From: Trichoplax adhaerens | Taxonomy: Eukaryota; Animalia; Placozoa | Direction of reading: 5' to 3' | Assembly (NCBI RefSeq): GCF_000150275.1 | Contig: NW_002060946.1 | Span: forward strand, 5,413,454-5,477,453 | Length of the DNA: 64,000 nucleotides | In this document: positions 1-64,000 of the stretch, one piece after another | How the letters are laid out: each line of letters begins with the position of its first letter | Position numbering within the stretch: position 1 is the stretch's first letter | Made by a program: the position numbers and the translations under genes | The notes under the pieces: model-generated | Databases searched by the model: none | What the model was told of the DNA's origin: nothing | What the model saw: only the letters and a program-made list of their open reading frames with translations

Positions 1-600
1 AAACTACCTTCAACTATATATCAACGCCTACGATAATAGAGAAGGATTCTTTTTGCTATTATTAAGTATTAAAATAAGGCCTTCAATAGCTTTATCATTT
101 CTAAATTTTCGAAAATAGAAGTGAACTTTAAAGGTAATGCCTAGTTTAAATATCTTCAACTCTGTGTCAACGGCTACAATGACAAAGAAGGACCCTTGTT
201 GCTATTTTTAAGTATTAAAATGAGGATTTTAAAGGCTTTATCATTTATAAATATTCGGAAATATGGATAATTTTAACGGTAATGCCTGGATTAAAGCGTC
301 ACTATTTCACTAAGAAAGTATAAAATAACGATTCCATAACGGTTATGATGACAGAAAGGGATATTCTTGTTACTGTTTTTAAGTTTTTAGATGAGGTTTT
401 CAATGGCTTTATGATTTATAAATACTCAGAAATATGAATCAACTTTAAAGGTTAGGCCTGGATTAAAATATATGTATCAACGACTACGATGATAGAGAAG
501 GATTGTTTGTACATAGTCAGAAATATAGATCAGTTTTAACGGTAATACCTAAATTAAAGCGTCATTATTCTACGAAGGAAAGGTAAAATAACGATTCTAA
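1..600. repeat. Degenerate tandem repeat (minisatellite), ~4 units of ~145-170 bp, probably continuing left of the window
   Basis: Recurring blocks caacg.ctac.atga.a.agaagga, gctttatcattt.taaat and tttaa.ggtaatgcct.g.ttaaa near 20-150, 165-295, 335-465 and 475-560. Units 2 and 4 carry an extra gcgtca..att...aaaataacgattc tail. Confidence 0.85.
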
Positions 601-3078
601 TCCAAAAAAAAATAAAAAATAGGAATGATGGATCATTTTATCTACTTACGATCTTGATCATATTGCCTCCAAATATGCATAAATTCAACTGAAGTTAATT
701 TGGTCTTGCCACGAAATTGAGTCACGAATGGACAATTCAGTAACTTCTGTCTTCGATTTAAACTCATGGTATTCTTAATCAATAGTGATTTACTTTGATA
801 CTTGCAAGAGCAGAATTATCAATCAATCTTATCAATAATTATTCAATTTAAACTTTTCCTCGGTATCTTTAAGGCCTAAACAATCTACTAATCTTGGCTG
901 TTTCATTCCCTTCTACTCCTAGAAAAGAGACCTAGAAGTAATTAGTCGTCATTGAACTAAATTGTGTCATCAGCGGTGAAGCATGAATCATAATCGGAAT
1001 AAATATCAGGAACAAAATTAAGTTAAACTACCGTATTGCAAGATTTTCAGGTCTATTATGACCGAAATGATATTGCTATCGTTTTTATAGACAAATGATC
1101 CAGATAATTACATAATTTTCATTTACAAATGGATAGAGATGATTGATTACGATGTGAAAAAGTATAACTTACTTTGATGTTTCGGATATCATTATAATGA
1201 AGTCAAACTCAATAAAAGTTATAAAGTGGAACAGTATTGCATTCATTCAATTCTACTTTCTACTGTTCATCCGGTGTTTCATTAAGTAAGACTAAAGCTA
1301 CAACAAATACTCCAGAGCAGAGAATAGAGAGGAAAATACAAGGCAACACAAGATATTTTTATTGTATTTAATTTACCTCCATTAAATTAAATTGCAATTT
1401 AGACTTAATGTGTACATTGACATCGTTACTGTAGATAGAATAATATTAATTGATTGAAAATTGAATACAAGAAGCAAACGATGAGAATCGATTCCATCCG
1501 CTATTTGAGTGTCTTCAAGTGAAAGAATAAAAAAGATACTCTATCAATAACGATGGCAACAATATGATGTCCGTCCTAAAACTAATAGTATTACAAATGA
1601 AAATAAATATCCATTCGATAATAGAAGATAAAAAAAACAGGTGCATGATGTGAAGCGATTAATATTTGATAAGAATAATATTCTATTTTATCCTTTATCT
1701 TGACATTATTTCTTACAGTACCGGTATTGGATTGAAAATGATCTCTTGATTATATTCTCCCTCCATTTATTTTCCTAATTATATCATCATCTATTGATTC
1801 TACTTTAATTAGTATATTATTGCTTGTCAATATTGATTGTTTCTATTTTTATTGATTCTTTATTATAAAGAGAGAAAATTTTATTCTTACACTTTATCAT
1901 GGGATAAAAAGAGTTGACTATAGAGCAGTTATCGCTATCCAATAATTTTCTCTCTAGGTATTTCAAAAATCTCTTTCGAATCTTAGAATAGTATTACTAT
2001 CCCCAAGATTATCCAACCGACTTTCAATTATTTCTATCTGTTGTCAAGTTACCCTTCACCAATATCCATGTTATGGAATTTAAGAAAAATGAAAAGGTGT
2101 TAGACCCATTTATCATGTACATTTTTCTATAACGTTGATTTAGATCCATGCTAAGTAATCTAGTCATTATAATTGAGGTAGCCCTTGCTTCATTTCATCC
2201 ATGATGTAATAGATGGATCAGTGATCAATGTAATTCAATTTCAGGCGATTTTTAATATCAAATAATACAAGATTGCGTTAATGCTACGATTGGGTTCCAT
2301 TAGATGGATAATGTACCATAACTATTTTCTTATAGCCTATTTACATTTTAATTTTATTCTTCTCTTATAACTACCATCTTGATTCATTCACTATTTCTAG
2401 CTTAATGGTAGCTTTCACTTTCTCGATATTAGTTGTGTTCTGTTTAACAATTTTATTAGGAGCTAATGATTTGATTTATTTTCGGCTATCAAACTATTTC
2501 GATACCCTAGTGTAGAATCAATATCAACATCATGTACTAGACAACTAGAATAGTCATGATAGACTACTTTATTCTATAATACCTATGATAATACTTTTTT
2601 CGCCAATTTCATAATGCTATTGAATGGTAATAAAATCGAATGTGAAAACAGTATTACCATTATATTAAATTTTCAAGCAATGCCACCTTTTCCATTTTAT
2701 ATTGTTATAAAGTATTGACATTAGCATAGAAAAAAATAAAGTTGATTATTGCTTCCTTAATGCCATTTTCGCCGCACATTTAATAAAATTAGAGTGGGAT
2801 ACAATTTTATTAATTAATAATGTGTCAAAATTTGAAATTTTATTACGCATGCTGTTGATACTGCTTGCCAATTGATTCTCAGTCCTTGTGCTATTTCTCC
2901 TTGTAATTAATTATAAATGCAAAGATGTTGCAAATGCAAAGTAAACATCGTACGGGAAATAAGGAAGAAGAATCTACACAGCTATCGTTTATTTGTGTAT
3001 GATTAAATTTAGAAATTGGCAGTTCATTGGTCGAATCATCATTGTTCTATCTTTCCATTAATAGGAATTAAAGTTATT

Positions 3079-3980
3079 CGAGACTACTGCGATTATGATC
3101 AAAACTTTTAAGCTACTGGCAGATTAGATATAATATAAACGGATAAGATTTAAAATCCAAGACATGGAGAGTATAGATCTTAAATCAGGAGAAAAATGAG
3201 TCTAGCGATTTTCACGTGATTAGCTTTATCATCCTATCTCTCCATCAGCATGAATTAAGGATATATGAGACGACTACGATTATGATTACAACCTTTTTAG
3301 CTAGTAGTAGATTGGATATACAGTACAGTAATTGTCACGATGCTAAAGACTACCATCAAGCATAAATATGTTGTATTGATTGTTATACACTTGCTAGCTT
3401 GCCATTAAGTTATAGATTGTAAAGCTAATTCATTTCTCTATAAGAGTAAGTGGATTAGTTAGATACCTAATTTTCAAGAGAGCTCAAAGGTTAGTTTGTG
3501 TTCTGATCATGATCGTCTCGTGTTGTAGTCGTGTTATATGGGTGCTCTAACGTAATTAAATTAGAGCATGAAATTGTACAAATTTAAGTCTAACGATGAA
3601 TGTCAGCCGTGTCGTTTATTAGTATTAATTTCCAGGTATAAGCTCTGTAGCTGCTCGCAAATGTAGATAAAAGGTATAAAAGCGAATTAAATTCTATAAT
3701 AGAAAGAGTTGGTTATTTTATCGTTTACGCGTAAAGAGAAGTTTTATATCGTTTCTGCTGTAAAATTTAAGGAAGAACTTTATAGTTATCGCGGCGAACT
3801 AATCTTGATAAATAGTTCGAGATTAAAGAAGACCGAGAAATATCTTTGATATCTCTTTGACATATATATATATATATATTGATGAAAATAATATAAACGG
3901 ATAAAAATTAATAACCTAGCCTTGGAGAATATAAATATCAATTCTTAAGAAAAAATAGTCAAGCGAATTTTATGCGACTA
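3079..3980. repeat. Local ~140-bp duplication whose second copy is split by an insertion
   Basis: Copy 1 is 3079-3221 (gagactactgcgattatgat...agattagatataatataaacggataa...ggaga.tata). Copy 2 has its first half at 3267-3320 and its second half at 3888-3980. Confidence 0.7.
3333..3862 (+). mobile_element. Solo-LTR-like element
   Basis: TGTCA...TGACA inverted termini, TATAAAAG at 3675, ATTAAA at 3822. It interrupts a duplicated host sequence. No clear TSD (gtaat vs tatat; the right flank is a TA microsatellite). Confidence 0.55.
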
Positions 3981-4349
3981 TAATCATTGGATTTTATGAG
4001 TAAAATTAAAGGAATAAGGTTTCGATTTTCTCTATCTACATCCATTTAAGATAATCATGGATTTAGAAAAGATAATGACCAAATCGACTATAAGTCTAGT
4101 TAGAATGTAATCTACAGTAGAAAAATGATTCTTTTCTACTTCTATTTTACCTACAGTAGTAGGAATATAATATTACGGAGATATGACTTGTCTTAAACAT
4201 CACTTAAGGTCAAGTACAGTATATGTTTACGATTTAATGATGTAAATAAATAAATAGCAGTAATTAGTTTATTCTTCACTTTACATCTTGTTTGTAAATA
4301 AATAGCGTAAAAATTCTGCTATTTCTTAGCCTTAGTACGTATATCCATC

Positions 4350-4389
4350 GACTACTAGAAATTACAATTGTCTATAATTTCTAGTAGTC
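4350..4389. repeat. Perfect 15-bp inverted repeat (hairpin, micro-MITE-like)
   Basis: gactactagaaatta (4350-4364), 10-nt spacer, taatttctagtagtc (4375-4389). Confidence 0.8.
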
Positions 4390-6004
4390 TGTGGTATACC
4401 TAAACAATCAAATTTAGCTAAATTGCATATTATAATAAGAGTACTATTCTAAGCTCTATCTGCCAAATGGATTAACACAACTCACTCTTAAATCATATAA
4501 AGACTATTACTTAGCAATCCTTTCCTACAATTTGACGAAATAGACAAAATTTCTTTTCTTATTTCATTACTGATATCAGATGCATTTATCTCATTAATTT
4601 ATATATTGCAGTGCCCCAGTATTTTGACCTTAAATCTTATTTTTTAAATGAAAAATCTTATTCAAAGGCTGTATTAAACGCTTCATTTATAAAACAATAT
4701 ATTTTGGAATAAATTTATATCATTAATAGGTATCCATTAAAAATGTACTAATTTCCGTTACGCTAAGATATTAGTTCCCTGCTAGTATAAGAGAAGTTCA
4801 TGAAACTAATTTAGCTAGTAGCCGTCTAATTATCTATTTCATGATATCAATATTACGGTTAGCTCTAGGTTTTGCTAGTTAGTGCAATTTAAGCTCCTTT
4901 TATTACTTCATATTGTACTTACTATCAATCAATTTAGTTTAATCAGATATTAATAATTGAATCCTATTTATCTATATTCTCCTTATCCTTCAATTTACTA
5001 GCATAATCTTTCCTAAGCTGAAAATTAGATATTCTGGATAATTCACTTTGCGTTTAAAATATGATATGGTATTACTCTCCACTTAAAAATAAACAAAATC
5101 GATATTGATCGCTTTAAAATTCGAAGATTGGATTTTGATGTAGCCACTACTTTCATAAGTAAGTAAATATTACTTAACTCAGCGTAGATATTCCTTATCA
5201 ACTTTGAAATTAGCTAATAAAATTTGTAGGTTATAGTAATTAGCTGACTCTCTTTCATCTTTAAGGAACTTCTACATTATATGCAATTAATCAATAGTAT
5301 AAAGAATATTTTTTAGAGCAAGCACTACGTGGAGATACATTACTAAACTGTCAATCTTGAAATAAAATTATCCAATAAACGCTGCCAGCAATTTTAGTGC
5401 ATGTTACTCGTCAATTTCACTGACTTACTAGTTAGGGTTAAACAATAAGTAATATCTACGGTGTATTCTATACACTTTGAAAACAAATTTTAATTCTAAT
5501 ATAAATGATCTCATTAATTACATTAGTAAATCGAATCACATAAAACTACATAGACAATATTAAAATTCAAGGTGAAGACTTTTATCGGTGAGCTGCAATG
5601 GTTCTATTACTTATACATAAGTATTGAACAATTCAAGATAGATTTTAACGTAAAATTTCCACGTAGAAAACTCTCAGACATTAAGCAAATTAGTATAAAT
5701 ATTTTTATTATCGTCTTCTATAGAGTGCAACAGAGGCTAAAACCAAATGAAGTTTTCTTCTTAATTCAAGCAGAAAGATATTAGGATTATAGTCATATCA
5801 ACTGGTAGATAATACTGTGTCGATTTATTTCAACTATTGTAATGATCGAGTAATAGTCTTTTACTATTACTACATATGAAATAACAAAAATTGCGCTAAA
5901 TAAGAGTCCGACCATAATTTCAAACAGGAAGATATGATATAGTAATAGTACCAGCTAGTAGAAAAATAATGTAGCTACTTTAAAATAGTGTAAGGTATAG
6001 TTCG

Positions 6005-6610
6005 TGTAATGTAACTAGTATTGTGATTGTAGACTGCTAGCCATGTTTAGTATAATGTACGGTAGATATTATTCTAAGAGATATTTGGTAGCTATAACTA
6101 TAGACTGTAGTGGTAGAGACTCTATGCTAGAGTACAGATGACTATATACAGTAAGGTGTTGAGTTACTAATAAGGCTATAGGTAAAAACAGAACTGTAAA
6201 TCATATATTATAATATGGTTAATTCATCGTACTTTGGCTGGTGTGAATAATGTCTACGTAAATACTGTAATCGTATCCATATTGGATTAATGATGGTCCG
6301 CAGTAGAATAGTCTTACTAAGAATAATTTAACTATGTATAAAATAAGGTAAAAGGTTGCCATGCGGATTGTAGCTGCGAATGCTACGAAAAGTATAAAAG
6401 CATGCAACTTTAGATTATTCTGTTAGTTTGTTCTAGAAGTCTTTAGTATTTCGCGAACTGACTAGGCAATTCGCGAAATCACTGGATTTCGTACTTGCAC
6501 GGTAACAGTATTCGGCTAAAGTAGAGCTGTGTGTAGTTGATCTTTGTATAAGATTCAATAAAGCCCTTATTTTTCTAAAATTTGGAATTTCGTGATTGGT
6601 ATATATCACA
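6005..6610 (+). mobile_element. Solo-LTR-like element related to 3333-3862
   Basis: TGTAATGTA...TATATCACA ends (alternative start TGTGAT at 6022). TGTAGCTGC at 6369 is followed by TATAAAAG at 6393, the same arrangement as 3646/3675. AATAAA at 6557. Only a partial TSD (gttcg/tctcg). Confidence 0.5.
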
Positions 6611-7157
6611 TCTCGCTATAAATTTTTTTAGTAAACAATTCAAAGGCGACCTAGTTATACTATTACCTTACCGTTTATACTGTACTGGATTTAAAATTTA
6701 GTCATCTTTCGAATAGTCGTCATGACTGATTAGACCGATACAGTATCTAAAGGTGAGGCTAAATTTGTAGACGCGGTAGCTAATACATACTACTGATAGT
6801 TAATAGAATATGCCACGCAAAATCGTTTCCGTGATAGTGAAATGATACTGATATAAATAGGGTAATCAACATATCCGTCATCAAAATATCTTCCGGATAA
6901 TATAAGGGATAACAAGAGTTTCCTTTTATTTTAACATAATTAGACACAATTAGAATCATCGTTATTAAGAAATTGCTCAGTAGATACCCAATTACGGAAG
7001 GAATATTTCACAACGATCATGAAGGGGCTTAAGGGTTACGTTATTATCTAATATGTATGATTTTGTACTAAATTATGAATCTAGTTATAATCAAATTCAG
7101 ATAGACATATACTTATAAGCAACTCAACCTTAATATTATTTCTAAAAAATGAATGGC

Positions 7158-7599
7158 TGTCACAAACCAGCTTCGTGATAAGGATAACGTAAAACAAATC
7201 TCTAAATTACTATAGTCTCCGGGATTCAGTATCCCTTAACTACCTCACAAGAATTTAGACCTCTTTGATTCTACGTTAAACTCAACTAGACAATTGAGAA
7301 CTGCTTTATTCAACTATCTGACGGGCTTATATACCCTTCTACAGCAGCTAACATTCATGAGTCATCTTATAAAAATTCTTATGTAAGAACATCTACTAAC
7401 TAATTTTTCACAGTCGGGCTACAATATGTCCATTCACAGAATCATTTCAGTACACATTACAGCACAGCATTAAATTTACTGTAACACATTTATAATTAGA
7501 GTAATTCCTACTGTAAGTAACTAGTTGTAATATATTATCACTATATTATATTAACCAAATTTAGATGGCTATTTCTTCACGGTAGTTCGTACCGTGACA
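7158..7599 (-). mobile_element. Solo LTR of an LTR retrotransposon with 5-bp target-site duplication
   Basis: ATGGC-[TGTCAC...GTGACA]-ATGGC: perfect 6-bp terminal inverted repeats and a perfect 5-bp TSD. Minus-strand TATATAA (7333-7327) and AATAAA (7310-7305). 442 bp, no ORF. Confidence 0.75.
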
Positions 7600-8559
7600 A
7601 TGGCATAAGAGCTTTATTAATTATTAACACCAAAATAGAGTAACAATGCATTTATTAACTCCTTACGAGTACCTGTGCCATTAACGTTAAAAGCAAAATT
7701 GACGTATCTGAGATTCGAAAAGGATTAGGATACGCAATGTAATGATTTACCACACAGGCAAAAAATACTAAACACCATGTCAATGATGCATATAAACTGA
7801 TAACTGTATCGCATTAATACATCGAAATTTTAGTCTTTGTTGTAAATGCAAATTACACCAATTATCACCTTAACTGGCGATTTCATTCTTGGTTTTTGGA
7901 TATTTCGATGAAGAAAATTTAAAAAGCATCAGTAACACAAACTATAGAAATGTTATATCTACTTTCCATATAACTTATCAAGGCTTATCTATTATAGCCT
8001 CATAGAAATACTTTCAATCTTATACAATTACACAAAATTGCTAAATATTATGTTACTGATGAATCGAAATGACTTACAGGAATTGTATTGTAATTTATCA
8101 CTATCAATGTAGTACAAATTATAGTGTTAACTTACAGCTTCAAATGGCTGTTTACTACATTTATAAAAAACTTATTGTTATTATACCAATTTTTCGTAAA
8201 TACTTTATAAGAATTTTGTAATACTAACTTAGGTAATATGATTAAATTTTTCACGTTACATGGTAAATCAACTATAGTTGCGCTTATTCTCTATCCTTCT
8301 GATCTATACCAATAAAATTAGACTAGCGGGAGTGAAGATATCATTCTAACTGAAATAGATCACATAACTGTCTTTCAAATTTCATTTATAGAAAGCTATC
8401 ATCCTATGATTTTGCCATGAATTAGATACATTGCCAGTATACGCAATGAACCTTTTGACTTCGACATTTTTAATACAATATTTACTAATTGTAATCTAAT
8501 TTATCCATGCTAAAGAGAAAATTTTAATTCGATACATCTTCCATGTTGCTATATAGCTG

Positions 8560-9102
8560 TTACATGATGATACATTTATTATCTTGCCGTTGCTTTATGA
8601 GTTCATAGACAGAGAGATAACCTTGAAGACGAGCAGTCCGAGCAGGTGATTTTGCATCATAGTTCTTGATTTTACAATCGAGGGTATCAATCTTTAAGAT
8701 TTCTTGAACGATATCCCGATTTCCGTTACGAGCAGCTAAATGGAGAGCAGTGTCTCCTTTAACATTCTGAGCATTAATATCACGAATAAAATCACTACAA
8801 CTCAGTAGTAGCTGGACTATAGCTGCATGTCCATTTTCGCATGCTACATGAAGGGCCGTATCGCCATTGAGATTATTCATTGCAAGATCAATATTGGGGT
8901 GGCTATTTTTATAATTAATAATTACTTGCACTACTTTAGTACGGCCTCGTGCGGCAGCCAACAATAATGGCGTATTTTTTTTACCATCAGTGTCGTTAAC
9001 ATTCGCAACAGTCTTCAGTAGGCTATAAACAACAGCAGAATTACCGCGTTCAGCTGCTTCTAGTAGTAATGTAGTAGTACTATTCAATCTGAGTCTTTTC
9101 AT
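8560..9102 (-). CDS. Ankyrin-repeat protein (180 aa, ~4-5 repeats) with C-terminal CaaX (CIIM); intronless CDS, paralog 1
   Basis: Ankyrin motifs KNTPLLLAAARG, GDTALHVACENG, GDTALHLAARNG; ends DNKCIIM*. First in-frame ATG is at 9102 (the ORF-track start at 9147 is TTG). Confidence 0.9.
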   Translation of the reverse strand: MKRLRLNSTTTLLLEAAERGNSAVVYSLLKTVANVNDTDGKKNTPLLLAAARGRTKVVQVIINYKNSHPNIDLAMNNLNGDTALHVACENGHAAIVQLLLSCSDFIRDINAQNVKGDTALHLAARNGNRDIVQEILKIDTLDCKIKNYDAKSPARTARLQGYLSVYELIKQRQDNKCIIM

Positions 9103-12100
9103 TTTATACCAGTATGCTTTCAAGATGAAGCTCAAGCTTAATTTCAACTTTAATTTACAGTAATAAATTCCTATAAGTGAGATAAAGAATAGTTTTAAAG
9201 CTCGATACCTGTTTCATGAAGCGCTTAAACAACTTTAGTGATAAGTACACACACTCACACACAGTATTAATTTACTTCATATGGGATTAAAATACAACTT
9301 TGGTAGCAGTTAAGTATGAAATTGTCCAAATCAGTGCAAAAATTTTCTGTTACAAGCCGAATAGAGATTAAACTAAGCAGTAAATTTGAATGATGTAGAG
9401 CCTCTGAGGTTATGTAAATATTTAAAATTTGACCGATAACCAATTATGATTATTCCAACTGATCTCCAAAAACCGGATACGAATTGTTATTAATTTATCA
9501 TACTTTAGATAAATTTATAGTATCACCAGTATTACGATTCATATACTAATGATATACCATTTTATAATTCATAAAGGATAGTTTTTATTTTACTTATATA
9601 GGGACAAGAATCACGAAAGATTGTAAGCTATAATTTATAAATCTGATCCAATCTACTAATATATCCACTTCCGTAGATTTTCTGATTTTAATTTTAACTG
9701 TAATCTGTGACTTCTGTCGTATGAATGATTATGAAATGTCTTGTATTAGAATTTATCTTCGATAAGGAATGAATCTACTAGACGGAAAGACTTAGCTTCC
9801 AGTTACAAGTTACATTCACTACATGGCAATAAATTTGACATAAATAAATTTAACGTAAATAAATGGGGTAAATGTAAGAGAACACACCTGTAAACAAGTG
9901 TTATAGCATTGTTTACATGATAGTAGTTTAATTTAAGAAATTTTAATTAACTTCTGCTTATTGCATTATTGGCAGAAATTTAGTTATACTTCTTTCAGAG
10001 TATATAATGAACGTATATTAATATGAATTTTGCCTAAGGTAAAGGTGGTTTACACAGTCGTTATATCAAATTACGAAGAAGTTGGCATAAATCTGCGATT
10101 CTATGAAATAAATATTAATCTTCGAAGTGCTTTAGTAATATAAAATTTATCGTGATCAATATACATATTAGAATATATTCCCGTACAAGCTAATTTAAAG
10201 TTAAAACTCTGATTAATGACGTATTTAAGTTATTCTTGCTATTTGAAATTGAGAATATCATTACACGGATAGAAATTTTTGTTGAAATCGTTCATGTAAA
10301 GAAATGGAAACGTAATAAATCGTTTACTTCATTCACGCAGTATTAGACATATCATTCATCCGTTGATTTAAAGGTAATAATTTCAAAATCATCCTATCCG
10401 TACTTTTTACAATCCAACTATTTTTACCTGATATGGAACGAGAGATTTCTTCTTCAAGACAAGGAAGACAGAAATATCAAATGATTTAAGTGAATGATTA
10501 AGATGAAAATATAGATGGCGATTCTATTAGCGAAATTTTTATGAGTGATTAAAAAATTGAAAAGTAACGGTGGTTATATAACTATTTTTCGATTGTACGA
10601 ACTATCAATAGATAGAAGGCATCAAAATAGAATTCAATAATTGTATGTTGCAAATATAAAATAATTATCAGTACATAGAAGATTTTTGCATGACAATTGG
10701 TTATGATGATTGTAAGGAACAGAAATGATCACAATTAAATCGACTATGATTGATTTTTAACTTTGACGTAAGAAATAAAGGTAATAAAGACAATGGCTAT
10801 TTATCTGGACAAGACCTCCAAAAGGATAGTGCTGATGATGTCGTTACCCCAAAAACACTTATCCTATGATACCTATTACCTGATAATGTAGAAAAAGAAT
10901 AGAATTTGATTACGCTTAGATCCAATGAGATTGAACAATGTAACCGTAAAAAAAGAGCTGCTAATATTCTTATCCATTATGATATCAATATCTGACTTGA
11001 CTGAGATGGGTAGTACCGTAAAGGCTTTCGATTGCATCCTGTGGCGTAGCCCCAAATATAGCTAAATAGATTGTGAAAATTGTGAGTAGCAAACGATAGG
11101 TTGTGAGATTGTAGAGTAATAAGGTTCTAATTAGGTAAATGAGTTTATTAAGACTAACCAGTTACAGTAAGTATTTTAGCTCTGCTTAGAAATATCTTGT
11201 TAAGGTGTTATAACACCAATGAAGGGTGCAAAGCGTGCTGGAATAATTAACAAGGTTGATTATGTGTAAAAATGCAAATGTATATAAACCGGAGATTTTA
11301 TCTCAGTTGGTGAGTGAGCACACCATGTAATATAAAGTGAATTAAGAGAATTATTTTCCTAAGATCAGAGGTTTCATTTTTTTAACTTAGATTAGATACT
11401 GTAAGATCTCTCTTACTTCACTTATATATGATCAATTTGCTAGAATTATAGCACAAATTAGATTCCATAGTATTGCATAAGATACTATTTAATCGGCAAA
11501 CTTCTCTAAAGATCCGGTGTTAATCTCATTACTTACTTGAGCTCTACAATTAATATCTGTTCCAACTTGTAGAATAATAGCCCATTATATACTCACTCCT
11601 ATCTACGTAAGACCAATATCTAGGGTGGATTTTACAGTATTAGTATGTACTAGTATAATAATTTAGACTCGTCTAAATATGGTAGCGATCAAGCCCTTAA
11701 TCCAGCCATGTAGGCTGATATCTTGCTTAGATTTCACCTTTGTAATAGTATTGGCGCATGTAATAATTTCGATTTTTCTAAATTTAGTCAAGCCTTTATT
11801 TCCGGTATAACGGTATTTAAGCTATCTCCTCTTTACTTTTAATGGATATACAGACGGATATCTTAGCTGGATTTTTACATTCGCAAAAGCATTAAAGCGT
11901 GCAATAATTTAGATTAGATCCCTTAAACCAGATCTGCCAACATGTAAAATATCTCTTTGACTGCTATGGAAATTCAGGATGAGATCTTGGCCAGATTTTA
12001 CGCTTGTGATATCATTAAGAAATGTATTACTTTAGATTAGTTCTATATTGCAACTATACCCTTAATCTAGCCAAGACAACATGTAAACTCTTCCCAGTTC

Positions 12101-14445
12101 AATTTTATAGAAATAGAGCTCAAAAGTTTTGATTAGACTTTAGACTTGAGATATAACATTAAGATAGGTGATAGTTTAGATAAAATCTAGCCAGTAATTA
12201 TGCCTTTAGTGGCGACCCTATGGCAATTTAAAGGAATTAAAATATACAACCGCTAATATCAGTAAAGTGAAAGTAGATAATCTATCGGCATTGGTTGGCT
12301 TTGTACTATAGACGTGGACGTCACTAAAATTAAATAGCGAGAAATGATTTCTTGTTCCACTTCACCTTACGACATAAACTTATTCTTCAACCAAGGACTG
12401 CATGTATATATCTCCGCCATAACCATATCTAATGGGATAATTTTACAATGTAAGTGCAAGTATAATCAATCGATCTTGACCTGCTATATAACTAAGATCT
12501 ATCTCCATCACTAAGGATTGAGCAATCAACAAGAACCTAAAATGGTCATTCTTATTTGTTATTACACTACGGATAAACGAATAATGCATGATTCCAGAAA
12601 ACATGACTCCGGAAATTTAGCATATTTGAATTTCTTTTACTTTCCAGTCGAGAATAGAAGATCGGCTGGGAGATATCGCCTAAGCGTTAAGAAGCAAGAA
12701 GGAAATGCTCATTTACTCTGTTGGGAGTATGTAGCTAGCTATTCCTTAAGCTGCAAAATTGACTCTAATAGTTCACATCAGCAATAAACTATCCGAAACT
12801 TACCTCAAAAATTGAATTAGTTAAATACTTTATAATGCTTAAATTATCAATTTTATGATGCTTCCTATTGTCACAATTCCAGATAGAAAAACGTACAAAC
12901 AGCTAGATATCTGTTAAAGAAGAGTCCTCTAATATCCTGTTCAATCCTGCTACCTTAATTACTCGTATTAATTATAAAGCGCAATCTATTTACCCAGCTA
13001 TCATCAATAATAAGTACTTTACAGGATAATTCTGTCGTTTATTTATAGGGAAATTCAGCCGAATAGCAAGATAATGAATGGGCCTACCTGTAATTTCATG
13101 ATTGCTCCTCATAGGCGTAAAGTATTTTTCTTACTAGGTAAGAGATTACGAGTGTCGTAGCAAAGAACATTAGCCCCAGCTAATTCAACTTTTCTTGCAC
13201 CCATAATAGCATTAATTATATAGAAAGTCAACGGTAAAATCAACCATTATGTCTGAATAGTGCAATCGCCTGTAGGCCCATTAAAATGGACGATGCCTTA
13301 CACTGATTACTCTTCGATTACCTTGTTGAACTACAGTAATATGGAAATGGACAAGCTAAAACTCTGAACAACGAACAAGATTTCTATCGATTTTGTAGCG
13401 TTAAATTACTTCATTAAGACATTTTACATTTCTCTTTCCACCAATACCTTAGTACAAAAAGTCATTATTTTATTCTTGACTTCAAGATAGCCACATTTTG
13501 CAGGAGAAATATCGCACTAAATCAATTTTTTTCGCTATGATCAGTGACTGAATTATTATAGTTCATGGAATCATTCATGGCTCATAAATCTTGTAAATTA
13601 ACCTACTTTTAGGCCGGAAGAATTTGTGTCTGTTCACTATGTAATTGTCGAAAGAAAATGGCAACTAATAAACATAAAATGCTGGCTAAACTTAGTCAAA
13701 ATCGATATCTTTCTCTAGCCAAGTGGACACGACAGAAATAACATCTACTAGTGTTAAAATACAGAATTTTTCATCTAATGTTATACCTATCATGGCTTAA
13801 AAGGAATGAAAATATTTTATTTATTAAATAGAAGTTCAAGCAAATAAAGTTAATATGCATTATCAGATCATAAGAGAGTAGTAATTATCCCACTAGTTAA
13901 AGCAGTATCCAATCTCGGATGAAAAAGAAGAACTTTAATACTCCATAAAACCTCATAAATGAGACACTGAAAAAAAACATTTTATAATGTATTTTTAAAG
14001 TAATTCTAGTTGACCTTATAAGTAAGACGGTACCCATTTCTAAAATATAAATTCAATCTATCGTATTCAAATTGGAAAATATGCTTATATTAATCCTATA
14101 ACTTTGATTTCTTTTTAAATTTTTAGTCTTAATTATAAAAAATTGAGCAGGACCAATTTCTGTCAAGTTTTCAACACTAACTAAGAGTTTCCTGCTATTA
14201 TTTTAGTTGAAAATAAATCTTCTTCCATATCTCACGGTTAGTATTTAGTAATTTCTCCTTTTTAAGAATTAAATGTATCCATTTTAACACTTGCAAACTA
14301 CGGTAATTAAAACAGACGCAATAAGGTTAGTAAATGATTTTTCTGTAGAGAATATATACGTAACATGATCTTGAAGGCTCTAATTTAGGGCCGCTATAAA
14401 GATAAGTCCGGATATCGCAAGTTTAAATCATTTAAGGAAAAGTTT

Positions 14446-15033
14446 TTACATAATTTTACAACTTGGTCCATCTGCCGAAGCAAACTTGTGTAAATCTTCA
14501 GAAATGGTTTTATTTCCATTTAGTTTAGCCATGTGTCTAGGTGTCTTGTATTTCTTGTTTACTATTTTAAAGTTGATACCTGGAGTTCTTGCTAATAAAT
14601 CTATAGCACTTTTATGACCCACGATAGCCGCACAATGCAAAGCTGTATTGCCTTCTTTATTAACTGCGTTAACATCTTCAATCACTTGTCGATATTTTAG
14701 TAGCAATTTAACCACACTGGTATGGCGGCCAATACAAGCTAAATGTAATGCAGTATTGCCATCGCGATTACGATGTTGAACATCGATAGGTCTGCATCTT
14801 GTGGATGTATAATTTAGTAGAAGTTCTGTAGCACTAGCATGCCCATAAGCAGCTGCTAAGAGGAAAGGCGTATTATGATCTCCATCGACTGGATCTAAAT
14901 TAGTCATAATAGGAAGTAACGCTTTTAAACCTATTATGTAGCCATTTTCGGCATCTTTAAGAAATTGTTTAGAGCTTGCTTCGCCTATCGACTTAATATC
15001 ACGATCAATCCACTCTTTCGCGGCACGAAGCAT
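14446..15033 (-). CDS. Ankyrin-repeat protein (195 aa) with C-terminal CaaX (CKIM); intronless CDS, paralog 2
   Basis: HNTPFLLAAAYG, GNTALHLACIG, GNTALHCAAIVG; ends GPSCKIM*. An acceptor-like ttatag lies 2 nt before the ATG, suggesting a 5'-UTR intron. Confidence 0.92.
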   Translation of the reverse strand: MLRAAKEWIDRDIKSIGEASSKQFLKDAENGYIIGLKALLPIMTNLDPVDGDHNTPFLLAAAYGHASATELLLNYTSTRCRPIDVQHRNRDGNTALHLACIGRHTSVVKLLLKYRQVIEDVNAVNKEGNTALHCAAIVGHKSAIDLLARTPGINFKIVNKKYKTPRHMAKLNGNKTISEDLHKFASADGPSCKIM

Positions 15034-18000
15034 TTCTATAATTCAAGGTAAAATGGTTTGTCGTAGGAAAGTGTCGATACTTGGATTAAAATAAGTCACT
15101 TTTTCCTAGACTATCGTACAGTAGTTGAAAGTTGAAGATAGAAATTAACGTTAGACGTCTTTCATTTTTTATGAAGAAGTAGTGAGTTCAGCAACTCTTC
15201 GGCTTAGACGATTACCAATAATATCTTTCAACCAGTAATGGACGAAATGTAGTGTAATATCTGAACCTCCTCTATCCAAGTTTAATCGATTGCTGATACT
15301 GAGAAGAAATGACAACAGCTTCTCGTTAATAAAATAACGACGATAAAAGTCAATCAATAACCCTTAATCAACAGTCTTCTTAACCTTTCACTGATAAACA
15401 TGCCAAAATGTTTTCTTAAGTCAACAATGTCGTCGTTAGCAAGTTACTAGGAAAAATCAAAAGTTCACTTAATAATTAGGGTTCAATATGAGATTGAATC
15501 AAGCGCTAAAATAAATAATTGATCATCGTGATACTATTGCTTATATAGGGTGTCGTTAGCTACTACTGTATAGACACCAGAAATAGGTTGCTAATCACCT
15601 TAATTATTATGATTCTTTCCATTTAGCCCGACTTTGAACTCACTACATGCTTTTACATGTGCTGTATAAAAATTGACATCATCATCATTAGGCGAATAAT
15701 TAACTTTGACATCTTTGTTATTAGATAATGAGAACAACCCAGAATGTCACAAGCACCACCTACTTAGCCGGCCATTATGGATATCATAATATTTTCAATA
15801 GTTGCATACAATAGCAAACTGAAAACGATGATAATAATGATTATACTCGGTAATAACTCTGCCTTACAACTCCTATCCTAGGTAGAGATATAGATTTAGC
15901 CGTTATTTTCCATTATAAATGGTAGGCATTATATTAATTTTGCATGAGAATGACTATTTTTAATCACCTGTTGCGTGATAAATAAAGCTCTATTTTATCT
16001 TTCCTTCAACGCTTTTGCAATCTGTTGACCTTCTTTTATTGTAGAATGAAAAGAAATCTATAATCTATATCAAGATAGATTATATTTTCCTAATAATAAT
16101 ATCATCACGTGGATAATGACGTTATTCTTGCTAGACAAGATAATATGGGAAAGTTTGGCTAGAGAATAAAGTGTACAACACTACAATAGTAATCACGACG
16201 GATGACTTGATCGTTAATCTATGGATTATGATTTAATTTCTTATCCTCTTACGTAGGCATTACGAATGATTAACTCTTGTTGATAAAGACACATATTTTG
16301 CATTAGCTAAAAGCACTCAATTAGAATTGAATATTGATACTTCTATTACTGTTATATAGGGTTGTGATAGAATTTAAAAATAGGAATAGGAATAATATTT
16401 CATCATGTTATGATTAATAACTTAACTGGAATCGAACAACATATGGTATACTTTACATTTTGTAATGTCAGTGCCTTTAAATTAGGATCCAAGGCATCAA
16501 CTTTGATTCAATGACGTAAAACATTGTTTTATTGTAACTAAATGAATTAATAATTAAGAAAACAACTCCAAATACTATTTATTGGTACTACATAACCTTG
16601 ACTTTTATTATCACGTGAAGAATTCATGAGTATATATATTTTATAAATAGTAATCAAGTTACAACAGCTCTAGTGACCTATGGGCATAAAAGATGAGTAA
16701 AAATGTAAAAGAGAAGAAAATTAATTCAATTAGGATTAAGGTGATATAGAATCAATATTCACCCAGTCATCATTCTAATGATTATGTATAACTCAAAATC
16801 CAACGTACCATTAATAAAATGCGTTCTGTATAAGATATATATATATAATTTGACAATATTTAAAGTGTTTTTGTAATGTAGTACTTATAAATATTACTAT
16901 TAATAATTTTAAATCAAGGCAATAAATTATTCTTCAACATCTATTTCAAAATAAAGATTGCATGAAGTAATAGTCGAATCATCATTATTATTTATAACGA
17001 ATATAGTACAACATTTAATCCAAGTCATAATTATCCTTATTTTATTGTTTGTTAGTTATAATCATACAAGGGTAAAGAAAAGTAAAGTGTTACTATCTTA
17101 CATTGATAACAATCTGATTCACTCAGTCAATAATACAGATTTGCATGAAGGAGGTACCAGATTGTGTTTGTTACTATTTATAATCATAGAGGACAAGTAT
17201 TCATCATAACCAAGCCCAGTGTGAAGGAAAAAATACTTAAGATAACACACTCCTGACGTTGACTTTCAACCAACTACTAAACCAATACAATAGTTACTAT
17301 GTTAGACTATGATGTCAACACACAATGCATTATATATTTATGTGACTTTAGATTTCCACGGTAACAGAGTCAAGTGAAAATAATTTTCTAGATAGCAAAG
17401 AGTTTTATATTTGTGAAAGATTATCAGTTGATACAATGCATCCAACTTGCATCCTACAGAGTATATTCTAGCATTCAAATAATGTGCAAATATATATATG
17501 TTAAAGACCAGATAAATTAAATTACTTTTAAATCAAAAAGGTCGAAAAATCGAAATATTTTTCTGCATGTGTTTATTCTTTAAATAAGAACATAAATTTA
17601 ATTGATGTTAGTGGTTATTAGCAATCACCTGTCTCTGGCTATAGCGCTTTGTATAGCTAAATAAATTTATTACCAGTTTATAATCTAATTTACTAACAAC
17701 TAGACCCATATCAGTACTGTATGTAGAAAATAGCATCGCTCAAATTTAAAGTACTGTATCCTAATATATAATATAACGGTACAAAGCATCAACGTTCTTG
17801 CTAGGTATCTGACTGATTTCCTGCGAGACTAATTTTTTAATTAAATTATGGTTTATTTTCCGCTTCAGTCGAAGCATCTACGTCATTTCCAAATGCCTGT
17901 TATTCTTTCTTGCCATAATTACATAGTAGCATATTTAAATCAAAGGAAATGCATTAAATTTAACTGTTGAATTTTTGCTCCGAAAATTATTTGCCGGTAT

Positions 18001-21000
18001 ATGAAATTAACTTACCTACCCTTGTTCGCTACAGAACTCTTCATGATGGGCTGTATTAATTCAATTTTCTTAGCTGTAATGGAAAATAAATTTTATCCCG
18101 TAAACTAGTCAACGGTTTTTAATAATAGATGTAGGCTAATAGCTTAAGCTTAGCCGCTTTGAAACAATCTAAATGATAACATTCAGTATACTGATTACGT
18201 AATCGATCTCTTGGGAACGGGTTTGTTTTTTCCTTCCTTTGCTGCAAAAGCGTACAATAATATCACAGTATCTAATGACTACGATTATTTAACAAATAAG
18301 ACGTTAAATCCAAGCTAGAACATATCATTTTTCATTCATTTATTCTATTTAATTGTATCATGGTTAAAATTTCTTCTATTAGTAATTTTTATTACTGCTC
18401 TAAAATAGCTGTTTAGATTAAGTACCAGTAAGTAATATAAAAATTTTAAACTTACAATTAGCTACAGTAATTTCAGAAAAGAGTTCAATCTGAGATTTTG
18501 AAGTTGATGCCATATAAAAAATCTTAAATATTATAAATTCTACTCTCAATGGTACATCATAAAAGTTATGTAATCACCAAACATTGCACTTCAATTTCAT
18601 TCCATCAAACTAAATATCATGAATAACAGATACAAAACTTTATCTAAACTGGATAGCTACAGTCAAAATCCTAACCTTGATGGAATGGAAATATGTTAAT
18701 ATTACTTTTGCTCTTAAGGCCAAGGATACAGCACTTACTGTATTGAAATAATTGCAATTGTCCTATACTAAATAATAAAACCTGATAGAATTAAATGTAG
18801 ATCCGTAATGCTATAGAACAAGAGATGAAGGTTAAAAATATAAAATCTAGCAAATAAATTATTTGTCTATTTTATAAATCAGCTCGGAAAGTGTCTAAAT
18901 AAAGAATAACTGCGCCATTTACGTGATATGAGGACATTCTCTTGTTACTGTATAGGATAAAAATATATGAAAGTATCATCCATTGAAAAGACATCAATAT
19001 TCCGAATAATAAGATCGATCGAAGGAGCAATCGAAATTTCGATAAGCAGGAAACTCATTTCAGTCAATATCATGAAATCATCATAACAGCTTCCCAAGGA
19101 AAGCAAAACTGACTAATAAACAACCATCAGCATTGTTGATATTATATAAATCTATAATTTCTACTGTTACATAACGTCAAATTCTTTCTGTAATAGCTGC
19201 GTGCACGTGCATAAACGGTAACACGAGTTGTGACGAAAACCAATCATCCAGATCTAGATGATTCATTACAACAGCAAATTAAAGGGAGAGTTGAGACATT
19301 GCGGCGTAAATGTGCGCTTCTTTCCAAGCTACGGTCTCGAATTGTGTCCATTACTCAATACTAAATGATATTATGGCCAGTATACCAGTAAATTTACCTG
19401 TATTAGTTTCTGTCTGACCTGTAGGAAAACTATTCTCTGCTAGATTATTTACGTGTGGTATTTCTAGGCCTACATAAAGTAAATAAACAATGTCAAATAA
19501 GAAACGGATATTGAACCAATGTGTATAAAAGCTGCCATAATCCAAGCAATACTTACCGTATATATTGGCATAAAGCTCCGCAATAACAAAGTTTCATTGT
19601 TTAGAATTATTTAGAATTTGCGTATTAGTTATTTCGTAAATAACTAAAAATGTTCTGACAAATTATAATAATTCATTTCCTAGACTTGACTTTAAAAATT
19701 TCATTCAGCGGCTGTTATGTGTCTAAACTATTATTGTACACGTTAGTTACTCCCAGAGTAGCTTGCAAATTACCGTACATCAGTTCTTTTTATTACGTAA
19801 CTTGTGCTTATTTACTTCTACTAGTAACAACACATACCATCATGATACGTGAATTTCACTAACTATACTTAGGGCTATGAACTAACCTATACTATTTCAT
19901 ATGATAAATCCCTACATATCCATACTAAGAGTTACAGAACAATTACATTTTGATATTAAATATTATATATTCATCTAATTTTACCTTACAATTATAAATA
20001 CTTGTTTTTACGATACCGTACATATCACTAGCATTGCCTCCTTAACCCAAATTTTATTTCAGTATAGCAGGTCCATCAGACATTATTTCAATTTTGCTTA
20101 CAAATTGATGAAATTTGTACTCATCCTAATTATTAATCGCTTCCATAGCATAGCGGAACATGTCAATCGGCCACAAAATCAATTTAATGAGTTCCTTAAC
20201 TTTGAATAACTGTTGATAGACAGTTGATAATTTTAATTGCAGTGAGCTCTGCCGTGTCAATTATAAGGATAGGTTCAGTTTTGAACAAATTCTTCTTATT
20301 TCTATTTCCGGAATAATACTATATTGTAAAGCATATTGTATGCGATTATGCTTTTTAAGTCGACTACGTATGATCAGTATAATATACGAACACACAAATA
20401 AATACACGTATAGTATATATCAATCTACATGTAAGGTAAACGAGCATACCTGTATAACTGCATAGAGTAGTTTCAAGTCATCACACAATGATGGAATTAA
20501 ATAGATTAACTAGAGTAACGATCAAAAATTATAGAATCTACGATTAGTTAATCTATTCGGTTACTGAAGATCGCTCTTTTCTACTATTTTATTACGCTAG
20601 TAATCATTGCCGGAAAAAGTACATAATACCTAAGAATTTAAGTAATTCAGCCAACTGATTCGGATTTTGTATTAAAAATGATACTATAATTGGATGATAT
20701 AGTTTTATAATGAAAGTAGCTTGTATTTTTATATTAGAGAAAACTAATAATTTAAATTAATATTAACCTTCTCTCTACATTAAATTTGAAATCAAGTTTA
20801 TCCCAGTAAATGCAGCGATACTTTACATTAAGTAAGATAGGCAGCTGAAATATTACATCTTTTAGCTATTCAGCTATTTTGAGCGAAAGTTTCTTAATTA
20901 TGCAAAGCAGCATGGAATAGCGAACCAATACCAATATAGTATCTTTATACAGCCAATCGTACTTATTCTATCACTTCCCATTCTCGATAAAAATGTGTCT

Positions 21001-23641
21001 GCTAATTGATCGCAAATTTCACAGTTAAAACTGAATGGATGGTTATGCTATTTTTCACTTATAGAGATCAAAAAAGTTTAAATATAGCTACAACATGCGG
21101 AATACTGCTATTTTCTGATACGTATAGATTCTGATTTCCATTAAGAAAACATTATAAGGATATCATGTGCAGTCTTTACCATTCTATCACAACTTTTAGT
21201 GAAGAATGGCATATGAGAGAATAAGGCTTACGAAGGAATAATACGGTAAAGTAAAGCTTGTAACAAGCGCAAGATTAAAATATGGAGAGTGTTAAGGCAA
21301 CTAAACTAGTTACAATCACTATTATTGAAGTCGATGCCTCTATATTAATAAGAACTAATAGAAAAGACTTCCAAGCATTTTAATATTTGTATCAGCATAA
21401 ATTCATATTTACATAGGGTAATAGGTATGAATAAACTGCTTGTGCATGATACAAAATTATTACATTTAAATAACGTATTTTAATGAATCTATTCATGATG
21501 AAATATGCTAAACAAATGCAATATATACATTTTTATATTCTATATTACAATGAGTAGTTCCTAGTTCTACTGTGATATGAATTCTACACGTAAATAAAAA
21601 TAAGCTAAAGTTTATGAATAAAAGTGAATTTTATAATTTATCACGTAAATCCATTGGCTCTTAGTAATTATCACTCTATGCAATCCAACTCCTTTTTCCA
21701 CTAATAGTTAAATATTTTAAAAAAAAAAGACTTGAAGGACCGAAAAATATATGCTTTATTCTTTCACTGATTTTAAGATCTCCAAATTTTAATTAAATAA
21801 TTGACCCCCCTAAATCATTTCAATCACCTTCGTATTGTTGCAATACATATTAGTATATACCATAAATTCCTACCGTATCTAATCAAAACTCTTAATAACT
21901 ATTCAACTTACCAACGTGTCCCTAAAGTCGAATATCGGTATTACACTGCAATCAGTAGTAGATATTATTAGATTATGCCAAATGATAGCAATAAATTGAT
22001 ATACAGAATGAACAGTAATCTTTCCTGTTTGATTTTTCATTTGCCTTCATTATCAGTTTTTATTAATTAAATTGAAAGGAAAGAATAAATACAGATCAAA
22101 GCCCACTATACTCGTAAATTGAAAATGGATATAGAATATTACTATACTGTAAAGAAATATCACTTTGGGCTATGAAATCAAATTTATGTATGAATAATCG
22201 CTTTCCATAGTGCAAAAGTGTTGATGAGATATGCTAATCCTAGATTGGGGTTGAACAATTGCCATAATAAATATAGATTTGACGATGAATCCAGCATTCT
22301 AAATATTTCAGGTATATTATTTAGCATATGTAATAAATGAGGAAAATAAAACAGTCAACCGTTTCCTGTAATATCGAGAAATTACTTTAGGAAATAGTAA
22401 TTTGTTTTCTTCCTCACTAAGATATGTAATATACGTGTGTTCTGGTAATAAAGTTACAGATGTAACAAATTTAATTTACCGATAATCTATAATTTAATAA
22501 TGAAGTCAGTTTTGGATACATTGTGTATACTCAACGTTTTTAATACTATAACATCCTGAATATGACGGAAGATTACAACAAGAAGTTAATCATGAATATC
22601 ATCACCAAATCAATCTTATTAATTTCATCTGTGTGCTAAAAGTATTGTAGCAGTAGTATTAAAGAGGTGTTCCTTATAATGTCCTTTAAATACTATTCAA
22701 AAATTAACAGTTATTAATCCAAAGTAAGAACATAAGAATAGATTAAAAAGTGCGAAATTAAAGTTGTATTCAACAATGTGAATTATAGTTTAAAGTTAAT
22801 TTGATGGTGATGTCGATTACTCCATCTTACTTCTATGCTATAGTTAGATCATTTATAGTTGCTGTAATTGATCAGCGTTTTTATTATTATATTTATATAC
22901 AACAAACGTGTACAGTTCGTAAATTGTTTGCTTTATTCAGGAACACATAAACGCATGGAATTACTCTTATAATATTTATAAAATACGTTTTCTGAAATGT
23001 TACTAAATCAACGCTACTCTAGCGCCATTAAAGTTCAATTTTCTTCCTACTAAAAGATAAACTTGATTTTAATTGTATGCAATTAATAATTACTATAGTT
23101 AAGTTCAATAACTATCAAATATACGTCATTTTTCCATACCAGAATTAAAACTATACTATTTTATAATCTTCATTTGAATATTTGCAGATCTAAAATTTAA
23201 AGAAGCATGATAGTAGTTCATGCGATAAAAAAGTTCATTTTTTCTTCTTGGCAACGTCGCAATCCAAGCTTGGACGTTGTAAGAATTCATAGTGCCAATA
23301 TAACTTATAAAATTACCAGTAGCGTTCAAATTAGGTTTATCCAGCTAGTTGGGATTACTATAGATAGAAGTATTAGCCATGATAGAAAATACAGCGTTGT
23401 GATATATAATCTGTTGAGATACAAAATAAAGCAGAAAGCAATGACTAAAATGATCTGCGGATTGAGAACTTTCATATGAATATTCAGAGATAGAAAAGAA
23501 AGATTAAGAATAATATCTACTTGATTCAAAGAAAGAATGAAAGGATAAGTAATAGTATTGCTATACAAAGTGAGAATGGAAATAGTTATGTGAAAATGAA
23601 CGGTCTAAGTACGCGAGCGAAATGAATAAGACTTACCATCA

Positions 23642-24229
23642 CTACATGAGAATACATTTGTCATCTTCGCTTGCAAATTTTTTCATATCCTTAGCTAGCG
23701 ATTTATGTCCGTTACTTTTAGCTAACTGAGCTGGAGTTTTGTAGTCTTTATTGACTTTAGTAGCGTTAATGTTGGGTACACGTAATAAAGCATTAATGAC
23801 ATGATGATGTCCTTGGATAGCGGCTAAATGAAGGGCTGTATTTCCATCTTTGTTCACAGTATTGATATCTTTAAGGACTGCTGGTTGCTTGAGTAATATT
23901 TTAATAATATTCATATGATCACTATAAGCTGCTAAATGCAATGCCGTGTCGCCATCACGATTTTGACCACAAACATCGATCGCTTTGCTATACTTTCCGC
24001 TGGAACAATTTAATAACGTTTCCATTATTTTAGCATGTCCGTTAGCACAAGCGAGTAAAAATGGTGTATTTCCTTGATCATCTTCTGGACTCAAGTCTGA
24101 ACATACCTTAAGTAATGCTTTGACACCTAGATGACTACCTTTACGAGCATCTTCTAATAATTGTCGATGACTTGCTTCTTCGACATTTTTAATATCGCGA
24201 GCGATTAATTCTTTCACCGATTTAAACAT
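23642..24229 (-). CDS. Ankyrin-repeat protein (195 aa) with C-terminal CaaX (CILM); intronless CDS, paralog 3
   Basis: GNTPFLLACANG, GDTALHLAAYSD, GNTALHLAAIQG; ends DDKCILM*. GCCATG start context. Colinear with paralog 2 (KE.I.RDIK...EAS..Q.L.DA..G...G.KALL; KFAS.D). Confidence 0.92.
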   Translation of the reverse strand: MFKSVKELIARDIKNVEEASHRQLLEDARKGSHLGVKALLKVCSDLSPEDDQGNTPFLLACANGHAKIMETLLNCSSGKYSKAIDVCGQNRDGDTALHLAAYSDHMNIIKILLKQPAVLKDINTVNKDGNTALHLAAIQGHHHVINALLRVPNINATKVNKDYKTPAQLAKSNGHKSLAKDMKKFASEDDKCILM

Positions 24230-24276
24230 GGCGAATTAATTTCAAATAGTTGAAAAGATTGTAGCGTTGCTCTCTT

Positions 24277-24296
24277 CAATCAATCAATCAATCAAT
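24277..24296. repeat. (CAAT)5 microsatellite upstream of ankyrin paralog 3
   Basis: caatcaatcaatcaatcaat. Confidence 0.8.
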
Positions 24297-26839
24297 CTAC
24301 TGGAAAAGGATTAGTTATGCTTTGCCAATATATAGATCTCTCACTGGGTTTTAGTACAATTTATAAACTTATACAGCGTTAATCTTGTTATTGTATTGCT
24401 TGACTGATAATGAATAATTAATCGATTTACTACATCATCGATTAACTACCGTTACTATTGTTTTATGTTTAGCAAGTCCGACAGTATTTTCTATTATATA
24501 AGGGACAAAAAGGACGAATGCTAATGCTCAATTTATCCATTTGAATATTATTCTATGTTAGCCTTAATGTTTCCTAAATTGAGGAGGGGCGGAGGATATG
24601 AGTATTGTTATTGGAACAGCTGGTATTCAAAATAATAGACAATATCCATTGATTGATCACTATTTTACTTCATTTCTTTTCATTTTGTTTTTACTCATTT
24701 ATTTTAGAGTAGCAATGATATCCAAAACCTTTGCGGAAAATCATTCATTTCTTGAATAGCCATCATCTACTGCTTCTTTACCATTTTCCATATTGGCACA
24801 AGACCGATACAGTATCGTTATGGATGTCATTTCTGTCCTAGACTGGTAGCGTAATTCCTCTTCGGCTTAAGAATACATTCAGGATTGTATTTTATTGAAT
24901 TATATAGAGATCAATATATTATTCAAAGTTATCAATGGAATGGATTGAATACAAGTATATCCATGTTGATGAGATGAATTTTATCCGATGGACGAGATAC
25001 GCTCTACTTTAACTGTTGATCCTAGGTTAAAGTAGCAACATGAGTAGTCGAAATATTACTGTTCTTTAGCTATTTGTGATCGGATAGGGTAAATGGAGTA
25101 GATTGATATACTGAGCTAGGTGTGGCTGTGTTTTGAGCTAAGATTATGAATAAGTAGTAGCTTTGGATTTGTTTAGCGTCCTTAGGCTTGCAGTGATGTA
25201 ATGTTCAAGATTGTTGCCATAGTTATTGTAGATTGGTACAGCAGTTCTATGGCGAAAAAATAGATCATAGAATCAATTTGCTTGTGGTATGAGTTTATTC
25301 TTTGAATGAATAGTACTATATTTTCATGCTGAATAGAATAGTAAATAGAGTTGTCAGTGGTTGTATAACCGAGAAGGCTAGTGTTGTATTTTCACTTTCA
25401 GCTCTTTGCCTGTAGTTTGCAACTCTTGATGACAAGTTATTGGGTATTGATTGTTATTACTATAACTTCGTCATACCATCATGAGGAATTGCCTGAAAGA
25501 TGAATGATTTTGATCATGCTGCTCTGAAGGCTATAATCTTGAAAATCAATCCTAAAAGTGATTGAATTATTTCTCTAACATTAGCTGATTCCGCTACACA
25601 CGATGATATTTTCTACTTTCTCTACTTATCCAATTTATAACCACTTGGAGAATATGCAAAGTTATTTCATCAGGATTAGTATGGAGAAGTTGTAGAATTG
25701 CTAATGTGATTGTTAAGTCTCTACCCTATTCTACGAGTATAGTGGCCGAGGCCGATAGGACAGACCTGTTAGGAGACAAGAAAGCTTAGGGATATGACAT
25801 CAGAATCATTTATCTCTTTCAATACACCGATATGAGAACTTATATACTAAGCAAGTATAGTTATCTGTCGCTACCACGAAGAAATGAGTATGAAAAAAAC
25901 AAGTTTTAATATACGAGTACATATGTCTATGATCGCTACAACTTCGGTCACACGTATTTCATCAGAAATGATCATTACCTCTGATAATTAATTACTAGCA
26001 ATTAGAGATTGTTTTTGTTGATTATTCCTTCCAACTCCGATTCTATAGCCGTCCTATACATAACCTTCTTCTCTTTTATAGTAATAAAGGATAGGGAAAA
26101 CTAACAAAAGCGAACCTTAATTCTAAAGCATATAACAGTGACTTATCGACGATGCAAGAGTTGACATGAATATATGATAACGTAATGGAAACGGATAAAG
26201 TGATGACAAAATAGCTGCGAAATGCGACAAGGCCCTATGGTCATTGAGCCTTTGAATGACTACTGAAGTATATACTTAGCATTACAGCAGTAGCTTTTGC
26301 CTATATTTTAGTCACCGATCTCTCTCCTGCATCGTTGAGAACATGATCAGTCATGAAGGTAGAGGTCGTGTAGATTGTTTACAAGTAGTTGTGCTGCAAT
26401 GTGCAAAGTAGATGTCGTCTTCAGTCTAAGTGATTATACTGTAAATATTGTTTAGTTCGCGACATTTATTATCCATCGGTGTGCATTCTTTTTACCCAAC
26501 TCTCATGCTGTCTACTTTATTGCTACTAGCTGTATCATCCTAGCTTTTACCAGTGATGGCAATAACCATGTAGTGTCATTAGCAGTAAGAACGCGAAGTT
26601 CGAAAATCTCTTGTTCAAGATTTTCTCTCTTTTAGTAGTTAAGCCTTCCCATATACTGTACAGTATCAAGTTTTAATATTGCGATCAAGTGGCTTAATGA
26701 GCTGCCAGGTACATTTGGATTTGTAATATACTTGAATTGAATATTTCAAAATAATTGAAGTATTTGAGAAGTCATTAGGTCACTTATTCATTAATCGTAG
26801 TACAGTATTCCAATAATTCTTGATATCAGTCCCTGTTGA

Positions 26840-27360
26840 TATACAGTACAGTAACACAAGACTAATAGTCTTGCCTGACGGCGCCATTTTATGATGTCCA
26901 TTGTACAATGTACAGTACAGTATGAAATCTTCCTGGTCTAGTTTGGTCTTGTTGTTAAACCACGGACCACAGGCACAGTACCAAAGACTACAGTACAGTA
27001 CATATGAGTGTACAGTACTGTGCACTGTACTGTACACTGAGCGTCCAGTACGGTCGGTGTGATACGGACAGTACAGATGGCTGGATCCTGCCATGTACTG
27101 TACTGTACAGTGTACTGTACTGTACACTGTAGCCTCAATCCAAGCCAACAATCGCATCATATGGCTTTGAGGGTCATCAGTTTCATTTGATGGACATCTC
27201 GCATACTGTAGCCTAATGCGCGCTGTCTAGAACTAGGCATAGAATAGTAGAAAAAGGCAGCCGTAGGCTAAATAGTAAGGGATTCAGGGTTGAAACGATC
27301 CGATCCGGTTCCAGAGCATTAAGGACTGTACCGTACAGTGTACAGTGTACAGTACGATTG
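26840..27360. promoter_or_regulatory. CAGTA/TACTG array; putative (possibly bidirectional) promoter of NDUFV2
   Basis: Dense tacagtacagta/gtactgtactgtac runs, locally higher GC, directly upstream of the NDUFV2 ATG. YY1-like AAAATGGCG on the minus strand at ~26882-26890. Confidence 0.6.
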
Positions 27361-27448
27361 AACCGTGACTGAAGTTAGACTAAGAGTGAGAGCGAACCGT
27401 GACCGCGACCTCCATTTTGTTCCTGCTTAGGTACAGCCTACAGACGCC

Positions 27449-29577
<2,129 letters not shown>

Positions 29578-30050
29578 GAAGAGATCATGTTTCTTCAGCG
29601 CAAACTATTCATCTAGCAGCTTGAGCTATATCTCCAAAAATATGTGTTTATAATTACTGTACTGAGACATACTACCATATCGACAGTATACTTCTCAGAC
29701 GTTTCTGTAAGTACTGAAAACTGCATTTGACACTCTCTAGTGTTCTCATATAACTGTATAAGTGCTAAATTGCATGTTTACATTCGTTAAAAGTTTTCGT
29801 AATGTTTTTAAAATGGACGCCAAGAATAAAATGCTTTTATTGAAGTATATCGTTGTAAAGTCTTTATCTATAAAGATACATTATATCAATGTTTAGATTG
29901 CCATGCAAGACATTTATTGTCAGTATTGACTTAATAGCATCGTCATAACAAACATCTCCAATTCTGCATCATTAAGATGCAATTGAGTCGTTGGACAGCA
30001 AAAATAAATAAATATCACCATTTTTCATTGACACCGCTACCCAACTGTTA

Positions 30051-32708
30051 CTACTTTCCACTTTTCATCCTTTGTGCTCTGAATCTAGAAACTGGTTTTG
30101 AGGCTTCCTGTGGCTGAAATGATACAAATCGAAAGGTCACTGCTACATGTTATTGAATTAGTCTTTAAAGCATGCGAATGAAATTGAACCATCAGAAATA
30201 GCGGTAAATTTTAAGTCTACCTCGGATGATACAGGAGTACTAGACTTTTCTATCGTCTTTGCAGTAACCGGCTGATTAGTAAACAGACAGCAAATATATC
30301 TTAGTAAAGATCTTAAACACTTTCATTCTACTGCCTTCCTATTGTACCCAAAAATTGGTATAGCAGCTTACCGCAGGCTTGGTAGTAGGACTTTGCTTCT
30401 CGACTATTTCACCAGTAAAAGACTAATTGAAATGCAATCATTTCTATTAGAATATCAATACTACTGATATCTATTCTATCTTTCGCAATAAAGTAAGACT
30501 AACCTTGGTAGCTGTATTTACAATTTTTGATTCATTGGCAGTATGACTTCCCTGCGAGATCAATTTTTGAACTTGATCTGGTCTTTCAATAGATGAATGG
30601 CTTGAAATTTCCTATTAAATTGGCAAAAAAGATAGATAAAGCGATGATTATTATTAATGATCAGTTATCGTCATTACCTGTGCTAACGAGGGGACATTTT
30701 CTTTCGGCGTCTTTTGACTATGATGAAATCGAATCGTTGTATCATCTTGCACGTCATACTGAGACGTGAATTCATCACTCAGTTCCTCATTTTCTGCTTC
30801 TAACTTCTCGAGTCTATCCCAGTATGCATCATCGGTTTCAATACTGCTAGTCGAAGTATTGACTTTGGTCTTTTCATTAGCAGTAGATATATTACTTTTA
30901 GTATTTTCATTTGACTTTAGCCTACTTATACCTAAATGGAGTAGGATGATCTTTATAAATTCGAACTAATACACGTATCATTAATAATAATATCTAAAAA
31001 TTTAATGAATTCAATGTTACGTTTAACAGGATAAAGTAAGTCTTCATCTTTTTCTGTCAATTCTTCCTTGATCTCGATAACTCCATCTCCATCCTTTTCC
31101 TAATCAGACAGACGACATTCGATGTAAGATAGTTATGAAAGCTGAGAAATTGCAAATTTCATAAGTGCAAATCAGAAAAGAATGAGAGATTACCACTAGA
31201 TCTCTTTCAAATTCTGAATTAAGCTTTAATCTTTCCGATAAATTTTGTCGCTGTTGTTCAAGTTTTGATAGAGTTTCATTTAATTCTAAAGGATGATAAA
31301 GCAAATTTTATATATTCTGGAGAAAGATTCATTGCACTTCTATGTACTATATGGCTGAAGATATCATATAAATGGTAATCGAATAATACTACTCACTAAC
31401 CAAGCTTCCTTCTATTTGCTATATCTTGAGCTTCTTTTGCGGATACATCAGCAAACCAGTTATCACCTATAAGAGCTGTTACCTCATTGGTATGAACTAA
31501 GTTGCCAGGAAAAAATGCCAATTCCCCGCAAAACGGGACCTAAATTTGATAAATAATCACAATACAAATATTAGAAGCTGATACTAAAATACGGTATAAT
31601 GTAACATTAATCTCAAGACGTTGCACATCAAATCATATCTGTATAAGACGCGTGGAACCATTTAGGTTTATTTATAGCTTAAATAGATTATTCCTAGCAA
31701 GTACTCCACTTATAATGCTAATAATAAATGTTATGACATTATTGAAGTTATACCATACCATAATATCGTAAGATCTTTTGTAAGGCAGGGTCTCCAAGGT
31801 CGATTGTAAATCTTCATAATCAGAAATCAATTTCTTGCTATAAATTAAGTAGCCCACCAAGAATATCAATTAAAGTTACTTTAAATATTTTACTGAAGTT
31901 CCAATATGACCATCAATTTACAGAAAGAGCTCAGAAAATAATGAAAAACAATGTTTATATCATTGCACAAAGCAAGGATTCTACATATACTACAAATATT
32001 CAATTTACGCAACGTACTCATCTTCAGGGGTAAAAATTCTATGCAAAGCTAAGGTATTCAATTCCATAAATATATTAACACAAGAGCGATTTTAATAGAA
32101 TCGAGTGTTTACATACCACTGTTGAATGTTTTGTTGGCAATCTTCTGCTTCCTATCACGACCATGTCCAGAAGGAAGAATTAGTATAACATATCGAAATG
32201 TACAATAGGTAGGAAAATAAGGCTTAGAGTAGATTGTCAAAGTGATGGCTCATTATTTACGCTCAATTAAGCTTATAGGATAACATTGCCCAACAGCTAC
32301 TGATCACTACTGAGGACTTGTCATGCTCTGCCGAGTAGATTGATAGCGTTCATTATATTTGGATTATTTTACAATTTAAGTAAAATAAGTAGTAGTCCTG
32401 CAACAAGGCTACAGCCTGTATCACAAGGCCAATGTCTATAGGACAACATTGCTTAGCAGCTAGTAAGCATGACTGAGGGCTTGTGGTAGTCTGCCGAGTC
32501 GATCATAAGGCTCGTTACATTCAGATTATCTTGCAATTTGGTTAATGTATAAGGTAAGTCTATCTATAGCACAACATTGCCTAGCAGCACCTACGATCAC
32601 CTACATTACATCCTTCTTATTTCTTCCATTTACCTTAGCTTGCTCTTCTTGTAGTCTCTGTACACCAGCCAAACTAAGATCGGAATGCTTAGCCTTATTT
32701 TCTTCCAT
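30051..32708 (-). CDS. URI1: Unconventional prefoldin RPB5 interactor 1, multi-exon
   Basis: Spliced exons: MEENK...VQRLQEEQAK|EAEDCQQNIQQW|...DYEDLQSTLETLPYKRSYDIM|VPFCGELAFFPGNLVHTNEVTALIGDNWFADVSAKEA (alpha-prefoldin domain), an acidic middle (DDAYWDRLEKLEAENEE) and C-terminal URI box KPVSRFRAQRMKSGK*. Confidence 0.92.
32275..32605. repeat. Degenerate tandem repeat (~130-165 bp units) in URI1 intron 1
   Basis: aacattgc...a.cagc at ~32282, ~32445 and ~32573; ctgccgagt.gat and gattat.tt.caattt recur in units 1 and 2. Confidence 0.7.
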
Positions 32709-32759
32709 AGCTTAGCAACATTGCATCCATCAATCGATGAGATCGTTGCAATCACTCAT

Positions 32760-33120
32760 TTGGATGTGGACGGCTACAGTGTACAGTACTATCCTAAGTT
32801 GTTAATGTACTGTACTGGACGTACTGTACATTGTACAAGGTCTCGCCACGACTTCATGGTCTCGAATAGTGTACAGTATAGAGTGTAAAGTCACGTTTGA
32901 AACGGTATACAGTCATTACTAGAGGTCATGCTACTATCTGGTCCCATGTCAGTCCTTCCAAGCAATTACCAAGTACACTCAAGTGGAAAGAATAACTAGA
33001 ATTTGACTGCAACTAGACTGTTGTTACAGTAGAAGCCCTACAGATCGTCCATCTTTTTGTCCACTATAGACTGCTTATTACTGCCGAGCGTGTACTATGT
33101 ATTATACTGGATACAACCAA
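32760..33120. promoter_or_regulatory. Bidirectional promoter URI1/MRPL3 with CAGTA/TACTG array
   Basis: Divergent ATGs at 32708 (-) and 33242 (+); the interval contains tacagtgtacagtact, gtactgtactgg and gtactgtaca. Confidence 0.7.
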
Positions 33121-33241
33121 AGCGATCAGAACTCGTATGGGCGAAACAAGCCTTCAGATTCTGGACTGTAACGCAACAGGGTCATCCCTAGTCCAAGAGC
33201 TATCCGTCCGAAGTCAGTGAAGCTCGCTCTGGAACGGCAGC

Positions 33242-35659
33242 ATGGCGTCGCAGCTTGCAAAATGGATTTCCAATGTAACTTCCGTGGCGTCGCCATTCCC
33301 TTCGTTAATAAACCATCTATCATCAACTAGTTATAACACAATATCAAAGACAATTACTAGAGGATTGGCAAGCCAAGCAACACAAGTAGCTAAGAAAAAG
33401 GCCAATGCACAGCAAGACAAAAAGACCACAAATGACGAGCAAAAGCAATCGTCATGGCCAACTTGGCAACCTGGCTCACGTCGAACAGGATTAATTGGTG
33501 TCAAATTAGGGATGATGCCTATGTGGATGAAAGATGGAACTAGAGTACCTGTAACTTTAATTAAAGTGAGTTTTTGCAGTGAATTTCTCCGTATCATTGT
33601 ACTGAAAATGATTGTTAAGTAGTTCAATCATCACCTGTAAAATATGGCATGACTTAGCCTTGAAGAATCCCCAACCTATACGGTCGGTTGGGCACTATCA
33701 TGACTTCAAATTCACGGATTGACACCACATTCTTTCCTTGTATTTCATCAATCTTAGATTCAGCAATGCCATGTATTGCATAATAAAACCAAAGCAAAGG
33801 ATGGATATTGTGCAGTCCAAGTTGGTGCTGTGGATCGACTAAAACTCTTATACGTAAGCACAACGTTAGTTTAATCAAATCCATTCTGTAGGACTTAGTC
33901 GAGCGACTCCATACGACATGTTGACGCAAAAGTTTCTCATCTGTTCTGCCATTTCTAGTGCGGTTAATGACTTATTTTGCTGTAGATAATCTCTTGTACA
34001 GCATTGCATTAACTGTATTCACTCGGATAGGATATGCTTATACAAGTTTGGCATTTCTTCATCATTCGCTAGTGTAGTGCATGGCTTATGACTGCGTCAT
34101 ATTTTCTGTAGATAATCTGCTGTTATGAAATAATTGCATTTCTGATACAATATGTGTGTACAAAGCTAAAGGTGCCTAGTAATTGACTGATGCCATCAAG
34201 GATGAATTTTACTGTAGATAATCTATATTGAAAGATAGCTGCTCTTGATTTTGTCAAGCTTATCAAGTAGACCCATATAAGCCCATTTAGCGTTTATCCG
34301 TAGGTCAGAAGAGCTCAACTAGGCCATTTCGCAAGAGCTGGTGTTAATCCGAAAAGGAAAGTATGGGAGTTTAAAGTATCTGACGACGCTCTTATTTTAA
34401 GGGGTAAGAATAGGAAAAGCTAACCTTGAAGTTGTCATTATAATCTCGCGTAATAATATGCACTAAATATCAAGGTGATCTACATCAGGATGATAATCAT
34501 CAAAATTAGAAATTACTACAATCAATATTACAGTATTATTAGATACATCATACGGCCCATCTTCTAATTTTTCAGTTTCTACTTGTTCCGAACTGACCAA
34601 TCGTAAGCTTACTATACAGTATACCAACTTATAAAGAAAGTTCTGCGATAGAATAAGCATTAAAGCATAGTAAACTTACGCAACATTGGACGTACCTATC
34701 GAATATCCATTGTTATAACTAGAATACCAATCATCCAGCCTTTTAGCTGTACTTAATGGTGCATTCCAGTACGACTTGCACAATAATCATAACAACTTGA
34801 TTAATCTATCGCATATTTTGCCTCTTCAGGAACCCTTCTACATGCCATGCATTTCGTTCCCGGACAATATGTTGATGTCAAAGCGAAAACGTAAGCGTGC
34901 TTGATATTCGTTCATGGTAGCCTATAAAATAAGTAGTATTGCGTCCGCAGCTGGATCGCCTACGCTATCATTAACTGCAAGCCGTAATTGTAACATCTAT
35001 AATAATAACTTTACGTTGAATTTAGGATTGGTAAAGGTTTTCAAGGTGTCATGAAAAAACATGGAATGAAGGGACAGCCTGCGACCCATGGTGTATCATT
35101 AACCCACAGAAAAATGGGTGCTACCGGCGGTGGTCAGGTAAGATTACCTTACCGGGATCATTTTAAAATTTGAATCATGACAAGTAGAACATGGGAGAGA
35201 TCGTAACAATAAATCACCGTAATTTGCTGTCGGTGTATGCTAGGAACCCGGACGCATTTGGCCTGGTAAGAAAATGGCTGGAAGAATGGGAAATAAATAT
35301 CATACAACTAAGAATTTAAGAGTGAGTAAAGTTTTTGATACAAATTTAGTTGGTGTTCTTTGATAGCGTGTCTGTATTCTAAATCTATGTTAAAATACTT
35401 ACCAAGGATTTGCATTTGTTTATTATAGATACTGCGTATCAACACAAAATACGATATATTATATGTTAAAGGTGCCGTACCTGGCCATGAAAATCAGTTC
35501 ATTCGCATAACTGATGCCATTTTTAAGCCTCCTAAGGAACCTCCTCCATATCCGACCTACTTTCACCAATCTGGTGATGAAATCCCCGAAGAAATTTTTG
35601 CTGAGGACGCTCACAAACCATGTGATAGCACTCTCAGTTTTGCTGCAGCTAAAAAGTAG
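33242..35659 (+). CDS. MRPL3: Mitochondrial ribosomal protein L3 (uL3m), 7 exons
   Basis: [98 protein letters not shown]; N-terminal presequence-like region; stop at 35657-35659. Confidence 0.96.
33955..34260. repeat. Three ~110-125-bp degenerate repeats in MRPL3 intron 2
   Basis: ctgtagataatct at ~33980, ~34105 and ~34212, each preceded by tgact and atttt. Confidence 0.65.
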
Positions 35660-36965
35660 ATTTTAGTAATATACAGCATTTGCTGTAATTTACTATTTGA
35701 GAAACTGTAAATGGAAAAGTTTTAGCATATTTCTGCTTTACCATTTTCTACATTTCCACTATTTTATTTCATCAAAACAGAAAAAAGAATCACCTAAACT
35801 TTAATGTAATATTTGCTTTAATATAGAACTGATGATCATCTTATATCAAATTGTTGCTCAGCTGATTTAGAATGATCTTTGGATATATAAACTTTTAGAC
35901 TATATTAAAATGTATTATCTGCTGATTTTAAATAAAATCTGAATGTAACCTCCAGTGCAGCAGCCAGCAAGTATCATACTCGATCATTTTCAATGGGTCG
36001 TACATATATTATTTTCTATGTAATTACGAGATATTAGTTACTATAACATTTTATTTGGAGTCGGTAATAAACAACTTTGTGCACATAAGGAAGTCAAATT
36101 TTCAAAATTGCAATAATGTACTATAGTCCTTGCGACAAATCATGATACTAATATCTTAAGAGTAAACATCAGACATTAGGAAATATTTTATATTGTACAA
36201 AATATTAAATACTAATGATAAACAATATTAATACCGGAAATGAGCAAACATTTTTAAAAAGAAGATTTTCTTTATCTATTACAACGTGATTAAGCGTTGG
36301 ATGATATAGTTTGTCGTGTAGTCAGCAACAAAATTAAAGACATTATAGGTATACCGTTGCAAGTTTACAGAAGATACTATCTTATCTACATTAAAATTTC
36401 ATCCTCTTCGAGAAGGATTAATCCAGATCTGATAAAAAGTAGTAACTATAACATTAGATTGACTTCAAATTCATTTCCATACTAAAACTGTACAGAACTG
36501 CCGTTAATAAAATAGTTTGATATACAACGAAAACAAAAAAACAGTAAATGTAAACTATTTTACTACTGTAAGTATCAATTGTGACATTACAAAGTTTCAT
36601 CGTATATTGCATATTTAATAAATCATCAATGTCTATTGTACCAAAGTGATTTCACAATATTGTCAACTAGTTATCTATAATTATAAATTTTTATTTTTTC
36701 GTACAACGATCAAGTTTTAATTCAAAAGGTGATACGAAAATGTATCAAAAGAAATATTTTCAGTAACTGATATCGTGGATATCTCTGCATAAGTTTGCAT
36801 TATAATTTGTTACAATTATAACTGCCATTTTGCCACATCATACGTTATTTTTAAGAATTCATATGCCATTCAGTATCAAGCCAAAGCTTTACTTTCGTTC
36901 AATGAGTGAAAAATAGAATATTTATAAATATAGAACATTCTACTCTATGGAAAAATCGGATTCAT

Positions 36966-39900
36966 TTATTTAGCCAATTCAACTCTTGGAGAGACATATT
37001 CTTGAAAATTTAGTGGCTTAATATGCTATTAATGAAATAAATAAGAAACGTATGGAATAGATTAGAATTACAATTTCATTTAAAGCGAATTTTTAAAGCT
37101 TTCTTATTAATATATGGTATTAAAACGTCAATCTAAATTAATGATTCTGCTGCATAGTTTGATAATAATACCATCATACCATATAATATTGTAAAATTTA
37201 GAACTCTAAATTTAACTCATTAAATTATACTTCAGAATAACGATACTAACATTTAGATATCTACGAGTTTATTCCCGTTAATGTTTAGACAATAAGTAAA
37301 GCAAATAATTTGTAACATTCTTTACCTTCGGATGTAAAACAGAGATAACGTCGTACAATCTAACAATCTTTCCATGGTTTGGTGGAGACTTAAAATATCG
37401 TTTCCCATTAACAACTCCATCTGTATCACCCACTGTTTTCAAAATTTGTAATAAGTTCTTAGATTAGCTTTAACAAAAATGTCACAGCGCGCAGTAATTT
37501 TAAATCAACTTTGACCTATAATTACTTCTATTGAGCTCAAAATCTACCTGGTCTATCTAGTTTTAAGCCAACATAGATGCGATTATCCACATAAGCGCTA
37601 TCTAATTTACCAACGTATTTAACAATACCACTAACAATTTCTTCTCGGTCAACTTTATCATCTATAAGGAATTTTTCAATCATTAAAAAGACGGAATAGA
37701 CGTATGAAATATAATCCAGCAAGCAAACAGACAGTCTCAAATATTTCTATAACAGTTTTACCTTTGATTATACAACGAGCAGATACACGATCACCAATCT
37801 TGACCATATGGACTAATTTTGGTTCAGTATTGATTGCATTTATTGTCGAACTGAGCCCTTTATTCAAGGCTAGAGAGGCTACTGCATTGATATTCTTGGT
37901 TACAGGTGATACTAAATAAATATGGATATGATAATTAAGTCGAGTTGAGCTAGCTTGTTTGAAACAAATTCGTTGTATTCCGTAAAAAGAGATGAAGATA
38001 TTTAAATGCTGACTAATCAGATTGAAAATATTGGGTAATCATAAAATAAAACTTACATTGCAATTCATCTTCGTCTTCGCTACTCTTTGCTCGCCTTGTA
38101 TTAGGAGAGTATTTGGACATCGAAATATCTAATTCATCTTCAATCTTTTCACCCTGTTGTAGGATACTCGGCATAGGTTGCTTAAGACTCCATGGTATGG
38201 AGAAATCTGGCTTATGGCCTCTACTAATGTTACTTTTGCCAGAGATCTCTGGTGACCAAGATATTCCACCTCTTTCCGAATGGATTCCGTTACTTATAAT
38301 AGATTTTAGAGAATTATCCAAATTTGAAATAGATCTTTTAGGAGCTTGGCCACCGATCTCCCTTGGATCAAACTAAAATGTTTAAAACATTTTTGATATA
38401 AGTTAAATGTAAACTAGATCATTTTAAGAGATAAAGGTTAGCTATCATATTCATATAACTGATGAAATAAGAATTATTAATTAAACAGTTAAATTTATTA
38501 TTTTTATTACATCTGTTATATTTTCATCATCTAATCCCATTTCGTTTCCTGTTCGTGGTGATTGAGGTGCACTTGTCGGTCTATGTAAAACCAGAAAATT
38601 TAATAAATTAAGTTTGGTTCGCTAATAGATTAGAGATCATGACTAACTTGGTATCATGAGTCTAGAAATTTGTAACACATAGTCTTTAACATTATAGATA
38701 CAATACAAACTTTTATAGATTAACATATCTTTTGCTATTTACCTCCTAGTAGCTGGAGGACTCGGAGACCGTGAATCATCAGATCCTGCATTATTAGTTG
38801 GATATCGTGAAGTCCTTTCTAGTACATTGAGTAAGATGTTATTCTTTTTCGCTTCCGATTTTTCGACAAGATCTAAACGACTTTTAGCCAAATCCAATTC
38901 TCGAAATTGTTGTTGAACCAAATTGTTCTTGGCAACTATAAGTCTTTTGAGTGAAGCAACTTCCATTTTAGCTTCGTCTAATTCTTGACAAACAGATGGA
39001 TATCTTTCCAATTCTTGATTTAAAATCTATTAAATTAACAGCATATTAGTGCCTCTATTGTAATTTATTACATTAATATCGATCAGGAGGAGAAGTGGTT
39101 TTAATATCGCTGATGAAAGAAATTTAACCTCGATTTTTCCTCTAGAATCTTTCAAATTTTTTCGGCACAGTATCAGTTGTGTTGCCTTCTCTTCATATTT
39201 TGAACGCAATCTTTGTAACTCTTCTTCAGTGTCTGTTAAGCGACGTTGTAAATCAGGGATAATAGCTACCTCCTATAAATGATATTGTGAATTATGGATT
39301 AAATAAAAGGTATGTAATCCGTACAATTCTTAAGAAAGCATCAGTATATTTCATTTAGTGTCATGTTTACCTTTTCCAGTGCTTCTGTTTTGTCTTTATA
39401 TGATGCCAATTGTTTAGACATTGTACCCATTTGTCTATCTCTGTACTCGATGGCAATTTGTGAATCCTGCATATTATGAATATATACGCTCAGATTAATA
39501 TGTTGTTACCTCAGTACAGCTATAATAAAATGAACTTTGATTAAAGCGTATTTTAAATCTACCTTAAATTGTAAGATAGTTTCACGTAGTTCCTTCTTTA
39601 AAGAATTAATTTTTTTCTCGCTGTCTGAAGCTGAAGTTCTATTAAAATGTAATAAAGAAAATATTAATATTCTATTATAGCAAACAATTCTATCTACAGT
39701 ATCATCTTAAAATTTGAATTACTTGGCTTCTCTCAAAGCTTCCTTAGTTGAGGATAGATCTCTCTTCATGTCGTTTTTCGTTACCACTAGATAAAATTAA
39801 CAGAATCATCACGATTTTTAAGCTGTTAATACTTAAAAACATATTTTCTTCATTTTAACACATTCATCCAATTCTGATACTAATATTAACCTTCTTTTTC

Positions 39901-42900
39901 TAGTCTTTCAATTTCTCGTTCGGCTTTTTTCAAAGATTCCGATGTTTCGTCTAGAGCGTGTTCTTTAGCATGTAACTAACATATCAATCGGAGACATAAA
40001 AACGTTTATACCCAATTTTTTTCATTTTAATATAAAATATAAGTGATACGTCATTTATTTTCGATTTTGATTGGTGCTAATATACTTACAACTGCTCTTA
40101 TAGTCGTCACTTGAGTAGTTAAAATTCGTAAATCATGGTTTTTCTCATCACACTGCTTTTCTAAATCGCCGTATTTATCCATTAATTCCTATATCGGGGT
40201 AAATGATATGAAATTCATCGATTAAAAACTGACAGTTAATACTTTTCGTCGTTGTCAGAACGTAATAAAAAATCTATTTACAGCATAAGACATCTTTTCC
40301 ATTATGAAAATCAAGATAAACAAGCAGTTTTAAACAAAATGGAGCAAATTGGACAATCAAAACATGCGCCTATATATATACTCTAGACAGAAGATTTTCC
40401 ATTCTTTTAAAACTATTGAATAGCTAGTTGTCATGGTAACTAGAGTACGCTTTTGATACCGAAGATTGTAATGTAATTTATAAAAAAAAATAGCGAAAGA
40501 GCAACTCAATTAGACATCTTGTATAGCTTATGATGGTGTCCAATGTTGGCTTACCCTGTTTTCGGAAAGTAATTTGGCCAACTCTTCGAAAGTTTCACCT
40601 AGATCTTTCCTTGCTTTACTGACTAGTGCACTTTCAATCATTCTAATTTCATCAACATGATAATAAAAATAAATATTCCGAAAGCTCAATTTATACCGGT
40701 TTAAATGAAATTAAACCATTGACTATCGTTATTTTTGCTTTTCAACTTGAACTACAAATTTCTTCAATTATATCAGTAACTCACTGTTCTTCTTGCTTTT
40801 CAATTTTCCTTCGATGAAATTCATAAGGCAATTCTTTCGTTACCTCCATTGTTCTTTTATTTAGCCAAAATAGGCCGTGCTTGTTGCTATTTAATTGGCA
40901 CCATTCATCCTAATTGAGAAGTAAAAGATTGCAGAATACAATTCAGACATGGGGTACTTTGTAGTGAGATCAAATCTCTATTTTAATTCACTTTGTCCAC
41001 TGTTCATATTAATTTTGAATTATACTTACATTGCTAGCGCTTCGTACTTTACTGATAAGATAAATGATTCGTTTAGCCATCAACGTAAATTGATTGATTT
41101 GAGCATGATTATTTTCAGCACTATTTGTAAGGTTAATAAAAGATATTGTGATTAATTATCACATATAGTTAAAATGGCCTGCTACTAAATGGATATCTAA
41201 AGGTGTTTATGAAATTTCCGATTTATTTTAACCAAAAAGCAGAGATCTTTCTAACTATTATAAATTTTGCAAACTGAATAAATACGGCAGTCATAGATCG
41301 CAGTGTATATGGAACTTCGCACTTATTTCTACTGGAAGTTAAAAAATGATTGCGGATGATGACATGACGTTGCCATAACTTACTATTGAAAAAATCGTGC
41401 AATTTCAGCTTTATCTTCCATCTTTAAGCAGACATCTAAAGCTTCAGACTTTATTATCTATTAAATAGCAATATCAAGATATTTAAAAGTGAATTAGTGT
41501 TTTCAAGCGCAAAAATTAATTTATGAAAAATTTAATAAAGGAAACATAAAAAGATTTCAAAGAAATCGCCTAAAGCGACCTATTTTTGCAATGGATTATG
41601 ACTGTAAATTCATTTAAGTACCTTATTGAATTGTTCCAAGTTAATAAAACCTCTTCTGTCTTTATCGGTTACCCTAAATAATTCAGCTAAAGTAGTTTCA
41701 ACGAGATCTTCTTCGAGATCATCTTTTAGAGCAATTTTATGCTCGATTGGTGGAATATAGCTGTGTAGTATGTTAAATTAAGTGAATTAGTACCTATGTG
41801 ATACAGCGAAATTAATAAATTACTTCAAATCATACTCTTCGCTAATGGTTTACCTAAATTCGCCACTCTTCTTGTTAAAATAGAGACGAGTGCCACCAGT
41901 CCATTGAAGTTGAATCCACAACGCCTAAAATCATAAATCATCCTATGCTCAACTATTTCAATTTCAAAGACAATTTATTCCAATCATAAATACGTCATTA
42001 CAATCAGAAAGTTTACTCACCGGAGTTTCGTCAAGTTTATTGTAAATATGACTTAAAAATTCACGAATAATTGGAACAAAATCATCATAGGTAATATATC
42101 CATCCTAATTGATAGAAATGTTTATGAAAAGCTTAATAAATGGATCCATATCTATAGACATTTCATCACTACTTCTTACCATGTTAGAGTCAATGTCTTC
42201 CATTATACCCTTAATTTCTTCCTGGCTTAATTCTAAGTTTAACGTCTTAGAATTGCAAACCTATTGTAAAAGAGTAATCAGAGTTAGAACCACAATAATT
42301 ATATAATTATCATGCCGTCTAACTACTCGGCTTAATTTGTTCATATAACCACATACTTGGAAATATTAATTATTTTAACTTTTTATGGTATCAAGTATGA
42401 AATTTTCGATCTGATAATTATTATAATATATATATAGGCATTCATTAACTTATAATACTCTAGTAGGAATTTAAGGTGAAGACTTAAAAATACATTGACA
42501 ATTTTTGTACAATTGAAAGAGAAAGTTCGATGCAGATTATTGCATCCAGTTTAGAAAATCCAATTTAGCTACAAGCGGTAATGAAATCTTACTGTGAAAA
42601 TTGCTATCGATAAATGTTAATAGATTAAACTATATTGGTCATTTTGCAGCAAATAGCAATCATTTACTATTCTTGCAATAACATAAACATCACTAATGGG
42701 AATGTTTTACTTTATGTTGCCCAACACGCTCCAACGGTTAGCAAATATTGTCAACTATAGAAATGGTTAGGAGGTTATCAGGCTCGCTGCCTTTTTGATA
42801 CTTATATACGAATAAATGATGATGGCAGCATAAAATTGTTTTATAAATTCAATTATTAAGTTGTAAAATGACGATATTCGTTTAATAGTGAATTATTACT

Positions 42901-45900
42901 TTTATGCGGTAAATAAAAAATCGCTAAGCTTCCTGGTAGTATTAATATCGATTCTTTCTTATATATGTAATACCATGATAAAATTGCCAATTGGATTTAC
43001 CGTAACAATTAAGTATTTATAATTTTTTTACTCTTACTATTAATTTACACAAGGCTATATAATATAAGACCGCAATATCAAAATAAGTTGGCCCAAAATC
43101 TCAAAAGGTAAAACATTTCATTTTGCTGTTAGATATGCGATTTTTAATGTTAACTGTCCATTTCATTCTAAACTTTCCGATGATAGGCGAATAATATAAA
43201 AAACTGCAAAGTCATAAAATGAACTAGTAAACTTGCAAAGTTGGATATATTGACTCTCACGCTATGTGATTTAAGTCTTTAAAATCTATCCTATAATGAT
43301 TGATACCCTTCACTCTAGTTACTATAATATTTTTGATTGTCATTTTATGCCAAGATTTACTACGGTATATAATAGGGTAACGAAATAATGAGATTATAAA
43401 TTAGAACACTATCAAAAAATGTGATGGTGTTTTGTTTATGAAACGCTTATGTAAATTTCGAGACTAGAATGATCTTTAAATTTAACCAAAGAAGAGTTAA
43501 AGACACTATTCAATAAGATATACAGAAAGTAAGATTTTCTTCGGTCCAAACTGACGGATTTTAAGTAGAAATTTCTCTCATCGACCTCTGATATTACAAT
43601 GTAAATTCAACTTAAATGGCGGCTATTGTTATTTCAAACTAGTTGCTATGGACATGATTCGATTATATCGGCAACGCTAAAAAATGTTTCACTAACGTAC
43701 TAAATCGATTATTCATATAATTTCAGCTTAAACAAAATTAACGACCGTTAGCTAATACATTGCCTTTTTTTTTAGGTTTTTAACTATCTCCCAAGTGTAT
43801 AAAAAGTCTATAATACTAAACCGAAAACAGAATGTCATTAAATTAAAAAAATGGTAAAAGTGAAAGCATAGGAAGACAAAAAGATAATGATGGCGTTCGT
43901 AAAGATGAAACCTTCAAGTCTGATTATGAAATAGCAACGAGCTGCAGTCTAATTCTACTAATAATATCATTACCAATGCAAATTCTCGATAGTCTAATAG
44001 TCCATCGTGATAGACATCAGCCATATTAAAGATCGGATAAGCGATATCTTCAAATGGATCGGAACAAACGGGTGTAGGTGGTGGCACAATCGGGACAAGG
44101 TCACTTTGCTCTGCAATTTCATCAGGAATTGCTTCTTGATTCGATGAAAGACCAACCTTTGCTTTAGAATCATCCTCTACTTGCGATGTACTACCGGATA
44201 TTATGGGCGTGATAAAACTGTTAGTAGATTGATTATTGAATTTAAGAAGCGGTTGAGTAGAAGACTGATCATGGAATGCATTGGCTTTCGATGTTAGATA
44301 ACTCAAATCGATCTTTTCAATTGGTGATAAGGCCATAGGTATATTAATAAATGGATCAATATGTGTTGGAAATGGAGGTTCTTTTTTCTTTGCCATTGCC
44401 TCAGCTATGAGCCTTTCTTTCTCTAAAGCTTCTTTTTTCTCCTTTTCCAACTCTAATTTTGCTTTCTCTAATCTTTCTCTTTCCAATTTTTCTTTTTCTA
44501 GCCGCTCCTTTTCTATTCGATCTCTTTCTAATTTTTCTAAACGTTTTTTCTCTTTTAATTTATCTTCTATTATTTTTTCTTCTTCTTTACGTTTCCGCTC
44601 TTCTTCTTCGGCTGCTAATTCTGTTGCTGATTTTAAGAAATCTGGCATATTATTCGATGTAACGCCAGATACATCAGATTCGCTATCTTCTGATGGTTTT
44701 TCCTCAATTTGTGGTTCGTCACCCATCCAAATACCAAAATCTTCCAATGATGGCTTGGGCGGTGAATTAGGTTTGGATGATGTATTGGTAGGGGCAAGAA
44801 ATGACCGATTAGAAGTAGTTGAGCCACTTCTATTCTTTTTACCCTTCTATAATGAAATGATATTAGAAAAGATACAAACATGTTAATTGAGTCAATCCAT
44901 TACAACACCATACAATATCAGAAATATAATCCATAATTCAATAATGTAAGAAATAAAAAAAGCTACTATCAATTCAGTCACCTATTAATTTACATCGAAA
45001 TCGAATAAAGATCAGTAAACGTTGAATTTATTTATCAATATTTTTAATGATCGTCTTCTATCTTAACATTAAGTGGAATTAGATTGATTATTTTTGTGAT
45101 CGATGATAGACGTGTTTAAGTACAATTAAAACATGACAATAAGTTTTTATCAAATCATGAAATTTGTGTCGATGACAAGGTGAAGATACTATCCATAACT
45201 GGATGACAACCTATACCTAACATTCAATGCTAATCGATCATTTTAGGAAGATTTTTAGACTGCAATGAAATCGATTCAATACCTGGTTCACTGACAACAT
45301 TTTGGATTATTTGCACTTTGATTATGATGCTGATAGTAAATGTCTATATTTAACCAACTGGAAAACTGGATCAGGGTAGGATGTAATCAATACTAATGCT
45401 TGTTTACTGTATGAAAAGCATCACTAAGATGATTAATTTGATTCGCTATCTCGATCTTTTAATAGAAATTGTCTTTTGCTTCTCAACAGCTGATAACAAC
45501 CCTATTCATAATAATACAATTCTACACATCACGATAAAAGGAAACCCATCATAAAGAGGTACTATTCTCGAATGCATTAAAGGTAGGAGTTATCAATTAT
45601 TAATATAATTATCATCGGAGGCTTGCCATTCATAAATCAATCTATAACAAGCCGATTCTTATTTTTGTTGATGTCATCCCCTAGGTTGAAAATGATCGTT
45701 CTACGTAGGCTAAAGGGATTCATTATTATCGATAAAGATAATTAATCAACGAAATGTTCTAATATTAAATGTATATTGCAGCTTTAATTCGTTATATAAT
45801 AATATTTTGGAGGCGAAAATGATATCCTTTGTATCGTTCTCTTGTTATGTTTAGTACTATTGTTCAAGCGAAGGTAGAATCTTGAGATCGAAACATGGAC

Positions 45901-47687
45901 AAGATGCTACCGTAGAGTGCCACTGATGGTGTTTGTTATTGCAATAAATCGATAATGTAGAACTGCTATCGCCATTTTGACTTAATGAACAGCTGAGGCT
46001 TTTTTCGCAAGCAAGATTATCCTTATTTGGTTAATGTAATTCTATAAAAATGGCTAAAAGCATCACAGAAGATTATACTCAATTTAAGGAGGCGAAGCTT
46101 TGTGGTTTTATTAGCAGCCATGATAAAGTAGTAGTGGTATTATAAGAATCATGTGGGCTTAGTGTGCTCAATAAACATTTTAAGATGGTTATTTTAAAAA
46201 AAATAAATGTTAATCTTAACAGCTGGGAATGCCTGGGATACAATGTTAACCCAAAGAATAAATTTATATTTGAAGATTACATTGGATTCGTATTGAGGTA
46301 AAATCAGGTTGTGTTTTAATGATTGGTAAGGAAAAGTGCAATTGTAGTTGTAGGAGAGATTAAAATTGGACTATCTTGATTTTCGCGTTACCTAACTTAT
46401 GGTCGTTTATTTTAGCAGCAGGGTGACTTTGAGAATACTAATGACAGTAATGAGAAGAGCAAACTTAATAGAAATATGTGGACATTATTTGTATCCTGGT
46501 GGAATTAAAATATTACAATATTATCCATCTGGAATTTCATGCTACGTCTATTTCTCATCTAGAGACAGACAAAATGTAAAGTATCCAGTTTGTATATCCA
46601 AAGTTAATTTGATCGTACCGGTAATACTGCAATTTAAAATACCTGCAAGTAATTATCATCTTAATATTGGATCTTATTTTAATTAATTACGATGATCAGA
46701 ATTTATTGAAATATGATTATAGTATTTTGCAGCACAATACGCTATATATTTATCGACAAATTGTCCGCTATTGATACTTATCATCAATATCAGCAGGATT
46801 AAAGTCATTTGCTTTTGCTGGTGTTCATTTATAATAAGGTTGATTAGGATTACGGACGATTAAAAAGCTGTCAGAAAGCTTTCCGATTTAAGATTGATGA
46901 TGAGTACGTTGATCCCATATGCGTTTTAAACGATCCATAAAGCCATTATTAAGTAATTATCTCTTCTCGATAATTTTTGATAGGAACGTTATCAAAAGCA
47001 TTATCAAAAGGGATTTTCAATGTATCTCATACGTTGTGCTACTTTATTCAATAGAGACTTGATGTGATTTATTCGATCACGAGCTCTATCATTGCGCATT
47101 GGGGTAAATTGTAAACTTTCCAACTAACATGGGCGATATCTTGTAATGTACACGTTGCATTATATTATAACGCAAGGTGTAAAAATAAGTTATTATACAA
47201 ACTGTTGTCGAGGTAAATGAAATAGAACTAAAAAGTACGTTATTATATTACTTATTTTAGTTTATATAGAAGGGATGGTTATGAACTGTCATCGAGATTA
47301 ATCATTGAACCAAAAAGGGGGGAAAAAAAAAGGAAGCGCATAAAATTTACATACTCGAAAAGACGACAATAGTATAATCTTGTGTTGCACGATATGACGC
47401 TAATTAAATTTTTATGATTTGAGTTTCAGTCGCTATTCATTAGAATGATTAGGGATATTAAATTGGACTGTGTTGTATTGAATTAATCTCCATTTGATCA
47501 ATGTATGATTTCTCATTTGTATCCATGCAATGAATTCTCGGCATGGTGATCGATCGATATCAAGAATGATATGGATATAGACATGGAGAAAGTTAAAACT
47601 ATGATGACAAGGCAAAATGACTTGAAAAAATCTTGTGCAAGATGTACTCACCTCTTTCTCAGAGCCTCTCTTAAAACCCTTAAACAT
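36966..47687 (-). CDS. Uncharacterised multi-exon protein: charged N-terminal region, two EF-hand + WW-like modules, long coiled coil, C-terminal CAP-Gly domain
   Basis: Candidate first coding exon 47687-47652 (MFKGFKRGSEKE, gtgagt donor) is in phase with exon 44846-43973. EF loops DVYHDGLLDYREF, DSNMDGYITYDDF, DKDRRGFINLEQF. WW-like ALWIQLQWTGGTRLYFNKKSGEFSYIPP and DEWCQLNSNKHGLFWLNKRTMEVTKELP. Heptad-rich exons at ~40640-38850. CAP-Gly VKIGDRV...SGIVKYVG...YVGLKLDRPVGDTDGVVNGKRYFKSPPNHG. Candidate last exon 37025-36966. Termini are less certain than the core. Confidence 0.8.
40427..40440. promoter_or_regulatory. RFX X-box, intronic
   Basis: GTTGTCATGGTAAC fits the X-box consensus GTHNYY-AT-RRNAAC. 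Confidence 0.5.
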
Positions 47688-48224
47688 ATTGATTGCTGTA
47701 ATTGATTCCTGTCCAGAAGGAAAAATAAGATGTGTTGTAATGGATTGCAATTAAATAGGAGTGAAGATTCTCACCATCTCACATTAGCTGTTTGTCGCAC
47801 TATGTGTTTGGAGTTACTGTAACGTCTTACTACGTTGGAATAATAAATGGTGTTTGTGTAAGGTAAAGGTATACAACTCGTTAGTGATAGAGGTAACTTG
47901 ATTATGACTTCCTTTTGGATGGGGATATTTCCAACTTCTGTCTACTGATAATCCAAGTCGTGTTTGCGCGTCTAGACTACTCGATGGAGTTCTTCCTTCA
48001 GGCTTTTCTCCTCATCGATGGATTTATTATGCGGAAAATAGACTTTAAATGCTATACAATAACTATGATCAAGCCTTCATCAATTGCTCTACTATCCAAA
48101 GCAATAATTCTATCCAATTCTACCATTTTCAGTCGCTATGTTCTCCGTTGGATGGATAAATCAACAGTTGTTGTGTATACAACGATCATTGCCATGGCAT
48201 TCCAGCCTTCATTTGCATGACAAT

Positions 48225-48455
48225 GGTTTCTAGACACGTGGGCTACTACGTAAGCGGTACCCGGTACAGTACAATTGACTGACTACAGTAGTTGGCGTAC
48301 AGTACACTGCACTGTACACTGTACGGCTAGTTGGGCGAGTCATCTGTGCCAGACTTACAGTACAGTACAGTACAGTACAGTACTGCACTCCAGTCTGGGA
48401 GTCCCAGATTTCACAGTACTGTACAGTACAACGTTTTTTACTTAGTACTGTAGAG
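48225..48455. promoter_or_regulatory. CAGTA/TACTG array; putative promoter of the CAP-Gly gene
   Basis: (cagta)n run at 48357-48385, CACGTG at 48235, palindrome tctgggagtcccaga at ~48394; about 0.6 kb upstream of the 47708-47652 exon. Confidence 0.55.
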
Positions 48456-50369
48456 AATTCGGAATTTAATACAATATTACGCAAAAGTTGCTCTATCAAC
48501 CTCATTTTAATCAATTAAATTAAAAAGCTAAGTTATTCAGCTTTATATTCGTATAATTTTTATTACATTCTGATTCACTCTGGTGATTTTAGGGCACCTT
48601 AAAGTACTCTGATTCGAACTGGTTCACGTTGCATCGATCACGATTCTAGGGGCGTGGCGAGCTGTTTAGAATGGTTGAAAGATGTTCAGCTATAGCGTTG
48701 CCTTAAATGATGCCTTTCAATAGTGAAGAAATGGACTTTCAATTTGACTCCAATTCCTTGCAGTCAGATCAGTACAACCTTGAGCAATTAGCTCTTGATA
48801 TTTTTGATTACTTTTTATCGCAGTGTTGAATAATTACATTTCTTTCAAGTTTCTAATACAAACCATCAGTCGTTCCAACCATTTTACAAGTCACGTCGTA
48901 ATACCGGTCTATACTGGTACGTTCCACGCAATATTATCGATCGATTAAAATGCGGAATACCACAAATTACCAGTTAGTAGGGTAGGCTAGAGCTGCAAGA
49001 CAACGACAGTAGATATTCTTCTAGTAGTCCATGAATATGCGTACTGTACTGTAGTAGTCCCTACTGTAGTGTATATATTAAGTCTTGGGCTTCTAGATAG
49101 TTAGAAGTGTGTTGCATCAGGAAATTTCCTTTTTAAGTATCGTATGGAATCTCAAATGATATGCATCTAGAGCGTTAGTAAAGGATTCGTATGTCATGGA
49201 TTGGATTGCTCATCATCATTGCGATACGTAATGATATTGCTAAGTTTTACAAGCCTTTTGTCCTAAAACTTGAAAAAAAGGTGTACTATTATTTATTTGT
49301 ACCTGTAAGCTGCCCATTTCAATGAACGAGCACATAACCTGAACAAAGCAATAAATTAAATTAAAAAAAAATTCACAGCTAGATTATTTTCATAACTAAC
49401 CTACTAGAAGACAGATAAGAGTATTGCAATCTACTGAGTTATAGTACGTACAGTACGTCCATTATGCTGTGCAATCACTCTTGTATCATGATCATGAAGC
49501 GGTTAGTAATTTAATTTTGATTACTACAGACTAGGCTAACTGTCGGCAGAGACTTCTCGAGCTTTTTATTACCCAAGCTATAGAAAGAAAGAAATGGAAA
49601 AGCCCCTGCAGTCGGCCGCTTTGCTGGCCTATTATTCAACGTACAGTCAACTCTATTGATTTAGCCATTATTTATGACGTACTGATTTAATTTCCGATGT
49701 TGTTCATTTACAGTACCAAAACGTTGCTTGCAATATTGTATACAGTACTATATAGGATGACTAAAAGGATAAGCGTACTTTATAGCAGACTATCCTATAG
49801 GATCCAAGATAATGGCATCAATCTTACTATTTTATGTTCAAATCAAATCATTTTGATTGATGTAATCTGTTCAATTATATATACACGTCGATATAATACA
49901 CATGACCATGTCATTTCAAAGCAGGGCAAGGATCATATGGCAGTCATCCAATCATTGCATTGATGCCAGCTCTTATGCAAATGCAATGATGACCATTGCC
50001 TGACCTTGACTAACTTGTATAATTGAAATCATGGATGGAATACGCTCTTTGCTGCTCCTTGCATGCTGAACAGATTGAGCATGAAATACTTTGAAATGTA
50101 AATCAGGACAACGCCCACTTCGGCATCACGTCAACCTCGACACTCTACAGTAGGTCAAAGGTGTAAGGAAAGCAACATTAGCCTAGAATTGAATCTATTT
50201 GCAACTTATGGACTTTAGAAGAGGTTCAAAAAATAAAATAAATAAATAAATCCTGCAAGTGAGTTAATACTTCAAGATATCTTGGCTGATCTTCCAATCT
50301 TTGACTCTTGTTTATTGATTAATTAATCATATATTATTATTGACGAACTGCTCAAAAGAACACCACAAG

Positions 50370-50640
50370 GTCCCACTAGTACTAGCATACAGTACTACTA
50401 CGTGTGGCTTGCCTGTAGCCTACAGACTGTAGGACAGTTGAACCGTGATGGCTGTACCGTTACGGTACGGCCCATGACGAGACTGCGCTGTTGACTCGAA
50501 AAATAACAAAACTTGCCTACTTGCCACTGTATGGGACTTTAGGTAGTGTACAGTACATGTGCAGCGCACGTACTAGTTGTTTGACGTCACCACCAGCTCA
50601 CCTTGACCGGTGCATACCCTAACCCTAACACACAGGGGTA
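50370..50640. promoter_or_regulatory. Putative promoter of the FAD-oxidoreductase gene
   Basis: tacagtact and gtgtacagtac motifs, GAACCGTGA at 50440, palindrome gtaccgttacggtac at 50454-50468, full CRE TGACGTCA at 50582, ccctaaccctaa at 50617. Confidence 0.55.
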
Positions 50641-51323
50641 CAGAAACAATAGGAAGGGCACAGTAGGTGTGGGTGTTACCCTTTCAAGGAAAATTATATT
50701 TTTTTGAGGTAAAAAGCCTGAAGGCAAGCATCCATTTCTGCCTTCTTTGCTGCTCAGTTATTATACATCCCTTGGTCGTCCAGTAGCTCGATCTTCGTCT
50801 GTTATCATCGTAGACTCTAGTAGCATTTCTCTACTGGAGTGGACATCGATACAACGACAAGCTAGAATTATTATCGTTGATTGATCCTTGTCTAAATTAA
50901 CGACTCGCAGTCTACACTCTACGGCAATATTGGATGTTGCAAATTTGCGTGGTGCAATCAGCATAGCATTAATGAACTTTTTACTTTATATTATTCGCAC
51001 TAATCGCATCGTTAATCTGAATAAGTGAAAGTTAAACAATCTGTGATTCTATCATCGGAAATAGTCTTCTTGGATTGCCTAGCGGAGATTTAATCTCGTT
51101 CACAACGACCACCAAATTTATTACTCAGTAACAGAACCGGGAGAAGTCAATTTTTTAAATTTGCCCCCGCTTAGAAGAAATCTGCCTACAATTACTGTTT
51201 AGCATTACATCCTACTTAATTGCTGCTATTTTCAATTGATACCTCCTCTTGTTTGCACTATATTCTACATTTTAAAATTTTTTCTTGGTGTCACCTTACA
51301 AACTATTCCTTAACAACGAGTGA

Positions 51324-54300
51324 ATGAAAATGTCGCCGCAAAGTAAAACCAATAAGCCGTTAAATGTTGCTGTTATTGGAAGTGGCTTAGCCGGGATTAG
51401 TGCAGCTTGGTTTCTTACTCGATGTGGTCATAACGTGCATTTATACGAAAGGCATAAATTATTAGGACTTGGAGCTCATTCTGTTCAAGTTGGTTCGGTT
51501 GGTGATGTCGTGGATGTACCGGCTAGAACATTTGTAGCAGGTAAATGACTCTAGGTACAATTAGTTTAACAAATCTATAAAAATAGTGTTCCATCGTATC
51601 AACCTTAATAAATAGCACTCTACCCTATAGTAGACGATCAATAATTTTTCAACATAAAAGATATTTCGACACTTCTTCATGTTGTATCGTTAGCGGTGAA
51701 TGAGGATGAAACATATTACTTTAAACCAGATTCTCTATTGATATCATTTGAGAATTTCAAGACACACCTGAAAATGCAGCTAGTCATGCCAGCTTCAAAT
51801 GCAACGACTTCAAAGCAGAAGACAGTGTGATTTATCAATGTTTTGCAAATCTACTTCCTAGATATTACTCTAAATTTCAATACTACTTTTCATCAATTTT
51901 CATCCTTTTCATTTCATGCCAGTCGTTTAAAAATTTCACTTTTCACCAAATTGCAAGACTATCTTAGCCCTGTAATTTGAATGCAATGAAATGCAGTAAG
52001 ATCATTTAGCATGCATTATTCTGTAAGCGATACTAAAAACACGGAAACAACTGGGGTATGTTGTGTACAGCATCCAGAACTAAATGGATTGCCATTAAAA
52101 ACAACTAAACAAAATGATGCTGTCAAGGGTCCGTGAAGTATACGCTAAAAGTAACAAATAATAGACAGTAGTACAATATAGTGTAACCTATCGATCAAGC
52201 CGGAGACCTCCTGTGTATTAAATGAATAGATTCAATAGCAAATTGAATTACTATCATTTACTAATATGATGCAATTTGCTAATATGGCCAATGCTGCTCG
52301 ACCGCCATTGACGAATTTCAAACTAATGCATCATTGATACCAATATAGACAAGTATTTACATTATTAAAACTAGCGCGGAAGTAGTATGGTTAGTATGTT
52401 AACAGTGAAAGTGAGTCATTTTTGAAAATGGAATTAAACTATTTATTTTATGGACTGATCAAGGATGGTTTTGGTAATATTGAGTACTGAAAAGTTTCTT
52501 TACGTGTAAACATCTACATTATGTGTCAGCCCAGCCTAAAATAGGGATAGGTTACCATTATTTATAGTACAATTGTAGTATTCAAGTTCTACTGAAGCCA
52601 ATTACTCTGTAGGCAAACTGATAACAGTGTTGATAGGCGAAATCGCTAGAATTAGTGAAGTAAAAATGCAGAATGATTGAAAATTTACTATACCCATATG
52701 CTCGTATACTGTAATCATAGGCAGTAGTAATGTGAATGGCACTGTAAACAATACTCTACAGTATAATGTATGAAATATATCCAAAATGGAGCAGCAACGC
52801 CACTCTTTACCAGGTTATAATACAGAATAGCTGTAATGCATTCTCGTCTTGAATGGGACTGTTATTTGGCGCAGCTTGTAAAGCTACAGAATCTGCATAC
52901 AAATCATACGACCTTTTAGACTTATGATGCAAGCTGCAATAGGGCACGTAACTGAAATTTAAATTTGAATTACAGCAAATTAATGATGCTACCTGTTCAA
53001 TATTATGAGATAATCACTTCGTACCTACTGATATTAGAATATTTAGAGTTAGTGTAATTACTACATGTTATTACATTTCAATGATTTTGATCTTGCACGA
53101 TTTCTTCTATGGCTAATTGCCCTCAAAGTTGAAAGCGCAAGGGTGAAATTTGACTATGTTGTTATCTAATTAATATATACTCGTATATTCCATTTAAGGC
53201 TACTACCCAGAAATGGTTGCCCTATGTCGAGAAGCAGGTGTGCAGACACATCGTATTGTTGCAGAGCCGTCCTTTCAGGTACTTGTATAGTGCGATACCA
53301 ATGTCATAATGACGATTATTCCTAATCTCTGTATTACTAAGTAAAAGTCAGTTCTGTGCTAAATGTAAAAATATGGTTACTTACTTTGTCATTGATGTAA
53401 CAAGAATTTAAGAAGTAAATTACTACTAGCATGCTGTGTCGGAAGAATTTTATGCTATCGTAAGATTATTCTGCAAAGCTGATAAATTGATTATATAAGT
53501 CCTTTGTATCAACAAATGGAGGTATCTGGTTCGTACCAGCAAGTAGTATTACTATTATAATATCTCCTATGTTGGCTATGTATTCTATTAGCAGCGTATA
53601 GTTGCAAGTGTGATCACTGTGAATAATACGTATATTTCATCTAGGTTTTTGGTGAAAAGAACTATTTCGCATTTAGAAACTTTCTCATTGGAGCATACGC
53701 CTTACCATTCTTAAAAATAACTGACGCCATCAAAAATTGGAAATTCACATGGAATATCCTGTATGACATGTGGCGATTTAGAAATGAAAGTTTAAGGGTG
53801 CAAGCCTCTGAAGTAAATATACAGAATTATATAAATAGTCGCTACACTTTATTTTTATACAGTACTGCAGCATTTATAGCATTCATCCTACAGATTGCTA
53901 CACTACTTTTAATTTATAATTAATTATGCTACTAGTTATATCTATGACAGTGTCATATCTTATCTATAAACAATAGTGTATATACAGTATATATATACCC
54001 GTATCTTTCAGGTTCACATTAATGTAAACTAGGCACAACATGATACTCTTACTAAAGCTTTCGCTTAAAATTTTTAAAGCTGTTAAAACAGAAATATCTG
54101 ACCGTTAGCGTTCAGGAATACTTAGATCAAGAAGGTTATAGCAAAGAATTTGGCCATAACTTTCTTCTTCCTCTTTTTGGCGGTTAGTAAGCAGAATGAA
54201 ACACATTTTTTCTGTTAAAGTAATGTTCTATTACTTCTTATGAATAAATAATCATGAATTGTAACATGATCTTGTTGACTTATGAAGTTGTTGCTACGTG

Positions 54301-55999
54301 CTCAATACAAGCTGTACAAAATTATCCTGCTGCTGTTGTCATGGAATTTTTATCAAAAGTATTACTAACTGGCAAAACATATTCCAAATTCACTGCGGGA
54401 TGTCGCAAAGTCTCCGAAGATCTTGTTAAGGTAAAGATTTCTGCTGGCGTAAATAGAGGCTTGTTTTATTGATTTGTAGTTTATCCATAGGACGTCAATG
54501 CGGTTTATAGGGATACAACAGTAGAATACGTGAAGCCTGTGGTTCAAAAGGATGGAAGTGTCAATGAAGTGGCCGTAAAAATAAAGGGTCAACCACGTCG
54601 AATTTACGATCATGTTATCTTATCTACTCAGGCTAATCAGGCTTTGAAAATCTTAGTTGATGCAACTGATGATCAGAAAGAGGTTTTGTCGGGCTTTGAG
54701 TACGAGTATAATGAATGTATAGTACATACGGATTCTGTAAGTATGCTATGAATGATGGGGACTTAATTTTCAGCACTTATGCTATTCGATCTTGAGTTCG
54801 ATGCATTTAATTTATTTCATAGCTTTGTTTGCAGTGCTTACAGAAAGATTAACGCTAGCTTTGATTATTGTTATATGACCTCAATGTTACGTTTACCATA
54901 CTGTATCATTCAAATAATTAGTTATCAAGTATATATCCGCTACTTTCGTAATTCACATAAGACTAAAAACGTTTGTATACGCGTTTTAAATTTGTACTTG
55001 CTGACGAGCTGAATTTGACTGATAAAGTAAGTTGTTGTAGCATAGCCTTTATCGAATAATAAATCATGACTAGTCGTTGTATATGAAATTGAACATGCTT
55101 CAAAATATGCGTAGATACTTGCAAACTTGATCGCAATTTTCTTTTGGTTCAATAGTGAAATGATGTATTTATCATGCTATTAATTCTTTTTTTAATTTTA
55201 ACAGTCGTTAATGCCTAAAGATAGGAAAGATTGGTCACCGTTGAGCATCTATATTAAGCCGGATAATTATCAAGAGGACGATGAAAAGAGTAAGCGAACG
55301 ACAATCATGTTTACTATGTGGCAGAATACGGTGCAAAAGTTTCATGATCACAATTTTACGCAAGACTCCGATGAAAAGACGATCGATTACGGCGATCTAT
55401 TCCAAACTTGGAATCCGTGGACTCAACCAGATCCAGCAACTATCGTGGTAATTTGGACTTTGAGACCAATACTCGTTGATTCATTGGTTAATTTGTAATA
55501 ACTGATTTTGATCAATGATCAATGTCTTTATCATAGCCTGGTGGACGAAAACAATTGGAAAGATCTACAGTAACGGTTCAAACGCCAAAATATTGGGAAA
55601 TGGTAAAAAAGATTCAGGGACAAAATAATATTTGGTAAGTTTGTTCAGTTTTACCCAATGTAATATTCGATATTTTAGCTTGTCGGGAGCAATGAAAACG
55701 TTGGTTTAAAGGATATGGAAATAGTATATAACATAGGAAACTAAATTTTACAATTGCAACTCAGGTTTTGTGGAGCGTACACTTTGCCTGGTGTCCCACT
55801 GCTTGAAAATGCTGTAAATAGTGGTTTAAATGTAGCTGAAAAATTGACCAACGAAGTTCGGCCATGGCGTTCTGGCGGTTATAATCCACAGATTCAACAA
55901 GTATCAGTCCCTTTCAAGCATAATTGTATCACTAACTTGCTGATGGCTCTGCTTATGTTGACTATCGCTTATCTTGTCGCTATTCGAATGTTAGAATAA
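51324..55999 (+). CDS. FAD-dependent oxidoreductase of the amine-oxidase superfamily, COG2907-like, with C-terminal transmembrane tail; ~10 exons
   Basis: Rossmann motif VAVIGSGLAGISAAWFL...VHLYE; VDVPARTFVAG|YYPEMVAL; VQEYLDQEGYSKEF...LLPLFGVVATCS...YPA; YDHVILSTQANQA; VHTDS|SLMPKDRKDW; FQTWNP; IQGQNNIW|FCGAYTLPGVPLLENAVNSGLNVA; hydrophobic ITNLLMALLMLTIAYLVAI before the stop. Confidence 0.88.
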
Positions 56000-57429
56000 C
56001 TTTACTCGTTAATTAAAATGTAGCTGAATGAAATTATACTGGCAATGAAGTATTTCGTGGTTAACGAAACTTTTTATTGATCCGAAATGGGTCAGAACTT
56101 GATCATTTTATAGTCATGGATAATTTAATTTGTGTTAGTATGGCTATCTTATAGTACCCAGTTACATTCTCTACCAGGGCTGCTTTGATGTGCTGGAAAC
56201 GGTGTTCAAATCTACAGTATGTACATACCCAATGTTATGACGTAATCAAGCATAATTCATTTTCTTCTTCATGATCATTTCAGTACTTGAAAGGACTATA
56301 ATTTGCTGTAAGCTGTAGTTGTGATACAATTGGTAATAAATTGATGTTATAGCAGCATTAAAATTCAGTTTGAAATGCAACTAAAATCTTGACATAAAAT
56401 GGAGACAACTTGAATCTACCTGGTGTTGTATTATGGTTGACTTTGCTCAGAATGTGCATACTGTTATACTGTATTGTAAACAGCGTTACCTAATAGGATT
56501 CAATTACCGAATACTTTTGAACTCAATTCACTCCCCTTTCAAGATACTACACTACGATATCATGTCAACGTGCACACTGGCCTCCCTTTAAACAGCAAGA
56601 GGGCATTGAATTCAATTTATTAGGAACTGTAGATGCCTTTTCGTTCTCTGCAATCAAGACGATCGAGTTATTCAGGGTATCTGCAGTATACTGCATAGTG
56701 ACGTCAGAATACACTAGTGTCTATTACGTCCTGTACTTTACAATGTACCGTATAGTATACTTTATGCAGCCGTGCTGAACCAGTGCCTGTTACGGTGCAG
56801 CACGGAAGTAAAGCACGACTAACCATTGACTTACTATCACTAAAAATATCTTGTTCTAGTTGTCGTTAGCAAATATCGATATTGGAATCGATCATTGTCC
56901 GTTCTTACTAGATGATTAACATCAACATGAATTGAATTTTTGGATCGTCACCCCAGTGAGCAACTGGTCGTAAAATGCAGAACAATTACTCACTTTTCTT
57001 TACTGTTAGTAATGTAATCCCTGCTCCTATGCGTACGGCCAATCCATAGCAAGCTTTCAATACAAGCACCGTCAACGGTGGTGCAACAGTACTGTACGTA
57101 AAATACAGAATACGATTAGCCAGGGTATTATACAGTACGTTAGGTTTCTATCTACAGTAATATAAAAAAGAGACTTGATTACTGTTGTATCCTCATTGAA
57201 AGAGATATACTATACAGGACAGGGCTGCTAATCGGTCTTCATTCATGATTAATTCAAGTTCATGCTCCTTTTACACTATGTTCATAGATTGACTGGCGTC
57301 GATAGACAATGTCAATATCATAATACAATCAATCCAAGTAATGTAGTTTGTGTAAGTGGGCTACTATACTGTTCAATGCTAATGATGAAATGCAATAAAA
57401 TGGCTGAGATTCGATTACGTAAGAACGAT

Positions 57430-57965
57430 CTACAGTACAGTAGGTCTGACCAACGCTAAAAATAGAGTACCGTAGACTACAGTACTATATACTGTGCATT
57501 ACAGTACAGTATACTGTACTATACTGTCGAGCATACGGTACACTACTGTCGAGAGACATCTTTGCGGTACTTTATTCTGTACTGACAACGTTGAACGTCC
57601 CCTTTGAAAGGTAACTTGGAGACAAAACACGGTTGTACTACTGTACCGTACTGTACACTGCACAATGGTGCTTGACATACAGTACAGTACAGTACAGTAC
57701 TGTACAGTACTGTACACTGTACAGTACATGTACTGTACAGTATTATACTGTACCGTACTCTGTACTCTACTGGACTCTACCATACTGTAGACTTGGTCCG
57801 GCCTTCTATCTGTACCGTATAACATCCATCCTTCTAGCGCGCTGGCAGCTTTTACTGTATGTATAGTACTGCGGTTGTTACGGCACAACATTGGCTTGAA
57901 AACGTTGAACAGGAGGAATCTGTTTGTGAAGAAAATTGTTTTCAACTAGCTGCATTCAACAAGGT
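57430..57965 (+). promoter_or_regulatory. Largest CAGTA/TACTG array; putative promoter plus non-coding first exon of the WWP/ITCH gene
   Basis: tacagtacagtacagtacagtactgtacagtactgtacactgtacagtacatgtactgtacagt at ~57677-57741; consensus donor AAG|GTAAGC at 57963/57964. Confidence 0.6.
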
Positions 57966-60900
57966 AAGCAACATAAATATTCCTGTATTCCATTCTTTTA
58001 AAATAATCATCAATCATACAACCTACATTTTATAATGTTCCATTCAAAATTATCCTTGTCTTTCCACACTCAATGTTATCGGGTAAGTCGATCATTTTCA
58101 TTGCCATTTCTCATTTCTCCTACACCGTTCTTGATGATGGCTAAAACTACAGTCATCAACTCGTAAAACACCGTGGCACAGTACGGCTCAATCATTGGTA
58201 CACTAGGATTGTTGATGTACTGTATGGTCTGTAGTATCGTACTCTAGTCTACTCGACTTGCTATACTGTACAGTCTACAGGAGACGCAGTGGATGATGTT
58301 CATAGGAGCCGAATATATCAATGGCCAACTGTTAGTGTACTATAAGAACACCGTCGGCTGATTCAGTGACACACATCGGAATGGCGTACTTCTTACGGCT
58401 AATTTGAACCTAGAATAGAATATAATGTAATCGTCAAATGGATGATATCAATCAAGGCTTGATATCTTTCGTATTCTTGCACGCTCATCAATCTTTATGA
58501 CGACTATCATGTCTTCATTATACTGTATTCAGAATAGAAAGAAAGAAAGAAAGAAAAACTACAAACGATGGTTCGTGCAATCTTTCAATGAGAATCCCAT
58601 GAGTAAAGCCAACCCATATTCGACTGTAGAATATACAGTACTGTATATACACTCATTCTCAAGGATACCTACTGTATTGTACTATGTATCATAGCAAAGA
58701 CGGAGGGTAGAAACACTCCAAAGTAATGTTTCATTTAGAAGAGTTTTTTCGACAGCGCAATAGTCATTCCTGATGGAAATTCTAGTCCATATTTTCTATG
58801 CCTTTACTCGATGATATCTTTCTTACGCCACAAAAAAAAAAAAAAACACTCCAATTTTGACTGCCTTATCGATAAATTCTATTCTTATATACATGCTCGT
58901 CAATATTAAGGTAGTTCTAGTACTACACATGGGTCGATGTTGGTTTACATATATTGTAAATAGATGACTGTACGCGTATGTACAGTAGAGTTAAGAGATT
59001 TACCGTTGTGTCAAAGGGAAGGTATCGCAAATTCGCAACGAAATTGGAAAGCCCTTCTGTCACTCTCTAGTTCACATCGACTGACATATTTATTATTAGA
59101 ATGCCCGATATTCCATATCCATACGACTATAATATATACTTTACGTACGTATAATGATCAAGGACTTCCAGTACTGTATTATTGATGAAATTTTTCTACC
59201 AGTTATCATTCTCAACAAGTCAACTGCAACTTTCTCGCTTTCCTCTAAACATGGAAACGTCATTTCTGTCTCCCCTTAGCCCTTTCTTAGTAACACTAAC
59301 TGATACACAGTACTGTATGTAGAAATTTTCCGTCATGAATTGAACGACGAGTCTCAATATCCACATGGAAATACTTCATGTTTTATAACTGAGATTCGAT
59401 GAAAAAATTTAAAGAATTATTTTTACTGTCAATTCAACATAGTTATACCGTTGTCTATCATTACATGGACAGAATGGATCAATTAAACCATTTTACTACA
59501 CACTGATAAATATTTAGACTATTTTATCATTGGTTTATTTTCATGATTTACACGCGCAATTTTTCAACGGTCATGTTTCAATGTACTTCATAAAATGCTT
59601 GACGCATACAATGTTGAAGGTTGAGCCTACGGATTTGCTACAACAAAACTGTACTGTATTTTCTTCTTTTTCCTTGGCAATCATGTGATATCGAAATGTC
59701 AAGGCATGGAATTTGTAAATTGAAATGAAATCACTCATCCTATTATACAGGCTTGCGAAAGATGGCCATGGAGGGTTGAAATTTTTGATGGGAATTAATA
59801 ATTGATTAAATTGGATGAAATATGTTTTTGTTGTATACTTTTCTCAAGGCCATTTTAATAACTTGCTTCTTGACGCGATTACATGATAGCCTGATTGGGC
59901 GTGCTTTGTATGAGACACACTATCACCGCCATTCTGAGGTGCAATCAGACTTTGGACGTGCGGACCACTGCCATCTAAAAATTGTCGTTTCCGTCAAATC
60001 CTGACTTGTATTGTACAAGTGTACTGTACACTGTACCATACAGTACAGCACAGGACGGTCAAGGTCTTGTTGAAAGATCTTCTTGGTATAGTACTGTAGT
60101 AGAAAGCAAATTCGGGACTCGATCGATTAGATTACGTCATATGCAATCATACGGGCGCCGCTACGGTGTGATTGCTATAATATAGTAGAGTGGTCACTAT
60201 ACCATGGTGCTTTTCAATTTTTATCAAATTTCACAAGCTGAAGATATCACTAGCAATTCCAAAACTGTCCTATGACTAGGACTACGATTGATTATACTGT
60301 AGATATGCGTACGTCAGCTTATTGGTATACAATAACAACCGGTAGAATGTAAAAAGGATGCTTTTGGTCACGTAGGGTATTGCGAACTTTGAACTAGATG
60401 CATGATGATAACCTCTTCTTATACCATGCCAGTCAAATCCAATCAGTTTCGTAGTCATGAGGTGTGATGGGGGTAAGCGGGGACCGTAAGTAAATAATGA
60501 TCACCTGATGGTGTATGCTATACTAATCCCTTTGAAATGCTCAAGTAGCTTCATATGTTGAAATTATAATCATCATTTGCAACTGTGAATACGATACTCT
60601 GAAATGACTTGATACAACTCATTTATACTGGAGTAAATACTATACAGTACTCTAACAATATCCGAGAATTAATTGATCGACTGCCTGAGCATGAAATGAA
60701 CTCCAACACTTCATCACACCACATTGATATTATTTTAACATCTTAATTCTTCAACTGATTGACGTATATTGTAGTTTAATGGATTCCAGTTCTTGATGAT
60801 AGTTTTGCTAATCGAACAATCATCACTTAGCTATGATTATTGTAGTGGTTACCTGTATATTCCATGAAATAGACAGTGCTGTACAATGTACATGTAAATT

Positions 60901-61179
60901 TGAAATTGACCTTACGTGAATCTTCTTCCCGGACTCTTGAACATAGTCTACTCTTGGATATGTGATAATTCTAATGTTCTATGCATGTAAATGGAATAGA
61001 TGATGATAAATGCCTTCAGAAAACAATCTGTTAACATTAAGTCTACTTTCTTCATTTAGAAAGTGTGAAACGACCGTGACGTCAACTTATGTAGAACTAT
61101 ATATTATGGTAATGTGCTGAAATTTTCGACACTCTCTACGTACGTACGTCATATTGAAGTTGATATCAAAAAATAAAAT

Positions 61180-64000
<2,821 letters not shown>

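Follow-up and report, generated by a model that had tools for sequence, protein, structure and literature searches.

Three genes on the minus strand of a 64,000-nt stretch of the Trichoplax adhaerens genome (the window) encode small proteins built only of ankyrin (ANK) repeats and ending in a CaaX box. They are real, old, intron-less paralogs under purifying selection, and their CaaX box is invariant. From this we infer farnesylation, a membrane location and an adaptor role, and we consider it reasonably probable that the three proteins are placozoan-restricted farnesylated ANK adaptors, which would sit on endomembranes and hold a separate partner for each paralog.

Three single-exon ankyrin genes

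The genes, here called g1, g2, and g3, lie in co-oriented single-exon ORFs of 588 nt each (8560-9147, 14446-15033, and 23642-24229, all on the minus strand). Their products are 180 to 195 aa long, or roughly 20 kDa, and share 35, 35, and 52% identity in pairwise comparisons. The initial annotation had described three co-oriented ankyrin-only paralogs, and this description is borne out by the ORFs, by Pfam matches to Ank families only, and by five helix pairs in an AlphaFold2 model. Ankyrin repeats are tandem units of about 33 residues with a G-x-T-P/A-L-H motif and a helix-turn-helix. Ank_2 matched the three proteins with E-values of 2e-42, 1e-31, and 7e-23; matches to Ank, Ank_3, Ank_4, and Ank_5 likewise passed the cut-off. 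Ank_KRIT1 and LRRK2-ANK appeared as sub-threshold matches, and no non-ANK Pfam family, kinases included, was found in g1 to g3.

The genes g2 (14446-15033, minus strand) and g3 (23642-24229, minus strand) each encode 195 aa and rest on their ORFs, Pfam matches, and orthologs, together with the AlphaFold2 model in the case of g3. For g1, the ORF reaches back to a TTG at 9147, but the start is most likely the ATG at 9102, because 9102 is where the nucleotide similarity with the orthologs sets in, the orthologs are 180 to 181 aa long, and the gene call in Trichoplax sp. H2 is 180 aa. Supported by its ORF, Pfam matches, and ortholog similarity, g1 would thus span 8560-9102 (minus strand) and encode 180 aa. 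An additional coding exon upstream of g1, for which there is a plausible AG acceptor at about 9171, was rejected since conservation among the orthologs starts at the ATG at 9102. In the T. adhaerens assembly, g1 is recorded as a model of 128 aa, a fragment without the CaaX box.

Around g1 to g3 there were no direct or inverted repeats of at least 40 nt, and thus no trace of a recent segmental duplication or of a flanking mobile element. The 64-kb window contained no Rfam matches.

Orthologs and selection

Trichoplax sp. H2 carries the same three-gene array, called as single-exon genes, with products that are 99.5 to 100% identical to those of T. adhaerens; the H2 ortholog of g2 (RDD43062.1) differs from it by one residue, and the H2 protein for g3 is RDD43045.1. 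Each gene also has an ortholog in two further placozoan-like lineages: P0121 (180 aa) and P0122 (181 aa) for g1, P0004 and P0006 for g2, and P0002 and P0003, which are 82 to 85% identical to their counterpart, for g3. In a tree of these sequences, each orthogroup was monophyletic with support of 95 to 100; both duplications predate the point at which the sampled placozoan lineages split. The 105.6-Mb assembly contains exactly three family members, with the next match being a generic one at an E-value of 1e-9, and the copy number has been three since before that split. Synteny cannot be extended outward, since a protein-kinase gene that follows g2 in one of the two lineages (lineage B) has no match in the window, nor in the genome at an E-value of 1e-10 or better.

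Among orthologs, dN/dS was 0.085-0.12 for g1, 0.06-0.14 for g2, and 0.08-0.20 for g3, with dS above 1. The canonical ANK binding positions were 26% identical between paralogs and 67% identical within orthogroups. The earlier proposal of a conserved anchor with diversifying binding surfaces is thus supported in part: the tail is invariant and the surfaces do differ between paralogs, but the idea that they diversify finds no support among orthologs, where purifying selection is strong. The stable copy number and this selection likewise argue against a role as decoys or in symbiont or immune recognition, which had also been suggested. Low dN/dS, fixed copy number, and the identity of binding positions within orthogroups fit three fixed partners rather than an arms race.

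Similarity to other lineages extends into noncoding DNA upstream of two of the genes. Upstream of g3, a conserved region at 24360-24654 (minus strand), a candidate promoter or 5'UTR, matches two other lineages at 74% nucleotide identity for about 410 to 425 nt past the ATG, even though dS exceeds 1 in the coding sequence. It contains a conserved TATA-like element (about 24360-24373) and a nearly invariant block (about 24564-24650) with an E-box-like CAGCTG and a C-rich run. The block upstream of g2 (15449-15550, minus strand), a putative promoter recognized by blastn and a three-way alignment, aligns with lineage A by blastn over 83 nt at 73% identity; a TATA-like element lies at -514 of this gene. 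No RFX X-box was found in the conserved blocks upstream of g2 and g3.

The C-terminal CaaX box

The coding sequences end in CIIM for g1 (8563-8574, minus strand; codons TGT ATC ATC ATG, adjoined by a TAA stop at 8560-8562), CKIM for g2 (14449-14460, minus strand; TGT AAA ATT ATG, then TAA), and CILM for g3 (23645-23656, minus strand; TGT ATT CTC ATG, then TAG). As the initial annotation observed, every paralog has Cys at -4 and a C-terminal Met, and the pattern extends to the orthologs, whose tails are CIIM and CTIM in the two further lineages for g1, CSIM in both for g2, and CAIM (P0002) and CTIM (P0003) for g3. Across the three paralogs in four taxa, 12 of 12 sequences have Cys at -4, Ile or Leu at -2, Met at -1, and a stop codon directly after. 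All 12 thus show in their sequence the features of a farnesylation box, namely a Cys four residues from the end, an aliphatic residue at -2, and one of M, S, Q, or A at the X position. The Cys codon varies between TGT and TGC, as in the synonymous TGC of g2 in Trichoplax sp. H2, and the codon at -2 may be ATT, ATC, ATA, or CTC, while the motif is unchanged and the position of the stop is fixed. Because all of the sequences keep motif and stop despite these codon changes, retention of the box is not due to chance. The a1 position is free to vary and is occupied by I, K, A, T, or S.

The residues ahead of the box depart from what had been noted at first. Basic residues upstream of the Cys had been reported for all three proteins, and this applies weakly to g1, where the net charge over the 20 preceding residues is mildly positive (+2 to +5), but not to g2 and g3, where it is -1 to +1 and acidic residues adjoin the Cys. 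A second membrane signal of the "prenyl plus basic residues" type is therefore absent from g2 and g3. In the stretch of about 20 residues that leads up to the box, none of the three proteins has a contiguous Lys/Arg run or a second, palmitoylatable Cys.

Predicted structure

The AlphaFold2 model of g3 (mean pLDDT 88) consists of an N-terminal helix and five helix pairs, which form an N-cap, three full repeats, and a C-cap. A helical extension of roughly 20 residues precedes the ANK domain in both g2 and g3. The last helix of the g3 model stops at residue 187. Beyond it, residues 189-195 score below 50 in pLDDT and show no secondary structure; the tail is predicted to be disordered and therefore accessible. 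Only about 4 to 5 residues separate the last helix from the CaaX box in the model, which is short for a CaaX substrate and counts against our main reading.

In a Foldseek search of the PDB, the best structural matches were designed ankyrin repeat proteins (DARPins), with TM scores of about 0.75 to 0.83. The N3C-type DARPins and consensus ANK proteins have the same five-repeat stack (rmsd 1.3-2.0 Å, 34-39% identity). DARPins are synthetic, however, and differ from the placozoan proteins, in which the N-terminal helix is longer (g2 and g3), the loops between repeats carry insertions, and the CaaX box is natural and conserved. Neither the ESM Atlas, a PDB sequence search, nor Foldseek against the PDB pointed to a specific natural family; DARPins, ankyrins, TRPA1, GABP-beta, and INK4 were the only matches.

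Lineage restriction

In a word search of 5.8 billion proteins, the only close relatives were placozoan-type sequences, and the next matches were generic ANK proteins, about 31% identical, so that the family looks placozoan-restricted, in agreement with the lineage-specific origin first suggested. A search with the C-terminal 46 residues, by a method that needs shared 5-residue words, returned only g3 orthologs (three candidates), which fits this restriction. A profile built from nine family sequences matched 448,801 of 1.84 billion representatives, and the best 150 matches were multi-repeat ANK proteins of 931 to 6,572 aa; swamped by these large proteins, the search is uninformative on small relatives.

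Within the genome, an Ank_2 scan gave 808 candidate exons. Among about 45 ANK loci screened with a crude pattern that detected part of the frames, there was no convincing further single-exon ANK gene with a canonical CaaX box, and the resulting tally of ANK proteins with CaaX boxes is a lower bound. The only other Cys at -4 in these loci was in CNCN, at a frame end in locus L013. Our literature searches on placozoan ankyrin or prenylated proteins and on the H2 accessions returned nothing on the three genes. To that extent the initial annotation was correct to call them undescribed; its term "system" is too strong for what is a small gene family.

Proposed mechanism and significance

Lamins and K-Ras4B are farnesylated at boxes of the CSIM, CAIM, and CVIM type, and the placozoan tails belong to the same C-a-a-M class, including CSIM and CAIM. 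The processing enzymes also have candidate genes in the genome, with three loci matching PF00432 (prenyltransferase beta), two matching PF01239 (prenyltransferase alpha), and one each matching PF04140 (ICMT) and PF02517 (Rce1-like). By analogy with the known CaaX pathway, a cytosolic farnesyltransferase would farnesylate the tail Cys, RCE1 would then cut off the last three residues, and ICMT would methylate the new C-terminus at the ER.

Unlike lamins and K-Ras4B, the placozoan proteins contain no filament or GTPase domain, and g2 and g3 have no polybasic region. K-Ras4B is targeted by its farnesyl group together with a polybasic stretch and H-Ras by farnesyl and palmitoyl groups, and neither second signal occurs in the three proteins. 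Farnesyl-only CaaX proteins generally stay on endomembranes. We would expect g2 and g3 to be seated reversibly on ER/Golgi-type endomembranes, because they have neither a palmitoylatable Cys nor a polybasic run, and g1, being mildly basic, may reach the plasma membrane to a greater extent. A PDE6-delta-type carrier could shuttle all three. Once there, the ANK groove would keep a protein partner, different for each paralog, near the membrane surface.

The three genes are built from ordinary parts, and prenylated ANK proteins are already known (MYPT3/TIMAP and AnkB). They open no long-standing question, and the ANK repeats give no clue to partner or phenotype. If the farnesylation is real, they would be, to our knowledge, the simplest membrane-tethered ANK binders in nature, resembling a DARPin with a lipid tail. 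CaaX-tagged DARPins have reportedly been farnesylated enzymatically in vitro (PMC9569580). As a natural counterpart of such engineered proteins, the three genes would offer compact, testable handles on membrane recruitment in placozoan cells.

Alternative explanations

The missing second membrane signal in g2 and g3 means that stable membrane anchoring is not assured. The farnesyl group could instead be a handle for protein-protein contacts or for a carrier, with the proteins mostly soluble or delivered to one particular compartment, for example cilia. That g2 and g3 lack both a polybasic run and a second Cys is compatible with this, as are the very short modeled linker between folded domain and tail and the presence of GMP_PDE_delta-family loci in the genome. 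At kinetochores, the farnesyl group of Spindly is documented to act as a contact between proteins (PMC4436830). On the other hand, there is no specific sign of a carrier or of cilia, the blocks conserved upstream of g2 and g3 lack an X-box, and a farnesyl group on its own generally still confers association with endomembranes. We think this explanation unlikely, though less so than those that follow.

We regard it as quite improbable that an intracellular symbiont passed the genes on by horizontal transfer, which would make them domesticated bacterial ANK-CaaX effectors or mimics of these. Such a transfer would account for the lineage restriction and for the missing introns, since the genome otherwise contains introns while all three genes and all their orthologs have none, but retroposition explains the latter equally well. 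Effectors of this kind do exist: Legionella pneumophila AnkB is a Dot/Icm effector with an F-box, ANK repeats, and a CaaX box, and it is farnesylated by the host at Cys169 and anchored to membranes (PMC2916131). Among 80 ANK loci, we also found CLLQ and CAIQ ends in two host-associated bacteria. AnkB resembles the placozoan proteins in being a small ANK protein with a C-terminal CaaX box; it is, however, an injected effector that works through F-box-SKP1, whereas g1 to g3 are chromosomal animal genes kept across placozoan lineages. Their contig is 8.16 Mb long, the DNA around them is AT-rich animal DNA, and g2 and g3 have TATA-like conserved blocks upstream. The word search found no close bacterial protein, and the best bacterial or archaeal matches were 24 to 43% identical over their best segments, with readable frames that were much longer ORFs. 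A related idea, which we hold to be about equally improbable, is that the trio is a placozoan invention, three different ANK "hooks" that mark the ER or endomembranes on their cytosolic side. They might help to handle something particular to placozoans, such as the bacteria within their cells, or be a domesticated bacterial ANK-CaaX effector that now serves the host, with the farnesyl tail and very short tether setting the groove on a symbiont-facing membrane.

There is very little chance, in our view, that the genes are highly diverged and trimmed orthologs of a characterized ANK family, for which the candidate is MYPT3/TIMAP (PPP1R16A/B). Those cytosolic animal proteins combine an ANK domain with a C-terminal CaaX box that leads to prenylation and membrane association (PMC6737228), a combination which they share with g1 to g3 and which does not define the family by itself. 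The MYPT family is defined by an N-terminal MyPhoNE motif, a KVxF docking motif for PP1c before the repeats, and a regulatory C-terminal domain (PMC6737228). A pattern search for MyPhoNE (R-x-x-Q-[VIL]-[KR]-x-[YW]) and for docking motifs of the KVxF/RVxF type ([KR][VI]x[FW] and [RK][RK]?[VI]x[FW]) found neither in any of the 12 sequences, and no F-box was among the Pfam matches at E-values up to 0.01, so the claim that the proteins have neither extra module of MYPT3/TIMAP or AnkB stands. At 180 to 195 aa, made almost wholly of repeats and a tail, they leave no room for a C-terminal regulatory domain. The automatic names of the H2 proteins do point to PP6 regulatory ankyrin subunit B and RIPK4, but we read them as misleading, generic best-match labels, because they differ between paralogs and the proteins contain no kinase or other non-ANK domain. 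Together with the failure of sequence and fold searches to single out a natural family, this largely refutes MYPT orthology.

That the C-x-(I/L)-M end serves as a PDZ or other C-terminal peptide ligand, a degron, or a redox Cys in place of prenylation is equally hard to credit: hydrophobic C-termini can be class II PDZ ligands, but the invariant positions are those that define a CaaX box (the Cys, the aliphatic residue, the X residue, and the fixed stop), and a free a1 position is expected of farnesyltransferase substrates.

Results and Discussion

Three ankyrin genes end in a conserved CaaX box

Three minus-strand genes of the window, g1 (ORF 8560-9147, ending CIIM), g2 (14446-15033, CKIM) and g3 (23642-24229, CILM), each an ORF of 588 nt, probably encode a placozoan-restricted set of farnesylated, carboxyl-methylated ankyrin-repeat (ANK) adaptors, which would engage partners at the cytosolic membrane surface. 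Ank_2, Ank, Ank_3, Ank_4 and Ank_5 scored above the cut-off and no other Pfam family did; pairwise identity is 35% for g1-g2, 35% for g1-g3 and 52% for g2-g3. The initial annotation described ankyrin-only, co-oriented paralogs with CaaM ends, and this stands with two amendments, concerning the start of g1 and the basic residues upstream of the box. The start of g1 is most likely the ATG at 9102, giving a protein of 180 aa, because nucleotide similarity to its orthologs starts exactly there, the orthologs have 180 or 181 aa, and the full-length model in the Trichoplax sp. H2 assembly has 180 aa. The sole g1 model recorded in the window's own assembly, P0123, is a 128-aa fragment without start or CaaX, which begins within the first repeat and ends ahead of the C-cap.

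We compared the three paralogs across four taxa, namely the window's genome, H2 and two additional lineages, A and B. In 12/12 sequences the last four codons encode Cys, a variable residue (I, K, A, T or S), Ile or Leu, and Met, directly followed by a stop; the annotated retention of Cys at -4 and of the terminal Met holds in each of them. The Cys is encoded by TGT or TGC and the -2 residue by ATT, ATC, ATA or CTC, and the residues immediately upstream of the box vary freely. At the sequence level, a box under selection as a CaaX motif would be expected to vary in just this way, with a1 free, a2 aliphatic and X fixed as Met. A Met at X favors farnesyltransferase, with alternative geranylgeranylation possible, as for K-Ras4B; the lamin boxes are CSIM and CAIM. 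Over the 20 residues ahead of the Cys, net charge ranges from -1 to +1 for g2 and g3 and from +2 to +5 for g1; the basic residues annotated there do not amount to a polybasic signal, and a second Cys occurs within this stretch in none of the sequences.

The window's own genome contains three loci for the prenyltransferase beta subunit (PF00432, at the Pfam family level), two for the alpha subunit (PF01239), one for ICMT (PF04140) and one for an Rce1-like protease (PF02517). The proteins would be farnesylated and carboxyl-methylated at their CaaX Cys end, and their ANK domains would bind partners on the cytosolic side of membranes. Given the missing second membrane signal in g2 and g3, we expect endomembranes and not the plasma membrane as the location. 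Alternatively, the farnesyl group may be a handle for a protein or carrier and not an anchor; this is unlikely though far from negligible, and the presence of the GMP_PDE_delta carrier family in the same genome (PF05351, two loci) speaks for it.

An AlphaFold2 model of g3, built on a nine-sequence family alignment, was obtained with good confidence (mean pLDDT 88, pTM 0.81). A long N-terminal helix (residues 2-30), of which g1 lacks the first ~15 residues, leads into the N-cap and is followed by five helix pairs. The final helix stops at residue 187, residues 189-195 are disordered, and Cys 192 lies about 4-5 residues past the folded domain; at this short distance, a farnesylated protein would hold the ANK stack right at the membrane. 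The best Foldseek matches in the PDB were designed ankyrin repeat proteins (TM 0.75-0.83, 34-39% identity), and PDB sequence matches and ESM Atlas neighbors were equally generic ANK proteins.

The family is old, stable and apparently placozoan-restricted

Searching the full assembly in six frames returned only g1, g2 and g3 at E <1e-28, the next match being a generic ANK exon at E 1e-9. Each gene has orthologs in lineage A (Logan assemblies of three SRA runs) and lineage B (ENA metagenome assemblies, one of them from the marine-biofilm sample SAMN08714533; PMC6355793). We infer that both lineages are placozoans because identity is 72-85% and nothing else is close. In a maximum-likelihood tree the genes formed three well-supported groups with all four taxa in each; therefore, both duplications are older than the lineage split, and copy number has been fixed at three. 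Estimating dN/dS had been proposed initially, and between orthologs it was 0.06-0.20 (Nei-Gojobori; three or four taxa, dS saturated); dS was 1.2-2.8 for comparisons with Trichoplax and 0.4-0.6 for lineage A versus B. Lineage B also carries a two-exon protein-kinase gene ~2 kb downstream of g2 (L018:4088-5032, minus strand); the window has no equivalent of it, nor did the assembly as a whole give a match at E ≤1e-10.

The set does appear to be lineage-specific, as first annotated. In a word search of 5.8 billion proteins, the close matches to g3 and g1 were placozoan-type sequences only (E 1e-50 to 1e-103), followed by generic ANK proteins at ~31% identity and E 1e-23 or weaker. Among the 228 matches retrieved, canonical CaaX boxes outside the family occurred only in three longer, unrelated ANK proteins (CAML, CLVF and CLIF). 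The C-terminal 46 residues, used as the sole query, matched g3 orthologs only, and giant ANK proteins filled the match list of an exhaustive profile search. A literature search found no published description of the trio.

Introns are absent from every copy, which a bacterial origin would explain; old retroposition explains it as well. Scanning the genomes of 185,579 bacterial and archaeal species gave generic ANK loci only (24-43% identity over the best segments), mostly inside much longer ORFs where the frame was readable, and hence no sign of a bacterial donor. Bacterial origin or mimicry is therefore quite improbable. Two host-associated bacteria, Endozoicomonas sp. ONNA2 (L087) and a Babeliales MAG (L104), have ANK ORFs ending in CLLQ and CAIQ; these are possible prenylated effectors unrelated to the trio.

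Prenylated ANK proteins are a known kind, to which the trio, a real and conserved family, would add a variant. MYPT3/TIMAP likewise combine ANK repeats with CaaX, but two elements N-terminal to the repeats define the MYPT family, MyPhoNE and the PP1c docking motif KVxF (PMC6737228). Both motifs are absent in 12/12 family sequences, and the proteins are too short for the MYPT C-terminal regulatory domain; it is very improbable that the trio represents a known family in shortened form. Legionella AnkB also pairs ANK with CaaX but is a bacterial effector working via an F-box (PMC2916131), whereas the trio are animal chromosomal genes with no F-box among their Pfam matches; both motif and Pfam searches thus agree with the annotated lack of a PP1 motif and F-box. 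Also very improbable is a non-prenyl role for a tail that varies as a CaaX box would. In the H2 assembly, g2 is automatically named "PP6 regulatory ankyrin repeat subunit B" and g3 "RIPK4"; both names were set aside as generic best-match labels, since they differ among paralogs and the proteins contain neither a kinase nor any domain other than ANK.

Contact surfaces suggest three distinct partners

At the canonical contact positions (2, 3, 5, 13, 14 and 33 of each repeat, DARPin register), identity was 67% within orthogroups, against 82% in the rest of the domain, and 26% between paralogs, against 43%. By these comparisons, the contact surface changes faster than the scaffold, differs among paralogs and is largely kept per orthogroup. 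A contact surface that outpaces the scaffold is common to most ANK proteins. The initial annotation proposed diversifying surfaces or decoys; however, a surface kept within orthogroups, low dN/dS and a copy number fixed at three fit three stable, distinct partners and not a diversifying recognition or decoy family.

Genomic setting and candidate regulatory elements

The trio sits in an 8.16-Mb contig of the 105.6-Mb assembly, in an AT-rich window (GC 27-40%). The H2 contig has the three genes in identical order and orientation, each single-exon, with no further gene called within 20 kb; its g2 protein differs by one residue. Between the genes we found no long ORFs, repeats of at least 40 nt or Rfam RNAs. 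Upstream of g3, ~410-425 nt of non-coding DNA align at 74% identity across lineages that have diverged deeply. This stretch includes a conserved minus-strand block (24360-24654) that has a TATA-like element and an almost invariant part, in which a CAGCTG motif and a C-rich run occur. A smaller conserved minus-strand block with a TATA-like element (15449-15550) lies ~415-515 nt upstream of g2. Both may be cis-regulatory elements (promoter or 5'UTR) of independent transcription units.

Outside the window, ANK exons of ~60-180 aa (mostly 80-100) repeat every few kb in dense arrays (C1410:6.68-6.85 Mb; C1413:5.35-5.68 Mb and 9.01-9.10 Mb, contigs of the window's own assembly, G000). In all, Ank_2 scanning of the genome yielded 808 candidates, pointing to either large clusters of ANK genes or giant ANK genes. 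Within the window, a TACAG pentanucleotide microsatellite has 12 copies at 57678-57742, and TACAG-rich stretches produce spurious "YSTVQ"-rich ORFs at 26780-27160 and 57499-57945.
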